Part shown: piece by piece, positions 1 through 64,000 of the stretch
Position numbering within the stretch: the stretch's first letter is position 1
Layout of the letters: each line of letters starts with the position of its first letter
Source of the DNA: Escherichia phage fKMPT1
Length of the DNA: 64,000 nucleotides
Reading direction: 5' to 3' (one strand)
Sequence record: PP620640
Notes under the pieces: generated by a model
The model's database searches: none
Told to the model about the DNA's origin: nothing
The model's input: the letters and a program-made list of their open reading frames with translations, nothing else
Program-made: the position numbers and the translations under genes

Positions 1-1602
1 ATGGACTTAAATGCTATTAAGCAGAAGCGAGTGGAAGATGTTAGGAAAGTCCTAGCTGGAGAGTTGGGGCTTTCTGATGAAGTAAAAGAAATTATCAAAT
101 CATTCGGTAAAGACCCCTCTAAATTCCTTCCAACTCAAATTCTGACTTTATTAAGATACACACCAGACCAAGTTAGACTTATCTTCAAATTGATGACTGA
201 TAAGAACTATGTAGCCCCTCAGCCGGGTTCTCAAGAGGTCTTTTTAAATACTAATGCTGACTTGGTTCTCTATGGTGGTGCTGCTGGTGCTGGTAAGACT
301 GCTGCATTGTTAATGGACTCTTTAAGGTTTATTGACGACCCTAATTATAATGCTGTATATTTCCGTCGAAATACAACACAGTTACAAGGTGGTTTATGGC
401 CTGCTGCAAAGAAACTATTTGGTAAGTTTGGTGGGGTTCCTCACGAGCAGAAGATGACTATCACATTCCCTTCTGGGGCAACTATCAAGTTTACCTATCT
501 AGAACTTGAAAAGCACGCTGAAGGTCATCAGGGTATTGAATACTCAGCTATTTACTTTGACGAAGGTACACACTTCTCTGCTTCACAGATTTCATACCTA
601 CAGACTCGTCTACGTTCTGGGGCTGAAGGTGATTCATACATGAAGATTTCTATGAACCCAGACAGAGACCACTTTATTTACGATTGGGTAGAACCATTCT
701 TAGATGAAGAAGGTTACCCAGACCCTGAGAAATGTGGTCGTATTCGTTGGTATGTTATGAATGATGGTGTGATGGTTTCTGATTGGGAGAGAGACAAGAT
801 TCTTGAAATGTTCCCTCTTGAGATTCCTCAGACATATACATTCATCTCTGGTACGATTGATGACAACCCAATTCTTGACTTCTTAGAACCTAAATATCGT
901 GGTAAGTTGGAAAATAACACACCTGTAAACGTTGCAAGACTTCGTTTCGGTAACTGGAAGGCTCGTGCAGAAGGTTCAAACTATTGGCAAAGACAATGGT
1001 GTGAAATTGTTGATTCACTCCCAGAAGATGTATTCGATGTCAGAGCATGGGACTTAGCAGCAACTTTACCATCTGAGATTAACCCTAATCCAGACTGGAC
1101 AGCAGGTGTTAAGATGGGTAAATCTAAAAAAGACGGTTGCTATTATATCATTGATGTAGTAAGATTTAGAGATAGACCCTCTGGAGTCGAAACACAAATT
1201 AATTTGACTGCTGAAAGTGACGGTAAGCGAACTGGTATTTTTATCCCTCAAGACCCAGGCGCTGCTGGTAAATCCTACGCAACATCCCTCATCAGGAAAC
1301 TTGCCGAGAAAGGTTATCGAGCAAGAGCTAAACCAACAAATAAAGATAAAGTTACCCGATTTGCGGGGTTTTCTGCTGCTTCTGAAGCTGGACTTGTAAA
1401 AGTCTTGAGAGGTAGTTGGAATGAAGCTTACTTCCAAGAACTTGAAGGTTTTTGTGGTGATGGTAAAACTAAAGATGACCAAGTGGATGCTACCAGTGAT
1501 GCTTTCAACAGTCTTAACGAAGTTAAATTATTCAAGCCACCATCAATGGGTGCTCACACAGACTTAGTGAGAGGAAACCCATATGAGGGGCTTAGACGTT
1601 GA
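1..1602 (+). CDS. terL: Terminase large subunit (may be 5'-truncated by window edge)
   Basis: 533-aa ORF; Walker A P-loop GGAAGAGKT near N-terminus; first gene of structural module followed by portal-sized ORF. Confidence 0.8.
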   Translation: MDLNAIKQKRVEDVRKVLAGELGLSDEVKEIIKSFGKDPSKFLPTQILTLLRYTPDQVRLIFKLMTDKNYVAPQPGSQEVFLNTNADLVLYGGAAGAGKTAALLMDSLRFIDDPNYNAVYFRRNTTQLQGGLWPAAKKLFGKFGGVPHEQKMTITFPSGATIKFTYLELEKHAEGHQGIEYSAIYFDEGTHFSASQISYLQTRLRSGAEGDSYMKISMNPDRDHFIYDWVEPFLDEEGYPDPEKCGRIRWYVMNDGVMVSDWERDKILEMFPLEIPQTYTFISGTIDDNPILDFLEPKYRGKLENNTPVNVARLRFGNWKARAEGSNYWQRQWCEIVDSLPEDVFDVRAWDLAATLPSEINPNPDWTAGVKMGKSKKDGCYYIIDVVRFRDRPSGVETQINLTAESDGKRTGIFIPQDPGAAGKSYATSLIRKLAEKGYRARAKPTNKDKVTRFAGFSAASEAGLVKVLRGSWNEAYFQELEGFCGDGKTKDDQVDATSDAFNSLNEVKLFKPPSMGAHTDLVRGNPYEGLRR

Positions 1603-1609
1603 TAGCTAG

Positions 1610-3085
1610 GTGAGAAGAATGGCAGAAATTACAGAAACACAAGAAAGCTTACCACCATTTAGAATGGGTGAAGTAGGTTCTTTGGGTCTGAAGGTTAAGA
1701 ATGGAAGAATCTATGAAGAACCTCGTCAGGCACTAAGGTTCCCTGAAAGTATTAAAACTTTCCAATTAATGATGCGTGACCCTGCTGTAGCAGCATCTGT
1801 AAATATTATTAAGATGTTTGTCAGAAAAGTCAACTGGAGATTCGTACCTCCAAAGGGAAAAGAGCAAGACCCTAAAATGCTTGAAAGAGCAGACTTCTTT
1901 AATTCTTTAATGGATGACATGGAGCATGATTGGGCAGATTTTATTAACTCTGTAATGTCATTCTGCACTTATGGGTTCTGTGTTAACGAAAAGGTTTATA
2001 AGAAACGTCAGGGTAAAAAAGGAAAGTATCAGTCAAAATTTGATGATGGTCTAATTGGGTGGGCTAAATTACCAATCAGAAACCAGTCAACACTTGATAA
2101 GTGGTATTTTGACGAAGACTTTAGAAAAGTTACTGGTGTTAGACAGAATCTGAGAAATGTTTCACATATTGCTGGAGCAATTAATCTTGGAGAAAGACCA
2201 CTAACAAGAAAACTTCCACGAGCTAAATTCATGCTGTTTAAGTATGATGATGAATATGGAAATCCAGAAGGTCGTTCACCATTACTTAATGCTTATGTAC
2301 CGTGGAAATATAAAGTACAGATTGAAGAGTATGAAGCTGTTGGTGTTTCAAGAGACTTAGTAGGTATGCCAAAGATTGGTTTACCACCAGACTATCTAGA
2401 TGAAAATGCAGAACCTGAAAAGAAAGCTTTCGTACAATACTGCAAAACTGTTGTTAACGATATGATTGCTAATGACAGAGCAGGTTTAATCTGGCCTAGA
2501 TATATCGACCCAGATACTAAAGAGGATATCTTTGAGTTCTCATTGGTTTCTAGACAGGGTGCTAAAGCATACGATACAGGCTCTATTATTGACAGATATT
2601 CCAAGCAAATTATGATGGCATTTATGTCAGATGTTCTTGCTATGGGCCAGTCAAAATATGGTTCATTCTCTCTTGCAGATTCTAAGACAAGCCTATTAGC
2701 AATGTCAGTAGATATTCTGCTGAAGCAAATTAAGAACGTAATTAACCGTGATTTAGTTGCACAGACTTATGCTCTTAATATGTGGGATGATGAAGAACAT
2801 GTACAAATCACATATGATGATATCGAAACTCCAGACCTTGAAGCAATTGGTTCTTATATTCAGAAGACTGTTGCAGTAGGTGCTTTGGAAGTTGACAAAG
2901 AGCTATCTAACAAACTTAGAGAGCATATTGGTCTTCCTCCTGCTGATGAGTCTCAGCCAGTATCTGAAAAGCTTTCTCCGAATAGCCAAAGCCGTTCAGG
3001 AGATGGTTATAAGACCGCTGGAGAAGGTACTGCAAAGACACCTTCAGCGAAAGACCCAAGCACAGCAAATAAGGCAAATAAATAA
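1610..3085 (+). CDS. Portal protein (candidate)
   Basis: 491-aa ORF immediately downstream of terL, canonical position and size; no motif recognised by eye. Confidence 0.55.
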   Translation: MRRMAEITETQESLPPFRMGEVGSLGLKVKNGRIYEEPRQALRFPESIKTFQLMMRDPAVAASVNIIKMFVRKVNWRFVPPKGKEQDPKMLERADFFNSLMDDMEHDWADFINSVMSFCTYGFCVNEKVYKKRQGKKGKYQSKFDDGLIGWAKLPIRNQSTLDKWYFDEDFRKVTGVRQNLRNVSHIAGAINLGERPLTRKLPRAKFMLFKYDDEYGNPEGRSPLLNAYVPWKYKVQIEEYEAVGVSRDLVGMPKIGLPPDYLDENAEPEKKAFVQYCKTVVNDMIANDRAGLIWPRYIDPDTKEDIFEFSLVSRQGAKAYDTGSIIDRYSKQIMMAFMSDVLAMGQSKYGSFSLADSKTSLLAMSVDILLKQIKNVINRDLVAQTYALNMWDDEEHVQITYDDIETPDLEAIGSYIQKTVAVGALEVDKELSNKLREHIGLPPADESQPVSEKLSPNSQSRSGDGYKTAGEGTAKTPSAKDPSTANKANK

Positions 3086-3585
3086 TGGCTGAAGTTATCT
3101 CTATTTCAAATGCTACACGAGTGCATTCGTATAGAGGTGTCCTTATCATTACTGACAAGCTATCTGTAGAGGCTGGCTCAAGGGTCAGCCTTTCAGGTTA
3201 TGTTAGTGATGGTGGAATCTCTGACGTTTTCACTATTTGCAGGTTACTTGATGCACCAATGAGTGGAAAACCGTTTATTTCAGGAAATTGTAGTGAAATT
3301 GTTAAAATTCCATTTGACAGTTCATGCCTTTTGGGTGTAAAGTTATATAACTGCGAGAATAAACGTATCAATGTTAATAGCATTGAAGCCGCTTTCATTA
3401 CCCTCGATACTGCATTTCAATCCCCAATGACAGTTAACAAAGAAACAAACAGACTTGAATACATTTTTTCACAAAATGATTACAAAGTACTTGTCAAAGG
3501 TAAAGTATATGATATGATTGTAAATGTGGTAGATGAATCTGGTAACCATTCAACAGTCCTTAAACAAAAAGTAAGGTTTAATTAA
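3085..3585 (+). CDS. Hypothetical head-associated protein
   Basis: 166-aa ORF, start overlaps portal stop (ATGA-type coupling). Confidence 0.4.
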   Translation: MAEVISISNATRVHSYRGVLIITDKLSVEAGSRVSLSGYVSDGGISDVFTICRLLDAPMSGKPFISGNCSEIVKIPFDSSCLLGVKLYNCENKRINVNSIEAAFITLDTAFQSPMTVNKETNRLEYIFSQNDYKVLVKGKVYDMIVNVVDESGNHSTVLKQKVRFN

Positions 3586-3917
3586 TGGGAACATTAACTA
3601 TTGATGGTAAGAATAAAATCCTCGCCACGCTAACCCCAACGACTATTATTTTACACAATGTAGACCCAACGGCAGACCCTACAGCAAATAAGGTTACTCA
3701 GCCAGTGGCTATTTATTTTTCTGAACCGGATAATGGCTTAATTGCCTCAGAAGACACAGTTAACATTACTGTTCCAGCTTCTGCAACGGTCTCACACTAT
3801 AGCTTGTGGGATGCTAACGATAAATGCGTGGCAACTGGTGCTCTTAGCAAACCTCAATTCTTTGCTGAAGAAGGTATCTATGTTATCTCTTCAGTCTCTG
3901 TAGATTTAAACAAATAG
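3585..3917 (+). CDS. Hypothetical head-associated protein
   Basis: 110-aa ORF translationally coupled to upstream ORF. Confidence 0.4.
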   Translation: MGTLTIDGKNKILATLTPTTIILHNVDPTADPTANKVTQPVAIYFSEPDNGLIASEDTVNITVPASATVSHYSLWDANDKCVATGALSKPQFFAEEGIYVISSVSVDLNK

Positions 3918-3928
3918 GGTGAGTAAAA

Positions 3929-5275
3929 ATGAGTTCGAATATCTTCAGACTTGCTGATAGATTATTCAACCAACCTTTACTAGCCACTGAATCATTAGCT
4001 CACTCAGCAGCAACTTATGTGAATAACAGATTGCTGGGTGATGTCCAAGCAGCAGTAAACTTTGATAAACCCAAAGGTGAAGCAAGAAGTCTTTTAAAAG
4101 TAAAAGATGATATTGCTATTATCCCTATTATGGGTGGTTTAACCCATCGTATGACATTCATTGATGCAATGTGTACGGGTGGTTTAAGCTCTTATGAGGG
4201 TTTACGCAGAGGCTTTGACGAAGCTTTAGCAGATGAGTCAATTAAGACTATTGTTCTGCATATTGATTCTGGTGGTGGTGAAGCTTCAGGTTGCTTTGAA
4301 TTAGCACGTCACATTATGGCTTCAAGAGGCCAAAAGAAAATTATTGCTTATGTAGATGAGTTCGCTTGTTCCGCTGCATATGCTCTTGCATCTTCTGCTG
4401 AAGAAATTATTGCATCACCAGATGCAGATGTTGGTTCTATCGGTGTAATCATGGTTCATCAGGAATTAACTAAGGCATTTGAAAAGAATGGCGTAACAAT
4501 TAACGTCATCAAAGCTGGTGAGTTTAAAGGTATGGGTTCACCATTCCAAGCACTTTCAGAAGAAAGCAAAGAAAGACTTCAAAAGAGAATTAATGATACC
4601 TACGCAACCTTTACAGGTTTTGTAGCTGAATCTCGTAATCTCTCTGAAGAAGCTGTAAAGAATACTGAGGCGAATGTTTATTCTGCTCAGGAAGCTCTTG
4701 AACTTGGTTTAATTAACTCAATCATGTCTCAAGATGATTTCTTAAATTACTTACAAGGTTCTGAAGAGGCTCCTGTAAGTTTAAACGTTAACAATTCAGG
4801 TGAAGAAATGACTGAACAAGAAAAGCAAGAACTAGAAACTTTGCGTCTTCAGGTTGCTCAAATGAAAGCTAAAGAACAGGAAGCTGCTTTGTCAGATTTG
4901 ACTAATAAGATTTCTGCTTCTGCTGAAGCTTTTGGATTTGATGCAAAAGAAGCTGCAACGACTATTTTAGGTGCTGGTCTTGATAACCCTCTGAGTGTTC
5001 TGTTTATGAATGCTATGGAAGGTGCTAACCAGAAACTTAATGAAACTATCGCGTCCCACGCTTCTGCAATGGAAGAAAAAGAATCAGAAATTACCAAGCT
5101 GAAAGAAACTGCTGGTGCTGTTCTTGAACATTCCAACGCTATGGAAGAAATGGGTAATGACGGCGAAGCTGATTTGGTTGAAGAAGAAAAAGAACCAGCT
5201 AAGAATGCTTCCGAAGACACCGCTGAACAACGCAAACTGGCTCTCCAGAATGCTCTAAAATCTCTTATCAAATAA
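3929..5275 (+). CDS. Prohead protease, S49 (SppA/ClpP-fold) family with C-terminal coiled-coil scaffold-like region
   Basis: 448 aa; S49-like segments HIDSGGGEASGCFELARHI and AYVDEFACSAAYALASSAEEI, VGSIGVIM; acidic/helical C-terminus; lies between portal and capsid. Confidence 0.7.
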   Translation: MSSNIFRLADRLFNQPLLATESLAHSAATYVNNRLLGDVQAAVNFDKPKGEARSLLKVKDDIAIIPIMGGLTHRMTFIDAMCTGGLSSYEGLRRGFDEALADESIKTIVLHIDSGGGEASGCFELARHIMASRGQKKIIAYVDEFACSAAYALASSAEEIIASPDADVGSIGVIMVHQELTKAFEKNGVTINVIKAGEFKGMGSPFQALSEESKERLQKRINDTYATFTGFVAESRNLSEEAVKNTEANVYSAQEALELGLINSIMSQDDFLNYLQGSEEAPVSLNVNNSGEEMTEQEKQELETLRLQVAQMKAKEQEAALSDLTNKISASAEAFGFDAKEAATTILGAGLDNPLSVLFMNAMEGANQKLNETIASHASAMEEKESEITKLKETAGAVLEHSNAMEEMGNDGEADLVEEEKEPAKNASEDTAEQRKLALQNALKSLIK

Positions 5276-5286
5276 GGAACACAACA

Positions 5287-5664
5287 ATGGCATATCAAGG
5301 TTTTACTAAGTTAGGTAACAGAGAACCTCTGAATGATATCATTCTTTGGGAACAGATTACCCCAACAGGCCACTCTCGTAAAGAGTACACTCCAGTTGCT
5401 TCAACAGAATACCGTGTAGGTGAAGTTCTGAAAGCAGATGGTACTAAGGTTACAGCAGGGCAAGAAGCTCAGGCTGACTCTGTATGTATCGTTAACTTCT
5501 ACGCAGACTCACAACTGTCTTATCATGGTCAGTTGAAAGTGGTAGGTATCTACCGCGATGCAGAACTGAAAGACATGCTTACTCTTGAGTCTGGCGTTAA
5601 TGCTGAGAACGTCAAGAAAGCTCTGGCTGCTAAAGGTATTGATTTCGTACCAACTGGCCTGTAA
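5287..5664 (+). CDS. Hypothetical head protein (decoration protein candidate)
   Basis: 125-aa ORF between protease and major capsid gene; RBS-like AAGGAAC upstream. Confidence 0.35.
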   Translation: MAYQGFTKLGNREPLNDIILWEQITPTGHSRKEYTPVASTEYRVGEVLKADGTKVTAGQEAQADSVCIVNFYADSQLSYHGQLKVVGIYRDAELKDMLTLESGVNAENVKKALAAKGIDFVPTGL

Positions 5665-5697
5665 TAACAATAATAAGACATTCTGGAGAATTTTACA

Positions 5698-6810
5698 ATG
5701 TTGACTAATTCTGAAAAAAGCAGATTTTTCCTTGCTGACCTGACTGGTGAAGTCCAGTCTATCCCAAATACTTATGGGTATATTTCCAACTTAGGTCTGT
5801 TCCGTTCAGCACCAATCACCCAAACTACTTTCCTTATGGACTTGACTGATTGGGATGTTAGCTTGCTTGATGCGGTAGACCGTGATAGCCGTAAAGCAGA
5901 GACTAGCGCACCTGAGCGAGTTCGTCAAATCAGCTTCCCAATGATGTACTTCAAAGAAGTTGAAAGCATCACTCCTGATGAAATTCAGGGTGTACGTCAG
6001 CCAGGCACTGCAAACGAACTGACTACTGAAGCAGTAGTACGTGCTAAGAAGCTGATGAAGATTCGTACCAAGTTCGATATTACTCGTGAGTTTCTGTTTA
6101 TGCAAGCTCTGAAGGGTAAAGTTGTTGATGCTCGTGGTACTCTGTACGCTGACCTGTACAAGCAGTTCGACGTTGAGAAGAAGACTATTCACTTCGACCT
6201 AGACAACCCTAATGCTGACATCGACGCTTCTATTGAAGAACTGCGTATGCACATGGAAGACGAAGCGAAGACTGGCACTGTAATCAACGGTGAAGAAATT
6301 CACGTAGTTGTTGACCGTGTATTCTTCAGCAAACTGGTTAAGCATCCGAAGGTTCGTGACGCTTATCTTGCACAGCAGACTCCACTGGCTTGGCAGCAGA
6401 TTACTGGTTCTCTGAGAACTGGTGGTACTGACGGCGTTCAGGCTCACATGAACACTTTCTACTACGGTGGTGTTAAGTTTGTCCAGTACAACGGTAAGTT
6501 CAAAGACAAGCGTGGTAAGGTTCACACTCTGGTGAGCATTGATGGTGTTACTCAGGATGGAACTGTAGGTGTAGGACATGCTTTCCCTAACGTTTCTATG
6601 CTGGGTGAAGCAAACAACATCTTCGAAGTGGCATATGGCCCATGTCCTAAGATGGGTTACGCGAATACACTTGGTCAGGAACTATACGTATTCGAATACG
6701 AAAAAGACCGTGACGAAGGTATCGACTTTGAAGCTCACTCTTACATGCTGCCATACTGTACTCGTCCTCAGCTGCTGGTAGATGTTCGTTCTGACGCTAA
6801 AGGCGAATAA
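5698..6810 (+). CDS. Major capsid protein (candidate)
   Basis: 370-aa ORF following protease; codon usage visibly shifted toward CTG/CGT/GGT/GAA typical of highly expressed genes. Confidence 0.55.
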   Translation: MLTNSEKSRFFLADLTGEVQSIPNTYGYISNLGLFRSAPITQTTFLMDLTDWDVSLLDAVDRDSRKAETSAPERVRQISFPMMYFKEVESITPDEIQGVRQPGTANELTTEAVVRAKKLMKIRTKFDITREFLFMQALKGKVVDARGTLYADLYKQFDVEKKTIHFDLDNPNADIDASIEELRMHMEDEAKTGTVINGEEIHVVVDRVFFSKLVKHPKVRDAYLAQQTPLAWQQITGSLRTGGTDGVQAHMNTFYYGGVKFVQYNGKFKDKRGKVHTLVSIDGVTQDGTVGVGHAFPNVSMLGEANNIFEVAYGPCPKMGYANTLGQELYVFEYEKDRDEGIDFEAHSYMLPYCTRPQLLVDVRSDAKGE

Positions 6811-6831
6811 TATTCTTAAGGAGGGTTATGA

Positions 6832-7281
6832 ATGTGTTATACAGGCGACCCAGCCAATAACCCTCTTGATAGAGTAAGAATCCTCTGCACAGACACCAAT
6901 AATGATGAAATTCTTATTGAACAGTCTGTGCTAGAGTGGTTCTATCTAGAATCTGGAAAGGATGAAAAGAAAGCAGCCATCAAAGCTCTTAAATATTTAC
7001 TCTTTCAAGTAGCCAAGATGGGAGATGAGAAGGTTGGTGGTGTTTACTTGCGTAACTCTTCCAGATTCAAGTCTCTGAAAGCTGTTTATGACGACCTTGT
7101 TAAAAGCTCTGTTTCAGGACTGCCCTATGCAGGTGGTATTAGTCAGTGTGATATTGACATGCGTCGTCATAATCCTTGCTCTGTCAAGAAATACACAGAA
7201 TATGGTGATGCTGCCAGATATGAAGGCAGAGATTACTGCAACCGTGTTAATGGCGTATTTATTATCGAGCGAGATGAATAA
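6832..7281 (+). CDS. Hypothetical head-tail connector/completion protein
   Basis: 149-aa ORF with strong RBS AAGGAGGG; position in morphogenesis module. Confidence 0.4.
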   Translation: MCYTGDPANNPLDRVRILCTDTNNDEILIEQSVLEWFYLESGKDEKKAAIKALKYLLFQVAKMGDEKVGGVYLRNSSRFKSLKAVYDDLVKSSVSGLPYAGGISQCDIDMRRHNPCSVKKYTEYGDAARYEGRDYCNRVNGVFIIERDE

Positions 7282-7763
7282 TGGTTAAAAGGGTTATTCA
7301 CCCCGCTAGAGCAAAATTAGTCGGGGCTATGAAGAACTTGCAAACGGCTAATGCTCAAGTTGGGTATTTTCAAGAACAAGGTCAACATAGCTCTGGTTTT
7401 TCTTATCCTGCTTTAATGTATTTACAAGAAGTTATTGGGGTTCCCTCAGCTTCTGGTAAAGTATATCGTAGGTTGTTTGAAATCACTATGATGCTAAACA
7501 AACAGACCTTGTTAGAGCAGACTAAGAAGAGTCTATATAAGCAACTTAGCAGTCTCAACGTAGACCCTTCAAATACCTTAGAAGCATTTGCAAAGAATGC
7601 TCAGAAGGCAATTAAAAGAGGTTTTGGTAATTCTGCTATCCTCCCTCCTAACGCACCTTCCACAGTCAAGAAAAAAGGCTTTAATGCACCTCTTGTTGAG
7701 ACAGGTGACTTAAGGGATAACCTTGCTTATAAAATTTCTACTAAGAAGGGTATTAAAAAATGA
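7281..7763 (+). CDS. Hypothetical head-tail joining protein
   Basis: 160-aa ORF, coupled start (ATGA overlap). Confidence 0.4.
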   Translation: MVKRVIHPARAKLVGAMKNLQTANAQVGYFQEQGQHSSGFSYPALMYLQEVIGVPSASGKVYRRLFEITMMLNKQTLLEQTKKSLYKQLSSLNVDPSNTLEAFAKNAQKAIKRGFGNSAILPPNAPSTVKKKGFNAPLVETGDLRDNLAYKISTKKGIKK

Positions 7764-8161
7764 GGCTCTTAAACAGACACAGCTTTGTAGTAAAGCGTAA
7801 AGTCTCTGAAGACGGTTATTATAATGATGATGGTGATTGGGTAGCTTCACAAGATATTGTAGAGGTTAACTGCAAAGGTAATATCCAGCCATACATCAAA
7901 GGTTCTGTAAAGAACGGTACACAGATTGCTTTACCGGAAGGTATTAGGTTAACCGATACAAGAATCCTATATACCACATATAAACTTAGAACTTCAGATG
8001 ATGTAGAGTGGAATGAGTCTGACATTGTTATGATTGATGGTCATGAGTATGAAGTATTTATGACTATGGATTGGTCACAGCAATTAGCCCATACGTCCCA
8101 TTATGAATATATCATTATTAGAAGGGATAAAATGAATGCAGTTAGAAACAGCAGAACTTGA
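7760..8161 (+). CDS. Hypothetical head-tail joining protein
   Basis: 133-aa ORF, overlapping start. Confidence 0.4.
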   Translation: MRLLNRHSFVVKRKVSEDGYYNDDGDWVASQDIVEVNCKGNIQPYIKGSVKNGTQIALPEGIRLTDTRILYTTYKLRTSDDVEWNESDIVMIDGHEYEVFMTMDWSQQLAHTSHYEYIIIRRDKMNAVRNSRT

Positions 8162-8735
8162 AAAAGGTCTAGTCAGAACCTTAGTGGATGTTATTGGTCA
8201 CAGACTAGCTCGTGATAAAAATAATAGACCAAATGTAATTAGAGCTTACCCTTCTGATAACTCAAATGACAAAGGTTTAAAACCTGACCAGCCATTTATT
8301 ACTGTATATTGTCAAGATGCCGCAACACCTTATGGTTGGGTTCTTGATAAGTTTGTTGAGGATGATGTAGTTTGCTACAGAATTGCTTTTCAGATTCCAG
8401 TATTAATTACGGTAAATGGTAAAGGTGCTCATAGTATTATGCTTGAGCTTAAACAACGATTAGAGATGAGTTCAGTCAGAGATTTAATTCTTGAAGAGAC
8501 AGGAGCTACAGTTTTAGACACTGGAGCTATCCCAAATGACTACACTTATCTTAATACAGATTTCGAAAATTCTGCACCTCTTGTTGTAACTCTTGTAAAA
8601 AATTCAGTCCTGAAAGATGAACGTGGAGGTATTATTGAACGTGTCATTGTTGATGGTGAATTAGTTTACGAAGAAGGACAAGAGCCACCAGAATATACTA
8701 TCCATCTAGATGTAGACTCCAAAGGGGTAAAATAA
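8136..8735 (+). CDS. Hypothetical tail completion protein
   Basis: 199-aa ORF in structural operon. Confidence 0.35.
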   Translation: MQLETAELEKGLVRTLVDVIGHRLARDKNNRPNVIRAYPSDNSNDKGLKPDQPFITVYCQDAATPYGWVLDKFVEDDVVCYRIAFQIPVLITVNGKGAHSIMLELKQRLEMSSVRDLILEETGATVLDTGAIPNDYTYLNTDFENSAPLVVTLVKNSVLKDERGGIIERVIVDGELVYEEGQEPPEYTIHLDVDSKGVK

Positions 8736-10088
8736 ATGTGGAATCCAATTGTTAATGTAGATATTACATTGAACACCGCAGGAACTACAAGAGAAGGTTT
8801 TGGTTTGCCACTATTCTTAGCTTCAACAGATAACTTTGAAGAAAGAGTTCGTGGTTACACTTCCTTAACTGAAGTTGCTGAAGATTTCGATGAGAAGTCT
8901 GCTGCATATAAGGCTGCTAAACAACTTTGGAGTCAAACTCCTAAAGTAACTCAGCTTTATATTGGTAGACGTGCTATGCAGTACACTGTATCAATTCCTG
9001 ATGCCGTTACCGAAAGTACAGACTACTCAATCACTGTAGCTGCTGGCGGTGGAATTTCTCAACCATATCAGTATACAGCACAAAGCTCAGACACTGCTGA
9101 AGTAGTGTTGCAACAGTTTAAAACACAGATTGAAGCTGACCCAACAATCAAAGATAAGGTTTCTGTGAACGTAACTGGTAGTGGTGCTTCTACCACAATG
9201 ATTATTACCAAAGCTGGTGATAATGACTTTGTGAAAGTAACGACTACAGCACAAACAGTATCAATTGCAAGTACAACTGCTGATACAGCATCAACTGCTC
9301 TAGCAGCTATTGAAGCTTATTCAACTGACTGGTATTTCATTGCAGCAGAAGACAGAACTCAACAGTTTGTCTTAGCAATGGCTTCTGAGATTCAGGCTCG
9401 TAAGAAAATCTTCTTCACTGCTAACTCTGATGTAGCAGCACTACAAGGTACAGAATTAAACAGTGCAAATGATGTCCCAGCACAGCTTGCTAAGAATATG
9501 TACACTCGCACAGTTTGCTTGTGGCATCACACAGCATCAGAAGATTATCCAGAGATGGCATACATTGCTTATGGTGCTCCATATGATGCAGGTTCAATTG
9601 CTTGGGGTAATGCACAGTTAACTGGTGTAGCTGCTTCTCTACAGCCAACTAATAAGAGACCTCTGACAAGTATTCAGAAGTCAGCTTTAGATGCACGTCA
9701 CTGTAACTTTATTGACCTTGATGGTGGTGTTCCAGTGGTTCGTAGAGGGATTACTTCTGGTGGGGAATGGATTGATATCATCCGTGGTGTTGACTGGTTA
9801 GAATCAGACCTGAAAACTTCTCTGAGAGACTTGCTAATTAATCAGAAGGGTGGTAAGATTACTTATGATGATACTGGTATTACCCGTATTCGTCAAGTCA
9901 TTGAAACCTCTCTGCAAAGAGCAGTCAACAGAAACTTCCTGTCATCTTACACAGTTAATGTTCCTAAAGCCTCTCAAGTTGCTTTAGCAGACAAGAAAGC
10001 TCGTATCCTGAAAGATGTTACCTTCTCAGGTATCTTAGCAGGAGCTATCTTGGATGTTGACTTGAAAGGTACAGTGGCTTACGAATAA
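8736..10088 (+). CDS. Tail sheath protein (candidate)
   Basis: 450-aa ORF directly upstream of a ~150-aa tube-sized ORF and chaperone/tape-measure genes; baseplate genes downstream are of contractile-tail type. Confidence 0.45.
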   Translation: MWNPIVNVDITLNTAGTTREGFGLPLFLASTDNFEERVRGYTSLTEVAEDFDEKSAAYKAAKQLWSQTPKVTQLYIGRRAMQYTVSIPDAVTESTDYSITVAAGGGISQPYQYTAQSSDTAEVVLQQFKTQIEADPTIKDKVSVNVTGSGASTTMIITKAGDNDFVKVTTTAQTVSIASTTADTASTALAAIEAYSTDWYFIAAEDRTQQFVLAMASEIQARKKIFFTANSDVAALQGTELNSANDVPAQLAKNMYTRTVCLWHHTASEDYPEMAYIAYGAPYDAGSIAWGNAQLTGVAASLQPTNKRPLTSIQKSALDARHCNFIDLDGGVPVVRRGITSGGEWIDIIRGVDWLESDLKTSLRDLLINQKGGKITYDDTGITRIRQVIETSLQRAVNRNFLSSYTVNVPKASQVALADKKARILKDVTFSGILAGAILDVDLKGTVAYE

Positions 10089-10103
10089 TAGAGGTAAATT
10101 GGA

Positions 10104-10550
10104 ATGGCTATGTATCAGCAATATTCCCCTAAAGACGTTGTATGTAGCTGGAACGGCATTGCTATTGAAGGCTTTGCTCCAGATTCATTCTTACGTCTAC
10201 AGAGAACATCACCACTTATCACACCAGTTGTAGGTGCAGGTGGTCAGGTTGCTCTGACAAGAAATGCAGACAAGACAGGTACTATTGAGATTGAGCTAAT
10301 GCAGACTTCTCTCTCTAATCAGATGCTTTCTGCAATTCAAGCTAAACAAGACAATATGGAACTTGAAGAAGATATCTCTTCTAACTTCGTAATCTACGAC
10401 CCATCAGGCTCTGTTCTGGCAACTGGTATTAATGCTTGGTTGCAGGAACTACCACAGATTGAACTTGGTCGTGACCAGAACTCTAAAACTTGGATTTTTG
10501 GTTGTGAGAAGCTAGACTACACTTCTACAATTCCAGCGTCAAGTGTTTAA
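10104..10550 (+). CDS. Tail tube protein (candidate)
   Basis: 148-aa ORF after sheath candidate, followed by strong terminator. Confidence 0.45.
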   Translation: MAMYQQYSPKDVVCSWNGIAIEGFAPDSFLRLQRTSPLITPVVGAGGQVALTRNADKTGTIEIELMQTSLSNQMLSAIQAKQDNMELEEDISSNFVIYDPSGSVLATGINAWLQELPQIELGRDQNSKTWIFGCEKLDYTSTIPASSV

Positions 10551-10560
10551 TAAATCCTAT

Positions 10561-10597
10561 AAGGGGGAGACTTTAAAAGGTCTTCCCCTTTTTTGTT
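10561..10597 (+). terminator. Rho-independent terminator after tail tube gene
   Basis: aagggggagac / gtcttcccctt stem with short loop followed by TTTTTTGTTT. Confidence 0.7.
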
Positions 10598-10623
10598 TCT
10601 TTTAAAAGTATTAAGGAATCACA

Positions 10624-11022
10624 ATGAAAACAGAATCTAGAGTAATTAATGGTAAGAAAGTAAATATCATTCTGCTTGGGGCAAGAGATGGTATTAAGAT
10701 GTCTATGAAGTTGGGTAAAATTGTTGTTCCAACATTTGCACAGATGCTGTCAAGCCTGACTGATAAAGATAAGAAAGAAGTCCCAATGGTTCCATTTAAA
10801 GAACTTGTTGAGGCTTGTTTTGACAGAATTGAAGAAATTAACCTTGAAGAAATGGCTACCCTGCTATTTCAAGGGGCAACTGTTGATGACTTCCCACTTA
10901 ATATTGATACATACTTCCAAGCAAACTATGGTGAATTTATTGATTACTTAGCATTTGCGCTGGAGGCAAACTTCGGAAGTTTTTTCGAAGCAAGCATTTT
11001 CAAAAGCCTAACTTCTCAGTAA
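10624..11022 (+). CDS. Tail assembly chaperone (candidate)
   Basis: 132-aa ORF in the conserved position between tube and tape measure genes. Confidence 0.4.
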   Translation: MKTESRVINGKKVNIILLGARDGIKMSMKLGKIVVPTFAQMLSSLTDKDKKEVPMVPFKELVEACFDRIEEINLEEMATLLFQGATVDDFPLNIDTYFQANYGEFIDYLAFALEANFGSFFEASIFKSLTSQ

Positions 11023-11024
11023 AC

Positions 11025-11263
11025 ATGGGTAACACTCTACAGACACCACTAACTGATGCTGCTGTAGAGGCAACCTATGAAGAAGCAGACGAGATGAAAT
11101 TTGTGCTTGCTATTTATGGTATGGAAGGGTGTAAAGAAACACTTGACCAACTCTTTGCTATGACATTCTCTGATTTATTATCATTGAGACAATTTCTTGA
11201 AATTCAGAGGTCGTATAAAGAGGAAATTGCTTACAACGAACTTAGAAGAGCAGGAAAAATGTA

Positions 11264-11264
<1 letters not shown>
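11025..11264 (+). CDS. Tail assembly chaperone partner / small tail protein (candidate)
   Basis: 79-aa acidic ORF immediately upstream of tape measure, coupled stop-start. Confidence 0.35.
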
Positions 11265-16666
<5,402 letters not shown>

Positions 16667-16667
<1 letters not shown>

Positions 16668-18136
16668 TGGCAGGATTAACTACAACAGGATTACAAACTC
16701 TAAGATATCAGGAAATTTTTGATAATATCAAATCAAGACTTCTTAGAGATATTTCACCCAACCTTGACGTTTCTGAAGATAGCCAATTAGGACTCTTCCT
16801 AGCTTCAATTGCGAGGTCTTTAGCAGATACTCATGAGATTCTATCAGAAATCTACGATGGGGGTACAATTGATAAGGCTGAAGGCTTTAACCTTGATGAT
16901 ATTACAGCTTTAAATGCGGTATACAGATATGTTGCTCAGGCAACAAGAGGCCAAGTTGAGTTTACTGGAACGACTGGTGCTACCATTCCTTCAACAACAA
17001 GATTAAGAAGTACTGCCGGAAACATCTTTTATCCAGTTAATAATATTACCCTTACTCCATCATATTGTGTTGAAGCTATTCTTGAAGTTAACTCTTTACG
17101 AACTGATGCAGATTATGTTATTATTATTGATAACGTCATTTTCTCATATAAACCAACCTCATCAGACACAATCACCACGCTTCTAACAAAATTATCAGAA
17201 GCTATTAATGGTGGTATTGTAGCAAAAGCAGAAGTCATTAATGATGGAGCCGCACTAAGAGTCTATAAAGACGAGGGTGATATCATTGCAAGAACAAACC
17301 CTATGGTTGTCACTGCAACAACGTTTCTGACCTTTACAAAAATTACAACTATTTCAGATGTAGTAGCTGAAGAGGTTGGTGCTACCCCCGCTTTGGCTGG
17401 TACGCTTATTGAGATTGAGACAACTGTTGATGGTCTTGACAGTATTTATAACAGGTATGACTTAACAACTGGTAGAAACGAAGAAACTGACACAGAACTT
17501 AGACAGAGATATTTAGAATCTTTAGCAGTTACTGGTGTAGGGACTTTAGATGCAATTGTAGCTGCTGTTAAAAGAGTTCAAGGTGTCTCAGATGCTTCAG
17601 GTGTTGAAAATGATACTGAAGAGACAAACTCAGAAGGTCTTCCACCAAAATCTTTTAAGATTGTTGTAGTTGGTGGTCAAAATGATAATGTTGCTCAAGC
17701 AATCTGGGATACAAAACCTGCTGGTATTAGGGCTTATGGCTCAATTTTTGGTACAGCCTATGATTTAGGTGGTTTGGCACATAATATTTATTTTAGCAGA
17801 CCAACACCAAAATACGCATTTGTTAAAGTTTCTTACTCTTTATATGATGAAGAAAGCTTAACAATCCCTGAAGAGGATATCAGAGACAGTATTGTACAAG
17901 GTATTAATGCCTATGGAAGAACGCTTAAGGTTGGTAATGATGTTATCCCTAACAGAATCTACGGATATATCTATGACGCAATCAAAGGTATTGAGGTTAA
18001 TGAGGTTAAAGTAGCCTTATCAAACAGTCAATCAGTTCCACCTAGTGACGGGCAGTATACTACAGCAAGAATTACTGTTGACGGTGACCAATATACTGTT
18101 TGGGAAAGCAGCCAGTATACCATCACTAAGGAGTAA
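16667..18136 (+). CDS. Baseplate wedge protein, gpJ-like (candidate)
   Basis: 489-aa ORF in baseplate cluster. Confidence 0.4.
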
Positions 18137-18138
18137 TA

Positions 18139-18993
18139 ATGTTTGAAAAGATTGATAGTGTTTATTACAAAACACTTGATGAACGAACTGTAACACAGTT
18201 TAAAGATAAGTTTATCTACACAAGTATCTTGAAAGCAATCACTGATGAATTACAAACTCTAGAGGATGTTTGCTGGCAGATGCACACAGAGAGAAATATC
18301 AGGACGTCAGTAGGTCAACAGCTTGATAATATTGGCTCACTGATTAAAGTTCCTAGACCTTTAGGTGCAGATGATGAAACATATAGAGCCATGCTTTATA
18401 TCCAAATCTTCCTAAGACGCTCTGATACTACTCCAACATTCTTGCAAAAAGCAATTATGACACTATATGGTGCAACTTTCTCTCAGATTTTTGAGCATAT
18501 TACTCCCAAGACTGGTGGCATCGTTATCCGTGTTAACACCAGAAAAAACGTTCTTGATGCTGCATATACACTATCAAAGATTTCTGCAACAACTACTGGT
18601 TCTGCTGTTATCTTAAGAGATGTTACTTTAAATGGGACTGCTTGGACACCTGTAGAGGTTGCTGATTCAGCACTTGCTATTGTGGATGATAAAGAGAACT
18701 GGTTTGTAACTGATGCTAACAGAGGTCTTGTTACAAATAACACTGGTGGCTCTCTGGAGTTCAACTTAGTAGGTAGTCTTGCAGATGCTGGTGTTATTGA
18801 TGGTTACTTTAGGGTTGACAGAACAGCAAACTCACAGAGCGATGATTATATGACTGTAGATAGGTCTAATAATAGTGGCTATTTCATCGTTGGTAAAGAA
18901 GCTATTGCAGGTGGTGCATACGGAGTCATGGCTGAGGTTGCACAAATTGTCAAAGGCAGAAAAGATAAATCACAACAAGAAGGAAATTCTTAA
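18139..18993 (+). CDS. Baseplate protein, gpI-like (candidate)
   Basis: 284-aa ORF preceding tail fiber genes. Confidence 0.35.
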
Positions 18994-19295
18994 TGGCAGT
19001 TTTAAATTGGTCTACAAATGAAGTAGATACTGATGGTAACCAGTTAAAAGTTTTACCACCACCGGAAGTTCAAGAGACAGGTCTTTTAAAGGGTGAACCT
19101 ATGGGTAGGCAGTGGTTCAACTATATTATCAACTACCTACTGAATAAAGTAAACGGCACTGTTGGTGAAGTTCGCTCATATGCAACTCAGCAACCAGATT
19201 TAGTAGCCAATGGCTGGAAACTAATTAAGTCTGAGACAGGTACTGCAACAACAAGTACAAAGAACCTTTACACATATGAATATGTAGGAGCTTAA
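18993..19295 (+). CDS. Hypothetical tail protein
   Basis: 100-aa ORF, coupled start. Confidence 0.35.
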
Positions 19296-19297
19296 TA

Positions 19298-20473
19298 ATG
19301 GCAGTCGGTGAAATTCAAATTAGTGCCTTGCCACAAGCGGCATTACCTGTTGATTTAAGTGATATCTTCCATCTTAAGCAAGGTGTTGAGGATAAAAGAT
19401 GTACGCTTGAACAGTTGTTAGCACCTCACGCATCTTTGAGGAATAATCCTCATGGTGTAACCAAATCGCAAGTGGGTCTTGATAATGTTATTAACTCTCT
19501 TCAATTAGTTGCAGCTAATAACTTGTCAGACATTGTGAATGTTGCTGAGGCAAGAGCGAATCTGCAAATTATGTCTTCAGATGAAGTGAACAGTTTAATT
19601 AAGAGACATATCGACGACAAAAGTAACCCACACAATACAACTAAAGCACAGGTTGGGTTAAGTAATGTTCAGAACTGGACAACATCAAACCTGTACAATG
19701 AAGATGCTGATAAATATGCTACTGCGAGAGCAGTGAATAATTTATACAAAGCTATCCAAGCATCATATCCAGTAGGGACTATTCATCTATCTGTTAACTC
19801 TGCTAACCCATCTACTTACTTGCTTTGTGGTGGTACTTGGGAGTTAGTCTCTAAAGGTAAGGCACTAGTTGGTTATGATACAGATTCTAGACCTGTTGGT
19901 TCAACGTTTGGTTCTCAGACTGTAGCATTAACAAATAATAATTTACCAGCACACACCCACTCTATCTATTTAACAGGTGGTGGTCATACACACTCTGCAA
20001 GTGTATCTATCTCTAGTTTCGACTATGGTTCAAAAAGTACATCGACTTTTGACTACGGTACGAAGGCAACTAACAGTGCTGGTGCTCACACCCACACATT
20101 TAGTGGAACGACAAGTAATGCTGGTAACCACAACCATAGAGTACCTATGAGGGGTAACGACAGAAGTGGGTCAAATGCTATTACTGCATCTGCTGATGCT
20201 GGTGTTGGGTATGCTGTGTATACTGATTTGGCTGGTGCTCATACTCATAGCTTCTCAGGTACAACTGCATCATCTGGTGCTCACAGTCATACTGTCGCAA
20301 TTGGTGCTCACAGTCACACTGTTAATATTGGTTCACACAGTCATACAGGGTCTGTTACTGTTTCTAGCTCCGAGCATACACACTCAGGAACATCTGGTTC
20401 TGTTGGTGGTGGGCAGGCTTTCAGTGTTGAGCAGCCATCTTTTGTAGTATATGTGTGGCAGAGAACAGCTTAA
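19298..20473 (+). CDS. Tail fiber protein with phage-tail-fibre repeats and His-x-His repeat tip
   Basis: 391 aa; two copies of NPH(G/N)xTK(S/A)QVGLxNV motif (tail fibre repeat); C-terminal array of HTHS/HSHT/HNHR motifs (AHTHSFSGTTASSGAHSHTVAIGAHSHTVNIGSHSHTG) as in T4 gp37 metal-binding tip; ends ...VWQRTA. Confidence 0.75.
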   Translation: MAVGEIQISALPQAALPVDLSDIFHLKQGVEDKRCTLEQLLAPHASLRNNPHGVTKSQVGLDNVINSLQLVAANNLSDIVNVAEARANLQIMSSDEVNSLIKRHIDDKSNPHNTTKAQVGLSNVQNWTTSNLYNEDADKYATARAVNNLYKAIQASYPVGTIHLSVNSANPSTYLLCGGTWELVSKGKALVGYDTDSRPVGSTFGSQTVALTNNNLPAHTHSIYLTGGGHTHSASVSISSFDYGSKSTSTFDYGTKATNSAGAHTHTFSGTTSNAGNHNHRVPMRGNDRSGSNAITASADAGVGYAVYTDLAGAHTHSFSGTTASSGAHSHTVAIGAHSHTVNIGSHSHTGSVTVSSSEHTHSGTSGSVGGGQAFSVEQPSFVVYVWQRTA

Positions 20474-20482
20474 TTTCTTTAC

Positions 20483-20503
20483 AGGGGCTTTGTAGCCCCT
20501 TTT
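20483..20503 (+). terminator. Rho-independent terminator
   Basis: aggggct-ttgt-agcccct hairpin followed by TTTT. Confidence 0.6.
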
Positions 20504-20519
20504 AAGAGGAAAATTTATA

Positions 20520-22898
20520 ATGGCAGATTACAAATTGAGTCAATTAAACTCAATCGACACAATTCGTTCAGAAGACCTATTGCACATCAGAGTTAAGAAA
20601 AGACCTGAAATGTTGGGTGACGAAGACCGTAGAATGACCTATCAAGACTTCTTAGCTTCCTTCAAGCTAGAAAGGTTTGTTCAGATTGCTGGGAGTACTA
20701 TGGTTGGGGATTTAGGTATTGTCAAGTTACTTTACGGTGGTAAGGCAGTATTTGACCCAACAGGCTCTTCTGAGATTACTATTGGGGATATTTTAAAGAC
20801 TTTTAAAATTAACTCAAATGGGCTTAAACTCACTATTGCAGATGCCACAAGGTCGGCAACTGTTTATCATACTTTGAATAAACCAAGCCCTAATGAACTT
20901 GGTATGAGAACTAATGAAGAGAATGATGCAAGATATGCAAGGCTTGCTGTTACAAACACATTCTCTGGGACTCAGAACATTCAAGGTGATGCTAACTTAC
21001 TTCGCCTTAGAAACCGAAATGCAAACAATGCACAATACATTGAAGGTGTGAACCTAGATGGTTCAGCTAGATGGTGGGTTGGTATTGGTAGCAATGGTTC
21101 TGACGAAGTAAAACTGTACAATAACAAATACAACTCAGTCTTGACTGTTGCAAGTAATATCTCTGTTAATAAGTCTTTAGCAATCACTGGACAAGTCCAA
21201 CCTTCAGATTTCTCTAACTTAGATGCTAGATACTTTACTCAGACAGTTGCTAATCAGAGATTTGCACAGTTAGCTGCTAATAATAATTTTACTGGAACAA
21301 ACACGTTCAGCAGAAACCTCACCATCATCAGTGATAGTGCTGCTTTAAGGTTGAAAAATGCAACAGCTAGCTCACTATTCATTCAGGGTGTTGGCCCCCA
21401 GAACACTAACAGGTGGTATGTAGGAAACGGGGATAACACAGCCTCTGTGCTGCTACACAACTATGTACACGGTTCAAATATCAGGCTTGATAATGGTTAT
21501 ATCTCAGTCAACCAGAACTTCAGAATCACTGGACAAGTTCAACCTTCAGATTGGGCTAACATTGACTCTAGATATATTCCAGCAGCAACATTAAGTACGA
21601 TTGCAAGAACTAATGCACAAAATACTTTTAATGGTGTACAGAAAGTTGTTGCGGATAATGAAGCCCTGATTTTTAAAAACTCTACTCAGAACAGACCATT
21701 GTATATCCGTGGTGTGGACACTGCTAATGTTTCAAGATGGTGGGTAGGTGTTGGTGGTGCTGATACGAATGATGTTACCCTAAATAACAGTTATTCTGGA
21801 ACCCAATTGGTTCTCGGAAATACAACATCATACATTAACAAAACATTGGCTATTGCTGGACAAGTCCAACCTTCAGATTTCTCTAACTTAGATGCCAGAT
21901 ATTATACACAATCTGTTGCGAACTCTAGGTACATGCTTGCTGTCTCTTCTGGCACTGGTACAGAGGTAGGTGATAGTGATGGAATTGCTTGGAATGCTAA
22001 AACTGGTCTGTATAATGTTACAGGGAAATCTGGTGGTTCAACACAACTGGTCTACCATATGTATCAGGGTAGCAGTTCTACACCAGCAGCTCAGTTAAAA
22101 TTTAACTACAACAATGGCGGTTTTTGGTATAGGTCAGCAAGAGATGATTATGGTTTTGAGAGTGCTTGGTCTAAAATCTATACAGACAAAGATAAACCAA
22201 CCCCTTCAGATATCGGTGCATACACTAAAACTGAAACTGACCAGAAGATTGCACAGGCTATCAGTGACTCTACAGACCTGAATAAAATCTACCCAGTAGG
22301 TATCGTGACATGGTTTAATAGTAATGTTAACCCTAATACAGCACTTCCTGGTCTAACTTGGACGTACCTGAATAATGGTGTTGGCAGAACTATTAGAATT
22401 GCAGCAGCAAATGGTTCAGATGTTGCTACAACTGGTGGTTCAGACTCTGTAACGTTATCTGTTGGTAACTTACCTTCACACACACATAGTTTCTCTGCCA
22501 CCACTTCATCATTTGACTATGGTACTAAATCTACTAGCAACACAGGTGCGCATACCCACAGTGTCAGTGGGACAGCCGCATCGTCAGGTAATCACTACCA
22601 CACTTATATTGGCGATGACTCTCTTTATAACAGAAAATTGGCGACCAGAGATAGCCTGGTCAACTGGGATTGTGGTGATGGAACGGGGAACGGAGGAAAC
22701 TACCGCACTAGCACGTCCGGCGCACATACCCATAGTGTCAGTGGGACAGCAGCTTCTTCTGGTGCACACGCACATACTGTTGGTATTGGTGCTCACAGCC
22801 ACACAGTTAGTGGTAACACAGGTGGTACTGGTTCTGGTTCAGCATTTAGTGTTACTAACCAGTTCTACAAGTTAATGGCTTGGGTAAGAACTGCTTAA
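20520..22898 (+). CDS. Long tail fiber protein with three internal repeats and His-x-His repeat tip
   Basis: 792 aa; three ~110-aa repeats each containing ITGQVQPSD(F/W)(S/A)N(L/I)D(A/S)RY; C-terminal HTHS/HYHT/HAHT/HSHT array; C-terminus ...AWVRTA paralogous to upstream fiber. Confidence 0.75.
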   Translation: MADYKLSQLNSIDTIRSEDLLHIRVKKRPEMLGDEDRRMTYQDFLASFKLERFVQIAGSTMVGDLGIVKLLYGGKAVFDPTGSSEITIGDILKTFKINSNGLKLTIADATRSATVYHTLNKPSPNELGMRTNEENDARYARLAVTNTFSGTQNIQGDANLLRLRNRNANNAQYIEGVNLDGSARWWVGIGSNGSDEVKLYNNKYNSVLTVASNISVNKSLAITGQVQPSDFSNLDARYFTQTVANQRFAQLAANNNFTGTNTFSRNLTIISDSAALRLKNATASSLFIQGVGPQNTNRWYVGNGDNTASVLLHNYVHGSNIRLDNGYISVNQNFRITGQVQPSDWANIDSRYIPAATLSTIARTNAQNTFNGVQKVVADNEALIFKNSTQNRPLYIRGVDTANVSRWWVGVGGADTNDVTLNNSYSGTQLVLGNTTSYINKTLAIAGQVQPSDFSNLDARYYTQSVANSRYMLAVSSGTGTEVGDSDGIAWNAKTGLYNVTGKSGGSTQLVYHMYQGSSSTPAAQLKFNYNNGGFWYRSARDDYGFESAWSKIYTDKDKPTPSDIGAYTKTETDQKIAQAISDSTDLNKIYPVGIVTWFNSNVNPNTALPGLTWTYLNNGVGRTIRIAAANGSDVATTGGSDSVTLSVGNLPSHTHSFSATTSSFDYGTKSTSNTGAHTHSVSGTAASSGNHYHTYIGDDSLYNRKLATRDSLVNWDCGDGTGNGGNYRTSTSGAHTHSVSGTAASSGAHAHTVGIGAHSHTVSGNTGGTGSGSAFSVTNQFYKLMAWVRTA

Positions 22899-22905
22899 TC
22901 CCTTG

Positions 22906-22934
22906 TTGACTGATTGTTAAGATGGTGTTAATAT
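22906..22934 (+). promoter_or_regulatory. Sigma70-like promoter (TTGACT-17 bp-TAATAT) overlapped by 9-bp inverted repeat
   Basis: -35 TTGACT at 22906-22911, 17-bp spacer, -10 TAATAT at 22929-22934; inverted repeat aagatggtg (22919-22927) / caccatctt (22951-22959). Confidence 0.45.
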
Positions 22935-22977
22935 TCTTTATGGGTGTTCTCACCATCTTGGCTGATGAGGTGATTAA

Positions 22978-23175
22978 ATGCCTACAATCCTAGCAATTCT
23001 TCTAAAAAATCTAGGTAGCTTCTTCTGGAAACTCGTTTTATCCCTTCTAAGTGAATACATGATTGAGAAAGTGTTCTTTAGGCTTGCAAGATATCTTGCG
23101 AGTAAGACAGATACACCTATTGATGATGAGTTCGTAGATAACTTAGAAAAAGCTTTTAAGGGGGAGAATAAATGA
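22978..23175 (+). CDS. Small membrane protein (holin/antiholin-class candidate)
   Basis: 65 aa, N-terminal hydrophobic helix ILAILLKNLGSFFWKLVLSLL; RBS GATGAGG. Confidence 0.3.
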   Translation: MPTILAILLKNLGSFFWKLVLSLLSEYMIEKVFFRLARYLASKTDTPIDDEFVDNLEKAFKGENK

Positions 23176-23543
23176 AGTGGCTAGAGGAAGCTTTTAAAAA
23201 TAATATTGGTGCAATTGTAGTTGGTATTTTTAGTGTTATCGGAATGTATACCACGATGCAGGTTTCAAGTGGTAAACAAGAGGTGTCTGTCAAAACAAAG
23301 TTACAACAGTTGGATAATTACACAAGTAGTAACTATTCAGCTATTCGTGATTTACAGTCTGACATTAGGCTTATCCAGTTAGGGATGGAGAACCAGAAAG
23401 TCCAGTTAGAGAATGTTAAGGGTGAGAACGCAAAACTTACTAAAACCCTTGATAAATTCTCTGACAGCGTGAACAATCTGGCTCAATCAGTATCAGCCCT
23501 CCAAGCTATTACTGAAAAGAACACAAAGAATACTGAAAAGTAA
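23172..23543 (+). CDS. Membrane-anchored protein, T4 t-like holin candidate
   Basis: 123 aa; single N-terminal TM (IGAIVVGIFSVIGMYTTM) followed by helical soluble domain; located directly after tail fiber genes as holin t is in T4. Confidence 0.35.
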   Translation: MKWLEEAFKNNIGAIVVGIFSVIGMYTTMQVSSGKQEVSVKTKLQQLDNYTSSNYSAIRDLQSDIRLIQLGMENQKVQLENVKGENAKLTKTLDKFSDSVNNLAQSVSALQAITEKNTKNTEK

Positions 23544-23548
23544 AGTTT

Positions 23549-23576
23549 AAGGCTCCTTTTTACGGGAGCCTTTTTG
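23549..23576. terminator. Bidirectional intrinsic terminator between convergent genes
   Basis: ggctcc-loop-ggagcc hairpin flanked by A-run upstream and TTTTTGTTTT downstream. Confidence 0.65.
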
Positions 23577-23579
23577 TTT

Positions 23580-24479
23580 TTACTTACCTACTGACAGAGG
23601 TGCTTCAATCTTACCTGCATGTTGGTAGTTATTAATCCCACCAATAAAGTCACTTGCAGTAAGATGTTTCAGGTCACTTAAAGTATTAAGTGGTAGACCA
23701 ATCTCAAAAGTTGGTGCATGGAACTCTTCATTGTTCATCAGTTCATAAACCTGCTTCATATGGTTCTGATAAATTTGAGTATCTCCAAAGACACCTATCA
23801 AGTACCGTGGAGTGTATCCGGTCATCTTGCAAAGAACTTCCAGAATAAAACCATAAGAGGCAATATTAAATGGAAGTCCTAAGAAGGTGTCTACTGAACG
23901 CTGATACCATTGTAAGTCAACTTCACCCTCGTTAGTGATATAAATCTGAAACAGTACATGACAAGGTGCTAAAGCCATTGAGTTCGCTGCAATATCTGCT
24001 GCATTCCAAGCATTAACAAGCATGTAACGGTCTGTGATATCACCCTTCATCTTCGTTACTAAGGTCTCTAGCTGGTCTACAACACAACCGTTATGACCTT
24101 CGAAGTTTCTCCACTGAACCCCATAGATTCTCCCACCTGCATCCTCTAACCAATCTTGTTCAGAAGAATAATTAGAGCTTAACCAGCGTTTAAAATCATC
24201 TGACCAGATAGTCCAGCGTTCTCCGTCATTTTCACCCCAAGTACGGTAACGAAGTTCACCAAGCTTATTCTCACCATTCAGGAACCATAAAGCTTCCCCA
24301 ATAACTTGCCGTGTAAACACCTGTTTAGATGTTAATAGCGGGAAACCAGTTCGCATATCAAAACGAAACTGAGGTGGAGCAAATGCAGAGATAACATCTC
24401 CAGTTCGTGTAGTACGCAGTTCACCAACGGATAAAACATGGTTCAGGATATTTTTGTAACTTGTATCTGCTTGTGACAT
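23580..24479 (-). CDS. thyA: Thymidylate synthase (ThyA/Td family)
   Basis: 299 aa; near-collinear with E. coli ThyA: RTGDV, FPLLTSK, WFLNG, YGVQWR, MALAPCH catalytic Cys, YQRSVDTFLGLPFNIASY, GDTQIYQNH. Confidence 0.85.
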   Translation of the reverse strand: MSQADTSYKNILNHVLSVGELRTTRTGDVISAFAPPQFRFDMRTGFPLLTSKQVFTRQVIGEALWFLNGENKLGELRYRTWGENDGERWTIWSDDFKRWLSSNYSSEQDWLEDAGGRIYGVQWRNFEGHNGCVVDQLETLVTKMKGDITDRYMLVNAWNAADIAANSMALAPCHVLFQIYITNEGEVDLQWYQRSVDTFLGLPFNIASYGFILEVLCKMTGYTPRYLIGVFGDTQIYQNHMKQVYELMNNEEFHAPTFEIGLPLNTLSDLKHLTASDFIGGINNYQHAGKIEAPLSVGK

Positions 24480-24480
24480 A

Positions 24481-25026
24481 TCAAAAGTGTCCTTTTACTT
24501 GTGGAACATAAATTTCAAAGGTTGCTTTACCATCCTCTGATGGTTTTGACTGTACCTTTGTAAATACACGGTTATCATACAGCTTCTCGAAGAAGTTTTC
24601 AAAAGGTAAATGCACAGTGGTCTCTTCAGTAACTTTATGGAAAACTGTATGGAAAACTACACCAGCATACGGTAAAGCATTGACAAGGACACCTGCACCA
24701 CCAATTACAAAGACATCTTCATCAATAGAGCTATCAAGATAGTTCAAGAATGCTCCAAAGGATTCTTTGCTGGCCTTAGCATACATTACATCATCTTTGC
24801 CAAAATCTATGCCTAAATATGGTACAGAATTTGTTAAGATTAGGTTTGCACGTTCTGGTAAAGGTTTACTCCCCAGAGTCTTGAAAGTTTCATTACCCAT
24901 CACTACTAAGTTGTTTTTAGTGAGTCTCTTAAACTCTTGCATGTCCTGTTTATGTCGAGGCCACGGCATACCAGTTGGAGTACCAAACTCACCATTTTCA
25001 CCACTTGCAAAGATTAATTTAATCAT
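24481..25026 (-). CDS. frd: Dihydrofolate reductase
   Basis: 181 aa; N-terminal MIKLIFA...GMPWPRHKQDMQEFKRLT and VVMGNETFKTL resemble phage/bacterial DHFR; adjacent to thyA. Confidence 0.7.
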   Translation of the reverse strand: MIKLIFASGENGEFGTPTGMPWPRHKQDMQEFKRLTKNNLVVMGNETFKTLGSKPLPERANLILTNSVPYLGIDFGKDDVMYAKASKESFGAFLNYLDSSIDEDVFVIGGAGVLVNALPYAGVVFHTVFHKVTEETTVHLPFENFFEKLYDNRVFTKVQSKPSEDGKATFEIYVPQVKGHF

Positions 25027-25283
25027 TTTGTAAATCCTTTCTTAATGAACCAGTTGACAACATTCTTCACAGCTTTATTGCTATGATAGATTAAGTGTGG
25101 TGTAGGTTGGTATGAACCATAGGCCCAGAAAGCAATAATTTCACTACACCCTGTACACCTTGTACTCTCTTCAGCAATATGACCGTTGACTATTTCACTC
25201 ACCTCACCTTGTAAGTCTGTACATCCACAATGTGGGCAACGGATAGGTGCTCCGTCAGACTCATAGCAGTGTTCAATTTTCAT
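25023..25283 (-). CDS. Small zinc-ribbon protein
   Basis: 86 aa with CPHCGC ... CTGC cysteine pairs. Confidence 0.4.
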   Translation of the reverse strand: MKIEHCYESDGAPIRCPHCGCTDLQGEVSEIVNGHIAEESTRCTGCSEIIAFWAYGSYQPTPHLIYHSNKAVKNVVNWFIKKGFTK

Positions 25284-25799
25284 TTATTTAACCTCAAAAA
25301 CTGGTTCAAGAACCAATATAAAGTCTACACAGTCATCTTCTTCATCCAGAATACCATCAAAGTTCTTAGGAACGAAGTCGAAGAGACTCATCACAAAGCA
25401 GTCAGAAGTAACCCTGATAGTTCCTCCGATGTTCTCTACAGTTAACACTGTACGACTTTCTTTTACCTCTCGCAAAAGATTACTCACAAAGTCATCTAAG
25501 AAGTACTTCATCAGTGATTTAAAGCCTTTAGGGTAATCTGTACCAGAGTATGTTTCAATCTGAGGTACAAGCTTAACATTTATACTAGTCTTTGTTAAGA
25601 ATGTGTTAGAGAACATACTATCAGGTAACTTACAAACAATCTTTCCAGTACCTTCATGTTCAATCTCAACAAAACCAGCTTCATCGCCACATGTAACTAT
25701 TTTAAAAGATGCTTCATTCTCACACTGTGAAGCCATAAACTTTTTAAGCATAATTTTAAGGAAATCTGCATGAGCATCTTGTAAGTAGACATCAATCAT
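25284..25799 (-). CDS. Hypothetical protein
   Basis: 171-aa ORF in tightly packed minus-strand operon. Confidence 0.4.
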   Translation of the reverse strand: MIDVYLQDAHADFLKIMLKKFMASQCENEASFKIVTCGDEAGFVEIEHEGTGKIVCKLPDSMFSNTFLTKTSINVKLVPQIETYSGTDYPKGFKSLMKYFLDDFVSNLLREVKESRTVLTVENIGGTIRVTSDCFVMSLFDFVPKNFDGILDEEDDCVDFILVLEPVFEVK

Positions 25800-25812
25800 A
25801 GTTAATCACCTA

Positions 25813-26172
25813 TTATGGGAACAGACACTTAATGTCATCATTTTTGAAAACGAAGCTTGTGTAATTGTGACCATCAACATCCAGCCAAACAGCCTGAACA
25901 TCTACACCATCAAGATTGTGGTAAATCTCTTTGATGAAGTGGTCTTTTACAATCTGGCTACTAGTTGTTTCCAGCTTAATGTTTGAGATTGCTGAACCTA
26001 CAGCCATATAACCCATGACACGTTTCTTCTCAGTATGCTTAATCTTACCATCTTTATAAGCCATAATGAGATTGGAAAGAATCTTCACACCATAATACTT
26101 TTCAAGGTGAGTAGGTACACCATAAAAGCCTAATGCGAAGTTTTCAGAGTGGATAATGTTTTCACGTTTCAT
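25813..26172 (-). CDS. Hypothetical protein
   Basis: 119-aa ORF. Confidence 0.4.
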   Translation of the reverse strand: MKRENIIHSENFALGFYGVPTHLEKYYGVKILSNLIMAYKDGKIKHTEKKRVMGYMAVGSAISNIKLETTSSQIVKDHFIKEIYHNLDGVDVQAVWLDVDGHNYTSFVFKNDDIKCLFP

Positions 26173-26173
26173 A

Positions 26174-26503
26174 TTAATCTGCCAGCCTTAAATTAAAATT
26201 AACACCAAATTTTTCGCATACTTCCAACATATACTCAAGCGAGACATTACCAGTGAGGTGGATTATGTTGGATACGCGAGCCTGAGAGATACCACAAATT
26301 TTAGCAACTTGCTCTTGAGAAAGACCTCTGGATTTAATCTCTCTCTTAAAACGATGTGCAACGAAGTCTCTCATTTCGTCTACATCCATTGGACAAATAT
26401 AACTCTCCATTTCAGCCTCTCTGTCAACCTCCCAATCATCTTGTGGAGCATAAGGGTCAAAAGTCTCATTCATCTTTCTTCTTCCGTTTGCGTGAAGTGT
26501 CAA
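26174..26503 (-). CDS. Helix-turn-helix (XRE-like) DNA-binding protein
   Basis: 109 aa; C-terminal region LSQEQVAKICGISQARVSNIIH typical HTH. Confidence 0.55.
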   Translation of the reverse strand: MTLHANGRRKMNETFDPYAPQDDWEVDREAEMESYICPMDVDEMRDFVAHRFKREIKSRGLSQEQVAKICGISQARVSNIIHLTGNVSLEYMLEVCEKFGVNFNLRLAD

Positions 26504-26678
26504 TCAATGAATCTATGTTTGTAGCCCTAACCTTTTCACGTTCATCGTTAAGATAATCATCAAGAGCCTTTTCAATCTGTGAATCATCTTGACAGATAAC
26601 TGTAAAGACTGTAAAGCCGTCTGTATCGTCAATTATCTTACCATAACCGCTTCTGGGGTGTAACTTTTTAAGAGCCAT
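26466..26678 (-). CDS. Hypothetical small protein
   Basis: 70-aa ORF with basic C-terminus. Confidence 0.35.
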   Translation of the reverse strand: MALKKLHPRSGYGKIIDDTDGFTVFTVICQDDSQIEKALDDYLNDEREKVRATNIDSLIDTSRKRKKKDE

Positions 26679-26679
26679 A

Positions 26680-27063
26680 TCAAATACCTGTGCAGCTTCT
26701 GTTTTCTAAGAAATACTCAACACCATACATAGCTTTTTGCATCAAATCTTCTTTAAACTGGATGCGATGGTTGAGCATAGCCTGTACATCAATATCATCA
26801 TGGTGCTTTTCTTTAATATTTGCAGATTGCAGGAAATACTCTCCAAGAACACGATACTGGTAGTCAGTTACCTTATCAGTCATCTCTGTCAAAGACTCTT
26901 CAGAGATTGGTTTAAGTAGCTCACCTTTAGATAGCGCAACACCTTTTACAATCTGGCAAGTGTCTTCTGGAACACCTGATAAGTCCACATTTGGAAGTTC
27001 TGTTGCATTGACTGGTAAATTCATTGCCATAACCATTGCAGCAGCTAATAAAATCTTTTTCAT
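26680..27063 (-). CDS. Secreted/periplasmic small protein
   Basis: 127 aa; N-terminal signal peptide MKKILLAAAMVMAMNLPVNA. Confidence 0.5.
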   Translation of the reverse strand: MKKILLAAAMVMAMNLPVNATELPNVDLSGVPEDTCQIVKGVALSKGELLKPISEESLTEMTDKVTDYQYRVLGEYFLQSANIKEKHHDDIDVQAMLNHRIQFKEDLMQKAMYGVEYFLENRSCTGI

Positions 27064-27169
27064 AATGACCTCAAAGTTATATTAAATTTTGTATTACATT
27101 GAGTATAAAAATAAGCTATAACACCTGACTTGTCAACAGATTTTATAGCTTATTTGGCAGATTTTTTAT

Positions 27170-27430
27170 AAGGCTACTGCCATCCTTCCATACCACACCA
27201 AACCACACCTTACCTCACACCACCACACCCAACCGAGCCTGACCTTATTAAAAGACCCTCTTAAAGACCTTTTAAAAAGGTAAGTCTCATTTTAATGTAG
27301 TTGAGACTAACTACCCATACTTTACCGGACCTTACTGGACCATACCTAACACCACCGAACCAAACCATACACCACCGAACCGTACCATACCAGACATCAC
27401 TTAAAAACCCTCTTAGAAAGACTCTTAAGT
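27170..27430. repeat. Duplicated G-depleted CA-rich module with conserved TTAAAA(G)ACCCTCTTA box
   Basis: Two ~100-130-bp units (27170-27270 and 27300-27430): plus strand runs of CCA/CAC/ACC almost devoid of G (e.g. ccataccacaccaaaccacaccttacctcacaccaccacaccc; accaccgaacc twice), each ending in ttaaaagaccctcttaaagacc / ttaaaaaccctcttagaaagac. Confidence 0.6.
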
Positions 27431-27648
27431 GATGCTGGTGAGTACCCGTTGGTTTATGCTGCTCAGTATACTCACCAAATTTTCTATGTCAACAACTTTT
27501 ATAAAAAAGTTCTGATAGCTATATGCGTCACGAAACAAAAGATTGTAAACAAGACACCCATTGCAAAAGATGTGTCCAAAAGCTTACTTGCAACGTATGA
27601 CAATACAAAGACAACCAGTATAAACAAAATGACTGTACTGAACATAGT

Positions 27649-28749
27649 TTACTCATAATCCCTAATAACTAGCCCAACAGGAAACTGTAAAGACCCCTTA
27701 CGAGTCATCTTCTGGAACTGAACCGTTAAAGGTTTCCCGATAAACTCTTCAGGATGCTCAGCAAGATACTGTTTCTTCTCATGAGTAGTCTTCCATGAGA
27801 CATCTACAAAGACGTTAGGAAGCGTCTCTACAACGAACTTGCCATGACCACGTTTATCGGTCTTTACACCAGTTACTTTAAACTCTTCAGTGTGCATCTT
27901 CTTGTGCTTAATCAAGAAGTATGAACGGTGACAACACTCATAGAAGGAGTCTTCAGAAATTGAACGGTACATTGCACCTTCAAACTTAGCTTCAACCCAC
28001 TTATCATGGGCTTCATCAAACTCTTCCCAAGAGTTAACACGACGAGATTTAACAGGGACAACTTTACAGCCATCTCTAAAGTCATTCAATGGTGAAGTCT
28101 CAATAATATCTCTACGCTCAGGCCACGTCTTAGTACTGTCACAGATATCATACCAGTAGAACTGGAGTAGATGTCGGTCTGGATTGTCAGCATTCTTAAT
28201 CATAGACACAATGTCTTCTAAGTCCCAACCATGAGCATAAATCTCGCCATCAAAGTCTTTAACTTGCGGATGTAATTTAAGCAACAAAAGTAAATCTGGG
28301 ATTAGTTCTGCTGGAACGTTGTAAACAGTATTCTCACGAGAATAAGCCGTGAAGCTAACTGAATCAGCATCTCTTGAAATTCTACAACGAACACCATCAA
28401 GTTTTGGTTGAGCATCAGCAGGGAATATCAAATACTTTGCATGACTAACCTTTGCAGCATCATGCGCAAGCTGTACACCTACCTTCTCAGTATTCTGTGC
28501 AGACTCTTTTGTGTAAGCATAACCTTTGCGGTCAACCTGCTTTTTATACTTAGCAGCAACTTCAAAGAGAGCTTGCTGTTCAGCGTTACGCTCATTCTTT
28601 TTACCGATGTTTTTAGGTTCTGCTGTATACTCTTCAAACATCATCTTGCCATTCTCTTTACCGTAGGTTGTAATAACTTTGTCGCCTACAGCAACACATG
28701 ACCAGACGTTGAAGGAGCCATCTTTATTTTGTTTGTATAGAATTGTCAT
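27649..28749 (-). CDS. ATP-dependent DNA ligase
   Basis: 366 aa; adenylation motif I KLDGVRC (KxDG); size as T7-type ligases. Confidence 0.8.
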   Translation of the reverse strand: MTILYKQNKDGSFNVWSCVAVGDKVITTYGKENGKMMFEEYTAEPKNIGKKNERNAEQQALFEVAAKYKKQVDRKGYAYTKESAQNTEKVGVQLAHDAAKVSHAKYLIFPADAQPKLDGVRCRISRDADSVSFTAYSRENTVYNVPAELIPDLLLLLKLHPQVKDFDGEIYAHGWDLEDIVSMIKNADNPDRHLLQFYWYDICDSTKTWPERRDIIETSPLNDFRDGCKVVPVKSRRVNSWEEFDEAHDKWVEAKFEGAMYRSISEDSFYECCHRSYFLIKHKKMHTEEFKVTGVKTDKRGHGKFVVETLPNVFVDVSWKTTHEKKQYLAEHPEEFIGKPLTVQFQKMTRKGSLQFPVGLVIRDYE

Positions 28750-28952
28750 TTTCTCTTACCACCAATTTCTACGTCAATAACTTGAATATCACCAGCATCA
28801 TCAAACTTGTGAATGATGCTTTTCACAGTGTAAGTCCAACCCTCGATGCGAACCAATTCACCTTCTCGTGGAACTATTGGGTTACGTTGAGCTACCGTTG
28901 TAGTGGAGTGAACAACATCATAACAATAGATATAGTTTACTAGGACTTCCAT
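28746..28952 (-). CDS. Hypothetical small protein
   Basis: 68-aa ORF coupled to ligase start. Confidence 0.35.
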   Translation of the reverse strand: MEVLVNYIYCYDVVHSTTTVAQRNPIVPREGELVRIEGWTYTVKSIIHKFDDAGDIQVIDVEIGGKRK

Positions 28953-28961
28953 GCCTTTTCC

Positions 28962-29195
28962 TTAAAATGATAAGTCAATATTGATACGTTCACCCTTAAG
29001 GACTCCTGTACGGTCCCTTGCAATCTTACCGTCAACAATAAGGATATGCGCAGACCTTAAAGATTCACTATTAAAACCTTTTACGAACTTACTAGGCATA
29101 ACTACAATAAGCATCTCTTGAATCAACTCTGGAGTGTAGCAGTTGTCGTGAAGTTGCTGAATAACGTCTGCAAGTGTCATTTTTGATGTCTCCAA
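28962..29195 (-). CDS. Small protein, paralog 1 of a two-member family
   Basis: 77 aa; alignable over full length with 29383..29601 product (shared ...DGKIA(R/K)D(R/K)TG.LKGER(I/V)NI...). Confidence 0.45.
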   Translation of the reverse strand: METSKMTLADVIQQLHDNCYTPELIQEMLIVVMPSKFVKGFNSESLRSAHILIVDGKIARDRTGVLKGERINIDLSF

Positions 29196-29386
29196 TACTC
29201 AATGTCAATAAGTTCTTGTGCAATGCTTTTCAGATTACCTTTCAAGAAAACCTTCTCAGAATCTGAAAGAGATGAATTGTCAATTAACCTGTTCATTCTC
29301 TCAAACAACTTCTGCTTACGATTCTTGATAGTTTCCTTTGAAGCACCTTTCATCATCGCTGCATGGGTTCTTCCACGGTGGCTCAT
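29177..29386 (-). CDS. Small basic protein
   Basis: 69 aa, Lys/Arg-rich. Confidence 0.35.
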   Translation of the reverse strand: MSHRGRTHAAMMKGASKETIKNRKQKLFERMNRLIDNSSLSDSEKVFLKGNLKSIAQELIDIEYWRHQK

Positions 29387-29601
29387 AGTAAAGTCTCAAT
29401 GTTTACACGCTCACCTTTTAAGTAGCCTGTCTTGTCTTTTGCGATTTTGCCTCCAGCAATAAAGATATCAACTCTACGTAGAACTTCAGGGTTTACCTTC
29501 AAATTCCTACAGCTACTGCAAAGAACAATAAACATCCCTTCAATCTCTTTTTGAGAGTAACCTGCACATTGCAACTGAACTTCAATCTCTGAAAGCGTCA
29601 T
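29383..29601 (-). CDS. Small protein, paralog 2 of a two-member family
   Basis: 72 aa; paralogous to 28962..29195 product. Confidence 0.45.
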   Translation of the reverse strand: MTLSEIEVQLQCAGYSQKEIEGMFIVLCSSCRNLKVNPEVLRRVDIFIAGGKIAKDKTGYLKGERVNIETLL

Positions 29602-29652
29602 GTGACCTCCTATATAAGATATTGTATATGGTACTCTTCCATGAGCACCTTG

Positions 29653-30156
29653 TCAAGATAGTTTTGCAAACTCTCCGTGGAGTTTTATAGCAGCTTCACA
29701 GTAAGCTTTATGGGCTTCTTCAGGTGTATCAAATAGACCAAGTGATGACCTTTTACCTCTGCATGTTATAGTCGCCCTCCACTTATTGCAGTCTTTAAAG
29801 TAATGAACACCCTTGTAACCTGATTTGTTAGTCGTCTGCTTTACCCTGTTTTGAGCGTTTCCATATTTATCGGTCTCCCTAAGATTAGAAATGTGATTAT
29901 TACTCCTGTTGCCATCAATGTGGTCTATCATCTTAGTAGGTTTGTAACCATGCTCAAACCACCAAACAAGGTGATGCACTTTTATTACAACATCTTTGAA
30001 TTTAAGCACTTTGTAACCATAAGCATCACTTCCTCCGGCAACCTGACCAGCTTTAGCTTGTCTATTCCTATCATACCTGTTGTAGAAGACCCCTTTATCG
30101 GGGTCGTAAATAAAGTTGTCCTTGTAATCTTGAAGTGTTAGTGAACGGCGTACCAT
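29653..30156 (-). CDS. HNH homing endonuclease with AP2-type DNA-binding domain
   Basis: 167 aa; HNH_3-like motif MIDHIDGNRSNNHISNLRETDKYGNAQNR and AP2-like SGYKGVHYFKDCNKWRATI...LGLFDTPEEAHKAY; immediately downstream of intron-containing polymerase gene. Confidence 0.75.
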   Translation of the reverse strand: MVRRSLTLQDYKDNFIYDPDKGVFYNRYDRNRQAKAGQVAGGSDAYGYKVLKFKDVVIKVHHLVWWFEHGYKPTKMIDHIDGNRSNNHISNLRETDKYGNAQNRVKQTTNKSGYKGVHYFKDCNKWRATITCRGKRSSLGLFDTPEEAHKAYCEAAIKLHGEFAKLS

Positions 30157-30689
30157 GTTTTACCTACCTTACCAGTACCCGTGACAAGTGTCTTACTCTT
30201 TAATCCAAGATTTTTTGATGCTTGACCATACATTCTATCAATAATCTCCTTAACATCTGGTACAGCTTTTGTTGGAACCTCTAAAGAAACTTCGTCGTGG
30301 TAACTACAGACCCATCTAGCACCAATAGCTGGTTTCCTACCATTTAGAACTGTAAGTTTTCGCTCTGTTAACTCTCTATTAGCCAAGTTAATCCCCTCAT
30401 TCTGTACCTGCGCCTCACTACCCATGAGTGTGAAATTCAATAACTTATGTGGAGATTTACACCATAACCACGCTCCAGCGACTTTGATATAACCACCTTT
30501 GGCAATTGCAGAAGTTTTTCCAAAAACCTCTTCAAGTGCTTTCTTAGTTGCTTTGAAGTCTTCCTCTAACCTATCAAGCAGCTTTTTAATCTTAGGTAGA
30601 CGTACAAAGTAAGTTTGTTTAGTCAATGCACCTTCTTCCGTAGATGATGCCTTGATAGTTTTTGCAAACTTCTCGTCTCCAGCACCGAA
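30138..30689 (-). CDS. DNA polymerase, family A (T7-like), exon 2 (5' boundary approximate)
   Basis: Contains FGAGDEKFA (second half of motif B, cf. T7 YGAGDEK) and motif C YHDEV; no in-frame ATG or RBS at its 5' end, stop codon 4 codons upstream. Confidence 0.65.
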   Translation of the reverse strand, partial: FGAGDEKFAKTIKASSTEEGALTKQTYFVRLPKIKKLLDRLEEDFKATKKALEEVFGKTSAIAKGGYIKVAGAWLWCKSPHKLLNFTLMGSEAQVQNEGINLANRELTERKLTVLNGRKPAIGARWVCSYHDEVSLEVPTKAVPDVKEIIDRMYGQASKNLGLKSKTLVTGTGKVGKTWYAVH

Positions 30690-30965
30690 CAATACATCTG
30701 GTCAATACACTCGCAAGGTGTACCAGTTCTCTTATGAACTTCTCCGCATTTCTACGGAGTGTCGGACTATATCACGTAGCAGGATGCTACCGTTGCACTT
30801 GGGAATGGTCATTAGCTTACCACCCTACTCTACTCAGTTCATACGTTAAGTATGCTTTTCGATAGTCTCTGAACGTTCCTCTCAAGAGGCTTCGCTGCTG
30901 ATTACCGTATCTTCTCAGACTTAGGCTTCCAGCAATTCACAACGTTTTACATGCGCCACTGACGC
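30690..30965 (-). mobile_element. Group I self-splicing intron (ORF-less) in DNA polymerase gene; boundaries approximate
   Basis: On minus strand, in order: P-like gaattgctggaagcc (~30924-30938), Q-like aatcagcagcg (~30893-30903), R-like gttcagagactat (~30862-30874), S-like gatatagtccgac (~30761-30773) giving P7 GACTAT/ATAGTC; P9-like hairpin ctccgtagaaatgcggag; possible P1 pairing exon tttaT with intron Gtaaa; interrupts motif B of polymerase. Confidence 0.75.
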
Positions 30966-33104
30966 ATAAATGCCATTTTTGGCTTTCTTACGACCTTTTG
31001 TAATCTCGTGGAGAAGTTCCTCATCCTGTGTATACCTACAACGAACAATATCTTCTTCCTTGTTCAGACCAAAGTAAATACTGTTCAGTGTATGTGCATC
31101 AGTACCTGTGTATACTTCATAGAGGTCATTCTCAGCATCATAACGAAGGTACTTGTCAGTTTCTGGATTGAGGTACTTATCAAGATGCTTGCAATAGTAT
31201 CTTCCATCCTCTTGCTTGGTAAATTCTACTGACTCTTTACCTTGTGTTACCGCTTTAGTGAACTCTTCATCACCCATAAAGTTACAAAGAAGAACTAGCT
31301 GTGCTGAGTTTTGGTCTACAGAGATGATATCTGTCCCCTCTTCACAAGTCCACACCTCCCTCATAGGTGCTCCATAGACAGCAGCACCAGACGGTACGTT
31401 TACAATACCATATTGTGTCATACGTCCAGTTGAAGTACCAAATACCATTGCACCAGCACTAAGGCGACCATCAGGACGAATCTGGTTCAACCAACCTTTT
31501 TCATCATCCTTTGAGTTCTCAATAGTTCTGCGTCGGTGCATCAAAGTATAGTACTTAGCAATCTTCTGTCCAAGCTCACCTTCAATCGTATCATAAGATG
31601 ATTCAGTAAGTTTTGGTGAAGTACGGATTAAGCAAGGTTCAAGCAAATCTGTGTATTTCTTCACAGACCAGTTATGTTCAATGTACTGGACACCTTCATG
31701 TTCAACATAACTCAAACCACACCTTTCAACCATCTCATCCCACTTAGGATGCTTTGTAATCATCTTTTTGTTGTCTTTGAAACGACAAACTTTGACAGGA
31801 CGACCATCTGAGTCTTTCTTGTAGTTCCAGTCATCTGGAATCCAACCAACTGATTTCAAATAGTCTTTCACAACTGCTACCTGAGTCATACGAGAAACTT
31901 CGAACTCAATTGGTGTATATGGTGCATCAATCAAACCTGTGTAGCGACTTGACTCAAGCTCAAAGTGGTTAACAACATGGCTGTTATAGTACTTCACAGT
32001 TTTAACTGTTTTTACTGGCTTCCAATCTTTGCACTTCTTACCAATCTTTGCATTCAACTCATTGCAAATTGCACGAGCATCCTTCATTGCTACAAAACCT
32101 TCCTTGTACTCTTCACCAGTTACAGAGTTGGTTGGTGTATAGCAATTCCGCTTTTCAATGTTAAAAATCTTTGTAGTTGGCTTACCAAATGGCTTGATTT
32201 CATATGTCTGCATCTCACCGTTACGTACCTGCTGACGATACTTTGTCTTAGGGTACTTGGTAATTCTCTTCAGTCCATCTGCGTGACCAAATGCTTCAAC
32301 ATACTCATTCCAAGCTTTTGCAAACTCTTCTCCAGTGACTTTAACTTTGGTCTTGATAGTTGGAGGAAGATGTGGTTCAACTTCTGAAGCAAGCTCATTA
32401 GTCAACTTGTCAAGTTCCTTTACATGGAACTCCATAAGCTCTTTATCAGCTTTCCAACCATTGATAGCTTGTTGACTCATCCAGAAAGATGTTTCTTTAG
32501 CTCGCATGTAGGTTTCATAAGTATCTACGCCACACTTCTTCAGCTTGAGATATTCATTATCCAGTGCACGTTTAGTTTTGGCGTTAATACGGATATCTTC
32601 TACAACACGAGTGAAGATTTCTGCATTCCACACACCCCAATGTTCAATCTCTGGTTTACGTACACCGACACGAGCACCCCATGCAGCCAAGCCATGAGCA
32701 CCTTTATAGCCTTTTGGAGTTGGTCTATCCATCCATTGAACACGAGATTGGATAAGAGAATCCTGAAAGAAATTACTCCACGGCTTACACTTTGGATTAT
32801 CAAAGTTCCACAAATCAGGTGCAATGTGATTGAAAACCCACCAGTCATACCCCAGACCATTATGGATGCAAAGTCGTTTTGCCTTTAACGCAAACTCAAC
32901 ACCTTCACGCAAGCCACCCTTAATGTACTTGGTATACTTGTGACCGAGGATAGGCTCATCTGTAAAGACCCATACAGGTGGCTCTTCATCGTCAGATTTA
33001 TAGTCTGCGAAAGCCATTACGTGTACTTTAGTGAACTCAAGGAGTAAACCATCAGTTTCTGTATCGCCAACTAAATGTAAGTTTTTAAAATCTACGTTTT
33101 CCAT
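30966..33104 (-). CDS. DNA polymerase, family A (T7-like), exon 1 (3' boundary approximate)
   Basis: 3'-5' exonuclease Exo I motif VGDTETDGL; motif A-like DQNSAQLVL; ends in RKKAKNGIY (first half of motif B); likely true start at second in-frame ATG (MENVD) preceded by GAGGGAG RBS. Confidence 0.75.
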
Positions 33105-33361
33105 TTTTACTCCCTCTAAAATCATTAACCACATACATTACTGCAAAAAATTATAAAAAGCAAGTTGACAATGTACTTGACAAGGTGTTAATCTTTGCGA
33201 AGTGGGTTTTTACTTAAAAGGTTACTTAACAGTTTAACTATACAGATACTTTAAAACTCTTAAAAGATTATTTAATAGTTTTTAAAAAGCTTTAAAGTAT
33301 AACGTATAGAATACGTTAAGATAAAAGATTAAAACTTAATAGTTACTTAAAAGAGGCTTAC

Positions 33362-33784
33362 ATGCAGAAAATGTTTGTTCACCCAGACATAGCTGACTTT
33401 GTTAGAGCTTTGCAGAAGTTGGAAGAACTTGACATTGCTGCTCAACGGGAATATGCTCACCATCACAGGAGAATGGTTGATATACAACATGAAATAGAGT
33501 TGTCTGAAAACTATGAAGATGACTTAAAATGCTCTGTATTTGAGCATATGAAAGATGTTGCTACAGCGAGACGTAAAGCTAAAGACACAGTTGCTTTACT
33601 AGATTCTCTTAAAAAGAGATTGCAAAGTGGTACAGACCTGTGTAATCTAGCGTCACTGATTAACGATGTTGAAACTTCTTGGGATAGACATTACTATCCA
33701 CGTTCTGAAAAGACACTTGACTTTTCTTCATCCGAAAACTTAAAATGTTCTAGAAAGAAACTTAACCAACTGAGAGAGAAATAA
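33362..33784 (+). CDS. Hypothetical early protein
   Basis: 140-aa ORF, first gene after AT-rich divergent control region. Confidence 0.4.
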   Translation: MQKMFVHPDIADFVRALQKLEELDIAAQREYAHHHRRMVDIQHEIELSENYEDDLKCSVFEHMKDVATARRKAKDTVALLDSLKKRLQSGTDLCNLASLINDVETSWDRHYYPRSEKTLDFSSSENLKCSRKKLNQLREK

Positions 33785-33785
33785 T

Positions 33786-34598
33786 ATGAACACTACTGTA
33801 GACCAGATGCTTAAAGAAAAAGGTGTTGACGAAGCATTCTTAATCAATGCCGTAGAAAGCATGGCTATGATTCTTCGTGGAAACAACTATACAGAACAGT
33901 TTATGCCTGCAAGCTATAACTTACCTAAAGACAAGTCTGATAACGGTGCTTTTGCAGAACAGGTTAATATGATGCTGTGTGACAAAAAACTTGCTTTAGC
34001 ATCTATCGTTGTAGGTGTTGATGCTCTTGCAGAGTTCATTTTTTATGAGATGCAGAAAAATGACTATATTGCCATGACCTCTGAAGAAAAAGACTCGCTA
34101 CTACTCTTAGATAATAATGAGTTAGTTGACCTGTTAATTTCGTCAACGAGTGCTGTTATGGCTGCTCTTGAGAAGCGCATGGAAGAGAAGCTGTCACGAT
34201 ATGAAAAGCTTGATTGGGGTGTAGAAGAGTTAAACCCACGAATCAAAGAGATTATCCAGCAAACTAAAGAGTCTTTAGAAGAGGCTGTGAAAGATGATTC
34301 CGTAGCTGATGTAGAACCACTACAGGTGAAGGTTGCTCTGATGATTCCAGCTATCTCTACAATGATGAATATCGTTGCACTAATCCAACTTTCACAGATG
34401 TTGGGTGTAACCATTGAGTTCGTTGAGGAGATGACTGGTGGTGTCAGCATGCAAGCAATCAATGATGTTTTGGTAAACATTGGCGCTTCAATCATTGAAG
34501 AGAAGCTGCGTATTAACTTTGGCGATGATTTTGTGAAGCAAGTATCAGCTATGGCTGAAAAAGAGTATTCACAGATTAATACCGACCAACTGCACTAA
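33786..34598 (+). CDS. Hypothetical acidic protein
   Basis: 270-aa ORF, coupled to upstream gene, followed by terminator. Confidence 0.4.
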   Translation: MNTTVDQMLKEKGVDEAFLINAVESMAMILRGNNYTEQFMPASYNLPKDKSDNGAFAEQVNMMLCDKKLALASIVVGVDALAEFIFYEMQKNDYIAMTSEEKDSLLLLDNNELVDLLISSTSAVMAALEKRMEEKLSRYEKLDWGVEELNPRIKEIIQQTKESLEEAVKDDSVADVEPLQVKVALMIPAISTMMNIVALIQLSQMLGVTIEFVEEMTGGVSMQAINDVLVNIGASIIEEKLRINFGDDFVKQVSAMAEKEYSQINTDQLH

Positions 34599-34615
34599 GT
34601 CTTTATAAACCTTAC

Positions 34616-34640
34616 AAGCCTCCTTAGTTGGGGGCTTTTT
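34616..34640 (+). terminator. Rho-independent terminator
   Basis: aagcctcc-ttagtt-gggggctt hairpin followed by TTTTT. Confidence 0.6.
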
Positions 34641-34659
34641 AGTAATTAAGGGAGATAGA

Positions 34660-35403
34660 ATGAGTAGTATTATTGCATTTACTGGAAAGGCACGTTCTGG
34701 AAAAGACACCTCATGTTCTATTGTTAAGAATATTCTAGAAGATGAGTATGGCTACAATGTTGCAGTAATGGCCTATGCAGACAATCTTAAACTTTCTGCA
34801 TCAAAGATATTTGACTTGACTTGGAATGACCTGTACGGTGAAACTAAAGAAACTCCACAGGTTTTTGATTTATCATACTCTGAACTTATGCCTAAAGTTA
34901 CAGAAGCTATTGAGTTCACCTTCAAAGATGAACGTTACCATATGGACTTCAAGCTTATGTCAGAGTTAACCGGACGATTAATCATGGAGCTTAAGAAGGT
35001 TGCTAAACCAACTCTATTGACACGTCTGGGATTTAGCAAAAAGTATAAATTCTCATCAAGACAAATTCAACAGATTTGGGGAACTGAAGTTATCCGTAAA
35101 GTTATGGGTGACAAATTCTGGGCTAAAGACCTTGAAAAACGAATGGCTCGCTTCTTTGAATCTTGTTCACTTATGAGTCAAGAGGGTGTTGTTTTAATCA
35201 GTGACTTAAGGTTTGACTCTGAAGCTGAGTGGCTGAGTAGATTTGCACACCAGATTATTGAAGTAAAAAGAGACAATGTGGACAAGGTTTCATCACATGT
35301 TTCAGAAAATGGAATTTCTACCAAATATGCGCGTGACATTATCCATAATAATGGTACTCTTGCAGACCTTGAAAACAAGCTAAGAGCTATCCTGAAAATT
35401 TAA
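34660..35403 (+). CDS. Deoxynucleoside monophosphate kinase (T4 gp1-like)
   Basis: 247 aa; N-terminal P-loop IIAFTGKARSGKDT matching T4 dNMP kinase LIFLSGVKRSGKDT. Confidence 0.7.
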   Translation: MSSIIAFTGKARSGKDTSCSIVKNILEDEYGYNVAVMAYADNLKLSASKIFDLTWNDLYGETKETPQVFDLSYSELMPKVTEAIEFTFKDERYHMDFKLMSELTGRLIMELKKVAKPTLLTRLGFSKKYKFSSRQIQQIWGTEVIRKVMGDKFWAKDLEKRMARFFESCSLMSQEGVVLISDLRFDSEAEWLSRFAHQIIEVKRDNVDKVSSHVSENGISTKYARDIIHNNGTLADLENKLRAILKI

Positions 35404-35411
35404 AAGAGAGA

Positions 35412-35612
35412 ATGAAGATGAGAGTAAAAGATAATTTCAAAGTTATTGACCATCGTTTAGTGGAACTCTCATCTCTTTCCAATGAGGTAATGATTGAACG
35501 TCTTAAGAGAGTTGAATCACGAAGGAAAGAGATTGCAGATGAAGTCCATGAACTTGACAAGATTGAAAATGGATTGAAGGCAGAACTACAACGAAGAGGT
35601 GCTAATGTCTAA
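35412..35612 (+). CDS. Hypothetical small protein
   Basis: 66-aa ORF with coiled-coil character. Confidence 0.3.
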   Translation: MKMRVKDNFKVIDHRLVELSSLSNEVMIERLKRVESRRKEIADEVHELDKIENGLKAELQRRGANV

Positions 35613-37590
35613 AGGTCGTAAATTGAAAGAGGCTGGTCAGTTTATTGGTCATTGTGCGTGTCCACGTTGTGGTTCATCAGATGCTGGTTCAATCTATCAT
35701 CATGACGATGATTCTTATTCGATGACTTGCTTTAGTTGTAACAAAGGTTTCCCAGAGTGGGATTTTGATAAAGGACAAATCGTGAGCACTTATTCTACTG
35801 GTTCAGATAATAAAAACCGTACTTTCCGTGGAATGGATTTAGACGATGTAAAAGAAAACCTTGAAGCAATGGACTTGAAAGACAGGAAGATTCCTGCAAA
35901 AGTTCTTGAACGCTTAGGTATCAAGGTTGACATTGACAGTGATGGTGAAATTGATGCACATTTCTATCCGACTTACAAACGTAATGAAGATGGCAAGCTA
36001 GAACATGTTGGCTACCGTGTTCGTCACCGTTACCCAGAAGACCATCCAAAAGAACACCTACGTGGTAAACTAAAAGACTTTTCAGGTGGTGTTGGAGACA
36101 TTAAAGGCGAACTGGCAATGTTCGGTTCATGGATTGCTCCAGAAGGTGGCAATCGTCTATTCATCTGGGAAGGTGAGATGGAATGTGCTACAGCAATCTA
36201 CATGACTTCTCTGGCAATTAAAGATAAGTCTCGTCGTAAGAATTACTGTCACGTATCTGTTCCATCAGGTGCAAACATTAAGTCTATCAAAGACAACTAT
36301 CAGTATATCACATCATTTGATGAGATTTACTTGTGCTTTGATAACGATGAAGCAGGTGCTAAAGCTACCAAAGAGGCTGCTGGTATCCTGCCTATTGAGA
36401 AGGTTCGTTTATTCCAGTATCCAGAAGGTGTAAAAGACCTTAATGAATGGTGGACAAAGTTCTATAAAGAGAAAGACACAGTTCTGGAAGGATTTAAGCA
36501 GCGTATCTACAACGCACCTCGTTATTGCCCTGCTGGTATCAAGAACTTTGCAGATGGTTTTGAGGCAATGAAGAATCGTGGTCAGATTCCATTGATTCCT
36601 TTCCCAGAGTCTTTCGGGGATTTGAACAGACTGACTTATGGTGGTTACGGTTTAGGTGAGATTACAACTCTGGCAGCACCATCTTCAGTAGGTAAATCAG
36701 CGTACACCCGTGAAATGATTTACACTGCTTGGAAGGAAACCGATTATAATATTGGTGTAATTCCTGTAGAAGATACCTACGAAGAGTTGATGGAAATGCT
36801 CTGTGCAATTCACCTGAGCAAGCAGATTTCTGAGATTCCTTATGACGAACGTGATTGGGATGAATTGAAGGAAGCACACGCAGAGCTATCTAAAGGTCGT
36901 CGTATCCATATCGTTGACCATCAAGGGGCAATTGACCAAGATAACCTGCTGGAGTTTGTTGACTATCTTGTTAATAGTTTAGACTGTAAGATTATTATTC
37001 TTGACCCTATTACGTTGGCTCTGTCACGTTCTGATACGGATGAAGAGGAAGTATTGTCTGAACTATTGCGTCGTTGCAAACGCTACCAGTATGCGCAGGT
37101 AAACGTGTGTCACGTTCGTAAGAGTGCAGGTGGTCAGAAAGCCAACTCTGAAGGTGGAGATATCTCTGAAGAGGACATTAAAGGTTCTGGTGCGTATTTC
37201 CAGATTTCTATGAACAACATTCTGTTAATGCGTAACAAGGTTGACCCAGACCCTGTTAAGAAAAACTTGACAAAAATCAAGTTAACTAAGTGTCGTCGTC
37301 ATGGTAAGTCAACAGGTATTGCTGGTCACACTTGGTACAATCCAGACACAGGACGTCTTATCAAAGCTTCTGGATGTGGTGTTGATATTGATGGTGCAGC
37401 AGAAAATATTCGTCAACAGTTTGGTATTGGTGAAGCTGAAGACCATTACGATGACTCTTTACCTCATTATGAGGATGAAGTGTTTGACCGTGAGACTGGT
37501 GAAGTCTATACTGAAGAACAGCGTCAAAGCTCAACGATTCCACCTGTATTAAGTGAGGATGCAGATGACTGCCCGTTTGAAACTGAGTGA
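35599..37590 (+). CDS. Bifunctional DNA primase/helicase (T7 gp4-like)
   Basis: 663 aa; N-terminal Cys4 zinc ribbon CPRCGSSD...CFSCN, TOPRIM-like acidic segment (FDNDEAG), C-terminal DnaB-type helicase with Walker A AAPSSVGKS and Walker B IIILDP. Confidence 0.8.
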   Translation: MLMSKGRKLKEAGQFIGHCACPRCGSSDAGSIYHHDDDSYSMTCFSCNKGFPEWDFDKGQIVSTYSTGSDNKNRTFRGMDLDDVKENLEAMDLKDRKIPAKVLERLGIKVDIDSDGEIDAHFYPTYKRNEDGKLEHVGYRVRHRYPEDHPKEHLRGKLKDFSGGVGDIKGELAMFGSWIAPEGGNRLFIWEGEMECATAIYMTSLAIKDKSRRKNYCHVSVPSGANIKSIKDNYQYITSFDEIYLCFDNDEAGAKATKEAAGILPIEKVRLFQYPEGVKDLNEWWTKFYKEKDTVLEGFKQRIYNAPRYCPAGIKNFADGFEAMKNRGQIPLIPFPESFGDLNRLTYGGYGLGEITTLAAPSSVGKSAYTREMIYTAWKETDYNIGVIPVEDTYEELMEMLCAIHLSKQISEIPYDERDWDELKEAHAELSKGRRIHIVDHQGAIDQDNLLEFVDYLVNSLDCKIIILDPITLALSRSDTDEEEVLSELLRRCKRYQYAQVNVCHVRKSAGGQKANSEGGDISEEDIKGSGAYFQISMNNILLMRNKVDPDPVKKNLTKIKLTKCRRHGKSTGIAGHTWYNPDTGRLIKASGCGVDIDGAAENIRQQFGIGEAEDHYDDSLPHYEDEVFDRETGEVYTEEQRQSSTIPPVLSEDADDCPFETE

Positions 37591-37657
37591 TAGTTATAAA
37601 AGAGAGGGGTTTATACCCTTCTTTGAAGAAAAAAGTTTAAATAAATTTCAGGAAGAG

Positions 37658-37689
37658 TGTTTGACAAAGGTTGATAGGTTCTATAGAAT
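37658..37689 (+). promoter_or_regulatory. Promoter, TGTTTGACA-N17-TAGAAT
   Basis: -35 TTGACA 37661-37666 with upstream TGT, 17-bp spacer, -10 TAGAAT 37684-37689. Confidence 0.55.
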
Positions 37690-37842
37690 GCTCTACATGA
37701 AATGTGATGGAGGAGTTGAGGTTGAACAAAAGTCCCATCACAGTATAATAACAGTCACTATTACTATACCTCAACATAATATTGGTTGGCTGTTTATAAT
37801 TAAAGAAAATGTGTTTGAATATCAAGTATATCGGAGAATATC

Positions 37843-37992
37843 ATGAAACACTCTAAAGCATTTGAAAAAGTTTTTGGGGATTCCTTAAAAGCCACTGCTG
37901 GTAAACCAGCAAAATACTATGAAGAGAAGCGTGTAAGAACTGGAAAAACTGCACGTAAAGCAGCTTCTAAAGATAAGCACAACTTCCAGTAA
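37843..37992 (+). CDS. Small basic protein (49 aa), candidate
   Basis: ATG at 37843 preceded by GGAG; encodes MKHSKAFEKVFGDSLKATAGKPAKYYEEKRVRTGKTARKAASKDKHNFQ; below the ORF-track length cut-off. Confidence 0.3.
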   Translation: MKHSKAFEKVFGDSLKATAGKPAKYYEEKRVRTGKTARKAASKDKHNFQ

Positions 37993-37996
37993 TTAA

Positions 37997-38028
37997 TGTT
38001 TGACAATAGAGTATCAACAAATTAGAAT
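37997..38028 (+). promoter_or_regulatory. Promoter, TGTTTGACA-N17-TAGAAT, upstream of SSB gene
   Basis: -35 TTGACA 38000-38005, 17-bp spacer, -10 TAGAAT 38023-38028. Confidence 0.55.
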
Positions 38029-38064
38029 TGGTACTCTTCATAAATTGAGATAGAGGTTTAAATA

Positions 38065-38922
38065 ATGTCTAAAGTTGTTAAAATGAAAGCTCCGGTAGAG
38101 AAGTACAATGGTACTGAACGTCAAACTCTGCGTTACCTGCTGAAAGATGTTTGGTTTTATTACCTGAACACTTCACCACGTCCGGGAAAAGGTAAATCCA
38201 TTGATAAGAAATTCCCAGGCAAAGACTGTAACTACAGTGTTTCAATTCTGGCAGAAGATGGTAATAAACTATTTAAAGAGTTTACTAAGTCTAAGAAAAA
38301 CCCAGAAGGTTGGGATAAAGTTACTACTGAAGCAGTTGATGCAGATGACTTCGAAGAGAAGTTTGGTTGCAAACCACCATTTGAAGCAGACACTTACTAC
38401 ATCTTGAAAGTAAGTCGTGCAGCAGCTTATAAAGACGGTGCTGTGTGGACAGCTAAACAGTCATTCCCTGTAATGCTGATTGAAGAAGTAAATGGTAAGC
38501 GTGTAGCTGTTAAACAGCCGATGAAGAAAATCAAAGCTCAAGCATCTGACAAACATGAAGATGACAAGAACTATGATGTAATTCATCCAGATATTGCAGT
38601 TGGTAACGGTTCTTTTGGTAGTGTGATTCTGTCTACTCACTTCTACACTTTTGAGAACAATGTTCTGACAAAACCTATTCAGGAACAGTTTATCATTGAC
38701 ACTCTTGTACCTTACACTGGTGGTAACGGTGCTAACGGTGAACCTGAACTGGATGAAGACGAACTGGCTATGCTTGGTCTTGATGGTGTTGAAGATAACG
38801 GTGAAATCACTGAAGAAGACGCAAAAGACCACAAACCTTCTAATGATTCTGATGATGGTGACGATGAAGACTTGCCAGACCCAGATGACGAAGAAGATGA
38901 AGACTTCGATACAGAAGACTAA
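38065..38922 (+). CDS. Single-stranded DNA-binding protein (T7 gp2.5-like) candidate
   Basis: 285 aa with strongly acidic C-terminal tail DDGDDEDLPDPDDEEDEDFDTED; located in replication module after primase-helicase. Confidence 0.5.
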   Translation: MSKVVKMKAPVEKYNGTERQTLRYLLKDVWFYYLNTSPRPGKGKSIDKKFPGKDCNYSVSILAEDGNKLFKEFTKSKKNPEGWDKVTTEAVDADDFEEKFGCKPPFEADTYYILKVSRAAAYKDGAVWTAKQSFPVMLIEEVNGKRVAVKQPMKKIKAQASDKHEDDKNYDVIHPDIAVGNGSFGSVILSTHFYTFENNVLTKPIQEQFIIDTLVPYTGGNGANGEPELDEDELAMLGLDGVEDNGEITEEDAKDHKPSNDSDDGDDEDLPDPDDEEDEDFDTED

Positions 38923-38940
38923 TCTTTAAAAGTTACTTTA

Positions 38941-38968
38941 AAGCCCTGTACTTAGTATGGGGCTTTTT
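38941..38968 (+). terminator. Rho-independent terminator
   Basis: aagccct-loop-ggggctt hairpin followed by TTTTT. Confidence 0.55.
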
Positions 38969-38984
38969 CATATGGAGAGCCACA

Positions 38985-40025
38985 ATGGAGAAGTATACAC
39001 TAACAAAACTTCCCGATTCAGTTACACATGTCTTTATCGACTCTGACAGTATTGCCTATAAAGGTGCTTGTGTAGTTGAGAAAGCAAAATATAAGTATGT
39101 CAATAAACTCACAGCAGAAGAATCTGAACCATTTGATAATGCAAAAGATGCTGCAAGATGGTTAGCAGACCAGAGAATCCTTGTGGAAGAACTTGGCCTG
39201 ACATTTGATGAAGATGAATGGGAAAGACAGACTTGGAAAGAGGCTAAGAGTGAAAAAGAAGCTATCATGGCTACTCAGCAGGTTCTTCAGGAATGGCTTA
39301 AGGTTGTTGGTAAAGAAAGAACTTGGGTAGGTTATTTAACAGAGAAGGGTGTACATAAACATAAAGACATTAAAGGTCTTGAGCACCAATATCAAGGTAA
39401 CCGTAAAGATGCTGTCACACCAACACACTTAGTTGCTTGCCGTGAATATCTTCTGTCAAGACCAGAGTTTAAGCTTCTCCGTGGAGGATTTGAAGCCGAT
39501 TCCATCGTAATTGCTAAAGCTGAAAAGATGGGTAAGAAGGCCGCTCTTATGAGTATTGACAAAGACCTTCGACAAGCTGAAGGGACTTATTGTATTGATA
39601 TGACTTATGAAAAATCACCACTAATTTTTATCGCTGATAATAATGTTGGTAACATCTGGGATTGCCCTATCAAATCAAAACCAAAAGCTGCAAAAACAGT
39701 TGGTGTAGGTTTTAAATTCTTGTGTTATCAGGCTGTTGCTGGAGATAATGCAGATAACTACTTCGGTCTTAAAGGTGCTGGAAAAGTAGCTGTGATGAAT
39801 GCTTTAGATGGTAAAGAGACCTATAAAGAGTGCCTTGACGCTATCTATGAACTCTATGCTAAAAAAGAGTCTTACACCTATGTATCATGGGATGGGCAGA
39901 CTGTTACAAAAACACCATTAGAGTTAATGGAGCAGCATTTCTGGGTGGCATATCAAGAGAGAAATCCAAAAGATAATTTCTCTTTTAAGAAATATAATTG
40001 GGAGCCGTGTATGAATGAAGATTAA
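38985..40025 (+). CDS. 5'-3' exonuclease / flap endonuclease (FEN family)
   Basis: 346 aa; N-terminal FIDSDSIAYKG and helix-hairpin-helix-like GDNADNYFGLKGAGKVA resembling FEN/Pol I 5'-nuclease motifs. Confidence 0.6.
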   Translation: MEKYTLTKLPDSVTHVFIDSDSIAYKGACVVEKAKYKYVNKLTAEESEPFDNAKDAARWLADQRILVEELGLTFDEDEWERQTWKEAKSEKEAIMATQQVLQEWLKVVGKERTWVGYLTEKGVHKHKDIKGLEHQYQGNRKDAVTPTHLVACREYLLSRPEFKLLRGGFEADSIVIAKAEKMGKKAALMSIDKDLRQAEGTYCIDMTYEKSPLIFIADNNVGNIWDCPIKSKPKAAKTVGVGFKFLCYQAVAGDNADNYFGLKGAGKVAVMNALDGKETYKECLDAIYELYAKKESYTYVSWDGQTVTKTPLELMEQHFWVAYQERNPKDNFSFKKYNWEPCMNED

Positions 40026-40512
40026 AGGATTTGGCAATTGTCCCACCTATGGTCATTGGGTATCTTTGTGTGGGGAAGTTGACCCCACTAAACATTTTGG
40101 TTTTGTCTATTTAGTATACTGTAAGAAAACCGGACAATATTATATCGGAAAGAAACAGCTTAATAGTGTGACCAAAAGAAAAGTTGCTGGCAAGACTCGG
40201 AAGAAGGTAGTCACTAAGGAAAGTGATTGGATGACTTATGAGACTTCTTCTGAGTATGTTAAAAAAGATATTGAGAGCTTTGGAAAAGAATTTTTTGACT
40301 TTTACATTATTCAAACCTACTACACAAAAGGTGGTCTAGTTTATGGTGAAGCAAACCTTCAACATAAATTCGATGTAATGACAAAAAGGATTGACTCTAA
40401 GCTCAGACTCTTCTACAATGCCAACATTGCAGCAATTAAGTTTATCACTAAAGAAACTTATGAAGATGCTGAAAAAAGAATCCATAAGGTAATGAAAGCA
40501 AATTGTGCTTGA
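40015..40512 (+). CDS. GIY-YIG-like endonuclease (candidate free-standing homing endonuclease)
   Basis: 165 aa; GFVYLVYCKKTGQYYIGKK resembles the GIY-(10 aa)-YIG module; basic region follows. Confidence 0.35.
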   Translation: MKIKGFGNCPTYGHWVSLCGEVDPTKHFGFVYLVYCKKTGQYYIGKKQLNSVTKRKVAGKTRKKVVTKESDWMTYETSSEYVKKDIESFGKEFFDFYIIQTYYTKGGLVYGEANLQHKFDVMTKRIDSKLRLFYNANIAAIKFITKETYEDAEKRIHKVMKANCA

Positions 40513-40518
40513 TAACTA

Positions 40519-40782
40519 TTGAGAGAGAATAAAATGTTTAACAAAAGTAAAGCTGTGAGTCATGTAGCAAAAGTTGACAGCAAGATTGAAGAACTTGAGC
40601 GCATTCTTGCAAATGTCAGAGAGTCAATAATTAAAGAAGTTGAAGCTGTTGAATCTCAAATGCAGCACCTAATGCTTAAACGTCAAGAGCTACGTGAGCA
40701 TCTGGAATATATTGAAACACGAGAGCTAAAGGTTAACAGATATTTTAAGGAGTCCGAATGTTTAACTCAAGAGAATCAGTAA
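40519..40782 (+). CDS. Hypothetical coiled-coil protein
   Basis: 87-aa ORF. Confidence 0.35.
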   Translation: MRENKMFNKSKAVSHVAKVDSKIEELERILANVRESIIKEVEAVESQMQHLMLKRQELREHLEYIETRELKVNRYFKESECLTQENQ

Positions 40783-41513
40783 AAAACTGGAATCTTCGTT
40801 GTGGAAACACCCAAAAGCATCCTTACAGTGACGAGTATTGGGAATCTTTAAAGTCTCAATCTTTATGTATGCTTGAAGAAGCAAAAGAGCTTGTGAAGGC
40901 AATTGAAGAGAAAGACCCCATTGAGACACTGGATGCTCAGGCAGATTTGCAATATGTTCTTGATGGTTTGATTTACCTGTCACAACATGACCATAACGGT
41001 GCTATGAAAGCTGTTTGCCATAACAATGACCTGAAGTACACAGACGACTATGAAGAAGCTTTAAAACGTCTTGCAGATATTGAGAAGCGTACTGGTCAAG
41101 AGTGTATCATCAGAATGTCAGTAGTTGATGGCAAAGAATGGTATGCAATTGCTCGTGCAGCCGATGGGAAGATTATGAAGCAATCTAATCTCCCTAAAGT
41201 TCAGCTTGGTGAATACATTGTAGAACTTGAAAGCCAAGAACTTTTTGTGGTAGTATCTGACACATGCGTTATCTGCAAAGGTATTGTATGTAGCTTAAAG
41301 GATTTGGGTGTAGATGGTTTTGTAGAAGTTAATCCAATTACCTCTAAAGCAGATAAAGATTTCTGTAAAGAGAATGGACTATGGATTGCAGATATTGTCT
41401 ACTATGATGGTGAGCAGTTCCATGTAACCTCATACCCGAAACTTAATTATGATGCTAATAACCTGAAGTGCTGGTTAAAAGGGGTTGGTTATAATGGATT
41501 CACAGAACATTAA
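40758..41513 (+). CDS. MazG-like nucleotide pyrophosphohydrolase domain protein (candidate) with unknown C-terminal domain
   Basis: 251 aa; N-terminal EEAKELVKAIEEKDPIETLDAQADLQYVLDGL resembles the MazG EExxE...D helical motif. Confidence 0.35.
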   Translation: MFNSRESVKNWNLRCGNTQKHPYSDEYWESLKSQSLCMLEEAKELVKAIEEKDPIETLDAQADLQYVLDGLIYLSQHDHNGAMKAVCHNNDLKYTDDYEEALKRLADIEKRTGQECIIRMSVVDGKEWYAIARAADGKIMKQSNLPKVQLGEYIVELESQELFVVVSDTCVICKGIVCSLKDLGVDGFVEVNPITSKADKDFCKENGLWIADIVYYDGEQFHVTSYPKLNYDANNLKCWLKGVGYNGFTEH

Positions 41514-41817
41514 TAAAGAAGGTGTGGCTCAGAAGAGCCACTTCTCAAACTACAATATCTCTATGACGGTGTTTATGAATGACCCGTTACTTGAGAAGTA
41601 TGGTGAGACTCCAGATACACTTCTGGATAATGAACAAGTTTTAAAAGCAGTTCTGTACAAATACGGGATTGATATTGAGAAAGAGTATTCTTTTGAAATC
41701 TGTCAACACAGGAATACTTTTGGTAAAGTTGTAATGGCTCCACTCTTCATGGGTGTAGAAAGAACTGACTATGGTTGGTTATATCTAAAAAGAAACTTGG
41801 AGAAATACCGTGTCTAA
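41485..41817 (+). CDS. Hypothetical protein
   Basis: 110-aa ORF. Confidence 0.35.
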   Translation: MVIMDSQNINKEGVAQKSHFSNYNISMTVFMNDPLLEKYGETPDTLLDNEQVLKAVLYKYGIDIEKEYSFEICQHRNTFGKVVMAPLFMGVERTDYGWLYLKRNLEKYRV

Positions 41818-42148
41818 AGCAAAAAAGCTATCTTATGATGACATTATCTCAGGTGCTAAATTAGGTGTTGATAGTATCGGACAAGATGTTAAGCACGGAG
41901 ACACAGTTATGTACTGTGATGACCGAAGAGGGAGAAGTGCAATCTTGTTTGGAAGAATTGTTTGCAAGATGCGAGGTAATTACGTTGTTGCAGACATGGA
42001 TGTGAACGTTACACAAAAACTTGAAACACTTATGGATGATAATACATCATCATGGTTCTCCCTGAATTGTATGCACACTTCTTCAGTCACAAAAGTAAGT
42101 GATAAGTTTTACGATATGTGGCAGAATGAGCAAATTTTCAAGATTTAA
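41810..42148 (+). CDS. Hypothetical protein
   Basis: 112-aa ORF followed by terminator. Confidence 0.35.
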   Translation: MSKAKKLSYDDIISGAKLGVDSIGQDVKHGDTVMYCDDRRGRSAILFGRIVCKMRGNYVVADMDVNVTQKLETLMDDNTSSWFSLNCMHTSSVTKVSDKFYDMWQNEQIFKI

Positions 42149-42154
42149 ACTAGG

Positions 42155-42176
42155 GAGCCTCTTCGGAGGCTCTTTT
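42155..42176 (+). terminator. Rho-independent terminator (UUCG loop)
   Basis: gagcctc-ttcg-gaggctc hairpin followed by TTTT. Confidence 0.7.
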
Positions 42177-42194
42177 CATCTGTAGGATTTAAAA

Positions 42195-44429
42195 ATGATT
42201 AAGACAATTAAAAAATCAAACGGTACAGTAGTAAGCTTTGACCCAGAAAGACTGAATAAGTGGGCATCATGGGCAGATAAGCGTGGAATTATCTGGTCAG
42301 AAGTCACTATGGAAGCCATGAAGCGTGTCTATGAGGGTTGCACTACAAAAGAGATGCACCAAGCCATGATTGATGTTTGTGTTGATAAGCAAACTCAAGA
42401 GTACTCAGATATGGCTGGGCGGCTACTTCTGGGGATTATCTACAAAGAAGCCTTTGGAGGTTTTACTAAGGTTCCTACGCTGGTTACCTTCGTTAAAAAT
42501 ATGGAGAGAGCAGGACTTTGGGAGAAAATGGACTATTCTCAGGAAGAGCTTGAATATCTGCAAGGGTACATTGTGCACTCAAAAGATATCTCTTACGGTT
42601 ATGCAGTATTGAAACAGTTTAGAGACAAGTATGGTATCCGTGATATTAAAACGGGAAGACTTTTTGAGTCACCACAATTTATGTTTATGGGTATGGCTAT
42701 GAAAGCCTTCGAGAAGCAACCAAAGCACCGTAGGCTGCAAGATGTTATCAAGCTGTACACTTACCTATCTGACCTGAAGATTAACGCTCCTACGCCTTAT
42801 CTGAATGGTTTAAGAGCTACTAAATCAGGTTATGCGTCATGCTGTTTGATTAAGGCAAATGATACTGCCGAATCACTTGGTATTGCTGCAAAGGTTGCTT
42901 ATGATATGACTACAAAGCAAGCTGGTATTGGTATGCTTATGGAGACTCGCACTATTGGTGATGGTATCCGTCAAAACACGATTGAGCACATGGGTAAGCT
43001 GCCTTATTACAAGCTTGTACGTTCATCTGTAGAGGCAAATAAACAGAAGAGTCGTGGTGGTTCAGCTAACAACTTCTACACCGCTCTAGACCCGCAGATT
43101 GAAGATTTACTGCGTTTGAAGCACCCTACAACAGTTCCTTCGAAACGTATTAACGAGATGGACTACTCATTCGGTACAAATGATTATTTCTGGCAGTGTG
43201 TTCAGTATGATACAGATTGGTTGCTATTCTCTTACAAGGATGCACCAAAACTTTATGATATGTTCTACACCGCATCTGCTGATGAGTTTGCTATGGCAGT
43301 TGGTCACGCAGTACATTCTGGTGTTAAACACAGACGAGTAAAGGCTCGTGAAATTGCTAAACTGTTTATCCAGCAGCGTTACGCAACAGGTCGTGTGTAT
43401 CCATTCTTCACAAACAATGCAAACACACATACACCATTTAAAGAGCCTTTGAAGATGTCAAATCTGTGTATGGAAATTGTGTTGCCAGTATACGGCTTTG
43501 AGAAAGAGACAGACCTTTACAGAGATGATGCTGTGAAAGAGGATGGTGAGGTAGCTCTTTGCTTCCTAGCTAGTTTGGTTGCAGGGAGAATTTCAGAAGA
43601 TGAATACGCTGACGTTGCTTATTATGCTCTTGCAATGGTTGACTCCGTTATTGACCTTATGGATTATCCGTATCCGTCGATGCGCAACCATGTTCAGAAG
43701 CGTCGCTCTGTTGGTATTGGCCTTACAAATGTGGCTCATTACCTTGCGAAAAACTATGTGAACTATTCTTCAAGAGCAGGTAAGACAAAGCTTCATGAGC
43801 TTGCAGAGATGCACTCTTACTACTTACACGAAGCTTCTTTAAGACTTGCTAAAGAACGTGGTGTACCTGAGTATATGCAGTTCACTAAATATCCTGAAGG
43901 TTGGGTTCCTCCGAAGACAGCTAACAGGAAGATTGATGAAAAGCATGATGCAAAACTACGATATGATTGGGATGACTTAGCACAACGTATCAAAGAAAAT
44001 GGTGGAATCCGAAACTCTGTATTAGAAGCTTACATGCCTAATGAAAGTTCTTCACTAGCAACTAATACGACAAATGGCTTGTACCCAATTCGTGACTTTA
44101 TTTTAACTAAAAAGTCTGCAACTGGTAACGTACTGTTTATTGTTCCAGATTACGAAGAGTTGAAGTATGTCTATGAAATTGCTTGGGATATTGACACCTT
44201 TGACCTGATAGATTGTTATGCAATTGTTCAAAAGTTCACTGGTCAAGCTATCTCTTCAGATTTCTATGTTGACTATGCAAAGTCTAAGAAGGTATCATTG
44301 GCTCAAGCTCTGAAGTACATGATTTATGCCAACTCGGTAGGTATGAAAACCATGTACTACCTTAACAGTCGCATCGGTGTAGGTAAATCTGCACTGCAAG
44401 ATGCTTATTGCGAGGGTTGTGGTGTTTAG
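42195..44429 (+). CDS. nrdA: Ribonucleotide reductase class I large subunit
   Basis: 744 aa; N-terminal ATP-cone (IKTIKKSNGTVVSFDPERL), active-site region NLCMEIVLP, C-terminal Cys pair CEGCGV. Confidence 0.85.
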   Translation: MIKTIKKSNGTVVSFDPERLNKWASWADKRGIIWSEVTMEAMKRVYEGCTTKEMHQAMIDVCVDKQTQEYSDMAGRLLLGIIYKEAFGGFTKVPTLVTFVKNMERAGLWEKMDYSQEELEYLQGYIVHSKDISYGYAVLKQFRDKYGIRDIKTGRLFESPQFMFMGMAMKAFEKQPKHRRLQDVIKLYTYLSDLKINAPTPYLNGLRATKSGYASCCLIKANDTAESLGIAAKVAYDMTTKQAGIGMLMETRTIGDGIRQNTIEHMGKLPYYKLVRSSVEANKQKSRGGSANNFYTALDPQIEDLLRLKHPTTVPSKRINEMDYSFGTNDYFWQCVQYDTDWLLFSYKDAPKLYDMFYTASADEFAMAVGHAVHSGVKHRRVKAREIAKLFIQQRYATGRVYPFFTNNANTHTPFKEPLKMSNLCMEIVLPVYGFEKETDLYRDDAVKEDGEVALCFLASLVAGRISEDEYADVAYYALAMVDSVIDLMDYPYPSMRNHVQKRRSVGIGLTNVAHYLAKNYVNYSSRAGKTKLHELAEMHSYYLHEASLRLAKERGVPEYMQFTKYPEGWVPPKTANRKIDEKHDAKLRYDWDDLAQRIKENGGIRNSVLEAYMPNESSSLATNTTNGLYPIRDFILTKKSATGNVLFIVPDYEELKYVYEIAWDIDTFDLIDCYAIVQKFTGQAISSDFYVDYAKSKKVSLAQALKYMIYANSVGMKTMYYLNSRIGVGKSALQDAYCEGCGV

Positions 44430-44442
44430 TTTTAATAACTAT

Positions 44443-44462
44443 GAGGGTCGTAAAAGACCCTC
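44443..44462 (+). other. Perfect 7-bp hairpin downstream of nrdA without T-tract
   Basis: gagggtc-gtaaaa-gaccctc; followed by TAAAATT rather than a U-run. Confidence 0.3.
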
Positions 44463-44484
44463 TAAAATTAACTTTGGAGAAACT

Positions 44485-44742
44485 ATGAAAGATTTGATAG
44501 CGAATCACGAATGGCCCATATACTTGCTCCACAAACCTCGGAAAACGATGTACTATGTGAGTAGCACAGACATGATGATAAAACAAAATGATGACTCATG
44601 GGTCGAGGGTGTCTCTTACATCTCTACAGCAGATGGTAAAATCTATGCAAGACCTTATGACATGTTTAACAAAGAAAATTGGGAAGTTTTAGACAGAAAA
44701 CAAGCCTTAGAGATGATAAAGAAAGGAGAAATCACACTATGA
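44485..44742 (+). CDS. Hypothetical protein
   Basis: ORF re-started at internal ATG 44485 preceded by GGAG; track start 44401 overlaps nrdA. Confidence 0.35.
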   Translation: MKDLIANHEWPIYLLHKPRKTMYYVSSTDMMIKQNDDSWVEGVSYISTADGKIYARPYDMFNKENWEVLDRKQALEMIKKGEITL

Positions 44743-45812
44743 TTAACCAACACCCAATCTTTTTAGGTGGTGAGAGAAAGACATTTGACTCACTTAACAA
44801 GCACTACCCAAAAATCTTTGAACTCTATAAACAACAAAAAGCACAAGACTGGTCAGAAGATGAGTTCCCTTTTGAACAATCACGTCTTGATTTTGAGAGT
44901 GTGCCAGCATCAATGTCAGGTGTAATGCTTGAGATTCTTAAGTGGCAGTGGGAAGCAGATACCCAAGTTGCTAAGAGTTTAGCGTTTGCTTTTGCACCAT
45001 TCATCTCTGATGACATTTATGCAACTGCAATTATGAAGCAGTCTGAGATTGAAAACCTACATGCTCTTACTTACTCAGAGATTGTAAGGCAATGTATTAA
45101 AAATCCTGAGACAATCTTAGATGAGATTAACCAGAACGTTGCTGTACAAGACCGATTAAAAACTGTGAATCGTGTTCTTGAAGAATTACTGGATGAAGGT
45201 ATAAACTATCGGCTGAGTTATGTCCGTGACTCACTTCTGGACAAAGACCCTTTACACTTCCATAAAGTGATTCTAAAAGGTCTATTTGCAGTGACTGCAC
45301 TTGAAGGTATTTCTTTTATGGCATCCTTTGCATGTACTTTTGCACTTGATGCTCAAGATAAATTTCAGGGTATTGCTCAAGCTGTCCAGAAAATTATGCT
45401 TGATGAAATTCTTCACACTAAAATTGATATTGAAGTTTTAAAAGAAACTTTAAGAGATGATGAGTGGCAAAAAGCTTTCCAACAAATTCTTCCAGAGATT
45501 AAAGTAATCTTAGATGAAGTAGTTGAAAGTGAAGAAAAATGGTCGTATTATATCTTCTCCGAAGGACGTGCTGTAGTTGGTTTAAATACAAAGCTTCTTC
45601 ATGAGTGGGTTTACTATAATGCTGCCCCACTGTATGATATGTTTGGCATTCCCAGAGATTTTGTAGCTCCTAAAGAACCACCTTTGAAGTATATGATTAA
45701 GAAGATGGAAATTGATAAAGAGCAGAATGCTAATCAGGAGCAACAGAACGGTGCGTACTTATTGAATACTGTTGTAGATGATTTGAATAGTGGATTTTTA
45801 GAGGTTCCTTAA
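44739..45812 (+). CDS. nrdB: Ribonucleotide reductase class I small subunit
   Basis: Start taken at ATG 44739 (MINQHPIF) preceded by AAGGAG; ferritin-like helical protein with ExxH-type segments (MLDEILHTKID); adjacent to nrdA. Confidence 0.7.
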   Translation: MINQHPIFLGGERKTFDSLNKHYPKIFELYKQQKAQDWSEDEFPFEQSRLDFESVPASMSGVMLEILKWQWEADTQVAKSLAFAFAPFISDDIYATAIMKQSEIENLHALTYSEIVRQCIKNPETILDEINQNVAVQDRLKTVNRVLEELLDEGINYRLSYVRDSLLDKDPLHFHKVILKGLFAVTALEGISFMASFACTFALDAQDKFQGIAQAVQKIMLDEILHTKIDIEVLKETLRDDEWQKAFQQILPEIKVILDEVVESEEKWSYYIFSEGRAVVGLNTKLLHEWVYYNAAPLYDMFGIPRDFVAPKEPPLKYMIKKMEIDKEQNANQEQQNGAYLLNTVVDDLNSGFLEVP

Positions 45813-46054
45813 TGACTTATGTAATTTACTCCAAAACTGGATGCCCTCAGTGTGAGACTGCAAAGAATTTTGCAAAAGCTCGTGGTATTGACCATGTTGT
45901 GAGAATGTTAGGGCAGGATTATGAACTGTCAGACCTGATGGATATTGCACAGATGCCAGTTCGTCAGATGCCATTCATCATGAAGACTGATGGTCAAAAT
46001 CTAAAACCTGTTGGGACGCTACAGAATTTTATGGCAGAGGTGAATAATGCTTAA
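45812..46054 (+). CDS. Glutaredoxin-like protein (NrdC/NrdH-type RNR reductant)
   Basis: 80 aa; N-terminal CPQC redox motif (KTGCPQCETAK); follows nrdB. Confidence 0.65.
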   Translation: MTYVIYSKTGCPQCETAKNFAKARGIDHVVRMLGQDYELSDLMDIAQMPVRQMPFIMKTDGQNLKPVGTLQNFMAEVNNA

Positions 46055-46253
46055 ACGCCTTTGGGAAGGTTTGGTTGTTGATGCACCAGCCATTGTGATT
46101 GGTATGCTTGTTGTTAACCTATTTACTGATTTTGAACAAGGTTCATTGTTTGGAGCCATGCTATTATGGGTTATCTTTGAAATATTAGAGATACAGCTAG
46201 GCATCACTGAAAAACTAAGAAAACTCGTTTCAAAGTTTTCTAAAAAGATTTAA
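46047..46253 (+). CDS. Small membrane protein
   Basis: 68 aa with two hydrophobic helices. Confidence 0.35.
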   Translation: MLKRLWEGLVVDAPAIVIGMLVVNLFTDFEQGSLFGAMLLWVIFEILEIQLGITEKLRKLVSKFSKKI

Positions 46254-46258
46254 AATGA

Positions 46259-46282
46259 AAGGGTCTCTTCGGAGACCTTTTT
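46259..46282 (+). terminator. Rho-independent terminator (UUCG loop)
   Basis: ggtctc-ttcg-gagacc hairpin followed by TTTTT. Confidence 0.7.
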
Positions 46283-46301
46283 AGCATGTAAAGGGGCAAT
46301 A

Positions 46302-48446
46302 ATGAACAAAGTACAGATTATTAAAAAGAATGGCTCACTTGAAGAACCTGATATCAAAAAAGTTTTAGCAGCAGTAACTAAGTCAGCTAATAGGGTTGGG
46401 TATAAAGAACTCCCACCAGATGTTACCCAAGCTCTTGAGTCAGCATTCATGAGGATTCTGGTGAAGTCCACTAAGCAGAATAATTTGCTCATCTCGGTAA
46501 ATGACATTCACAGTATTGTTGAGGGTGCTTTGGCAGAAGTCAATCACGAGATTTACGAGTCTTACTCAACATATAGAAATTACCGTAAAGAGGTTGCTCA
46601 AAATTGGGATGAGCTTTACCAAAAGACTAGAGACACACTCTTCTTAGGTGACCGTGAAAATGCTAACTTTGACAGCAGTTTAATCTCTACAAAAGGCTCA
46701 ATTATTCGTGGTTATCTGACTAAAGAAATCTTTAAACAGTACCATTTAACACCAGAAGAACTCGAAGCCATTGAACAAGGGTTTATCTACATCCATGACT
46801 TAAGAGACCTAATTTTTGGTGGTATTAACTGTTGCTTGTTTGACATTGGTAAAGTACTGAAAGGTGGCTTTGAAATGTCTGGCATCGAATACTGTGAACC
46901 GAAGTCTGTACTGTCAGCCTTACAAGTCATCGGTGATGTAGTTCTTTCAGCAACTGCACAGCAATTTGGTGGCTTTACTTTAGCAGAGATTGATAAGGTA
47001 CTTGTACCGTATGCTAAGAAGTCTCTACGCTATCATGCTGAGAAAGCAGCATCTTACGGTATTCCTAAAGAACATTACCATAACTATGTCATGGAGCAGC
47101 TACAGATTGAATTAACTCAAGGCTTCCAGTCACTAGAGATGAAGCTAAATACTGTACCTTGTAGCCGTGGTGATTTCGCATTCACAACTTTAACATTTGG
47201 GTTGCTCGACTCAGATATGTCTAATGAAGACAACAGACTGCAATACATGATTGCAAGTACTCTCCTAGATGTTCGTATGAATGGGCAAGGTAAGAGCAAA
47301 AAACCTGTTGTATTCCCTAAACTGGTTTATATCTACGACCAGAAGAGACATGATGAAAATATCTGTCAAGGTCACCTGTACAGTAAAGCTATCGAGTGTT
47401 GCTCTAAAGCAATGTATCCAGATTTCTTAAGTGTATCTGGTCACGGTGCTGTAGCAGAGGCTTTTGAGCGTTCTGGTAAGGTAATTTCACCGATGGGTTG
47501 CAGAGCTTTCTTGTCTCCATATCTTAACGATGATGGGGAAGAGTTCTACGTTGGTCGTGCTAACATTGGTGCTGTGTCTTTGAACTTGCCAATGATTTAC
47601 CAGTATTCTAAAGAGAATGGTTTAGATTTCTGGAAAGAGCTTGATAAGTACCTAGAGATGATTCGCAGCTTCCACAAGAAACGCTACGAAATGATTGCTA
47701 ATATGCCAGCAAGTTCTAACCCTCTTGCATTCACACAAGGTGGTCTGTACAAAGGTACTAAGAAATCTACTGACAAGGTTGGCTGGGATATCGTGAAGTC
47801 CTTCACAGCTTCTTTTGGGGTTACTGCACTTGATGAGTTATCTGTTCTTGCTGAAGGTAAACGACTTCATGAAGTTGGAAGCTATAGTTTCGCATACGAT
47901 GTTCTGGCATACATCAACATGAAAACTGAAGAGTTTAAAAATGAAGATGGCTTCTTATATGCTGTCTATGGTACTCCAGCAGAATCACTTTGTGGAACTC
48001 AGCTAAAACAGTTCAGAGATATGTTTGGCGTTATTAAAGGCGTTTCTGACAAGGAATACTTCACAAACAGTTTTCATATGAATGTTGCAGCAGACATCTC
48101 ACCATTTGAGAAGCAGGACTTAGAAGAGCCATTCTTCCATATCTGTAGAGGCGGTAGAATCCAGTATGTAAGGGTAGCTAACCCAGAAAACTTAACAGCA
48201 CTTAAAAGTTGTATTACAAGAGGGATGTTGAAGGGTTTTTATCAGGGACTTAACTTTGACTTAGCAATCTGTGAACATTGTGGTAGCAGACCAAAGGCTG
48301 ATGTTGAAGAATGTGAGGTTTGCCATTCACATGATATCTCTGTGATTAACAGGGTGTGCGGGTACTTGGGGTGGACTAAGATTAAAGGTGAATCCCGAAT
48401 GAATGATGCAAAAATTGCTGAGATTCGTGATAGAGTATCTATGTAA
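46302..48446 (+). CDS. nrdD: Anaerobic ribonucleoside-triphosphate reductase
   Basis: 714 aa; N-terminal ATP-cone, C-terminal zinc ribbon CEHCGS...CEVC and glycyl-radical motif RVCGYLG. Confidence 0.85.
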   Translation: MNKVQIIKKNGSLEEPDIKKVLAAVTKSANRVGYKELPPDVTQALESAFMRILVKSTKQNNLLISVNDIHSIVEGALAEVNHEIYESYSTYRNYRKEVAQNWDELYQKTRDTLFLGDRENANFDSSLISTKGSIIRGYLTKEIFKQYHLTPEELEAIEQGFIYIHDLRDLIFGGINCCLFDIGKVLKGGFEMSGIEYCEPKSVLSALQVIGDVVLSATAQQFGGFTLAEIDKVLVPYAKKSLRYHAEKAASYGIPKEHYHNYVMEQLQIELTQGFQSLEMKLNTVPCSRGDFAFTTLTFGLLDSDMSNEDNRLQYMIASTLLDVRMNGQGKSKKPVVFPKLVYIYDQKRHDENICQGHLYSKAIECCSKAMYPDFLSVSGHGAVAEAFERSGKVISPMGCRAFLSPYLNDDGEEFYVGRANIGAVSLNLPMIYQYSKENGLDFWKELDKYLEMIRSFHKKRYEMIANMPASSNPLAFTQGGLYKGTKKSTDKVGWDIVKSFTASFGVTALDELSVLAEGKRLHEVGSYSFAYDVLAYINMKTEEFKNEDGFLYAVYGTPAESLCGTQLKQFRDMFGVIKGVSDKEYFTNSFHMNVAADISPFEKQDLEEPFFHICRGGRIQYVRVANPENLTALKSCITRGMLKGFYQGLNFDLAICEHCGSRPKADVEECEVCHSHDISVINRVCGYLGWTKIKGESRMNDAKIAEIRDRVSM

Positions 48447-48454
48447 AACTTGAC

Positions 48455-48494
48455 AAGGTGGTGTGGGTCTTGGTAGGCTTACATCACCTTTTTT
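48455..48494 (+). terminator. Rho-independent terminator
   Basis: aaggtggtgt / acatcacctt 10-bp stem (one G-U) with 16-nt loop followed by TTTTTT. Confidence 0.55.
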
Positions 48495-48508
48495 ATTGGA
48501 GTTGCATT

Positions 48509-48853
48509 ATGGGCTTATGGCTTTATGTAGCAGTTGGTGGACTTGCATGTGTTATAATCTTAGTTGTTCTTGGAGTAATGCGATTCAAAGACATCATACG
48601 GTCAGATTTTTGGCCTGATTTTATTTTAAAATCTGTAGCAGTTGTGGTCATTATACTTTGTGTTTTTGTTGTGTACTACGCATATAAAACTATAATATGG
48701 ATGGACACAAGCAACTGTGTAAAAACCTCTCAACATCGTGAAGTTACCTACTTTGTAAGTGTGTTAAGTGGGAGCACCACTATACTTGTTCCACAAACTT
48801 CTGTAGAGTATCTTTACACATGTGATAATGGTAAAACTATATGGTGGAATTAA
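48509..48853 (+). CDS. Membrane protein
   Basis: Start moved to ATG 48509 after GGAG; multiple hydrophobic helices. Confidence 0.35.
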   Translation: MGLWLYVAVGGLACVIILVVLGVMRFKDIIRSDFWPDFILKSVAVVVIILCVFVVYYAYKTIIWMDTSNCVKTSQHREVTYFVSVLSGSTTILVPQTSVEYLYTCDNGKTIWWN

Positions 48854-49056
48854 CAATGACAACACTCTTAAAGGTATTGACACCCATACTACACATAGCA
48901 ATCTTCTTCTTTGGTGTTAGTGTTATGGTGTGGGGTTTTTCAGACCCACAATGGGGTTTCTCATATCATGGTCAGATGGATTTATGGTCATGCTTCAAAC
49001 CATTCTTAGGGTTAGCTATAGCATTCAGTGCATTACCAACTAAGGTGAAATTATGA
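48841..49056 (+). CDS. Small membrane protein
   Basis: 71-aa hydrophobic ORF. Confidence 0.3.
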   Translation: MVELTMTTLLKVLTPILHIAIFFFGVSVMVWGFSDPQWGFSYHGQMDLWSCFKPFLGLAIAFSALPTKVKL

Positions 49057-49448
49057 TTAAGTTGAACAAAAAACAGCTAGAGTGGATTAAAGATTACGCC
49101 TCAGAGTGTGGCTCTTGCGAAAAGAATCACGTAAGATATTCAGCATTCCATACGACCTTCACATTGTACATCAGTGACAACGTTCTAAGTGATTCCGTAG
49201 AAGATGGTGTAGCGTTGCCTAATGAATTACTTGATAAATTAGCTATAGTCACTGGAACTTGGTCTGAAGAAGACGGTCATGAATTATTTGACAATGTTGT
49301 CTTCTACAGTCTTGAAAACATTATGAATCCAGAGTACATTATGCTAATGACTTGTGCACAAGACTGTGTGCCATTACAAAACTTCATTAAAGAGCACTGT
49401 GAAGAGTTTATTACTAAACAGGTTCCTTGTCAGGTGGTGTTTGAATGA
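49053..49448 (+). CDS. Hypothetical protein
   Basis: 131-aa ORF. Confidence 0.35.
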   Translation: MIKLNKKQLEWIKDYASECGSCEKNHVRYSAFHTTFTLYISDNVLSDSVEDGVALPNELLDKLAIVTGTWSEEDGHELFDNVVFYSLENIMNPEYIMLMTCAQDCVPLQNFIKEHCEEFITKQVPCQVVFE

Positions 49449-49744
49449 GTAAAACAATTCGAAGAAAAGGTTTAAAGAACGTTCATGGACTTTATGAGTG
49501 GAGAAATGAGGTACGTAACAGAGAAAATGCTTCAGAGGTCTACTACCACTCTGATATGATGTCCAGAAAAGGTGGCTCTTACGACTTCACAAGTCAGCCT
49601 TGTAGAGAGATTAAGAAGGCTACTAAACGTCTTACAAGAACACAAATAAGGCAGCTTTCTAAGACATCCTACTTAGATGAAGACTTTGACATTGATAGTA
49701 AGTCTCCAAAGAAAGCTGCTCAGAGCACTTATATGTATTGGTGA
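49445..49744 (+). CDS. Hypothetical protein
   Basis: 99-aa ORF. Confidence 0.35.
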   Translation: MSKTIRRKGLKNVHGLYEWRNEVRNRENASEVYYHSDMMSRKGGSYDFTSQPCREIKKATKRLTRTQIRQLSKTSYLDEDFDIDSKSPKKAAQSTYMYW

Positions 49745-49753
49745 GGTAACTAG

Positions 49754-50239
49754 ATGAATTACATGGAGATTCGGCCATTTGACACAGCTAATGGTGAAGG
49801 GGTTCGTGTAAGCCTCTTTGTAGCTGGTTGTAAGCACCACTGTGAAGGCTGCTTTAACAGGGAATCTTGGAAGTTTAATGCTGGTAAAGAGTTTACTTAT
49901 GCAAACCTCTACGGCATCATTAAGTTAATGGATGATGAGGCCATCAGTGGTTTGTCAATACTTGGTGGAGAACCTCTGGATGATAGAAATATTCAAGAGG
50001 TTACCAACATATGCAAACGTATTAAAACTGTTTATCCAGAAAAGTCTATATGGCTTTGGACTGGTTTTCAACTGCACGAAAAAATCCACTTAGATGTAAT
50101 GAAATATGTTGACGTGGTGATTGATGGTAAGTATGATTCATCTAAACCAACAGTTAAACCATATCGTGGTTCTGATAACCAAAACCTCTGGAGAAAAGAG
50201 TATGGGTGGCAAGGTGATTGTCAATGGCGAGCAGAATGA
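49754..50239 (+). CDS. nrdG: Anaerobic ribonucleotide reductase activating protein (radical SAM)
   Basis: 161 aa; radical-SAM Cys triad CKHHCEGC; in same block as nrdD. Confidence 0.75.
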   Translation: MNYMEIRPFDTANGEGVRVSLFVAGCKHHCEGCFNRESWKFNAGKEFTYANLYGIIKLMDDEAISGLSILGGEPLDDRNIQEVTNICKRIKTVYPEKSIWLWTGFQLHEKIHLDVMKYVDVVIDGKYDSSKPTVKPYRGSDNQNLWRKEYGWQGDCQWRAE

Positions 50240-50477
50240 TTATTCTGGCAAGTGGACTTACGACATCAACAAGTTAGATGCTTGGATGATTTACACAAGA
50301 GAAAAATTTGGCGAACGTTCATTATGTGCTCTTGCAACGATGGTGAAGAACGTTACCTTTGTCATTCATGAATCAGATAAGTTTGGAGACTTCTACAGGA
50401 TTCAAAACATCAGAGAAGGTATAACTCCAATCGGTATCACTGAAGAAGAACTTCATAAGTTCTGTATTAAACTTTAA
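50202..50477 (+). CDS. Hypothetical protein
   Basis: ORF re-started at ATG 50202 after GGAG, overlapping nrdG end. Confidence 0.3.
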   Translation: MGGKVIVNGEQNDYSGKWTYDINKLDAWMIYTREKFGERSLCALATMVKNVTFVIHESDKFGDFYRIQNIREGITPIGITEEELHKFCIKL

Positions 50478-50492
50478 TGAGAGAGACTAAAA

Positions 50493-50759
50493 ATGGGAAT
50501 TTTAGGTAATATGAAAGCTGGCTTCTTGAAGGCACTGGCAAAAGCAGCAGCAATCATTTCTATGACTGGGAAGCAGGTTGGTGTAGATGCTTCAGCAATT
50601 GCACAGGTTCTTGCAAGCCAAATTGAACAGCAGCCTTACATCCACGTTGGACGTGGTAAAGGTGGTAAGAAGCAGGCTCATCGTAAATCTGGTGCAGCAG
50701 CTATTAAACGAGCAGCTAAAAAAGCTCGTAACCGTAAACGTAACAAGAAGGTTAAATAA
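50493..50759 (+). CDS. Small protein with highly basic C-terminus
   Basis: 88 aa; C-terminal KKQAHRKSGAAAIKRAAKKARNRKRNKKVK. Confidence 0.4.
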   Translation: MGILGNMKAGFLKALAKAAAIISMTGKQVGVDASAIAQVLASQIEQQPYIHVGRGKGGKKQAHRKSGAAAIKRAAKKARNRKRNKKVK

Positions 50760-50761
50760 TC

Positions 50762-51073
50762 ATGAGCAAAGTTTATAACACTCGCAAGATTCAGATTTTA
50801 GCACTTTGTCAGTTCATGCTTGACAAACATAATGCTCACTATTGTGGGACTGGCTTCTTGTGTTTTGACCGAAAGTATATACCTTTCAAAGAGGCTGTAA
50901 AGCTCTACAATGAGCATGATGAAAGTGACAAAGAGTTAAAACAACTTAAGCTGACTTATGACAAGAAGCATAAGAAGATTGTTTGCCTGAACAATTATAT
51001 CAAGCCAACTGAAGTACTGAAGTCAACGCTTGGTGAAGGTGAATTTGAAAAAGTCTTGAAGGCTATCCAATAA
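50762..51073 (+). CDS. Hypothetical protein
   Basis: 103-aa ORF followed by terminator. Confidence 0.35.
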   Translation: MSKVYNTRKIQILALCQFMLDKHNAHYCGTGFLCFDRKYIPFKEAVKLYNEHDESDKELKQLKLTYDKKHKKIVCLNNYIKPTEVLKSTLGEGEFEKVLKAIQ

Positions 51074-51086
51074 GCTTGTATGATTA

Positions 51087-51111
51087 GGGAACTGTAAAAG
51101 GTTCCCTTTTT
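51087..51111 (+). terminator. Rho-independent terminator
   Basis: gggaac-tgtaaaa-ggttccc hairpin followed by TTTTT. Confidence 0.65.
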
Positions 51112-51125
51112 ATTTTGGAGAAAAT

Positions 51126-51659
51126 ATGTATCTGGCAAACCTTAAGCGCTCTGCTGCAATGTCTGTCCTTCGTCTTGACTTTGATGAGCGTCAAGAATTT
51201 ATAGACTCCCACAAGTATGACCCTTCAAATTCTAATCACATGGTTCTTTGGAATCGTGGAAGCTTCCGTGATAAATCCCTCTTCAGATACTACCCACATT
51301 ACACCATTGATAACCTGTATGAGTACTGCGTTGTCAAAAACACTATTACAGTACTTAATAAACTATGCAAATACTCTGACAAGAGAGCCTTCACATTAGG
51401 TCACCACACACCTGTTACAAAAGGTGGCGAGCATCACTGTACAAACTGGTTTATCCAAACTAAAGCTGATAATCAGAAGCAAGGGGATAACCTACTAAGT
51501 ACTCCTAAGATGACCTATGAAGAGCAAGAGAAATATATCAAAAATAATATGCCAGATGTGCTTGACAACAACTATACAGATTTGGCAATATCTCTCCTGT
51601 TGAAGTTCGAGACAGTTTATAGGGCAACTTACAATGGCAGTAACAAACGTAACTTTTGA
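51126..51659 (+). CDS. HNH endonuclease-like protein (candidate)
   Basis: 177 aa; LGHHTPVTKGGEHHCTNWFIQTKADNQKQGD fits the HNH pattern HH..P..KGG....N.......N.K.GD. Confidence 0.45.
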   Translation: MYLANLKRSAAMSVLRLDFDERQEFIDSHKYDPSNSNHMVLWNRGSFRDKSLFRYYPHYTIDNLYEYCVVKNTITVLNKLCKYSDKRAFTLGHHTPVTKGGEHHCTNWFIQTKADNQKQGDNLLSTPKMTYEEQEKYIKNNMPDVLDNNYTDLAISLLLKFETVYRATYNGSNKRNF

Positions 51660-51674
51660 TTGAGAGAGAAAACT

Positions 51675-52130
51675 ATGATTTTTTGCAGCTTCCAAAAAAG
51701 AATTATTGAGATTCTATACAATAAGTTTGGGACAGATAACACATTTGACTCAAATGAAGCTATTGAAGCCCTACAAGAAGGAAGTGATTACATCAAAAAA
51801 CAGCCAATAGCAAACATCAGGTACTACTTGACTCAGATGAGAAAGTGGGGTGTGCTCATCGTGGTAGGACAGATTAAGCAACAAGGGAGGATGCTCATCA
51901 ACCAATTAAATAGGGGTTTTATTGAGAAGCACATTCAGCTAGAATATTTACTTAAAGAGCCACGAAACCAACGTGAAGAACAGCAAAAAGACTTAAGTGA
52001 TGGTGTAGGTGTGTCTCCAGACATAAAATTCTTTATTGGTGAGTTGATGTTTGATACACTCCAAGACGCTGTCGAACACTGCAAAAAGTATATTATCAAA
52101 GTAAAACGTGCAAAAATTATTTGGGAGTAA
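51675..52130 (+). CDS. Paralog family member A1 (unknown function)
   Basis: Start at ATG 51675 (MIFCSFQ); shares N-terminal MIFCxxQK..IEILY..FGT.NTFDSNEAI and C-terminal AVEHCKK.(I/L)IKVK.AK(I/V)IWE with 52552..53016. Confidence 0.5.
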   Translation: MIFCSFQKRIIEILYNKFGTDNTFDSNEAIEALQEGSDYIKKQPIANIRYYLTQMRKWGVLIVVGQIKQQGRMLINQLNRGFIEKHIQLEYLLKEPRNQREEQQKDLSDGVGVSPDIKFFIGELMFDTLQDAVEHCKKYIIKVKRAKIIWE

Positions 52131-52134
52131 TAAC

Positions 52135-52530
52135 ATGTTTGAGCTTCTGAAGGTTCTGTATATAACTTTTGGCTATGATAAAACATTTTCTGGCTCACAG
52201 CTAACTAAGGTTTTTAATAAATATCTACCACATGCTTCAATCAGGGATAAAGCTAATTGGTCTCACAGATTACGTAAAAGTGGGTATATTAGCGTTGTTG
52301 GAGCGACAGGCTTTAATAATGAGTATCTTATGAGAATCAATGAAAGCAAAGCTAAAAAGGTGCTTTTAAATTGTAATGACCATCAACAAAAGTATGAAGA
52401 GGCTAGTGTAGGTGAAGTAGGGTACTTCATAGGTGACATACACTTTACCAGTATGGAGGCAGCAGTTGAGCATTGTAAGAAAACGGTTATCCAAACAAAA
52501 AGAAAGCGTATTGTTTGGGAAGAAGTTTAA
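52135..52530 (+). CDS. Paralog family member B1 (unknown function)
   Basis: Start at ATG 52135 (MFELLKVLY) with GGGAG 7 nt upstream inside previous gene; C-terminal AAVEHCKKTVIQTKRKRIVWE. Confidence 0.5.
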   Translation: MFELLKVLYITFGYDKTFSGSQLTKVFNKYLPHASIRDKANWSHRLRKSGYISVVGATGFNNEYLMRINESKAKKVLLNCNDHQQKYEEASVGEVGYFIGDIHFTSMEAAVEHCKKTVIQTKRKRIVWEEV

Positions 52531-52551
52531 ACATTTGATTAGGAATACACT

Positions 52552-53016
52552 ATGATTTTTTGCAATTTACAGAAGCACGTAATAGAGATTTTATACAAAA
52601 CCTTCGGGACAGAAAACACTTTTGACTCTAATGAAGCAATTGACGCATTAAGAGAGAATAGTCTTTTTATACGAGGCCAGTCAATCAGTAATACCCGTGG
52701 GTATCTAACAATGTTAAGACAGTCTGGTGTACTGCTGACTGTAGGGCAGGTAAAAAGCAAAGGTAGGCTAAGTATTAATCAATTAAATCGAGCCTTTATG
52801 GAGAAGCACATACAACTGTCAAGGATGCTAGATAATACGCGTGAAGAGTTGGGGAGTTCACAAAAAGCAAGTTCATCTGATGTTAAAGATGTGGATGTAC
52901 AACCTGACGTAAGATACTTTATCGCAGATGTTATGTTTAAAACACTTGATGAAGCTGTTGAGCACTGCAAAAAGCATCTTATTAAAGTTAAACATGCAAA
53001 AGTTATTTGGGAGTGA
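52552..53016 (+). CDS. Paralog family member A2 (unknown function)
   Basis: 154 aa; full-length alignable with A1. Confidence 0.5.
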   Translation: MIFCNLQKHVIEILYKTFGTENTFDSNEAIDALRENSLFIRGQSISNTRGYLTMLRQSGVLLTVGQVKSKGRLSINQLNRAFMEKHIQLSRMLDNTREELGSSQKASSSDVKDVDVQPDVRYFIADVMFKTLDEAVEHCKKHLIKVKHAKVIWE

Positions 53017-53020
53017 TGTT

Positions 53021-53401
53021 ATGATTGAACTGTTAAAAGTCCTATATAATAAGTTTGGTTATGATGAAACTTTTACTTGTTCACAGATACGTAGTATCCA
53101 TGATAAGGAATTTCCAAATGTATCCAAGACAAACAAGTCAACTCGGTTCAATCGTCTTCGCCAGAGGGGTTACATTAAAATAGTTGGATACAAGAATAAC
53201 TCTTTTGAGTATGTAATGCAGATTAACAGAGAAGTATCAAGTAAAATACTTGAAGAGCCAACAGCCGAAGAACAAAAGATACAAGATGGTGAAGTTCGCT
53301 TCTTTGTGGAGAAGGAAAGTTTTGGGTCAATAGACGAAGCTATCGAATATTGCAAAAAGAACATTATCCAGATAAAGCGTAGAAAGGTTATTTGGGAATA
53401 A
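53021..53401 (+). CDS. Paralog family member B2 (unknown function)
   Basis: Start at ATG 53021 (MIELLKVLY) with GGGAG 7 nt upstream; C-terminal EAIEYCKKNIIQIKRRKVIWE. Confidence 0.5.
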   Translation: MIELLKVLYNKFGYDETFTCSQIRSIHDKEFPNVSKTNKSTRFNRLRQRGYIKIVGYKNNSFEYVMQINREVSSKILEEPTAEEQKIQDGEVRFFVEKESFGSIDEAIEYCKKNIIQIKRRKVIWE

Positions 53402-53420
53402 AGAGAAAGAGAGAGAAACT

Positions 53421-54302
53421 ATGAAAACATCTATCCGCGTTACAGTTCATTCACCAACTAAAGGAACTTATGAAGAAGAGTTTAACATCATCCAATTCCC
53501 TTCTGGTGAGATTGGTGGACACTTTTCACCAGAGTTTGTTGACTTCACTACTTATGCAGCATCATCTATCAACAATGTGATTATGATTGTAAAAGGTTAT
53601 GATAAAGATACATTGTTTGCTGTGGCACTTGCTAAAGAGGCGGTGGACAACTTAGTACCTCATAAGTTTGCTATGAAGACCATTATCTTTTACTATTTGC
53701 CAAATGCACGTTATGACCGTCACATGTTTAAAGGTGATGCAGCAGCTTTGAAAGTGTTTGCACAACAGGTTAATGCAATGGGTTTTGATGCAGTCTGTGC
53801 AGTTGACCCTCACAGCTATGTACCAGATAACCTGTTTAACTGCTTCCAAAGTATCCCTCAAAATGAAGTTGCAGTTCACTATGCAAATGACCCTCTGGTT
53901 GATTACTTAGTAGCCCCAGATGCAGGTGCTTCTAAGAAGATTGCAGAGACTGCTAAAGAGGTGGATAAACCATATATCACAATGTCTAAGGTGCGTAACC
54001 TTAAGACTGGTGAAATTACTGGTATGCGAATCCTTGATGATGTTGATTTGACAGATAAAACCGTCATGATTCTGGATGATATTTGTGATGGAGGACGAAC
54101 CTTCATAGAAGCAGCTAAACATCTTCGTGAAGCAGGTGCAAAACGTGTGGAACTCTATGTAACTCATGGTATTTTCTCTAAAGGGGTTGAAAACTTGCTT
54201 GACAATGGTATTGACCATATCTACACTACAAACTCTTTAGGGGAAGCTAAAGACCGTGGCTTAACACATTATGCTCAAGTTACTGTAGCAAACCTTGATT
54301 AA
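53421..54302 (+). CDS. Ribose-phosphate pyrophosphokinase (Prs) family protein; Prs or ADPR-PP synthetase-like
   Basis: 293 aa; collinear with Prs motifs: IFYYLPNARYDRH (cf. VIPYFGYARQDR), VAPDAGASKK (cf. VSPDIGGVVRA), PRPP-binding loop VMILDDICDGGRTF...AGAKRVELYVTHGIFS. Confidence 0.7.
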   Translation: MKTSIRVTVHSPTKGTYEEEFNIIQFPSGEIGGHFSPEFVDFTTYAASSINNVIMIVKGYDKDTLFAVALAKEAVDNLVPHKFAMKTIIFYYLPNARYDRHMFKGDAAALKVFAQQVNAMGFDAVCAVDPHSYVPDNLFNCFQSIPQNEVAVHYANDPLVDYLVAPDAGASKKIAETAKEVDKPYITMSKVRNLKTGEITGMRILDDVDLTDKTVMILDDICDGGRTFIEAAKHLREAGAKRVELYVTHGIFSKGVENLLDNGIDHIYTTNSLGEAKDRGLTHYAQVTVANLD

Positions 54303-54311
54303 AACTTTATA

Positions 54312-54332
54312 GGGGCTTACAAGCCCCATTTT
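54312..54332 (+). terminator. Weak terminator-like hairpin
   Basis: ggggc-ttacaa-gcccc followed by ATTTT. Confidence 0.4.
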
Positions 54333-54347
54333 GAGAGAGATTAAAAG

Positions 54348-56129
54348 ATGACTAAATCACTTTATGCAGTACCAGCAGGTTTAAACGCAGACGCTTACAA
54401 ATCTGGTCACATCTACCAGTATCCTAGTGCAATAGAGTACTTGATGTTCAACCTGACACCACGTAGTGATAAATGGTTTAACAGCCCCTTAGCAATTGAC
54501 GGTGTAGTGGCTTTTGGTATTCAACGTTTTGTTAAAGATTACCTGATAGACCACTGGAACGCCACCTTCTTCGAACGTGACAAAAAAGAAGCAATTGACG
54601 AAATCTTAGAAGTCATGAACGGTGTTCTGGGTAAAGATGCTATTGGTCGAGAACATTGGGAAGCACTCCACGACTTAGGTTATCTACCAGTTGAAGTATA
54701 CGCTGTAGAAGAAGGCACAGTTGTCCCTATGCGTGTACCAATGATTGTCTTCCAGAACACTGTTTCAGGTTTCCATTGGGTAGCGGGGTATCTGGAAGAT
54801 GCTTTCTCTGCTGAGATTTGGAAGGCTTGTACCATTGCAACTATTGCATTGCACTACAAACGTATCTGTAAGAAGTGGTCTGACCTTACTTGTGACAATG
54901 ACTTGCATTTACCTTATCAGTGCCATGACTTTGCTATGCGTGGTATGTCTGGCTTTACTGATGACGCATTTAATGCTGTAGGCCACTTAACCAGCTTTAA
55001 AGGGACTGATAGCTTCCCTGCTGTATACACGGCTAAACGCATCTATGGACAGCCCTACCCAATCTCTGATATTGGTAGTTCTGTACCAGCCACTGAACAC
55101 TCTGTAATGTGTGCAAACATTGCTTGGGAAGGTGGTAATGAGTTGATTGAAGAAGAAAGACGCTTTAAAGGTGAGTTACAAACCTTCCGTCGTTTCTTAA
55201 CAGAAACTTACCCAACTGGTATTGCAAGTGTTGTTTCAGACACTTATAATTTCTGGAAAACTGTATCAGAAATCTTACCAGCACTTCGCAAAGAGATTAT
55301 GGAACGTGACGGAAAACTGGTAATTCGTCCTGACTCTGGCGACCCTGTACATATTGTCACAGGTTATAAAGCAATCCACTTAGAGTGCGCTAAAAAAGCT
55401 TATTACGAACACCTAAGCAAGCTGGAAGCCAGCGACACAAAGTTGAATGCTGTTCTGAACATGAATCTTGAAGACATTCACTATATTATGGCTGGGTGGT
55501 TACGTACAGAAGGCTATGAAATGGTGGTTGACAGAGAAGACTTTGAAGTAGCTGATACAGTGCTTCTGAAAGATGCCTACATCAACGGCTCTGCAAACGT
55601 TGTAACACGTCCTGTAGCAGAGATTGATGGAGCTATTAAGACCCTGTATAACATCTTTGGAGGGACTATCAACGCTAAAGGTTTTAAAGTACTGGATGAG
55701 CACATTGGACTTATTTATGGTGACTCTATCACGTTGGAACGTGCAAACGAAATCCTTAAGCGTTTGTATGAAATGGGTTTTGCAAGCTCTAACGTAGTGT
55801 TTGGTGTAGGTTCTTACACTTACCAGTACATGACTCGTGACACCTTTGCATTTGCTGTTAAAGCAACTCTGGCAAGCATTGGTGGCAAAGAGATTATGCT
55901 TGCAAAAGACCCTAAAACAGATAGTGGTGTTAAGAAGTCTGCTTTTGGTGGTGTAGCACCTATGTGGGATGGTGATAAGCTGAAAGCTGTAGATGGCTAT
56001 GGGTTCCAGAGCTTTGCAGATGTGCTTGAACATCCAGCTTGTGCTTTACGTTTAGTCTTTAGTGACTCTGAGCAGTTTGGTTACACAAATCTTGGTGATA
56101 TTCGAAATAATATTGACAAGCAGCTTTAA
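54348..56129 (+). CDS. Nicotinamide phosphoribosyltransferase family protein (NadV/NAMPT-like or Namat-like)
   Basis: 593 aa; N-terminal LNADAYKSGHIYQYPS matches NAMPT LATDSYKVTHYKQYP; immediately downstream of Prs-like gene. Confidence 0.7.
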   Translation: MTKSLYAVPAGLNADAYKSGHIYQYPSAIEYLMFNLTPRSDKWFNSPLAIDGVVAFGIQRFVKDYLIDHWNATFFERDKKEAIDEILEVMNGVLGKDAIGREHWEALHDLGYLPVEVYAVEEGTVVPMRVPMIVFQNTVSGFHWVAGYLEDAFSAEIWKACTIATIALHYKRICKKWSDLTCDNDLHLPYQCHDFAMRGMSGFTDDAFNAVGHLTSFKGTDSFPAVYTAKRIYGQPYPISDIGSSVPATEHSVMCANIAWEGGNELIEEERRFKGELQTFRRFLTETYPTGIASVVSDTYNFWKTVSEILPALRKEIMERDGKLVIRPDSGDPVHIVTGYKAIHLECAKKAYYEHLSKLEASDTKLNAVLNMNLEDIHYIMAGWLRTEGYEMVVDREDFEVADTVLLKDAYINGSANVVTRPVAEIDGAIKTLYNIFGGTINAKGFKVLDEHIGLIYGDSITLERANEILKRLYEMGFASSNVVFGVGSYTYQYMTRDTFAFAVKATLASIGGKEIMLAKDPKTDSGVKKSAFGGVAPMWDGDKLKAVDGYGFQSFADVLEHPACALRLVFSDSEQFGYTNLGDIRNNIDKQL

Positions 56130-56142
56130 AAGTATATGATAA

Positions 56143-56165
56143 GAGGCTCCTACGGGAGCCTTTTT
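56143..56165 (+). terminator. Rho-independent terminator
   Basis: ggctcc-tacg-ggagcc hairpin followed by TTTTT. Confidence 0.7.
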
Positions 56166-56182
56166 AATTTCTGGAGAAGATT

Positions 56183-56518
56183 ATGAAAATCAAAGAAATG
56201 AATATCAATATTGTCTTAGAAGAACGTTGGGAGAACATCAAGAAGCCTGAAAATGGTCATAAGTTCCTCAACAAAATCTTAGTAGCAGCTAAAGAAGAAC
56301 TGACTGGCAAGGTTGCAGCAGCAATTACAATAAAGGTGTGTGTAAAAGGTCTTCCAGACAATCACCAATTTGCACTTGACGAGTTTAAAGAAAGCTTCTA
56401 CAATCCAAACAAACAGATGCTTGAAAGTAATTTTGCAGTATCTACAAGTATCGTCCATGACAGAAGCTTTATCCTTTACAAGAATATGAGAGGTGAGTCA
56501 TGCAAGCATATTGGATAG
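56183..56518 (+). CDS. Hypothetical protein
   Basis: 111-aa ORF. Confidence 0.35.
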   Translation: MKIKEMNINIVLEERWENIKKPENGHKFLNKILVAAKEELTGKVAAAITIKVCVKGLPDNHQFALDEFKESFYNPNKQMLESNFAVSTSIVHDRSFILYKNMRGESCKHIG

Positions 56519-56676
56519 AAATTTTACTGTCACTTGGTAGTGTAGCAGTATTTGTTTACCTTCTTTGCAAGTACTATGCAGAACACAAAAAATGTGACTT
56601 CTGTAACGGAGAGGGTTATACAAGAGCAGGTTGTTGCCCTATGTGTGGTGGTTCTGGTAAAATGTTTAATAAGTAA
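56500..56676 (+). CDS. Small membrane-anchored protein with two CxxCxGxG (DnaJ-type) zinc-finger motifs
   Basis: 58-aa ORF missed by track length cut-off; MQAYWIEILLSLGSVAVFVYLLCKYYAEHKKCDFCNGEGYTRAGCCPMCGGSGKMFNK; RBS GAGAGGTGAG. Confidence 0.45.
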   Translation: MQAYWIEILLSLGSVAVFVYLLCKYYAEHKKCDFCNGEGYTRAGCCPMCGGSGKMFNK

Positions 56677-56704
56677 TTTAACAGTAAACTAAGAGGAAAG
56701 TATT

Positions 56705-59071
56705 ATGCGCATGGTAAACGACCACGCAGAAGTGATTAAGAGTTCAACTTCTTTAGAGACGTCGCAAGCACAGATTACAATGACACCTGAAATGTTCAGC
56801 CTTTTGAGTTCTGGTGTATATACCTTTAAAGAAAGGGCAGTGATTCGTGAACTGTCATGTAACGCAGTAGATGCTCAGAAAGAAGCTGGAAAAGAGAATA
56901 TCCCGTTCCATGTGCATTTACCTACTCGTTTTGAGCCTTACTTTGAAGTTCGTGATTTTGGAACTGGATTAACTCATGATAAAGTTATGAGTTTGTACCT
57001 AAACTATGGGGCTTCTACGAAGAATGACTCTAATGACTACATTGGTGCAATGGGTATCGGCTCAAAATCACCATTTGCAATTGCTCAGTCATTCACAGTG
57101 TCTAGCTATGTTGACGGTGTTGTTAATAAGTACTCTGTTTATCTTGAGAATGGTATCCCTCAAGTAACTAAACTGACCACTAACCCAACAAAAGAACCTA
57201 ATGGTTTAGCTGTACGTGTGGCAGTTGCTGACCACCGTATTTCAAAGTTCTTTGAAGAGGCTGGTAATGTATACTCATACTTTGCTGTAAAACCAGAAAG
57301 TAACATCGAGTATGACGATGTACTAGCAGATATGAATGTCATTGCCCGTGAAGAAGGTGTCTATGATGCCATGATTCATAAGCAAAGCTGGCGTTCTAGT
57401 GGTAACAGGACAGAGTTTAATGTGGTGATGGGTAATATCGCCTATCCAGTTAACATGGAAGCATTACTTGGAGATGATTTCTTCAAAGTCTTGCCAGAAT
57501 TTTTCCGTAGGAGCGTAGACCTTGTAAACATCTACATGCCTATTGGTTCAGTCGCTATTGCAGCTTCTCGTGAAGCATTGCAGATGAATGATACGACAAA
57601 AAATGTTATCATTGAGGCTACTAAAAAGATAACTGAAGCAATTACAAAGGATGTTATCAAGAAAGTTAATAGCCAACCTACACTCATGGATGCTGCACAG
57701 GCTTATGCTGAGTTACGTTTGAACTCACGAGAGATGTTCAATGCTGTGTGTCCAAAGCTAGAGTGGGGTGGTGTTAAGCTTGATTCTCTGGAAGAAGAAT
57801 TACTAAACATTCGTCGTGGAATTATCTACGCAGAAGACGGCTCAGTCATTTACGAACGTGACGGCAAAGGCAATATTAAGGTTGATAGGAACGGGAACAA
57901 TATCCCTAAAGTAGATTATCTTTATGACCCAGTTGCTTACGTCAAGTTCAACTCTTTAGAGAGTAAGATTCGTGCAACATCGCTTTCCTACACTCAAGAG
58001 GCAAGTATGTTCAATATCTTTGGCGCAATGCGTAAAAGCCAAATTGAACAGTTTTTGTTTGTTATAAATGACCGTCGCAATAAAAATGGTACTGAGAAGA
58101 CTGTAGGACGCAATCAAATTTTGCGTGGTGCATGTCGAGACTATGCCAATGAGTCAAGTCTGTTTCACAGATACAATGGTATTGTCTTTGTATTCTCTAC
58201 AGAGAAAGAGCTAGACGACTTAATCAATTTGCACAAACTTGATAAAAGCTTGTTAAAGATTGTGAAGATGTCTGATAAGGAACACCATTATCAGCGTAAA
58301 GAAGCTGTAAGAGGTGTTGTAAAACTTTGGAAAGCTGTTCCAGCAGAAGGTGTAGCTTCCTATAAAGAGGTTTCAGAGGACTTTGATACAATTGAAGAAC
58401 CTCAGCTTTACATTAAGGCAGTCGGCGACACAGTTGACGGTGAATGTTTTTGCTCATCTCCAGAAGATGTAGCTAAGTCAGTTGCAAATGTCATTGGGAA
58501 GACAGTCTATGTTTTCCGAAAAGCAAATTGGAAAAAGATACCAGAAGACTGGATTGAAGTAGATGAGAAGCTCTTGAACGACAGCTTAACTGATGTTCAC
58601 TGGATTAACCATAATAGGTATATGACACGCATCTATATGAATGGTGTCCTTGACCTCACAAGCAGTTGGATTATTGCCAGAAACTTTACGTTCAATAACA
58701 GGAAGATTTCTCGTGGCTATTGTTATTCACGGGATACAAACAAAACTATCTTCCTAGAAGGCAATGAGGATGCTGTTGAGGCAATGTTTGGTAAAATCCA
58801 ATACGTTGCTGCACCGTTTGCATACACTTACACTATTAGTAGACTGCAAACTTTGAAAGAATGCCTTGATAACGATACAAAGCTGTACAAGAAAATCAAG
58901 AAAGCTGGTGACCGTATGGTCATTAAGGTGACAAACTACCTTTCAAAAAGGAAACAAGAAAACTTCTTGCTTTCTCATTTAGATTGGGATAAAGTGTCAC
59001 CCATCGAAGTGAGTAAGTTCTTAGGCTTTGATGTGAAGTGTGTTCCAGAAGGGACTACAATTTACGATTAA
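56705..59071 (+). CDS. rIIA: rIIA-like protein with GHKL (HATPase_c) ATPase domain
   Basis: 788 aa; Bergerat-fold boxes: N-box ELSCNAVDA, G1 DFGTGL, G2 GAMGIGSKSPFA; size as T4 rIIA. Confidence 0.6.
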   Translation: MRMVNDHAEVIKSSTSLETSQAQITMTPEMFSLLSSGVYTFKERAVIRELSCNAVDAQKEAGKENIPFHVHLPTRFEPYFEVRDFGTGLTHDKVMSLYLNYGASTKNDSNDYIGAMGIGSKSPFAIAQSFTVSSYVDGVVNKYSVYLENGIPQVTKLTTNPTKEPNGLAVRVAVADHRISKFFEEAGNVYSYFAVKPESNIEYDDVLADMNVIAREEGVYDAMIHKQSWRSSGNRTEFNVVMGNIAYPVNMEALLGDDFFKVLPEFFRRSVDLVNIYMPIGSVAIAASREALQMNDTTKNVIIEATKKITEAITKDVIKKVNSQPTLMDAAQAYAELRLNSREMFNAVCPKLEWGGVKLDSLEEELLNIRRGIIYAEDGSVIYERDGKGNIKVDRNGNNIPKVDYLYDPVAYVKFNSLESKIRATSLSYTQEASMFNIFGAMRKSQIEQFLFVINDRRNKNGTEKTVGRNQILRGACRDYANESSLFHRYNGIVFVFSTEKELDDLINLHKLDKSLLKIVKMSDKEHHYQRKEAVRGVVKLWKAVPAEGVASYKEVSEDFDTIEEPQLYIKAVGDTVDGECFCSSPEDVAKSVANVIGKTVYVFRKANWKKIPEDWIEVDEKLLNDSLTDVHWINHNRYMTRIYMNGVLDLTSSWIIARNFTFNNRKISRGYCYSRDTNKTIFLEGNEDAVEAMFGKIQYVAAPFAYTYTISRLQTLKECLDNDTKLYKKIKKAGDRMVIKVTNYLSKRKQENFLLSHLDWDKVSPIEVSKFLGFDVKCVPEGTTIYD

Positions 59072-59073
59072 AG

Positions 59074-59106
59074 TGTTTGACAAGGGGCTTCAAAGCCCCT
59101 TAGAAT
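59074..59106 (+). promoter_or_regulatory. Promoter, TGTTTGACA-N18-TAGAAT with GC hairpin in spacer
   Basis: -35 TTGACA 59077-59082; spacer aggggcttcaaagcccct (palindromic); -10 TAGAAT 59101-59106. Confidence 0.5.
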
Positions 59107-59150
59107 AGTCTTACAAAATGATTTATTAACTAACAAGAGAGAGTAATAAG

Positions 59151-60260
59151 ATGACTACTAAAACTAAAGCACAGATTGACGCAGAAATTTACGAACTGGT
59201 TAAAGAAGGTAAGCTGACTAAAACAGCTATTGCACAGAAGTTCAATACTTCAACCCGTTCAGTTGGTCGTGCTGTAGAGCGTCATGAAGCAACCTTAAAA
59301 GGTAAGAAGAAGACGACTTCTAATCCAGCTAAGAAGACCCTAAAGCAAGTTGCTAAGTCAGTTAAAAAGAAAGCTGGAAAACCAGTTGAAAAGGTTGTTA
59401 AAAAGGCTGTACAAAAAGCTCCGGTAAATAAACTACACGAAGCTATGCAGAAAGATGACAAGATTGAGTACATGATTACTGGTGACTCTGTAATTATGAC
59501 TTACGGTTCAGAATCTGAAATTGTTGAGTCTACTCATCCGAACTATCAAGAGATTGTAGTTCATGTTGTGAAAGGTGAGTTCAAGAAAGCCTTTGAACTG
59601 ATGAACATTCGTAAGTCTATCGAAAACTTCACTCAGGGTGCTATCACAATCAAAGGTGACAAGTTATTCTACGGTGCTGTTGAGATGCGTTCTACTCTGG
59701 TTGACCGTATTCTTCACATGATGAAGACTGGTGATAAAGGTTTTGAACGACTTGTAATGTTCTTCGAAAAACTGATGGAAAACCCATCTAAAGACTCTGT
59801 AGAACAACTTTGGGGATTTGTATCTCACCTTGATGTTGAGATTGATGAAGAAGGCTTCATCATTGGTTGGAAGAAAGTCTCTACTCGTGAAGGTAAGCTG
59901 GTTGACTCCCACACCTACAAAGTACCTAATGATTTGGGTAACATTGTAGAAATGCCACGTTGGATGGTTGATAACAACCGTAACGTAACTTGTTCTCAAG
60001 GTCTTCATGTTGGTGCTTGGGATTATGTTCGTTACTTCTCAGGTGATACCATCCTGAAGGTTCGTGTCCATCCACGAGATGTTGTATCTGTTCCAACTGA
60101 TTACAACGATATGAAGATGCGTTCATCCCGTTATGAAGTTGCAGCAATCGTTGATAATCAGCGTAAAGTACTGAAAGCGTGGGATGGTAAGACTGAGGCT
60201 TTGCATGTCATCGTTGGCACTGCTGGTGAACTCATCTCCCAACGTAAACGTGAAATCTAA
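59151..60260 (+). CDS. rIIB-like protein (candidate, by synteny)
   Basis: 369-aa ORF directly after rIIA-like gene; N-terminal HTH-like segment and Lys-rich linker; no diagnostic motif recognised. Confidence 0.35.
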   Translation: MTTKTKAQIDAEIYELVKEGKLTKTAIAQKFNTSTRSVGRAVERHEATLKGKKKTTSNPAKKTLKQVAKSVKKKAGKPVEKVVKKAVQKAPVNKLHEAMQKDDKIEYMITGDSVIMTYGSESEIVESTHPNYQEIVVHVVKGEFKKAFELMNIRKSIENFTQGAITIKGDKLFYGAVEMRSTLVDRILHMMKTGDKGFERLVMFFEKLMENPSKDSVEQLWGFVSHLDVEIDEEGFIIGWKKVSTREGKLVDSHTYKVPNDLGNIVEMPRWMVDNNRNVTCSQGLHVGAWDYVRYFSGDTILKVRVHPRDVVSVPTDYNDMKMRSSRYEVAAIVDNQRKVLKAWDGKTEALHVIVGTAGELISQRKREI

Positions 60261-60276
60261 TAAGTAATTTCTTAAA

Positions 60277-60300
60277 AGGCTGCTTCGGCGGCCTTTTTTA
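60277..60300 (+). terminator. Rho-independent terminator (UUCG loop)
   Basis: aggctgc-ttcg-gcggcct hairpin followed by TTTTTTATTT. Confidence 0.65.
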
Positions 60301-60301
60301 T

Positions 60302-60329
60302 TTGTATTTTGTGCAGAGTGCTGTATAAT
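60302..60329 (+). promoter_or_regulatory. Sigma70-like promoter candidate
   Basis: TTGTAT -35-like at 60302-60307, TATAAT at 60324-60329 preceded by TG; RBS AGGAG before ATG 60361. Confidence 0.4.
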
Positions 60330-60360
60330 TGTTGTCACGATAAACTAAACAGGAGAACCA

Positions 60361-60909
60361 ATGAAGAATTTGATTCTAGGTTTGTGCTTAATGTTTACAG
60401 CACACTTATCTTATGCAGTTGACTGCCCAGAGCTATCAATTAGCCAAAAAGTAAACATGTTAAAAGCTTACCAGTATGGTGAGAACAACATGGGTAAAGG
60501 TTGGGGTATCACTCTAGCAGCTATAGCCTTACAAGAGTCAGAGTTAGGTCTGAAGGTAGAGAATAAAAAGACCCATGACTATGGTATTTTCCAGAATCAC
60601 TTGAAGACTGTTGTAAAGCGTAACAAAATCAGTCCTAATGTGGCTAAAAAGAAACTCTTAAAAGATTTTGACTATGCTGCAAAAGAGACACATAAAGAGC
60701 TTGAGTTTTGGACTAAGGTACATGGTCACCCGAAGTCAAAGAAGACTTTACAAAAAGTTTTGGCATCATATAATGCTGGGTATTCGTACAAAATCCCTAA
60801 AGCTAAGAAATACTCTCAAGATGTCTATAACAATATGAAAGTTATTGCTCAATGTGAATTTGCAACAAACATTTCTAAGGTAAATCATGAAAAAATTAAG
60901 AAAGTCTGA
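60361..60909 (+). CDS. Secreted lytic transglycosylase (SLT domain), endolysin candidate
   Basis: 182 aa; signal peptide MKNLILGLCLMFTAHLSYA; SLT motifs LQESELG, DYGIFQ, SYNAGYSY. Confidence 0.55.
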   Translation: MKNLILGLCLMFTAHLSYAVDCPELSISQKVNMLKAYQYGENNMGKGWGITLAAIALQESELGLKVENKKTHDYGIFQNHLKTVVKRNKISPNVAKKKLLKDFDYAAKETHKELEFWTKVHGHPKSKKTLQKVLASYNAGYSYKIPKAKKYSQDVYNNMKVIAQCEFATNISKVNHEKIKKV

Positions 60910-61582
60910 TGAAGTCCTGTGCCACGCTTATGACTTGCATCCTCATGAGTTAGGTCTTGATTCCTGTGTATGGACTCCAGAACAGTGCAGGGATTTTGAA
61001 GACACTGCAAGAGAAGTTGTATGTTCACTTGAAGAGTTCCACACATCAGAACCAATTGTGAACGTTGTGGATAAAGAAACTGGACAAGCTATAGGTGTAA
61101 GTCGTGATAGTTTAGTCATAGTCAATGAAGACCTTGTAGAAAAAGGTAACCTCATCTTAGCAGATATTGATGGTGTTCTTACAAATTTTAATCACGAAGA
61201 TTGCTCAACGGAATTGACTGACGGGTCATTTTCACAGTACACTAATCTTCTTGACTCTGTAAGAGCAAAACCAACATATATTTTCAGTATCATTGATGCA
61301 ATTGCTAATCATGCTGCCATTGGCCTCTTAACAGCAAGAGGTGAAACTCAGAGAATACCTACTGAGATGTTCTTGAGGCACAATATAGAGCATGATTACA
61401 TGCTTTTTATGCGTGGTTTTGGAACTAACTCTCTAAGTGCAGAAAGTTTAAAAGTGAGGATGATTCAGTCTTGCATTCTTCCTTACTTTAATATAGTATG
61501 TTTTATAGAAGATACAGAGAAGAATGTTCAGAAGGTTAACAGAATCCTTCCACACATCAAAACCATGCTAGTTAAACATTGA
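60887..61582 (+). CDS. HAD-like phosphatase domain protein (candidate)
   Basis: 231 aa; ILADIDGVLTNF resembles HAD motif I DxDG(T/V)L. Confidence 0.35.
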   Translation: MKKLRKSDEVLCHAYDLHPHELGLDSCVWTPEQCRDFEDTAREVVCSLEEFHTSEPIVNVVDKETGQAIGVSRDSLVIVNEDLVEKGNLILADIDGVLTNFNHEDCSTELTDGSFSQYTNLLDSVRAKPTYIFSIIDAIANHAAIGLLTARGETQRIPTEMFLRHNIEHDYMLFMRGFGTNSLSAESLKVRMIQSCILPYFNIVCFIEDTEKNVQKVNRILPHIKTMLVKH

Positions 61583-61592
61583 GAGAAAACTT

Positions 61593-62057
61593 ATGAACAA
61601 TATCATTACGGTAGCACTGGACGTTACGGAAAACAAATCTGCAGTAGTTCGTAACATTATCAAGAGCAACTTTGAGGGTAAAATCTTCCGTGCTGTCAAT
61701 GTAAAAGCAGACGGGAACATTCGGGAGTATCGTGCTCTTCTGAATGTTAAGAAACATGTCAAAGGTGCTGGTTCAACGACTGCACACAAAGAAAACCTGA
61801 TGACTATCTATGATATGGGTATGGCTTCAGAGTTAGGTGCTGAAGGTATCGTTAAAGAAGGTGCTCCGTATCGCTCTTTCAATCTGGAAACTGCTCTTAT
61901 GCTTTCCTTTACAAGTGGTTCTAAAACAACTACTTATCTCTTTACTGATGCTGCAACGGTATCTGCTATTAAGGATAGCACTGTCAAAGCTGGGGTAGCT
62001 GCTGCTGCAAAAGCTTCTTCGATGGCTGCAAATGTCCTTGCTAAAGTCCTCAGTTAA
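61593..62057 (+). CDS. Hypothetical protein
   Basis: 154-aa ORF followed by terminator. Confidence 0.35.
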   Translation: MNNIITVALDVTENKSAVVRNIIKSNFEGKIFRAVNVKADGNIREYRALLNVKKHVKGAGSTTAHKENLMTIYDMGMASELGAEGIVKEGAPYRSFNLETALMLSFTSGSKTTTYLFTDAATVSAIKDSTVKAGVAAAAKASSMAANVLAKVLS

Positions 62058-62068
62058 GGTTAAGATAC

Positions 62069-62090
62069 AGGCTCCTTCGGGAGCCTTTTT
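62069..62090 (+). terminator. Rho-independent terminator (UUCG loop)
   Basis: ggctcc-ttcg-ggagcc hairpin followed by TTTTT. Confidence 0.7.
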
Positions 62091-62109
62091 CATTTCAGGA
62101 GATTGTTAA

Positions 62110-62457
62110 ATGACATTTAAAGAGTTTTGTCAAGCTACTTTCATAATTGTTTTCTTAGTTGGGGCAGGTGTCTGGGGAGGATACTCTTACAGAGACTACC
62201 AAGTTGCTGAAGCTGAGCTAAATAATGAGAAACTAATAAGTGTCGCTAAAGATGCTTATCAGGAAGGTTTAGTCACACTCAGCACCAATTACAAAAATGA
62301 TTTGAAAGACGTGCTTGCTAAGAATAAGCATACAAAAGAGGTACTAACATATGAAAAAACTAAGCCAGAGTTTTATAATGTTTGTGTTACTGATAATTAT
62401 GTCAGGGTGTTCAACGAACAAAGTGAACAGTACATTCAAAAACTCCCAAGTAAGTGA
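62110..62457 (+). CDS. i-spanin (Rz-like) candidate
   Basis: 115 aa; N-terminal TM FIIVFLVGAGVWGGYSY then helical periplasmic domain; overlapped out of frame by lipoprotein gene. Confidence 0.5.
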   Translation: MTFKEFCQATFIIVFLVGAGVWGGYSYRDYQVAEAELNNEKLISVAKDAYQEGLVTLSTNYKNDLKDVLAKNKHTKEVLTYEKTKPEFYNVCVTDNYVRVFNEQSEQYIQKLPSK

Positions 62458-62620
62458 GAGTGACAAGTACACTCAAGAAGAATCAAGATTCACTGTCAAA
62501 GGCAACACTGGTAGTGATGTGGCAGCAGCCCTTGAGTTTTATCGTGATGGTTTTTACCAGTGCACAATCAAAGCTAATAACCTTATTGATATGATTTTAT
62601 TAGGAAACAAACAGCAATGA
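62351..62620 (+). CDS. o-spanin (Rz1-like) lipoprotein candidate
   Basis: 89 aa; signal peptide with lipobox-like IIMSGC; start embedded in 3' end of i-spanin ORF in another frame. Confidence 0.5.
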   Translation: MKKLSQSFIMFVLLIIMSGCSTNKVNSTFKNSQVSESDKYTQEESRFTVKGNTGSDVAAALEFYRDGFYQCTIKANNLIDMILLGNKQQ

Positions 62621-62886
62621 CAGAGAATGAAGACACTTTCTATGTAGAAGGGTACTTACTACTACCACGACCAAAAGAAACTTATATACGGGTTGATTTC
62701 TCACCAACCATTATGGATAACGTGATGTGTCATATCTTTATGCAAGGTGTCACAGCACAACTTAAGCATGTTGGTAAAGAGTGCAAAATAAAGGTTGACA
62801 CTCATCCAGAAATCAAAGAGAATCACTACACATGGTTCTTGCCAGACTCTAAAGAAATCTTAGCAGTTCTTAAAACGAGGAAATGA
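62617..62886 (+). CDS. Hypothetical protein
   Basis: 89-aa ORF, coupled start. Confidence 0.35.
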   Translation: MTENEDTFYVEGYLLLPRPKETYIRVDFSPTIMDNVMCHIFMQGVTAQLKHVGKECKIKVDTHPEIKENHYTWFLPDSKEILAVLKTRK

Positions 62887-63197
62887 TTATGCAATTCCAG
62901 CCAACAAATCGTGGATTTTCTTATGCAGAATTTAAAGATGCTAAAGGAGAGATTTGTACTTTACAAGAAAGTTCATCATATGAACCATGTATCTGGTTAG
63001 GTGCTAAAGAGGTCTCTGTTCAGTACCTAGATGGTGGCTGGAAAACACTTGATATCCAAGCGTTAGTAGGCAAAGATTTTGTAGGTAACCAAAGAATGAA
63101 ACTCAACCAAGAACAGGTGAAAGAGTTATTGCCATACCTTCAGTACTTTGCTGAAAATGGTGAATTACCAACAGAGGAACTTACAAATGCAGATTAA
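62883..63197 (+). CDS. Hypothetical protein
   Basis: 104-aa ORF. Confidence 0.35.
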   Translation: MIMQFQPTNRGFSYAEFKDAKGEICTLQESSSYEPCIWLGAKEVSVQYLDGGWKTLDIQALVGKDFVGNQRMKLNQEQVKELLPYLQYFAENGELPTEELTNAD

Positions 63198-63513
63198 TGG
63201 AAGAGACTTTGTAGCCGTTTACTACGAGAAAGATAAAGAAGTTGGCGTAGCACAAGTATCTTATGGTAATGGTAAGTGGTTATATGGCACAATCGCAGTA
63301 GTAGGAACAAGAAGTGATACAAAAACTTTTAAAGACTGTGTTGACCTTCTTGAAGAATCCATCCACAATCATTGGTGTCTGATATGGATGACTGACAACG
63401 AAGTGATAGAACGCTTCAAAAAGATTGGTATCAACATTGATAGCATTGAGCATGTTGACTTGTATGAGCTAACTGAGAAGGTAAATTATGAAAGTAATAC
63501 TAGCCAGAGATAA
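63187..63513 (+). CDS. Hypothetical protein
   Basis: Start moved to ATG 63187 (MQINGRDF) preceded by GAGG. Confidence 0.3.
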   Translation: MQINGRDFVAVYYEKDKEVGVAQVSYGNGKWLYGTIAVVGTRSDTKTFKDCVDLLEESIHNHWCLIWMTDNEVIERFKKIGINIDSIEHVDLYELTEKVNYESNTSQR

Positions 63514-63715
63514 AAAGACACGGAAAATTATCCGGTCAGCAGTATTCATTGGAAGAAATAAAGTGATTCCATTTACAGCAAATGATGTAATAGCCTACAG
63601 GGAAAAATTAGCATTTAGTTATTGCTTGCGTGGCTTCATCTCACAACCATTGGAAGACTTCAAAAGTCGTTGTGGCAAAGGTATCATCATTCAAGAGGCA
63701 ATTATTCATGGCTGA
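63488..63715 (+). CDS. Hypothetical protein
   Basis: 75-aa ORF. Confidence 0.3.
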   Translation: MKVILARDKKTRKIIRSAVFIGRNKVIPFTANDVIAYREKLAFSYCLRGFISQPLEDFKSRCGKGIIIQEAIIHG

Positions 63716-63908
63716 CTTCTGCAAAGATTGTGCTATCGAAATGTTCGGGCGGGATACAGGAGACTTAAAAGGTCTTATCACTGAAGATGACTTTAAAGCT
63801 GGCTATGCAATGCCAGTAATCTGTGAAGGCTGTGGATGTATCTGGGTAGACCACGAAGGACAACGTGTAAAACCTTCAGAAGATAAAGAATCTTGGGAGA
63901 GATGTTAA
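63708..63908 (+). CDS. Small zinc-binding protein (candidate)
   Basis: Start at ATG 63708 (MADFCKDCAIEMF...ICEGCGC); paired CxxC / CxGC motifs. Confidence 0.35.
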   Translation: MADFCKDCAIEMFGRDTGDLKGLITEDDFKAGYAMPVICEGCGCIWVDHEGQRVKPSEDKESWERC

Positions 63909-64000
63909 ATGGGTATTGTAAAAATCATCAATGGTGATATCTTTGCAGCATTTGATAAAGGTAAGTTTGACATCATCGGTCACGGTTGCAACTGTATGAA
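63909..64000 (+). CDS. Macro-domain-like protein, N-terminal fragment (continues beyond window)
   Basis: MGIVKIINGDIFAAFDKGKFDIIGHGCNCM resembles macro-domain N-terminus (GDI(T/F)...D.I(V/I)N.AN pattern). Confidence 0.25.
   Translation, partial: MGIVKIINGDIFAAFDKGKFDIIGHGCNCM

Follow-up and report, generated by a model that had tools for sequence, protein, structure and literature searches.

The closest described counterparts of the locus analysed here are the gp26 and gp27 fibers of Bas63 (Escherichia phage JohannRWettstein), which were studied by cryo-EM (Sci Adv 2025, PMC12609058). Both were seen as cryo-EM density and both were reported to have T4 gp37-like tips, with collar, HxH needle and head; the same paper states that the seven HxH motifs of T4 coordinate Fe ions. 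In Shigella phage Sf14, gp52 and gp53 were detected in virions by mass spectrometry (Commun Biol 2025, PMC11821841). The PhageMaP preprint on Bas63 held nothing usable on fiber essentiality. A gp37-type tip on the short and long fibers of Felixounavirus has thus been in print for the genus since 2025 (PMC12609058) and, because it is also captured by existing Pfam families, our main point adds nothing new in kind. The modest addition concerns stretches of near-identical DNA within the long fiber gene, which we read as conserved junctions between exchangeable cassettes.

The 64-kb window (the whole stretch of DNA that was analysed) is 100% identical to Salmonella phage fBSPA4 (OR711204.1, a Felix O1-like Felixounavirus), of which it is the opening 64 kb, with coordinates unchanged. 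A sequence-only reading had proposed two fiber ORFs, and both are present exactly where it placed them (391 and 792 aa; Table 1). The short fiber is 74% identical to bas63_0026 (Bas63 gp26) over its full length of 391 aa, is 74% identical to the Sf14 short fiber, and falls in PHROG 2097, tail fiber (E 1e-135). The long fiber is 64% identical to bas63_0027 (Bas63 gp27) over its full length of 792 aa and matches PHROG 4277 along its full length (1380 bits). By orthology with proteins found in Bas63 virions by cryo-EM and in Sf14 virions by mass spectrometry, the fBSPA4 fibers are probably virion components themselves.

An ORF upstream of the fiber pair matches Bas63 wedge protein 1 (9NDY_J, E 9.5e-159) and a second upstream ORF matches the Bas63 LTF platform gp25 (9NDY_S, E 1.9e-57); the order of wedge-1 and LTF-platform genes followed by short and long fiber is common to fBSPA4 and 12 related loci, the Bas63 record included. 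The two genes downstream of the long fiber belong to PHROGs with no known function, and the second is annotated as a holin in relatives; searching PHROGs and the annotation of relatives, we found no gp38-like chaperone gene there. Between the fiber genes lies a hairpin that a consensus terminator scan did not flag in fBSPA4; the corresponding site of phage AYO145A carries the annotation of a rho-independent terminator. The nearest backbones are those of two Salmonella phages (95.9%), with many E. coli phages at ~94.5%, whereas the closest relatives of the fiber locus are E. coli phages; we considered a horizontal origin of the whole fiber locus and set it aside, as this contrast is too small for a claim of transfer.

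Taken as a whole, the locus is best explained as encoding the two side fibers, short and long, of a Felixounavirus, with gp37-type tips, a three-unit rod in the long fiber, and linkers that stand between swapped cassettes (probability about 0.88).

Table 1. Features of the fiber locus, in window coordinates.
Feature	Position	Strand	Basis or remark
Short tail fiber gene	19298..20473	+	Ortholog of Bas63 gp26 and Sf14 gp52
Short fiber, two NPHxxTKxQVGLxNV motifs (aa 50-64, aa 110-124), N-terminal shaft	19445..19669	+	Regular-expression match
Short fiber collar, N-terminal part (aa ~145-218), ends in LPAHTH motif	19730..19951	+	Pfam Gp10_C
Short fiber needle, ascending strand, HxH at aa 219, 230, 264, 278	19952..20137	+	Alignment with T4 gp37
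Short fiber head (aa 281-314), presumed receptor-contacting tip	20138..20239	+	Between HxH 278 and 315
Short fiber needle, descending strand, HxH at aa 315, 329, 338, 347, 360	20240..20383	+	Alignment with T4
Short fiber C-terminal strand back to collar (GGGQAFSVEQPSFVVYVWQRTA)	20384..20470	+	Aligns with T4 gp37 C-terminus NIAFNYIVRLA
Hairpin GGGGCT-TTGT-AGCCCC then TTTT	20484..20503	+	Between fiber genes; read directly from sequence
Long tail fiber gene	20520..22898	+	Ortholog of Bas63 gp27 and Sf14 gp53
Long fiber, three rod repeat units (aa 133-246, 247-360, 361-469)	20916..21926	+	Pfam gp37_trimer PF20744
Conserved island 1, holds linker 1 (ITGQVQPSDFSNLDARY...)	21182..21283	+	High identity between low-identity cassettes, AYO145A and Bas63
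Conserved island 2, holds linker 2	21524..21585	+	High-identity segment, recurs in 8 relatives
Conserved island 3, holds linker 3	21849..21901	+	High-identity segment; 40-nt exact run with linker 1
Long fiber mid-fiber domain (aa 475-585), related to phage Mu fiber S and Pfam gp37_C	21942..22274	+	PF12604, 8JU3
Long fiber collar, N-terminal part (aa 588-653)	22281..22478	+	Aligned with short fiber and T4 collars
Long fiber needle and head: HxH 654, 678, 692 (ascending); head aa 695-735; HxH 736, 750, 759 (descending)	22479..22802	+	
Long fiber C-terminal strand (…GSGSAFSVTNQFYKLMAWVRTA)	22803..22895	+	Aligned with short fiber and T4 C-termini

The rod was recognized by PF20744 gp37_trimer, which matched the long fiber in three stretches (265.7 bits in total, cutoff 21.7). 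These had been described as three near-identical repeats of ~110 aa. Three units of that size are indeed there, but they share only 38-50% amino-acid identity pairwise, and the close DNA is limited to a 20-aa linker (LAITGQVQPSDFSNLDARY and variants) of the units. Linkers 1 and 3 agree at 53/60 nt, including an exact run of 40 nt, linkers 1 and 2 at 47/60 and linkers 2 and 3 at 43/60. The segments first singled out as repeated DNA, 21181-21240, 21522-21575 and 21849-21905, correspond to islands 1, 2 and 3, respectively. Codon identity at residues common to the rod units is mildly over the expectation from codon usage (P ~0.01-0.06), and so weak an excess leaves gene conversion between linkers inside one gene as no more than a possibility.

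Comparing the long fiber gene with those of relatives revealed a mosaic. Nucleotide identity switches between 88-99% and 35-53% at recurring positions (aa ~141-149, 216-258, 334-356, 444-466, 558-559, 667-671 and 752-755), and the bounds of island 1 differ slightly in VpaE1_ev108, CL1 and Andreotti. Alleles of the different units are combined incongruently: the H12 long fiber has fBSPA4-like units 1 and 3 and a different unit 2, that of LF82P3 has fBSPA4-like units 1 and 2 and a different unit 3, and VSe102 shares unit 2, but not unit 1, with VpaE1_ev108. Beyond the rod, JN01, H12 and BPS17L1 carry an alternative form of the mid-fiber domain that is 57 aa longer, and the block at aa 670-752 is a divergent cassette (35-47% nt identity) in every relative compared. 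The collar is 90-100% conserved among the Felixounavirus relatives compared (63-73% in the Mooglevirus Sf14), and the C-terminal strand has 92-99% nt identity among relatives. A nearest-neighbour analysis for exchange between positions gave just three weak cross-position cases (38-45% identity), and we dropped that idea.

From these alignments, the linkers are most likely conserved islands between cassettes that are swapped among phages by homologous recombination of co-infecting relatives. In its fullest form, this reading posits a system of cassette exchange with crossovers at the three islands and at the FDYGTK and GAHxHTV needle boxes, by which each rod unit, the Mu-S-like mid-fiber domain and the head would be swapped independently among co-infecting Felixounaviruses; we put the chances of that at about even. 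Strong structural constraint on the linkers, and not preferred crossover, may be part of the reason why breakpoints cluster at the islands. Recombination at a 'His box' in T-even phages, reportedly described by Tetart et al. in 1998, offers a parallel to such fiber cassette exchange.

The strongest competing explanation, though an improbable one, dispenses with recombination altogether: the linkers would be held by strong purifying selection and the beta-helix units between them would gain point mutations fast. This is the first possibility offered by the authors of the Bas63 paper (PMC12609058), and it fits a linker whose protein motif is strongly conserved across all units of every phage compared, with DNA similarity only mildly over codon-usage prediction. 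Point mutation accounts poorly, however, for drops from 95-99% to 35-50% nt identity within a few codons between nearly identical flanks, or for cassette alleles that fall to 19-29% protein identity at one position, about as distant as different positions are from each other. The incongruent combinations of units argue against it too, as do the discrete classes into which the identity of unit 1 falls across records (≥95% in 47 records, 80-90% in 45 and <60% in 159).

Less probable still, and largely refuted as a source of standing length variation, is unequal intragenic recombination between the near-identical stretches of 40-60 nt, by which 110-aa units would be gained or lost and fiber length and host range would vary. 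The sequence-only reading had suggested this and had proposed comparing repeat copy number among relatives. The 40-nt exact run of linkers 1 and 3, with copies 669 nt apart and in frame, could in principle permit a rare deletion, but linker 2 matches the other linkers at just 72-78% identity, and unit number proved constant. Ten Felixounavirus long fibers (780-849 aa), aligned and scanned for the linker motif, all have the three-unit layout, as does the Bas63 long fiber by direct alignment. With one rod unit as query, tblastn hit almost all of the listed Felixounavirus records in three places each, and the two listed records with two places nonetheless encode full-length long fibers (783 and 780 aa). 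Neither this search nor the relatives compared gave any rod copy-number variation, and the Bas63 paper likewise reports a repeat number that is constant across the genus (PMC12609058). The length differences that do occur map to the alternative mid-fiber domain (+57 aa) and to small indels in the head domain.

We then turn to the tips, for which the sequence-only reading fared better. It had claimed HxH arrays at both fiber ends, a shared C-terminal AFSV pattern and a likeness to the receptor-binding tip of T4 gp37, and all of these are borne out. The 391-aa protein has nine HxH motifs and the 792-aa protein six, all within the C-terminal third; over 5000 shuffles of each sequence the mean was 1.4 and 0.35 and the maximum 7 and 4, respectively. 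The two C-termini share the ending AFSV-(9 aa)-W-x-RTA, with the Q position differing by one residue. In a PDB sequence search, aa 145-362 of the short fiber matched residues 17-227 of 2XGF (E 2.4e-26) and aa 648-771 of the long fiber matched the same entry (E 8.6e-13).

The correspondence extends to individual motifs. Within the T4 region compared (gp37 residues 785-1026), HxH motifs 883/915/929 on one side of the head and 966/980/989/998 on the other align with short fiber 219/264/278 and 315/329/338/347. From the second motif on, the spacing is identical (14/14/9/9 residues), and the interval that holds the head measures 37 residues in both (278-315 in the short fiber, 929-966 in T4); the short fiber motifs at aa 230 and aa 360 are extra relative to T4. 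In the long fiber, six of the seven T4 motifs are aligned (654/678/692 and 736/750/759), again at spacings of 14 and 9 residues, and the C-terminal strand aligns with T4 gp37 in both fibers. Across 58 short fiber homologs (33-97% identity to the query), W387, R389, H315, H317, H347 and H349 are invariant and H219, H278 and H280 nearly so. The short fiber collar scored 68.6 bits with Pfam Gp10_C (cutoff 27) and aligns with T4 gp37 from residue ~800 and also with the gp10 C-terminal domain; the long fiber collar, at 26.1 bits, is marginally under that cutoff. The head is the least conserved part of the short fiber, at 27-63% identity (bins over aa 271-330) among phages whose short fibers are 74-77% identical overall.

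An AlphaFold2 monomer of the short fiber, built from the 58-sequence alignment, had a mean pLDDT of 65.7 and a pTM of 0.28, and an intertwined trimer is not judgeable from a monomer. With this low-confidence model, Foldseek against the PDB placed T4-type gp10 collars first at non-significant values (E 0.026-0.046), the Bizionia C24 tip at E >1, and did not return 2XGF.

The sequence-only reading had also noted two NPHxxTKxQVGLxNV motifs in the short fiber. Both are present, from aa 50 and aa 110, and they are conserved in Bas63 gp26, but their label as phage tail-fibre repeats was wrong. The Pfam family of that name, PF03335 (cutoff 20 bits), sits on the HxH units, at aa 259-272 of the short fiber (14.9 bits, below the cutoff) and aa 755-767 of the long fiber (28.1 bits, above it).

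These alignments support the identification of both proteins as tail fibers whose tips are homologous to the T4 gp37 receptor-binding tip, and by that homology the fBSPA4 tips may bind metal. That the HxH arrays are instead compositionally biased Gly/Ser/Thr/His shaft repeats without metal is the least credible alternative: the Bas63 density is too poor for side-chain modelling (PMC12609058) and so leaves it room, but motif-by-motif colinearity at identical spacing with the seven T4 motifs, tip histidines that stay invariant or nearly so in such diverse homologs, and HxH counts far over the shuffle expectation all speak against it.

If the orthology with Bas63 extends to architecture, each fiber would be a trimer with its N-terminus on the baseplate, where wedge protein 2 would hold the short fiber and the gp9-like platform, whose gene lies immediately upstream, the long one. 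At the tip, a collar domain would be followed by a needle of six strands and then by a small, variable head. In the needle, the copies of each HxH from the three chains would together make up one octahedral site for metal, so that the short fiber could have nine such sites and the long fiber six, and the variable head would contact host lipopolysaccharide. In addition, the long fiber has three related beta-helix units as its rod and a mid-fiber domain resembling the one in Mu fiber S, and recombination between co-infecting relatives would swap rod, mid-fiber and head cassettes with unit number unchanged.

Were cassette exchange confirmed, it would offer a simple account of the variability of the rod, described as unexpected by the Bas63 authors. 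It would also place the long fiber shaft, and not the tip alone, under diversifying selection, for which side-on O-antigen binding or evasion of a fiber-sensing defence system are possible pressures. The conserved junctions would be natural splice points for fiber swapping. Because these fibers determine the host range of a group of phages that serve in Salmonella typing and biocontrol, a correct domain map, which places the limits of head, needle, mid-fiber domain and rod cassettes, aids host-range engineering.

Among known systems, Bas63 is the nearest. It belongs to the same genus, has wedge 1, LTF platform, short fiber, long fiber and two small membrane proteins in the same order, and shares the collar, needle and head of the tip and a three-unit rod with mid-fiber domain. 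It differs in its host (E. coli K-12, against Salmonella for fBSPA4), in its short fiber, which has seven HxH motifs where fBSPA4 has nine and a head-proximal needle segment of another type, and in its rod cassettes, mid-fiber domain and head, which are different alleles with 43-52% nt identity to fBSPA4. Sf14 has the same two-fiber locus, with gp52 74% and gp53 55% identical to the fBSPA4 proteins, but represents another Ounavirinae genus (Mooglevirus), has four HxH motifs in its long fiber and is divergent in all cassettes. The T4 gp37 tip (2XGF) has the same order of collar, needle and head and a similar C-terminal strand. In contrast to the four-protein T4 fiber, with its distal subunit of 1026 aa, the Felixounavirus tips sit on single-protein fibers (391 and 792 aa); relative to T4 the fBSPA4 short fiber has two HxH motifs more and the long fiber one fewer, no gp38-like chaperone gene follows, and the head sequences are unrelated. 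Three other proteins share one module each with the fBSPA4 fibers, to which they are otherwise unrelated: T7 gp17 (4A0T, E 6e-6) the rod unit, phage Mu fiber S (8JU3, E 5e-24) the mid-fiber domain, which in fBSPA4 also matches Pfam PF12604 at 92.9 bits, and the C-terminal domain of T4 gp10 (2FKK, E 1e-6) the collar. Such sharing of single modules is the usual mosaic make-up of phage fibers.

The 3.6-kb fiber region is 100% identical, at the same coordinates, to that of Salmonella phage fBSPA4 (OR711204.1, 87 kb, a poultry isolate), whose record lists both gene products (WOL30873.1 and WOL30874.1) as putative tail fiber proteins, and it is common to ~235 phage records, nearly all of them Felixounavirus of Escherichia, Salmonella and Shigella. 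Both open reading frames run exactly as a first, sequence-only reading of this DNA had stated. Gene order is the same in the genome of Bas63 (Escherichia phage JohannRWettstein, a Felixounavirus): one upstream ORF matches Bas63 baseplate wedge protein 1 (solved chain 9NDY_J, E 9.5e-159), another matches the LTF platform gp25 (solved chain 9NDY_S, E 1.9e-57), and the short and long fibers are, over their full length, 74% and 64% identical to gp26 and gp27. The two genes encode the side fibers, short and long, of a Felixounavirus. The cryo-EM study of Bas63 (PMC12609058) describes gp26 as a 430-Å short fiber on wedge 2 and gp27 as a 630-Å long fiber on the platform, both carrying a T4-gp37-like tip (collar, HxH needle, head), with a long fiber rod built of T4 gp34-like beta-helix repeats. 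In the Shigella phage Sf14 (Mooglevirus), both fiber orthologs were found in virions by mass spectrometry.

Coordinates of the fiber genes, their conserved islands and neighbouring features (window positions)
Feature	Position	Strand	Remark
Short fiber ORF	19298-20473		391 aa
Alternative-frame ORF	20166-20447	+	within HxH-coding region
Intergenic hairpin	20484-20503		
Long fiber ORF	20520-22898		792 aa
Island 1	21182-21283		high identity among relatives
Island 2	21524-21585		high identity among relatives
Island 3	21849-21901		high identity among relatives
Alternative-frame ORF	22462-22875	+	within HxH-coding region
Alternative-frame ORF	22584-22802	-	within HxH-coding region
Two small membrane-protein genes	22978-23543		65 and 123 aa
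Terminator-like hairpin	23549-23572		strong
DNA polymerase region	29653-33125	-	
HNH endonuclease ORF	29653-30156	-	abuts smaller polymerase piece
DNA polymerase ORF, smaller piece	30138-30692	-	GenBank annotation
DNA polymerase ORF, larger piece	30921-33125	-	GenBank annotation

The 46-nt gap between the fiber genes holds a hairpin (GGGGCT-TTGT-AGCCCC, then TTTT) directly 5' of the long fiber ribosome-binding site. Its counterpart in phage AYO145A is annotated as a rho-independent terminator, and the hairpin might reduce expression of the long fiber relative to the short one. T4 gp37 requires a chaperone; no tail-fiber chaperone gene (e.g., of the T4 gp38 type) adjoins the fiber genes here. 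Downstream of the fibers come two small membrane-protein genes, the second annotated as a holin in relatives, and then the second hairpin. Alternative-frame ORFs of 72-137 aa within the HxH-coding regions are Leu- and Val-rich read-throughs of repeated His, Thr, Ser and Gly codons and almost certainly not genes. Farther along, two ORFs carry the DNA polymerase annotation and look like a polymerase gene split through homing-endonuclease insertion. GC skew across the window (1-64000) is positive over 1-24000, turns negative over ~24000-34000 and then returns to positive. The sign change matches gene orientation, as the structural genes lie on the plus strand and the td/frd/ligase/polymerase block on the minus strand.

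The sequence-only reading had likened both fiber tips to that of T4 gp37, and this proved right. Searching PDB sequences, we matched short fiber aa 145-362 (E 2.4e-26) and long fiber aa 648-771 (E 8.6e-13) to 2XGF, the structure of the T4 gp37 receptor-binding tip. HxH motifs, nine in the short fiber and six in the long, all lie within the C-terminal third (shuffled means 1.4 and 0.35), and the two proteins do share the C-terminus AFSV-(9 aa)-W-x-RTA. In a three-way alignment the motifs are colinear: those of T4 at 883, 915 and 929, before the head, and 966, 980, 989 and 998, after it, align with short fiber 219, 264 and 278, and 315, 329, 338 and 347; the long fiber has three per strand (654, 678, 692 and 736, 750, 759), and the end of T4 gp37 aligns with the C-terminal strand of the fibers. 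Spacings of 14 and 9 residues and a 37-residue head interval are the same in the short fiber and T4, whereas the first-to-second interval is 45 residues in the short fiber and 32 in T4 and contains an extra motif at aa 230, which with aa 360 makes two beyond the seven of T4. The short fiber also has the two copies of NPHxxTKxQVGLxNV that had been noticed; the label 'phage tail fibre repeat' was misapplied to them, as that Pfam entry corresponds to the HxH units.

Several needle histidines are invariant or nearly invariant among 58 homologs. In a set of 120 short fiber homologs from the database (P0001-P0120), needle-bearing members have between 6 and 17 HxH motifs; needle length, and with it the number of putative metal sites, therefore varies over the wider family. 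Within Felixounavirus, the short fiber has nine motifs in this phage and seven in Bas63, CL1 and Andreotti. Relatives differ most in the head intervals, aa 281-314 of the short fiber and aa 695-735 of the long one, which fits receptor contact. Putative metal binding and the trimer geometry of the tips are what we infer here; structure prediction, proposed earlier as a check, was run as a monomer and gave a low-confidence model with structural matches that lacked significance. In some prophage-derived short fiber homologs the collar and HxH segment are fused to unrelated domains (portal, S49 peptidase), probably artefacts of gene calling or assembly.

The long fiber rod had been described as three near-identical repeats whose DNA could drive length variation. 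Three units of ~110 aa (aa 133-246, 247-360 and 361-469) do match Pfam PF20744 (265.7 bits), but at 38-50% identity they are not near-identical, and close similarity in DNA is confined to a 20-aa linker, ITGQVQPSDFSNLDARY. Linkers 1 and 3 agree at 53/60 nt, including a 40-nt exact run whose copies, at ~21187 and ~21856, are 669 nt apart and in frame, and the remaining pairs at 47/60 and 43/60, a similarity only slightly above that predicted from codon usage. By tblastn, one unit hits three places per record in almost all Felixounavirus records among the matches listed; two listed records with two places encode full-length long fibers (783 and 780 aa). The three-unit layout is kept in ten Felixounavirus long fibers (780-849 aa) that we compared by alignment and by a linker-motif scan and, by direct alignment, in that of Bas63, whose authors report that repeat number does not vary. 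Two sources account for the differences in length: an alternative mid-fiber domain with 57 extra aa (inserted after aa 481, 488 and 536) and small head indels. With unit number constant in these fibers and length differing outside the rod, the length-variation proposal is not supported. Felixounavirus long fiber sequence also occurs in records named Staphylococcus phage SA1 (GU169904.1, 84669-84977; 88% protein identity to unit 1) and Campylobacter phage A126 (MG065668.1, 6-146; 72%), which are probably mixed or mislabelled assemblies, not real host jumps.

When nucleotide identity to fBSPA4 was segmented with two states for each of eleven relatives, boundaries recurred at aa ~141-149, 216-258, 334-356, 444-466, 558-559, 667-671 and 752-755. 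The high-identity islands of the rod coincide with the three segments first noted as near-identical DNA; between them nucleotide identity drops from 88-99% to 35-53%, and cassette alleles at the same position can fall as low as 19-29% protein identity. Combinations of alleles are incongruent: units 1 and 3 of E. coli phage H12 match fBSPA4 and unit 2 does not; in LF82P3, units 1 and 2 match and unit 3 does not; VSe102 and VpaE1_ev108 have unit 2 in common but not unit 1. Mosaic behaviour of the same kind is seen in the mid-fiber domain (aa 466-558) and in the distal needle with the head (aa 670-752). Judged from these alignments, the pattern would reflect cassette exchange via homologous recombination at the conserved junctions. 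Fibers usually evolve by such exchange. The Bas63 paper calls rod variability "unexpected" and does not include recombination among its explanations.

In Pfam and PDB searches, long fiber aa 475-585 in the mid-fiber domain hit gp37_C and the phage Mu fiber S (8JU3, E 5e-24), respectively. For Salmonella Infantis challenged with Felixounavirus phages (PMC6669636), long fiber changes were reported at residues 497 and 534; if the numbering corresponds, both lie within the mid-fiber domain, and we therefore speculate that the long fiber may carry a second host-interacting module.

The fiber observation is real, but gp37-like tips have been published for the genus before and fall within existing families. 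What this analysis adds, modestly, is the cassette map of the long fiber with its conserved junctions. For the 'His boxes' of T-even gp37, cassette exchange of this kind has reportedly been suggested as well.

Follow-up and report, generated by a model that had tools for sequence, protein, structure and literature searches.

The window analysed here, a 64,000-nucleotide stretch of Escherichia phage fKMPT1 (PP620640), is of the Felix O1-like virulent myovirus type and is 100% identical to Salmonella phage fBSPA4. On its minus strand, six small open reading frames are packed between positions 25023 and 27063 and coincide with the annotated coding sequences ASP4_00031–00036 of fBSPA4; a previous sequence-only reading of this DNA had given both the coordinates and the gene count exactly. 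ORF1 (25023–25283) encodes an 86-residue Cys4 zinc ribbon, ORF2 (25284–25799) an acidic protein of 171 residues (pI 4.5), ORF3 (25813–26172) a 119-residue protein, ORF4 (26174–26473) a 99-residue XRE-type helix-turn-helix (HTH) protein, ORF5 (26466–26678) a 70-residue protein and ORF6 (26680–27063) a 127-residue protein that is predicted to be secreted. On the same strand lie frd (dihydrofolate reductase; 24481–25026) and td (thymidylate synthase; 23580–24479), which annotation and spacing place at the distal end of the transcription unit to which the six belong.

The block is already known as the long-annotated ORF82–87 of Felix O1-like phages. ORF1 to ORF6 are direct orthologues of Felix O1 ORF82 to ORF87 (NP_944930, NP_944932-NP_944934, NP_944937, NP_944938), and correspond in the same order to genes 32 to 37 of phage Bas63 (JohannRWettstein). 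Gene order, lengths and overlaps are the same in both relatives, with protein identities of 88–100%. The Felix O1 record differs in the spacer between ORF87 and ligase, which is 282 nt there versus 585 nt here.

All six genes are under purifying selection, with mean pairwise dN/dS values of 0.025–0.13 across five Felixounavirus genomes, similar to those of td, frd and ligase. Each matches a PHROG family (E-values of 1e-41 to 1e-89), and the block is syntenic in approximately 258 phage genomes. Given the low dN/dS values, the PHROG matches and the many phage records, the six reading frames are more than chance ORFs. In tblastn searches with five of the genes, ORF6, ORF5 and ORF2 were each found in 258 phage records, from Felixounavirus, Mooglevirus and Suspvirus, whereas ORF3, with 300 records, and ORF1, with 407, have a wider range. 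ORF4 occurs in 260 records, two of which are partial, 36%-identity matches in Zymomonas records. Between genera, ORF6 and ORF2 are the fastest evolving of the six, at 34% and 40% identity, respectively, versus 65–70% for the other block genes. Profile and sequence searches returned no homology of the six to virion or replication proteins, a finding that would have refuted the sequence-only reading. None of the six proteins is named among the Bas63 virion structures, and sequence and fold searches with ORF2, ORF3, ORF5 and ORF6 yielded no function.

The six genes probably constitute the promoter-proximal half of one operon reaching through frd and td. From the frd/ORF1 junction, where ORF1 overlaps the frd start by 4 nt, to the ORF5/ORF6 junction, the successive gaps are −4, 0, 13, 1, −8 and 1 nt, and td and frd are 1 nt apart; this packing and the ribosome-binding sites support the operon reading. 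A terminator scan found no terminator-like site on the minus strand between 27063 and 23580. The same scan placed a GC-rich hairpin terminator, with no strand assigned, at 23549–23572, between the convergent td and holin-side genes, which is the site of terminators t79 and t80 of Felix O1 (PMC3185647). RT-PCR of Felix O1 demonstrated transcription of ORF83, ORF84 and ORF87, which peak at 25 min, like td and ligase, and not at the late 60-min point (PMC3185647).

Upstream of ORF6 lies a conserved non-coding element (27105–27200, minus strand) that carries the predicted operon promoter. Its core of approximately 90 nt (about 27107–27198) is 100% identical in fBSPA4, Felix O1, wV8, Bas63, UAB_Phi87, Moogle and SUSP2, such that promoter and palindrome are perfectly conserved over three genera. 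The element supplies the sole fully conserved 40-nt windows in a 2.8-kb between-genera comparison, the remainder of which is 30–93% identical, and it is present at ≥95% identity in 229 of 230 phage records, mostly as one copy per genome. A consensus scan places a sigma-70-like promoter, TTGACA-N17-TATTTT, at 27136–27108 on the minus strand, 45 nt upstream of the ORF6 ATG, with 10 of 12 hexamer positions matching. Because the scan returned 7 sites in total versus 12 expected from shuffled sequence, which is not above chance, the promoter call rests on position and perfect conservation.

A repeat search identified a 19-nt imperfect inverted repeat, AAATAAGCTATAAAATCTG / CAGGTGTTATAGCTTATTT, at 27109–27155 (no strand). 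Its arms are 89% complementary, are separated by 9 nt and bracket the −35 box. The repeat is also present in Moogle and SUSP2, and within the 64-kb window exact occurrences of the half-site TAAGCTATAA are confined to the two arms. These arms lie 28 bp apart centre to centre, an unusual spacing for a simple HTH dimer. The RNA form of the repeat has a folding energy of −17.8 kcal/mol (z = −2.98), and a stretch rich in U comes after it. The repeat may serve as an operator for the ORF4 HTH or, alternatively, as a terminator-like hairpin for upstream transcripts; in view of this hairpin fold, it may not be an operator.

ORF4 exceeds the Pfam HTH_3 (PF01381) cut-off of 23 bits with a score of 39.4 (E = 6.2e-10; profile positions 2–52 of 55), in agreement with the XRE-type HTH proposed previously. 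The domain spans residues 43–93, and the N-terminal 40 residues are acidic. ORF4 also matches Pfam HTH_37 marginally (27.9 bits, cut-off 27.0), belongs to PHROG 1373, which is annotated as ‘transcriptional regulator’, and falls below the NCBIfam cut-offs for HigA (20.4 versus 47.7 bits), Y4mF (23.2 versus 71.65) and PezA (22.4 versus 290). The best genuine match among PDB sequences is the HTH of PezA (E = 0.007); a stronger match to the ‘CAP REPEAT’ repeat protein is a summed multi-repeat match and is not genuine. Translation likely starts at the ATG at 26473, giving 99 residues, and not at the TTG at 26503. The ATG is the start annotated in fBSPA4, wV8, Bas63, Moogle and SUSP2, whereas in the Felix O1 RefSeq record the gene begins at the TTG and is longer.

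ORF4 has the HTH_3 domain in common with XRE/Cro-CI regulators, including restriction-modification control proteins, PezA and HigA, and, as with XRE/Cro-CI autoregulators, its own operon promoter carries a palindrome, here the candidate operator. Unlike typical members of this group, it is found in a strictly virulent phage, is needed for lytic growth and carries a 40-residue acidic N-terminal extension. Its locus also differs in the 28-bp separation of the half-sites and has neither an adjacent lysogeny module nor a recognisable toxin. Kolesnikvirus phages lack the HTH although they belong to the same subfamily, of which it is therefore no universal regulator. ORF5 overlaps the start of the HTH gene by 8 nt (ATGAATGA). 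It had been described as a basic protein, but its pI is 5.8, with 14 Lys and Arg residues versus 15 Asp and Glu residues; its C-terminal tail, NxDSLIDTSRKRxKKDE, is invariant, and only the end of that tail, SRKRKKKDE, is basic. PHROG 4473 is the only family that ORF5 matches, with nothing significant in Pfam, NCBIfam, PADLOC or PDB sequences.

ORF3 is the most constrained gene of the six and is kept throughout the Ounavirinae, Kolesnikvirus among them. The ‘nucleoside triphosphate hydrolase’ label given to its Bas63 orthologue, gene 34, in the table of the insertion screen discussed below is unsupported by any profile search performed here. ORF2 has no Pfam, NCBIfam, PADLOC or PDB match; it is 40% identical to its Moogle orthologue, and in SUSP2 the orthologue is split into two ORFs.

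The Cys4 zinc ribbon ascribed to ORF1 is borne out by its four cysteines, C16, C19, C43 and C46, which are invariant in seven diverse homologues and are followed by a conserved WAYGxYxP motif. This single CxxC...CxxC ribbon has Lar-like spacing. ORF1 itself scores 16.9 bits against NCBIfam Lar (TIGR03655; cut-off 39.6) and 19.9 bits against ECs_2282 (cut-off 37). Among seven family members, sub-threshold NCBIfam matches were obtained to ECs_2282 for five and to Lar for four, the best Lar match reaching E = 2.4e-4, and two of the seven matched Pfam Lar (PF14354) at E = 0.005. An hhalign comparison of ORF1 with K-12 RalR/Lar gave a probability of 76% (E = 2e-5) over 32 columns. Lar/RalR of the E. 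coli Rac prophage, the ECs_2282 family of zinc-binding prophage proteins and ORF1 are all small proteins with one CPxCG...CxxC ribbon of similar spacing. ORF1 differs from Lar in its extra invariant WAYGxYxP motif and C-terminal helix-like tail, and in scores well under both family cut-offs.

The N-terminus of ORF6 reads MKK-ILLAAAMVMAMNL-PVNA, with TE following the cleavage site, and by inspection comprises a basic n-region, a hydrophobic core and an AxA-type cleavage site. This pattern is kept in all ORF6 orthologues, with AVA, ASA or AYA ends, despite an identity of just about 33% across the mature region. The signal peptide claimed by the sequence-only reading is therefore present as a conserved Sec-type pattern. 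An AlphaFold2 model (pLDDT 86.7) has helices at residues 31–45, 55–90 and 93–121 and leaves residues 1–18 unstructured; the mature protein of approximately 107 residues models as an acidic three-helix bundle. Cysteines C36 and C124 are invariant in all orthologues and are possibly disulfide-linked. The family has just 5 representatives among 1.84 billion proteins and is restricted to Felixounavirus, Mooglevirus and Suspvirus. Foldseek searches with the model gave no PDB match at E ≤0.001, with only generic helical bundles at E ≥0.5, and in BFVD matched only the Mooglevirus orthologue; phmmer found no match among PDB sequences. There is no lipobox, as no cysteine lies at or near the cleavage site and the first is residue 36, which argues against an Llp/Cor-type lipoprotein or an o-spanin. 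No lipoprotein ORF embedded in or adjoining ORF6 appears in the ORF list. Identification of ORF6 as an i-spanin is ruled against by the AxA cleavage motif, by this lack of a partner ORF and by the 25-min peak of the Felix O1 orthologue.

T4 Spackle (Sp) and Imm and the T5 lipoprotein Llp are small, pre-late, envelope-exported superinfection-exclusion proteins of virulent phages. ORF6 resembles them in its export signal pattern and in the pre-late transcription of its Felix O1 orthologue. It differs in having no sequence or fold match to them, none being among the Foldseek matches in PDB or BFVD, and, relative to T5 Llp, in having no lipobox. Superinfection exclusion would be a possibility for ORF6 alone among the six proteins, and none of the results favours it specifically.

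The same six genes have been disrupted in Bas63, in which genome-wide pooled insertions were scored by PhageMaP (preprint, 10.1101/2024.10.10.617714). The screen concerns Bas63 rather than fBSPA4 and covers four hosts (S17-1, MG1655, BW25113 and DH10B); negative scores are taken to indicate essential genes, with non-essential genes lying around +1 and DNA polymerase at −1.3 to −4. Fitness was −1.2 to −1.5 for gene 35 (HTH) and −0.9 to −1.3 for gene 34 (119 residues) in all four hosts, and −0.5 to −1.4, with very large variance, for gene 36 (70 residues) (10.1101/2024.10.10.617714). Gene 32 (zinc ribbon) scored −0.7 to −1.25 in S17-1, MG1655 and BW25113, with about −1.0 to −1.25 in the latter two, versus approximately −0.14 in DH10B (10.1101/2024.10.10.617714). 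Scores were near 0 for gene 37 (secreted protein) and about 0 to +0.3 for gene 33 (acidic, 171 residues), and disruption of frd and td was nearly neutral at −0.5 to +0.3 (10.1101/2024.10.10.617714).

Since genes 37 and 33 are near neutral despite strongly negative genes downstream, polarity is small and the phenotypes are largely gene-specific. The data show that most of the six genes are needed for normal lytic growth, while ORF6 and ORF2 look optional. The sequence-only reading had called the whole block accessory and had proposed superinfection exclusion or host modulation; these scores contradict the accessory label for most of the genes. An accessory, host-interaction role is still reasonable for ORF6 and ORF2. 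With respect to gene 32, DH10B lacks several restriction systems, and its nucleoside uptake and (p)ppGpp genes likewise set it apart from the other three strains. The authors of the screen interpreted the host dependence of gene 32 as anti-restriction (10.1101/2024.10.10.617714). A host-genotype-dependent, possibly counter-defence, role for ORF1 is a reasonable interpretation.

Alternative explanations differ in how many of these observations they accommodate. It is unlikely that the whole block is an accessory cassette, dispensable for lytic growth, whose secreted protein and HTH act in superinfection exclusion or host modulation. The fitness lost on disrupting the HTH or ORF3 is similar to that for several replication genes; the same holds for ORF5, though with large variance, and for ORF1 in three of the four hosts, and these costs arise in plain laboratory E. 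coli without a superinfecting phage. The block is, moreover, fixed in its approximately 258 genomes under strong purifying selection. The absence of virion or replication homologues, the ORF6 export signal, the rapid evolution and near-neutral disruption of ORF6 and ORF2, and the requirement for ORF1 in only some hosts favour such a cassette; however, the ORF6 model is similar in fold to no solved or predicted viral protein except its own orthologue, and no literature linking Felixounavirus genes to exclusion was found. A rather unlikely alternative is that ORF1, and perhaps ORF2 and ORF3, assist frd and td, for example as components or regulators of a dNTP-synthesis complex. The 4-nt overlap of ORF1 with frd suggests such a link, as do the neighbours of ORF1-type zinc ribbons, which are anaerobic ribonucleotide reductase genes in a Hafnia phage, ribose-phosphate pyrophosphokinase in Erwinia phages and, about 1.2 kb downstream, a dUTPase gene in phage JenP1; the nucleoside-uptake and (p)ppGpp differences of DH10B, in which gene 32 is dispensable, also fit. 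These neighbourhoods are, however, broad early-gene regions in which adjacency is weak evidence, the homologue in Krischvirus ECD7 lies among unknown early genes near alt, and frd and td are themselves near neutral, in contrast to the strongly negative genes 32 and 34, a pattern not readily accounted for if these two genes did no more than assist frd and td.

ORF5 and ORF4 could also be construed as a toxin–antitoxin-like pair, a small toxin followed by an HTH antitoxin as in HigB–HigA, with the HTH ‘essential’ only because it neutralises or represses ORF5. The 8-nt overlap with the small gene first, the acidic extension ahead of the HTH, the bare crossing of the HTH_37 threshold and weak matches to HigA, Y4mF/HipB, PezA and ‘addiction module antidote’ models are consistent with this arrangement, as are the deleterious effect of HTH disruption and the presence of ORF5 in all 258 records with ORF6 and ORF2 (the HTH being in 260). 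Against it, the antitoxin models score 20–23 bits versus cut-offs of 48–290, Pfam, NCBIfam and PADLOC searches place ORF5 in no toxin family, its disruption is negative on average rather than neutral, and the two genes are fixed in a virulent phage, unlike mobile addiction modules. The pairing, and with it that account of HTH essentiality, is accordingly improbable. Least probable is a role for ORF6 in lysis, as a spanin-like or antiholin-like envelope protein. Its hydrophobic N-terminal segment, predicted long helical periplasmic domain and conserved cysteines, and the holin-type gene just past td on the opposite strand, would suit such a role. Yet the conserved AxA motif ends the hydrophobic segment, which is thus no plain membrane anchor, and ORF6 has neither a lipobox nor an embedded or adjacent lipoprotein ORF. 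The i-spanin and o-spanin of Bas63 are genes 89 and 90 (10.1101/2024.10.10.617714), the Felix O1 orthologue of ORF6 peaks at 25 min with the replication genes and not at 60 min, and disruption of the Bas63 orthologue is near neutral.

On balance, the most probable explanation, favoured at somewhat better than even confidence, is an operon conserved among virulent phages of the Felix O1 type, in which the six genes fall into three functional groups, a mixed set rather than a single functional module. Transcription would start at the host-type promoter at 27136–27108, before the late genes, proceed through ORF6, ORF5, ORF4, ORF3, ORF2, ORF1, frd and td, and stop at the hairpin at 23549–23572. 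The first group would comprise lytic-cycle genes: the ORF4 HTH, ORF5 and ORF3. We infer that ORF4, as a regulator required by the lytic cycle itself, binds the 19-nt inverted repeat at its own operon promoter and tunes operon expression, with ORF5 translationally coupled to the HTH gene. ORF1, which resembles the small Lar-type prophage zinc ribbons, would be conditionally needed. It may neutralise a host function that MG1655, BW25113 and S17-1 possess and DH10B lacks, whether restriction or a nucleotide or stringent-response difference. The third group would consist of the fast-evolving, dispensable ORF6 and ORF2, ORF6 presumably being Sec-exported and active in the infected cell's periplasm or envelope, and ORF2 being an acidic cytoplasmic protein.

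More speculatively, ORF4, the coupled ORF5 and the approximately 90-nt element might together form a self-contained regulatory switch that Felix O1-like virulent phages need for their lytic programme, and ORF6 might represent a new class of lineage-restricted periplasmic three-helix-bundle factor; this extension is doubtful on present evidence. If it is true, the product of the first gene driven by the switch would act on the host envelope during infection, for instance to counter superinfection.

The six minus-strand genes between frd and the DNA ligase gene are best read as the first six genes of a pre-late operon, the tested Felix O1 genes of which peak at 25 min. These six genes would fall into three classes. 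The helix-turn-helix (HTH) protein ORF4, ORF3 and probably ORF5 would be needed for lytic growth, and the zinc-ribbon protein ORF1 would be needed in some hosts only. The secreted helical bundle ORF6 and the acidic protein ORF2 would be dispensable and fast-evolving.

A 3.3-kb query around the block matched Salmonella phage fBSPA4 (OR711204.1) at 100% identity and more than 200 Felix O1-like phages at 90–95% identity. ORF1–ORF6 are annotated as coding sequences ASP4_00031–00036 of fBSPA4, and each has a one-to-one counterpart in Felix O1 (ORF82–87), wV8 (genes 88–93) and Bas63 (genes 32–37). The block is bounded on one side by frd (24481–25026) and on the other by a 585-nt spacer and then the ligase gene. 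From frd outwards, neighbouring genes are spaced by −4, 0, 13, 1, −8 and 1 nt, and a recognisable Shine-Dalgarno sequence precedes several of the six. Mean pairwise dN/dS values across five Felixounavirus genomes are 0.127, 0.094, 0.025, 0.062, 0.045 and 0.101 for ORF1 to ORF6, respectively, compared with 0.024 for td, 0.129 for frd and 0.128 for ligase; no disrupted copy of the compared genes was found in these genomes. An Rfam scan of 24900–27700 returned no match. The six ORFs are real genes.

The sequence-only reading had placed all six ORFs exactly (ORF1, 25023–25283; ORF2, 25284–25799; ORF3, 25813–26172; ORF4, 26174–26473; ORF5, 26466–26678; ORF6, 26680–27063), and its description of them was essentially right. 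The zinc ribbon it recognised in ORF1 has four cysteines that, together with W53, Y55, G56 and P60, do not vary among homologues drawn from six genera of phages, its HTH assignment for ORF4 is borne out by a Pfam HTH_3 score of 39.4 bits (cut-off 23), and the signal peptide pattern of ORF6 (MKK, a hydrophobic core and VNA|TE) is kept in orthologues. The exception is the 70-residue ORF5, which had been called basic, but has a pI of 5.8 and a basic part confined to the tail SRKRKKKDE. The accompanying interpretation, superinfection exclusion or host modulation, is supported in part: superinfection exclusion is one candidate role, a possibility for ORF6 alone in the block.

The proposed classes draw on the PhageMaP preprint (10.1101/2024.10.10.617714), in which barcoded insertions in 149 of 161 Bas63 genes were scored for fitness on four Escherichia coli hosts. 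Bas63 proteins 32–37 are 88–100% identical to the window proteins. On the PhageMaP scale, a negative score is taken to mark an essential gene, whereas non-essential ones lie near +1. According to the supplementary tables (10.1101/2024.10.10.617714), gene 35 (ORF4) scored −1.17 to −1.47 across S17-1, MG1655, BW25113 and DH10B, gene 34 (ORF3) scored −0.87 to −1.34, and gene 36 (ORF5) scored −0.5 to −1.4 with a variance above 1. Gene 32 (ORF1) scored −0.70 to −0.82 in S17-1, −1.19 to −1.25 in MG1655, −1.01 to −1.08 in BW25113 and −0.12 to −0.17 in DH10B; the authors remark on the DH10B exception and propose that the gene may counter Type IV restriction (10.1101/2024.10.10.617714). The same tables give −0.12 to +0.31 for gene 33 (ORF2), +0.32 to −0.41 for gene 37 (ORF6), with one DH10B replicate at −0.98, and −0.8 to +0.36 for the distal genes td and frd (10.1101/2024.10.10.617714). 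Because disrupting gene 37 or gene 33 has a near-neutral effect despite strongly negative genes downstream, polar effects are small. Genes 33 and 37 also stayed near zero under TerY-P and AVAST type 4, two of the defence-system conditions inspected, and the text of 10.1101/2024.10.10.617714 names neither as a counter-defence gene or trigger. The virion components named in the cryo-EM work on Bas63 include none of the six proteins.

A putative promoter, TTGACA-N17-TATTTT, lies on the minus strand at 27136–27108, 45 nt upstream of the ORF6 start, and a second, TTGACA-N16-TATACT, lies at 27492–27465. The sole convincing terminator in the scan is a hairpin at 23549–23572, beyond td (23580–24479). 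As the promoter scan as a whole showed no enrichment over shuffled sequence, the promoter call rests on conservation. A non-coding stretch of ~90 nt that contains the promoter (27105–27200, minus strand; core ~27107–27198) is 100% identical in five Felixounavirus genomes, and likewise in Moogle and SUSP2, which belong to the other genera Mooglevirus and Suspvirus. In sliding windows over 2.8 kb, fully conserved windows were confined to this stretch, and the remainder, flanking genes included, was 30–93% identical in DNA sequence. The stretch is present at ≥95% identity in 229 of 230 phage records, mostly as a single copy per genome.

Within the stretch, an imperfect inverted repeat of 19 nt flanks the −35 box on both sides; its half-site, TAAGCTATAA, is absent elsewhere in the 64-kb window. 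A second small palindrome, TGGCAG-N16-CTGCCA, is also present. As RNA, the inverted-repeat sequence forms an 18-bp hairpin (−17.8 kcal/mol, z = −2.98) with a U-rich run behind it, so it could serve as an operator, terminate transcripts arriving from upstream, or do both. That the ~90-nt stretch is perfectly conserved hints at a function beyond that of a promoter, such as operator, terminator or replication origin. A motif upstream of the promoter, TATAAAANNTGTTGACA, occurs at the two promoters of the ORF6–ligase intergenic region only, a count that is not significant. Elsewhere in the genome, a sigma-70-like promoter (59077–59110, plus strand; TTGACA...TAGAAT) carries a GC-rich hairpin, GGGGCTTCAAAGCCCC, in its spacer, and arrangements in which terminator and promoter overlap may recur through this genome.

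In Felix O1, each ORF tested by RT-PCR yielded a transcript (PMC3185647). Transcripts of ORF83, ORF84 and ORF87 peaked at 25 min, as did those of td and ligase; the frd transcript peaked at 10 min (PMC3185647). The mechanism that times Felix O1 transcription is not known, and neither a phage RNA polymerase nor a polymerase modifier is apparent in its genome (PMC3185647). ORF4 consists of a standard XRE domain preceded by a 40-residue acidic extension, and its 99-residue ATG start agrees better with orthologues than a 109-residue TTG start. Its strong match to 8vd6 ('CAP REPEAT') was discounted as a summed multi-repeat match (12–18 bits per repeat) and not a natural relative.

Two roles for ORF4 in transcription were weighed. 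It might be a universal temporal regulator of the subfamily, or an autoregulator tied to this operon. The same three genera carry ORF4, ORF5, ORF6, ORF2 and the invariant promoter with its palindrome, and Kolesnikvirus lacks the HTH protein; we therefore favour the operon-tied autoregulator. No wider regulon for ORF4 was derivable. A toxin–antitoxin-like pairing of ORF5 with ORF4 ranks lower. The antitoxin-like matches of ORF4 are weak and, except for a marginal HTH_37 score, far under cut-off; a PADLOC scan gave no defence-system match apart from generic HTH control proteins, and ORF5, like ORF2, had no match in the Pfam, NCBIfam, PADLOC or PDB-sequence searches. Also ranked lower is a role for ORF1–ORF3 in nucleotide metabolism. 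A profile search with ORF3 found 13 clusters, all named ones being from Ounavirinae phages, and sequence searches of the PDB (phmmer, hmmsearch) with ORF1, ORF2, ORF3, ORF5 and ORF6 gave nothing meaningful. Two names in the Bas63 screen table, 'nucleoside triphosphate hydrolase' for gene 34 (ORF3) and 'heme degrading enzyme-like' for gene 36 (ORF5), were reproduced by no profile search. Where cluster members of ORF1, ORF2, ORF5 and ORF6 carry a source name, it is hypothetical, uncharacterized or 'phage protein'; this look-up excludes ORF3 and ORF4, the exact sequences of which are not in that collection.

ORF1 gave recurrent sub-threshold matches to the ECs_2282 and Lar families, and hhalign against K-12 RalR/Lar gave 76% probability over the zinc ribbon region only. 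ORF1 thus resembles Lar, yet does not pass the family threshold; it shows no resemblance to YdaE, another zinc-binding protein of Rac. Homologues of ORF1 lie beside anaerobic ribonucleotide reductase genes in a Hafnia phage, directly upstream of a ribose-phosphate pyrophosphokinase gene in an Erwinia phage, and ~1.2 kb from a downstream dUTPase gene in JenP1, neighbours that echo the overlap of ORF1 with frd here. In a 90%-identity protein collection, ORF1 and ORF2 share a single 1313-member cluster. This grouping is probably an artefact of the clustering, and gene calls fused over the 0-nt junction may be its cause.

The mature parts of ORF6 orthologues are 31–35% identical, with C36 and C124 invariant. 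Scanned in full with HMMER, a set of 1.84 billion representative proteins yielded five family members, all of Felix or Moogle type, and word-indexed searches with ORF6 and ORF2 found relatives at ≥91% identity only. The AlphaFold2 model of ORF6 is confident (pLDDT 86.7) and places three helices after an unstructured signal peptide. Foldseek searches with this model found nothing specific in the PDB (generic helical bundles, best E 0.54), and the Mooglevirus orthologue was the only specific match in BFVD. A role for ORF6 in lysis ranks lower.

The six genes differ in distribution and divergence, so the block is a string of genes with differing histories and not one cassette. ORF6, ORF5 and ORF2 are each present in 258 phage records (Felixounavirus, Mooglevirus and Suspvirus). 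The count for ORF4 is 260, including two Zymomonas records with a partial match at 36% identity. ORF3 reaches across the whole of Ounavirinae, with 300 records; in Kolesnikvirus-type phages of Erwinia and Salmonella it is flanked by genes for an HflK-like protein and a CCA-adding enzyme, and the HTH gene is not nearby. ORF1-type zinc ribbons extend to 407 records, including Krischvirus, Nonagvirus, a Xanthomonas jumbo phage and Vibrio phages. When fBSPA4 is compared with Moogle, protein identity is 67% for frd, 65% for ORF1, 70% for ORF3 and 69% for ORF4, with a lower group of ORF5 (54%), ORF2 (40%) and ORF6 (34%). Moogle and SUSP2 carry an extra gene of 166–167 codons between the ORF3 and ORF2 orthologues that fBSPA4 lacks, and the SUSP2 orthologue of ORF2 is split into ORFs of 100 and 68 residues and is thus probably decaying; this extra-gene and split-ORF2 region spans 5665–6168 of the Moogle stretch, and 3981–4481 and 4483–5000 of the SUSP2 stretch. 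A 185-residue gene product in the Kolesnikvirus ligase–frd interval proved unrelated to ORF2. Felix O1- or Ounavirinae-type genes also appear in records of Campylobacter phages A132 and A126 (MG065664/MG065668) and Staphylococcus phage SA1 (GU169904), at 92–100% protein identity, and such gene content appears in Listeria phage LPML1 (OK283618) at 37%; these records are probably contaminated assemblies or mislabelled hosts.

The spacer between ORF6 and ligase contains an ACC/GGT-rich array (27181–27401) with 10- and 15-nt periodicity and eight overlapping copies of a 44-nt unit, located between the two similar promoters at 27136 and 27492. Its repeats resemble iterons. In wV8, Moogle and SUSP2 this interval holds a two-gene cassette (588 + 441 nt). 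The Moogle and SUSP2 copies, from different genera, are 99% identical, and in wV8 direct repeats flank the cassette. The interval resembles a recombination hot spot. An unannotated 48-codon ORF (27499–27645, minus strand) starts 3 nt past the ligase stop codon and encodes a very hydrophobic protein (GRAVY 1.86, two predicted membrane helices). Its counterpart is annotated in Bas63 (bas63_0038) and UAB_Phi87 (Phi87_107) and lacks annotation in fBSPA4.

Novelty is low and the discovery is modest, because the genes were already annotated, transcription of three Felix O1 orthologues had been demonstrated and the Bas63 counterparts had been mutagenised. Felix O1-like phages, classic tools for Salmonella typing, now see wide use in biocontrol, and the three-class split tells phage engineers which genes would be deletable and which might have host-range or exclusion functions. 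Two leads stand out as most useful: the putative lytic-growth regulator with its perfectly conserved promoter element, and ORF6, the orphan secreted protein. The ORF4 HTH protein, together with a promoter and palindrome perfectly conserved across three genera, offers a concrete handle on the timing of Felix O1-like transcription.

Follow-up and report, generated by a model that had tools for sequence, protein, structure and literature searches.

An intergenic region of a Felix O1-like phage very probably carries two VIPR guide RNA genes without vipr

Introduction

What is encoded by a 260-bp stretch of phage DNA that holds no plausible ORF, is strongly asymmetric between its strands, and lies between a ligase gene and the next minus-strand operon? 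We addressed this question in the window (the whole stretch of DNA analyzed, 64,000 nucleotides) and in the 87-kb genome of Salmonella phage fBSPA4, which is Felix O1-like. Our findings indicate that the region very probably consists of two minus-strand vrRNA genes of a SUSP1-clade VIPR system, in a genome from which vipr-vap is absent. This kind of RNA is already known.

VIPR (Viral Interference Programmable Repeat) was described in mid-2026, in two bioRxiv preprints not yet peer-reviewed, as RNA-guided DNA recognition with a non-contiguous code and as a proposed ancestor of CRISPR effectors (10.64898/2026.04.26.720920, 10.64898/2026.04.26.720927). The mature vrRNA, of about 100 nt, comprises 9-16 YNNGG repeats followed by an invariable, pseudoknotted 3' tail of about 40 nt with a hairpin and a pseudoknot. 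Vipr, a RAMP-like protein of about 20 kDa, polymerizes on the repeat tract with one protomer per repeat, gripping each GGY in a flipped-out position and stacking the NN dinucleotides. These pair with double-stranded DNA but leave out one target base in three, in most cases at the codon wobble position, and the resulting R-loop triplex silences transcription of a competing phage or satellite. The vrRNAs are encoded intergenically around vipr, usually with vap, and co-purify with Vipr; in SUSP1, four were seen by sRNA-seq and were bound by Vipr (10.64898/2026.04.26.720920, 10.64898/2026.04.26.720927). Because the SUSP1 clade, with 13 loci, was defined by BLASTp of Vipr, loci lacking this protein lie outside the published survey. 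Targets of the clade were found in the E. coli pangenome, a natural target being defined by an NN match of at least 80% under the one-base-skip rule (10.64898/2026.04.26.720920, 10.64898/2026.04.26.720927).

A five-nucleotide period on the minus strand

The region belongs to a DNA-metabolism gene block, and its neighbors are the ligase, a 48-aa membrane-like ORF and a 127-aa secreted-type protein. A first-pass annotation had described it as ORF-free, strand-asymmetric, composed of two units and containing caccaccgaacc twice. Each of these observations was borne out: the lack of a plausible ORF extends to the whole intergenic gap (Table 1), plus-strand GC skew reaches -0.6 to -0.8 in two stretches, caccaccgaacc is present in two copies, and the units are tandem modules. 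The annotation had read them on the wrong strand, the transcribed one being the minus strand. Read in that direction, each module consists of a long hairpin (the head), a YNNGG tract and a 32-nt tail.

The asymmetry reflects a strict 5-nt periodicity of the minus strand, on which YNNGG pentamers follow one another in phase. At 27394-27315 and 27247-27188, 8-9 out of 10 successive pentamers carry GG in register, against a background maximum of 4 of 10 in the 64-kb window and on the plus strand of the 87-kb genome. On the minus strand of that genome, the only stretches with at least 5 of 10 in-phase GG are these two arrays, and no other YNNGG array was found in the whole 87 kb. The periodicity is far beyond chance. 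It also disposes of a small ORF through the array, since coding is excluded by a 5-nt period and a variable array length. The tRNA/tmRNA search returned nothing in the region, and Rfam covariance models gave no match at gathering score; with E values up to 10 they yielded three chance-level matches of 15-21 bits. Searches of the literature on Felixounavirus repeats surfaced only the PhageMaP paper, which is silent on this locus.

Architecture of the two modules

Table 1. Predicted features of the region, listed from the intergenic gap through the modules in the RNA sense
Feature	Position	Strand	Description and basis
Intergenic gap, 435 nt	27064-27498		Bounded by the 48-aa ORF located downstream of ligase and by the minus-strand gene that comes next
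Promoter P1	27465..27492	-	TTGACA-16-TATACT; consensus scan 11/12; drives the first module
Type-A head hairpin	27395..27434	-	Stem CATCACTTAA..TTAAGTGATG, apex GAGUCUUUCUAAGAGGGUU; second box of the first-pass annotation
vrRNA-1 guide tract	27315..27394	-	16 YNNGG repeats; parsing and periodicity
vrRNA-1 3' tail, type X1	27283..27314	-	S1 GUAG/CUAC interleaved with S2 AGUCUCA/UGAGACU; A-rich linker AUUAAAA
Type-B head hairpin	27242..27281	-	Stem ACCUUUUUAAAAG..CUUUUAAUAAGGU, apex GUCUUUAAGAGGGU; first box of the first-pass annotation
vrRNA-2 guide tract	27188..27247	-	11 repeats and a possible first unit UAAGG; parsing
vrRNA-2 3' tail, type Z	27156..27187	-	S1 AAGG/CCUU interleaved with S2 GGCAG/CUGCC; linker AUAAAAAAU
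Promoter P2 of the downstream operon	27108..27155	-	-35 at 27136-27131; scan 10/12; promoter 27136-27108

The -10 element of P1 sits inside the inverted repeat GGTGAGTAC..GTACTCACC, and the promoter is conserved in every Felix-like locus inspected, with no ORF between it and the repeats. P1 lies directly upstream of the first unit and each unit has a conserved structured tail; both features had escaped the first-pass annotation. The element is not a 3' UTR of the ligase operon, an alternative raised there, because it has a promoter of its own. At the other end, P2 is the boundary of the element and lies outside the vrRNAs, as had been proposed. It is invariant across loci and is placed within a 13-bp inverted repeat, AAATAAGCTATAA..TTATAGCTTATTT, that incorporates the previously noted pair aagctata/tatagctt and may be an operator.

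RNAfold predicts a 14+5 bp hairpin for the type-A head. The type-B version has another stem sequence with complementarity kept, and folds into about 19 bp, among them G-U pairs that only the minus strand can form; its 3' arm continues into the first repeat of vrRNA-2, and it is kept in 33 variants. These heads account for the box ttaaaa(g)accctctta that had been reported in both units. The box does occur twice (TAAGAGGGT is exact at 27255 and 27407 only), but it is not a free-standing motif, nor does it end a unit: it forms the apex and stem of a hairpin of about 19 bp that precedes the repeat tract in the RNA sense. The head may serve as an RNase III-like processing site.

The NN dinucleotides read CT AT AC TC GG AT TT TC GG TA AT CC AA CC AA (AT) in vrRNA-1 and (AA) CA TC TG GT GG GA AA GT TT GT (AT) in vrRNA-2, with predicted RNA sizes of about 112 nt and 87-92 nt, respectively. 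In vrRNA-1, 4 of the 16 repeats depart from GG, a degeneracy similar to that of the working SUSP1 vrRNAs. When 84 unique arrays with 1053 pentamers are pooled, Y is T at.88 and C at.11, the two N positions have an entropy of 1.92 and 1.91 bits, and G reaches.81 and.97 at the last two positions.

In each tail, S1 and S2 are interleaved in the topology of an H-type pseudoknot, whose two helices may form simultaneously. The type Z tail keeps the 32-nt frame of types X and Y with both helices changed in sequence and still complementary. Among 31 distinct tails, 93% of cells are paired, compared with 28-40% in slid controls, and compensatory changes on both sides affect 3 of the 4 pairs of S1 and 6 of the 7 pairs of S2. 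Owing to this covariation and to the G-U pairs, the helices are read as RNA on one strand.

These data bear on two alternatives. One is a pentanucleotide microsatellite under no selection, situated in the ligase operon's 3' UTR, which would be in line with the differences in tract length and the hypervariability seen among closely related phages. It is contradicted by position-specific conservation, in that GGY is conserved while NN is free; moreover, phase persists through 55-80 nt without a single indel, the structures on either side do not vary, a separate promoter serves the element, and arrays occur at one locus per genome only. We consider this explanation exceedingly improbable.

Alternatively, the repeats could act as DNA, either as an iteron or R-loop replication origin (through initiator binding or a G-rich RNA:DNA hybrid downstream of P1) or as a packaging or recombination site, all but the R-loop having been among the roles first suggested. 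The non-template strand is indeed G-rich directly downstream of a strong promoter, the locus lies in a DNA-metabolism gene block, and recombination between modules is evident from their number, which ranges from 1 to 5 across loci. Plasmid and phage iterons are likewise tandem direct repeats, intergenic and near replication genes, but their units measure 17-22 bp, against 5 nt here, and adjoin an AT-rich unwinding element and a cognate initiator gene; no repeats of that length, no Rep-type gene and no initiator gene among the neighbors were found, and the repeats are read in an RNA sense. Furthermore, cumulative GC skew follows gene orientation only, the helices covary and use G-U pairs on the minus strand only, and phages sharing about 93% identity have hypervariable NN positions, a variation incompatible with a fixed DNA-binding site. 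The homologous SUSP1 arrays have, in addition, been shown experimentally to be small RNAs bound by Vipr. A DNA-level role is thus very improbable. Three related candidates were dropped: an R-loop origin modeled on the pentameric repeats of switch regions, given that the skew equals gene orientation; RecBCD Chi mimicry, as the arrays contain GGTGGTG and not the octamer in phase; and T7-type primase sites, as the base after GGT is not fixed.

Comparison with SUSP1 and its relatives

The region matches SUSP1 in position, orientation and module anatomy. Both phages use the slot between the ligase and the 127-aa gene, with identical gene order (td, frd, ..., 127-aa gene, modules, ligase) and a like arrangement of strand and promoters. 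The arrays have 16 and 11-12 YNNGG repeats with GGY conserved and NN hypervariable, and the tails at 27314-27283 and 27187-27156 belong to SUSP1 types X and Z: the type Z tail is identical to that of the last SUSP1 vrRNA, and X1 differs at one unpaired position. Applied to SUSP1, our array detector returned one array upstream and three downstream of vipr-vap, equal to the number of vrRNAs in the preprint sRNA-seq. SUSP1 thus carries 1+3 modules flanking vipr-vap, whereas the phage studied here has two modules only, without vipr or vap.

The modules are clearly conserved in related phages, the opposite of the refuting outcome named in the first-pass annotation, and occur in 230-258 phage records, about 118 of 258 with Vipr. 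Roughly half of the Felix-like phages carry vipr-vap at the same position, flanked by 3-5 modules, and the other half are without the cassette. In 21 fetched loci of relatives, vipr lies beside the modules; 19 of these also contain vap, and the other two end within or just after vipr. Vipr is 97-99% identical across the clade, and the 195-aa cassette protein of the relatives shares 97.9% identity with the protein that SUSP1 encodes at 28474-29061. Among the roles first put forward, a G/U-rich structured or protein-sponging RNA came near the truth, as Vipr binds the repeats in relatives; the iteron, packaging and recombination roles did not hold.

A further alternative is an RNA unrelated to VIPR that acts as a host-factor sponge or as a translation or termination element: a TRAP-like array, an anti-Shine-Dalgarno or tRNA CCA-end sponge, a boxA/boxC-like antiterminator or two-tetrad G-quadruplexes. 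The resemblances that suggest it are those of period-5 triplets to the TRAP site, of the apex UCUUUAA to boxA and of GGN3 to two-tier G-quadruplexes. The TRAP site of the Bacillus trp leader consists of 11 (G/U)AG triplets spaced by 2-3 nt and is, likewise, a period-5 array of conserved triplets bound by an oligomeric protein with one subunit per repeat. TRAP, however, forms a closed ring, acts by attenuation and has uninformative spacers, whereas in VIPR the NN spacers are the informative part and the protein assembles on the RNA as an open helical filament. Against any such role, no Rfam match emerged even with E up to 10, relatives encode, next to the modules, a dedicated protein that explains them, and the guide-target code is validated by natural perfect matches. 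The sponge, antiterminator and G-quadruplex candidates were dropped after the match to the VIPR literature, and we judge this whole class highly unlikely. A CRISPR array was also rejected: the unit is 5 nt compared with repeats of about 23-47 nt that alternate with unique spacers of similar length, and nothing longer is repeated apart from the heads and tails, which occur in two copies.

Absence of vipr and the orphan state

A tblastn search of fBSPA4 revealed no vipr-vap (best E=0.26). A Vipr family HMM built from 118 homologues found nothing better than 0.65 among the six-frame ORFs of this genome, while the SUSP1 Vipr control scored 1.7e-84. No vipr gene therefore flanks the modules in fBSPA4, although one does so in the syntenic relatives; because of this difference, the RNAs are assigned as vrRNA genes by homology and the locus is regarded as an incomplete VIPR locus. 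Since no Vipr is encoded, the defining partner is missing in cis, and what is left is a pair of orphan vrRNA genes behind an intact, strong promoter.

The cassette may have been lost by recombination between repeated head or tail modules, which would leave a module of the first type (A head, X tail) joined directly to one of the last type (B head, Z tail). Both RNAs would still be made from P1 and would act only if a co-infecting relative supplied its nearly identical Vipr.

Searches for targets of the two guides

The predicted one-base-skip targets are CTnATnACnTCnGGnATnTTnTCnGGnTAnATnCCnAAnCCnAA for vrRNA-1 and CAnTCnTGnGTnGGnGAnAAnGTnTTnGT for vrRNA-2. No self-target was detected in fBSPA4, where the best matches (21/32 for vrRNA-1 and 16/24 for vrRNA-2) are at noise level, and neither guide had a target in the SUSP1 genome or in any fetched locus. 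The collection scans used exact runs of 8-10 units, with the Salmonella and E. coli pangenomes outside their scope. Exact 10-unit patterns of the guides identified no target in IMG/VR, and 10-unit and 9-unit patterns none in the GTDB representative genomes. In the JGI metagenomes, scanned with the vrRNA-1 guide only, there was no convincing target; one 25/32 match, located in repetitive, non-coding sequence on a gut contig, was judged a chance hit. Patterns of 8 units with local extension gave nothing above chance level: some extensions of seeded matches reached 80-90% NN match, with unforced positions no better than chance. Searching decoded vrRNA-1 peptides against phage GenBank records by tblastn revealed no target either.

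A guide common to several Vipr-carrying phages also yielded nothing in the 10-unit scan of IMG/VR, and the satellite targeted by the SUSP1 clade is therefore probably absent from that collection. In a set of 50,697 phage records, the vrRNA-2 array occurred in this phage alone, and the vrRNA-1 array is essentially unique too.

Orphan guides that match vipr in relatives

Single orphan guides of Vipr-less relatives, including Felix O1, match vipr from Vipr-carrying relatives perfectly, with agreement at 20 of 20 and 16 of 16 positions. The matches follow the one-base-skip code in codon phase 0, the sites concerned being vipr codons 157-166 or 14-21, and other skip lengths give noise. Single-module orphans of this kind, found in 47 records, keep NN while GGY drifts. 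The Felix O1-type set suggests that NN evolves more slowly than GGY in orphan arrays. The RPN213-type orphan guide was not counted as vipr-targeting, having matched at 18/22 on one cassette and at noise level on SUSP1.

Perfect vipr matches in phages without Vipr suggest that orphan guides can be functional and can be weapons in trans. Where only one module is present (Felix O1, EC6 and about 47 records), its guide would be aimed at the vipr of a competitor, whose system would then shut itself off. The two guides of the present phage would, by extension, be trans-acting parasites of a rival effector, aimed at an unsampled satellite, prophage or rival phage. That orphan vrRNA genes are RNA-only weapons, which load onto the Vipr of a co-infecting relative and redirect it, is a tentative and, on balance, unlikely proposal.

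The main competing account holds that the two genes are true vrRNA genes by descent, left after deletion of vipr-vap, possibly transcribed and devoid of a role. Their persistence would be explained by a recent deletion or by read-through from P1 that helps the downstream genes. This account fits the absence of Vipr from the genome and of a target for either guide, and because both arrays are essentially unique to this phage, there is no sign of conservation as guides. In humlepung, moreover, the first orphan module carries the guide found in the first module of the Vipr-carrying tootiki, which fits a recent, simple deletion. It is harder to reconcile with heads, tails, repeat phase and P1 that are all intact, with Vipr-less loci that make up about half of Felix-like records and keep 1-2 well-formed modules, and with the single-module orphans, in which NN is kept, GGY drifts and vipr is matched. 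Taken by itself, we rate inertness slightly short of an even chance. When the possible present states of the two genes are considered jointly, the chances are about even for an inert, recent remnant; action as trans-acting guides is a real possibility short of probable, and a decoy for a competitor's Vipr is quite unlikely.

Orphan guides in other systems

Virus-borne mini-CRISPR arrays and orphan CRISPR arrays offer a parallel, being likewise viral guide genes without effector genes, with a plausible part in conflict among close relatives; Medvedeva et al. reportedly gave an example in 2019 of such arrays using Cas in trans. They differ from the present locus, which has no repeat-spacer architecture and no contiguous spacer, its specificity being spread over the NN of 5-nt repeats, and whose effector would come from a co-infecting phage and not from the host. 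A second parallel is provided by RNA anti-CRISPRs (Racr), which Camara-Wilpert et al. are said to have described in 2023 as solitary repeat units titrating Cas proteins. Here, too, a non-coding RNA that mimics or equals the guide scaffold could divert the effector of a competitor, but the modules described above are full guides with variable regions and not bare handles; decoy action is one possible reading.

Implications for Felix O1-type phages

Our findings indicate that guide-RNA genes are far more widespread than Vipr in the Felix O1 group, in which about half of the phages carry well-formed guides and a strong promoter with no Vipr. Surveys that start from the Vipr protein miss these orphan loci. 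The guides of Felix O1 and EC6 that match vipr speak strongly in favor of trans action, and they confirm the one-base-skip code independently, from a natural source. Should orphan guides act in trans, they would constitute a new layer of phage-phage conflict, in which guides parasitize the effector of a rival. Felix O1-type phages serve in the typing and biocontrol of Salmonella, frequently combined in cocktails, and interference through VIPR or orphan guides would matter for cocktail design.

Periodic tracts at the ligase locus

The CA-rich region downstream of the ligase gene very probably holds two vrRNA genes of the Viral Interference Programmable Repeat (VIPR) kind, vrRNA-1 and vrRNA-2, each made up of a guide tract and a tail. 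Every gene around them lies on the minus strand, and the region is therefore to be read as the reverse complement. The strand skew reported in the first-pass annotation is real, the CA-rich plus strand corresponding to a G/U-rich transcript strand, but it is not diffuse: it reflects a strict five-base GG periodicity. Throughout both guide tracts, GG is in phase in 8-9 of any ten consecutive pentamers, against a background maximum of 4/10 in the 64-kb window, and nowhere else in the whole genome is the count at least 5. Whole-genome searches used the record of the Felix O1-like myovirus Salmonella phage fBSPA4 (OR711204.1, 87,179 bp), whose initial 64 kb share the window's coordinates and numbering. 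Single-base differences between the two occur at 3764, 14498, 25926 and 56637, all distant from the vrRNA locus.

The repeated box proposed earlier, TAAGAGGGT, has exact matches at 27255 and 27407 only. A promoter consensus scan placed the promoter of the downstream operon (P2) and its flanking inverted repeat where they had first been assigned. The region is conserved in related phages, with 230-258 phage records containing it, most of them from Felixounavirus, Mooglevirus and Suspvirus. P1, an 11/12 consensus match that the first-pass annotation had missed, directly precedes the first unit. Conserved inverted repeats accompany both promoters and may serve as operators, the Cro/CI-type regulator being one candidate to bind them.

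At the position of the 48-aa ORF, Moogle carries a diverged, likewise hydrophobic ORF; the single-module phages phiWec172, EC6, RPN213, P219 and DE17 have no room for it, their ligase gene ending right upstream of P1. The DNA polymerase gene is split into two annotated pieces at a group I intron, with an HNH endonuclease ORF just downstream of the intron; the SUSP1 polymerase gene is uninterrupted.

Features of the vrRNA locus and its surroundings, with target sites and an orphan module in other phages
Feature	Coordinates	Strand	Remarks
DNA polymerase and several small genes		-	Precede ligase in gene order
Group I intron	30742-31024	-	Rfam, 59.9 bits, E=1e-12
ORFs concerned by the intron	30138-30692, 30921-33125, 29653-30156		
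Ligase	27649-28749	-	
48-aa ORF	27499-27645	-	Between ligase and P1; hydrophobic; absent from GenBank annotation; starts MFSTVILFILVVFVLSYVASKLL...
435-nt gap			Between 48-aa ORF and 127-aa gene
P1	27465-27492	-	TTGACA-16-TATACT
Inverted repeat at P1	27440-27478		GGTGAGTAC..GTACTCACC; overlaps -10
Head hairpins	27395-27434, 27242-27281	-	
vrRNA-1 guide tract; tail	27315-27394; 27283-27314	-	Decoded guide CTnATnACnTCnGGnATnTTnTCnGGnTAnATnCCnAAnCCnAA
vrRNA-2 guide tract; tail	27188-27247; 27156-27187	-	Decoded guide CAnTCnTGnGTnGGnGAnAAnGTnTTnGT
P2	27108-27155	-	
Inverted repeat at P2	27109-27155		AAATAAGCTATAA..TTATAGCTTATTT; brackets -35
127-aa gene	26680-27063	-	
Cro/CI-type regulator	26174-26473	-	Followed by frd, td
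SUSP1 vipr target sites	28565-28593 and 29000-29022		
Felix O1/FO1a orphan module	2603-2657 of fetched locus		

Module anatomy across relatives

GenBank loci and IMG/VR contigs supplied 101 module copies for comparison; taking array and tail together, 84 are distinct. Each module comprises a head hairpin, a repeat tract and a tail. The head stem exists in two versions, unlike in sequence yet each complementary, namely type A (CATCACTTAA/TTAAGTGATG) and type B (ACCTTTTTAAAAG/CTTTTAAT(A/G)AGGT), and both share the apex G(A)GUCUU(U)..AAGAGGGU, the box of the first-pass annotation. For the heads, RNAfold predicts ~19 bp, some of them G-U pairs, which would turn into A-C mismatches if the plus strand were transcribed. 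In the window, the head hairpins are near-perfect duplexes between consecutive vrRNAs, like phage RNase III processing sites, and they may set the vrRNA ends.

The repeat tract spans 8-19 pentamers, with the profile Y (T.88, C.11), N (1.92 bits), N (1.91 bits), G (.81), G (.97) over 1053 pentamers. Between phages with flanks ~93% identical, repeat number and NN identity change completely, yet the phase is never broken. The tail, 32 nt long and known in four sequence versions in a single ungapped frame, always has the layout S1-5', two bases, S2-5', 1-3 bases, S1-3', A-rich linker, S2-3'. Its helices vary as GTAG/CTAC, GTGG/CCAC or AAGG/CCTT (S1) and as AGTCTCA/TGAGACT, AATCGGA/T(C/T)CGATT, GGTAG/CTACC or GGCAG/CTGCC (S2). 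Among 31 distinct tails, 93% of cells are paired vs 28-40% in slid controls; changes on both sides affect 3/4 S1 pairs and 6/7 S2 pairs, one pair passing through G-C, G-U and A-U. In their predicted pairing order S1 and S2 interleave as in an H-type pseudoknot, and the two helices may form together.

Relationship to the VIPR system of SUSP1

VIPR was described in a June 2026 bioRxiv preprint (10.64898/2026.04.26.720920). According to its available text, Vipr is a phage-encoded RAMP-like protein of ~20 kDa accompanied by an accessory gene, vap, and a vrRNA consists of 9-16 YNNGG repeats, with GGY conserved and NN hypervariable, followed by an invariable tail that in the SUSP1 clade contains a pseudoknot. 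sRNA-seq of SUSP1 detected four vrRNAs, one on the upstream side of the two genes and three on the downstream side, which co-purify with Vipr. Double-stranded DNA is read by the NN bases, skipping one base per repeat, usually the codon wobble base, and transcription is silenced; a satellite phage and prophages serve as natural targets, and some satellites have vrRNAs of their own. The clade was delimited via BLASTp of Vipr (13 loci, 41 vrRNAs), and the same available text (10.64898/2026.04.26.720920) mentions neither Felix O1 nor orphan vrRNAs, that is, vrRNAs in genomes without vipr, and does not describe head hairpins. In a companion structure paper, Vipr forms a helical filament in which each repeat takes one protomer, and the target is engaged in an R-loop triplex (10.64898/2026.04.26.720927).

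The 195-aa cassette product of tootiki shares 97.9% identity with the SUSP1 protein (gene 28474-29061), and gene order is the same in SUSP1 and the window. In SUSP1 our array detector found just four arrays, the first upstream of vipr-vap and the other three downstream; their repeat counts are 12, 15, 14 and 11, and their tails are of types Y, X, X and Z. The window shares the Z tail exactly, and its X1 tail departs from the SUSP1 X tail at one unpaired position. Protein identity, gene order, array number and tails therefore identify the window element as two vrRNA genes, vrRNA-1 with 16 repeats and vrRNA-2 with 11, or 12 counting the UAAGG that closes the head hairpin. VIPR is an already known kind of system, and the window's two genes stand in an orphan configuration. 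Other readings that were considered and dropped are an R-loop origin, a TRAP-like array, boxA/boxC, Chi, primase sites and G-quadruplexes.

Absence of Vipr, and the search for targets of the window's guides

Neither Vipr nor Vap was found in the whole fBSPA4 genome by tblastn (best E=0.26), and a family HMM built on 118 homologues gave at best 0.65 for Vipr in its six-frame ORFs, compared with 1.7e-84 for the SUSP1 Vipr control. The family comprises ~190-aa proteins (520 at E up to 0.001), with no Pfam domain in any of the 120 matches listed. In the phage collection, a Vipr at least 90% identical occurs in 118 records, vs 258 with the locus, so that about half of these phages are Vipr-less. 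Homologues with 22-50% identity are encoded by phages of Gordonia, Mycobacterium, Pseudomonas, Vibrio and Listonella and on numerous metagenomic contigs. The record GU169904.1 ("Staphylococcus phage SA1", 147 kb), which contains a Felix O1-like VIPR locus with a 99.5% identical Vipr, is probably a chimeric or misassigned assembly.

Guides were decoded by the published one-base-skip rule, leaving out the near-constant last unit. Within the fBSPA4 genome, the best self-matches (21/32 for vrRNA-1, 16/24 for vrRNA-2) are noise. No match to the window guides was found in the SUSP1 genome or any fetched locus, exact sub-patterns gave nothing above chance in IMG/VR, GTDB representative genomes and JGI metagenomes, and phage records searched by tblastn with the decoded vrRNA-1 peptides yielded nothing. 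As the exact scans required perfect runs of 8-10 units and the Salmonella and E. coli pangenomes lay outside their coverage, this target negative is weak. Within a set of 50,697 phage records, the two arrays are all but confined to this phage; vrRNA-1 has eight units in common with the fourth module of Moogle.

Orphan guides matching vipr of other phages

When 81 decoded guides were run against vipr-vap cassettes, all those matching at least 80% came from Vipr-less, single-module phages; guides of Vipr-carrying phages never exceeded 77%, which is noise. The Felix O1-type guide ATnACnAAnGAnGAnCT(n)CT/TTnATnGTnCT matches vipr codons 157-166 (ITKEELLMVL), its DE17 allele agreeing with SUSP1 at 20/20 positions. 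On the other strand, the EC6-type guide AGnGTnTCnGCnTGnCTnAGnAA matches codons 14-21 (FLSHADTL) at 16/16 positions, a stretch including H17 of Vipr, which contacts the first G according to the structure paper (10.64898/2026.04.26.720927). The two sites lie in codon phase 0, which makes the wobble base the one that is skipped, and skip lengths of 0, 2 and 3 gave only noise for the two guides.

Guide alleles follow vipr alleles (AG with AGA, TT with TTG), and variants of the Felix O1-type guide keep the NN bases while GGY positions drift. This array occurs in 47 records, including Felix O1 itself, and the four largest of these genomes all lack the cassette. Shared sequence ancestry is no explanation, because a 5-nt-periodic guide meets a 3-nt-periodic target only via the code. 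These sequence matches argue that at least some orphan vrRNAs work in trans, with a competitor's own Vipr and against its vipr.

For the window, P1 would transcribe the vrRNAs, the head hairpins would act as processing sites, and the products would depend on Vipr supplied in trans, with filament formation and one-base-skip DNA reading presumed to proceed as in the preprints. As to their role today, we give an even chance to an inert remnant; trans-acting guides are a reasonable but less probable reading, and a decoy seems unlikely.

Copy number and probable cassette loss

The number of modules per phage ranges from one to five, and their position is always the ligase/127-aa-gene locus. Phages with three to five also have two genes (195 aa and 146 aa) between modules, with a strong intrinsic terminator behind them; these genes are missing from the window, Felix O1 and others, which keep one or two modules. 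The window order, A head with X tail and then B head with Z tail, is the leftover expected from recombination between repeated B heads of a full locus, and we infer that the cassette was lost by recombination between modules.

Escherichia phage VpaE1_ev78 (LR597663.1) has just one orphan module, of the Felix O1 type, and lacks vipr-vap. By its "_ev78" name it looks like a derivative of the Vipr-carrying VpaE1, the record itself stating no origin. If this relationship holds, the locus would be swappable by recombination on laboratory time scales.

Follow-up and report, generated by a model that had tools for sequence, protein, structure and literature searches.

A mosaic pair of apparently long-diverged paralogues beside the DNA polymerase gene of Escherichia phage fKMPT1

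Introduction

Among the closest described counterparts of the genes studied here are T7 genes 5.5-5.9, small non-essential accessory genes in the replication module whose products bind host H-NS or RecBCD. T7-like phages have also provided the description of "collaborative homing". The present locus lies in Escherichia phage fKMPT1 (sequence record PP620640), of which we analysed a stretch of 64,000 nucleotides, called the window throughout. It holds two related small genes, copy A and copy B, on either side of a gene for a basic 69-aa protein. By analogy, these genes may be likened to T7 5.5-5.9 in being small, lying beside the polymerase gene, showing tight translational coupling, being dispensable in the laboratory, and varying among relatives. 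However, there is no sequence or fold similarity between the T7 genes and the A/B family, and the likeness is one of analogy only.

The two window genes belong to the same family as PHROG 4230, with no difference between them and it. This family is already catalogued without a known function, and its genes are annotated as hypothetical proteins. In the annotation table of a transcriptome-wide CRISPRi-ART study, SUSP1 gp044 is assigned both to phrog_4230 and to Felix01p173 (PMC11879866). Our literature searches returned no characterisation of A, B, or the 69-aa gene and no mention of a polymerase intron in Felix O1-like phages. An earlier note, made from the letters of the window alone, had described the pair as a diverged duplication in an accessory slot next to the DNA ligase gene. 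We report here how that description compares with relatives across the databases and what role the family may play.

Results

The products of copies A and B align over 69 residues without a gap, at 45% identity and 61% positives (BLASTP, E=7e-18), and the phrog_4230 profile covers residues 1-70 of 72 in A and 1-72 of 72 in B. The earlier note had reported an end-to-end alignment and had named its statistical significance as a point on which the claim would stand or fall; both held up. The profile search that it suggested likewise returned PHROG 4230 over the full length of each copy, a family without functional annotation. When 25 sequences, the two window copies among them, are aligned, the family-core columns M1, T2, L10, I25, I46, D56, T58, G59, L61, and G63 are invariant. 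On this alignment and profile evidence, A and B are confirmed as true paralogues of one small, phage-only protein family. One of the two products had been given as 77 aa, a length that comes from an upstream TTG at 29195. Because the ATG at 29180 overlaps the stop codon of the 69-aa gene (ATGA), is the start given in GenBank, and is where every relative begins (MTL...), it is the true start, and both copies are 72 aa long.

All genes of the region, from the polymerase through the ligase, lie on the minus strand (Table 1). The order of transcription is DNA polymerase (annotated as two CDS), HNH-AP2 endonuclease, copy B, 69-aa gene, copy A, 68-aa gene, and ligase. Salmonella phage fBSPA4 (OR711204.1) matches the 2.6 kb around the pair at 100% identity and with unchanged coordinates, while Felix O1 and many other Felixounavirus genomes match it at 92-94%; the ligase shares 94% identity with that of Felix O1.

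Table 1. Features of the polymerase-to-ligase region of fKMPT1, in window positions
Feature	Position	Strand	Basis
DNA polymerase, first exon	33125..30962	-	
Group I intron in the polymerase gene, 267 nt, without ORF	30695..30961	-	Rfam RF00028, 59.9 bits, E=1e-13
DNA polymerase, second exon	30694..30138	-	
Last 185 residues of the polymerase	30138..30692	-	
Free-standing HNH-AP2 homing endonuclease, upstream of cluster	29653..30156	-	GenBank annotation
Putative promoter-like site TTGACA-17-TACCAT, head of small-gene cluster	29628..29656	-	consensus scan
Shine-Dalgarno AGGAGG of copy B	29606..29611	-	read from sequence
Copy B, 72 aa, PHROG 4230, B-type lineage	29383..29601	-	phrog_4230 E=7e-37
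69-aa basic helical protein, PHROG 5180	29177..29386	-	phrog_5180 E=6e-46
Copy A, 72 aa, PHROG 4230, A-type lineage, start ATG 29180	28962..29180	-	phrog_4230 E=5e-42
68-aa gene, PHROG 4427, between copy A and ligase	28746..28952	-	phrog_4427 E=4e-45
ATP-dependent DNA ligase, downstream end of cluster	27649..28749	-	GenBank annotation
Unannotated stretch downstream of ligase, ~585 nt	27064..27648		only short ORFs seen
Near-consensus promoter-like site TTGACA-16-TATACT, within the unannotated stretch	27492..27465	-	

Copy B shares 4 nt (ATGA) with the start of the 69-aa gene, which in turn shares 4 nt (ATGA) with copy A. The claim that the genes between HNH and ligase are all translationally coupled therefore stands for these junctions but fails at the upstream end, where 51 nt separate the HNH gene from copy B. 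Because this spacer holds the promoter-like site, which overlaps the HNH stop codon, and the Shine-Dalgarno element, the cluster is not translationally coupled to the HNH gene. The promoter-like block occurs once in the window and is kept in Felix O1, Sf13, and UAB_Phi87, the last of which lacks an HNH gene. Felix O1-, Moogle-, and SUSP1-like genomes all have a conserved sigma-70-like site ahead of the family member, and in Felix O1, which lacks B, the AGGAGG element serves the 69-aa gene. We rejected the idea that B is a piece of an HNH homing cassette because the two occur independently: B is found without HNH in UAB_Phi87, JH2, and ULIM8, and HNH without B in Felix O1.

At the downstream end, the pair had been placed directly beside the ligase, but the 68-aa gene intervenes, and this gene was found in all Felix O1-like and Moogle-like relatives examined. 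The slot between the family gene and the ligase is also a hotspot of small-gene turnover (loci L002, L003, L004, L005, L011, L016, and L020), in which relatives carry varying sets of genes for a 72-aa zinc-ribbon protein, an 85-aa lipoprotein, and products of 48, 63, and 83 aa. None of these is present in the fKMPT1 slot.

Using tblastn, we found the family in ~254 phage records, at 289 places, out of ~259 related records. With types assigned at ≥60% identity, A-type members were present in 219 records and B-type members in 65; ~184 records had A only, ~30 had B only, ~35 had both, and ~5 had a third type. In the comparison of gain and loss proposed in the earlier note, the family is kept across these records and the pair is found in only ~35 of 254. 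Members are 66-85 aa long, and outside Felix O1-, Moogle-, and SUSP1-like phages they are confined to a few metagenomic relatives. Among them are Felix O1 ORF93/Felix01p173 and SUSP1 gp044, orthologues of copy A.

In every Felixounavirus, Mooglevirus, and Suspvirus locus examined, the small-gene cluster that follows the DNA polymerase gene has at least one member at its head. Directly 5′ of it in Felix O1-, Moogle-, and SUSP1-like phages is the polymerase, or the polymerase plus HNH. Metagenomic phages with ligases 37-39% identical to that of fKMPT1 carry a single member between polymerase and ligase, and on a third, short metagenomic contig a member follows the polymerase directly. The family does not extend to the whole subfamily, since we detected no member in Erwinia phage Omen (Kolesnikvirus), although its DNA polymerase gene occupies the equivalent place.

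The gene content of the cluster differs among relatives, with seven different arrangements counted across the fetched loci. Writing P for the conserved promoter-like block, these include P-B-69-A (fKMPT1, ESCO56, JH2, UAB_Phi87, ULIM8, and LF110P2), P-69-A (Felix O1 and LinBro), P-A (TP1, RPN213, and SUSP1), P-B-69-other (Sf13 and KPS64), and P-C-69-other, in which C is the third type (Maleficent). ESCO50 has a lone B-type gene with an A-type tail and lacks the 69-aa gene. These arrangements bear out the description of the slot as accessory, and show it to be variable.

The earlier note had read the pair as a duplication followed by divergence. Homology stands, but a simple local duplication does not, and we rejected a recent tandem duplication in situ. 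Copies A and B share 54% nucleotide identity with dS saturated at 1.3, and most relatives carry only one of the two types. In a neighbour-joining tree, the A/B split is about as deep as that of the metagenomic members whose ligases are ~38% identical to that of fKMPT1. The two copies also have discordant similarity patterns: copy B of fKMPT1 is 98.6% identical to B of JH2, and the best matches to copy A come from two single-copy phages, TP1 (97%) and RPN213 (94%), with A of JH2 at only 88.6%. Given the saturated dS, the deep split, the discordant histories, and the relatives with a single type, the pair is an old mosaic rather than a recent local duplication, and by the same comparisons the A-type and B-type are deep lineages that diverged anciently.

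The pair also seems to be taken apart by recombination. An indel between Felix O1 and fKMPT1 removes exactly the B ORF. In Escherichia phage ESCO50, the lone gene (locus L019 2501..2719) is 99% B-type to ~nt 186 and continues as an A-type tail from the shared AAAGGTGAACGTAT; this switch point is a 14-nt stretch common to both copies, and the deletion takes out the 69-aa gene together with most of A. The chimera looks like a crossover between the two copies, and, as far as alignment can tell, it shows that the copies can recombine with each other and collapse into a single gene. Taken as a whole, the loci show that the two-copy state is a minority mosaic arrangement that homologous recombination apparently makes and unmakes.

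With ~86% of records carrying one copy and the ESCO50 chimera showing that a pair can collapse, it could be argued that one copy is enough and that the second is a redundant passenger of mosaic recombination, later lost. Selection on the two copies bears on this reading. Across relatives, dN/dS was lowest for the 69-aa gene (0.08), followed by the ligase (0.10), B (0.11), and A (0.18); A and B are thus genuine coding genes kept by purifying selection. These ratios, along with conservation in more than 250 genomes, led us to reject the possibility that they are chance ORFs. In the two-copy genomes, dN/dS was slightly higher (A 0.23 vs. 0.16, B 0.16 vs. 0.13), and the B copy of LF110P2 carries Arg at the otherwise invariant G59, both of which fit a redundant second copy. 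However, the two copies are intact and clearly constrained in all six two-copy genomes examined, and the block with both copies is found in genomes of several different backgrounds. We therefore consider neutral redundancy unlikely. Constraint was uneven along the gene, being strongest at codons 46-65 (dN/dS 0.04-0.05) and weakest at codons 26-45 (0.30) and in the tail.

The gene between the copies had been described as a Lys/Arg-rich 69-aa ORF, which agrees with its computed pI of 10.2 and charge of +6.8. Its protein is modelled as three helices (pLDDT 86). It is absent from TP1, RPN213, ESCO50, and SUSP1, and its homologues in Erwinia Kolesnikvirus phages and the T4-like phage CC31 (loci L027 3001..3252 and L028 1995..2207) are 50-59% identical to it; the CC31 homologue adjoins a tRNA cluster. 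The gene is therefore mobile and ranges more widely than the A/B family, of which no member was detectable in the Erwinia phages (Kolesnikvirus, including Omen) or CC31 that carry it. An obligate three-gene unit of B, the 69-aa gene, and A, such as a toxin-antitoxin-like system, was rejected because the components do not always co-occur. The 69-aa gene is an independent helical module of a separate family, and it would be a passenger rather than a partner needed by the A/B family.

We searched widely for relatives of the A/B family itself. An exhaustive profile search of 1.84 billion representative proteins returned 12 clusters (50% identity), all of them PHROG 4230, and every cluster name in public sources is "hypothetical protein". 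A scan of IMG/VR gave four loci only. The family had no match in Pfam or among the defence-system proteins of PADLOC, neither copy scored above cut-off in NCBIfam, and the PDB, searched by sequence with the family profile and then with A by itself, yielded nothing but noise. The AlphaFold2 model of copy B (pLDDT 91.7) predicts, in order, a helix at 3-12, a helix at 17-21, a strand at 25-28, a helix at 38-43, and a hairpin at 46-49/52-56. Despite the confident model (pLDDT 92), no structural relative of the family was found.

The hairpin invites one structural comparison. With the C-terminal region of the RecA-fold replicative helicases T4 gp41, T7 gp4, and RadA in mind, we considered whether the protein mimics a helicase C-terminal segment through a KNRxG-like hairpin and inserts into or caps the hexameric helicase. 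The family showed no significant structural or profile similarity to the RecA-fold helicase core, and a profile comparison with the phage's own helicase was negative. Such mimicry seems to us the most improbable of the roles considered.

A second comparison applies to the A-type only. The lipopolysaccharide (LPS) core N-acetylglucosaminyltransferase WaaK/WaaD, a GT4 enzyme, has been reported to add the sugar that Felix O1 recognises. Its NCBIfam model, NF012028, was matched by all 11 A-type members scanned (positions 122-171, E 9e-5 to 3e-4), and copy A aligns to residues 122-170 of E. coli O157 WaaD (locus L026 25171..26313) at 30% identity over 50 aa (BLASTP, 28.5 bits), a level at which none of 3000 shuffles reached even 25 bits. 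LPS is the receptor of Felixounavirus (PMC8300805). The A-type might then be an exapted fragment or a mimic of WaaK/WaaD that interferes with synthesis of receptor LPS and so alters the receptor on infected cells, which would exclude superinfecting phage or stop progeny from being trapped on debris.

However, the similarity is confined to a 50-residue fragment, and at 20 bits against NF012028 it falls far short of the curated cut-off, 618. It is absent from the B-type, the third type, and distant members, drops to 7 bits with a whole-family profile, and reaches a probability of only 6.5% in hhalign; WaaG, another GT4 enzyme, gives no match. Residues 3-12 of the family are moreover predicted to be helical, where the GT4 fold leads one to expect a strand in the enzyme. 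The pairwise similarity is real but limited to the A-type and lost at the family level, and the derivation from, or imitation of, WaaK/WaaD is not supported. We regard it, and the receptor effect that would follow, as a highly improbable lead.

Published expression and fitness data bear on the family more directly. By RT-PCR in Felix O1, the A-type gene ORF93 was maximal at 25 min, together with ORF88 (ligase) and ORF96 (polymerase), and ORF95 (HNH) peaked at 5 min (PMC3185647, Table 3); the family is transcribed together with polymerase and ligase. In the CRISPRi-ART screen on an E. coli K-12 derivative, the A-type gene SUSP1 gp044 was scored "Not Fit" (fitness -0.30, p=0.79, six guides), while the SUSP1 polymerase gp046 was "Fit" (PMC11879866, supplement 16). 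By this measure, growth on the laboratory K-12 strain of E. coli does not require the family, for a single phage-host combination and with false negatives possible. The authors of the screen note that false negatives occur (PMC11879866), so "Not Fit" in a single phage and host is not proof of dispensability.

These data, and the position of the genes, would also fit a replisome accessory factor that adjusts replication by binding to the phage's DNA polymerase (family A), its primase-helicase, or its ligase, with A and B as interchangeable isoforms. The polymerase lies immediately upstream and the ligase downstream even in phages with a 38%-identical ligase, expression coincides at 25 min, and nearly all related records have a member. 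Against this, knocking down the SUSP1 member left fitness unchanged whereas the polymerase scored "Fit", Omen has the polymerase without a detected member, and A or B type is independent of the polymerase C-terminal variant described below. Although a polymerase-side position would suit a replication role equally well, we think such a factor doubtful.

The polymerase gene itself differs from its annotation. What is annotated as two CDS is one gene interrupted by a group I intron without an ORF (Table 1). When the intron is removed (the 5′ exon ends in U and the intron in G), the result is a 906-aa polymerase, 98% identical to the intron-less enzyme of Felix O1, for which the 2010 genome paper reported no introns. 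The intron is present in at least 96 related phage records, in some of which (JH2, LinBro, and HK3) it has an endonuclease VII ORF inside.

Separately, the last 185 residues of the polymerase occur in two versions among relatives. Phages with HNH-AP2 directly downstream (Felix O1, ESCO56, ESCO50, and fKMPT1) share ~99% identity there, and all other phages are at ~75-78%, though their ligases are ~94% identical. The pattern looks like co-conversion by a free-standing homing endonuclease. An ORF-less intron close to a putative case of HNH-AP2 co-conversion may recall the collaborative homing of T7-like phages.

Discussion

The reading that best fits our results is that these genes encode a conditionally useful accessory protein that may bind a partner through its 46-64 hairpin and loop, with residues 26-45 tuning specificity. 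We hold this tentatively, at a probability of roughly 0.4. It draws on the strong constraint, the presence in nearly all Felix O1-, Moogle-, and SUSP1-like relatives, the fixed place beside the polymerase, the co-expression, the dispensability in the laboratory, and the interchange of deep types, and the proposed binding mechanism is read from the pattern of constraint.

In such a mechanism, the protein would bind its partner stoichiometrically, and this partner could belong to the host or be associated with replication. Contact would be made by the near-invariant C-terminal hairpin and loop (I46 ... G51-K-I-x-K-D56-(K/R)-T58-G59-x-L61-K62-G63-E64), the most constrained segment, and specificity would be set by the faster-evolving middle, residues 26-45. 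A genome with both A and B could then have its specificity broadened or backed up.

For annotation, the gains are the right start codon for copy A, a family name common to the two genes, and a corrected polymerase gene model. The locus also shows mosaic recombination creating and removing paralogue pairs, and the confident yet unmatched fold makes the family a modest structural target. If the role proposed here is true, the family would join other small phage protein families whose specificity variants can be exchanged, and it would be a candidate for host-range and counter-defence screening of Felix O1-like therapeutic and typing phages.
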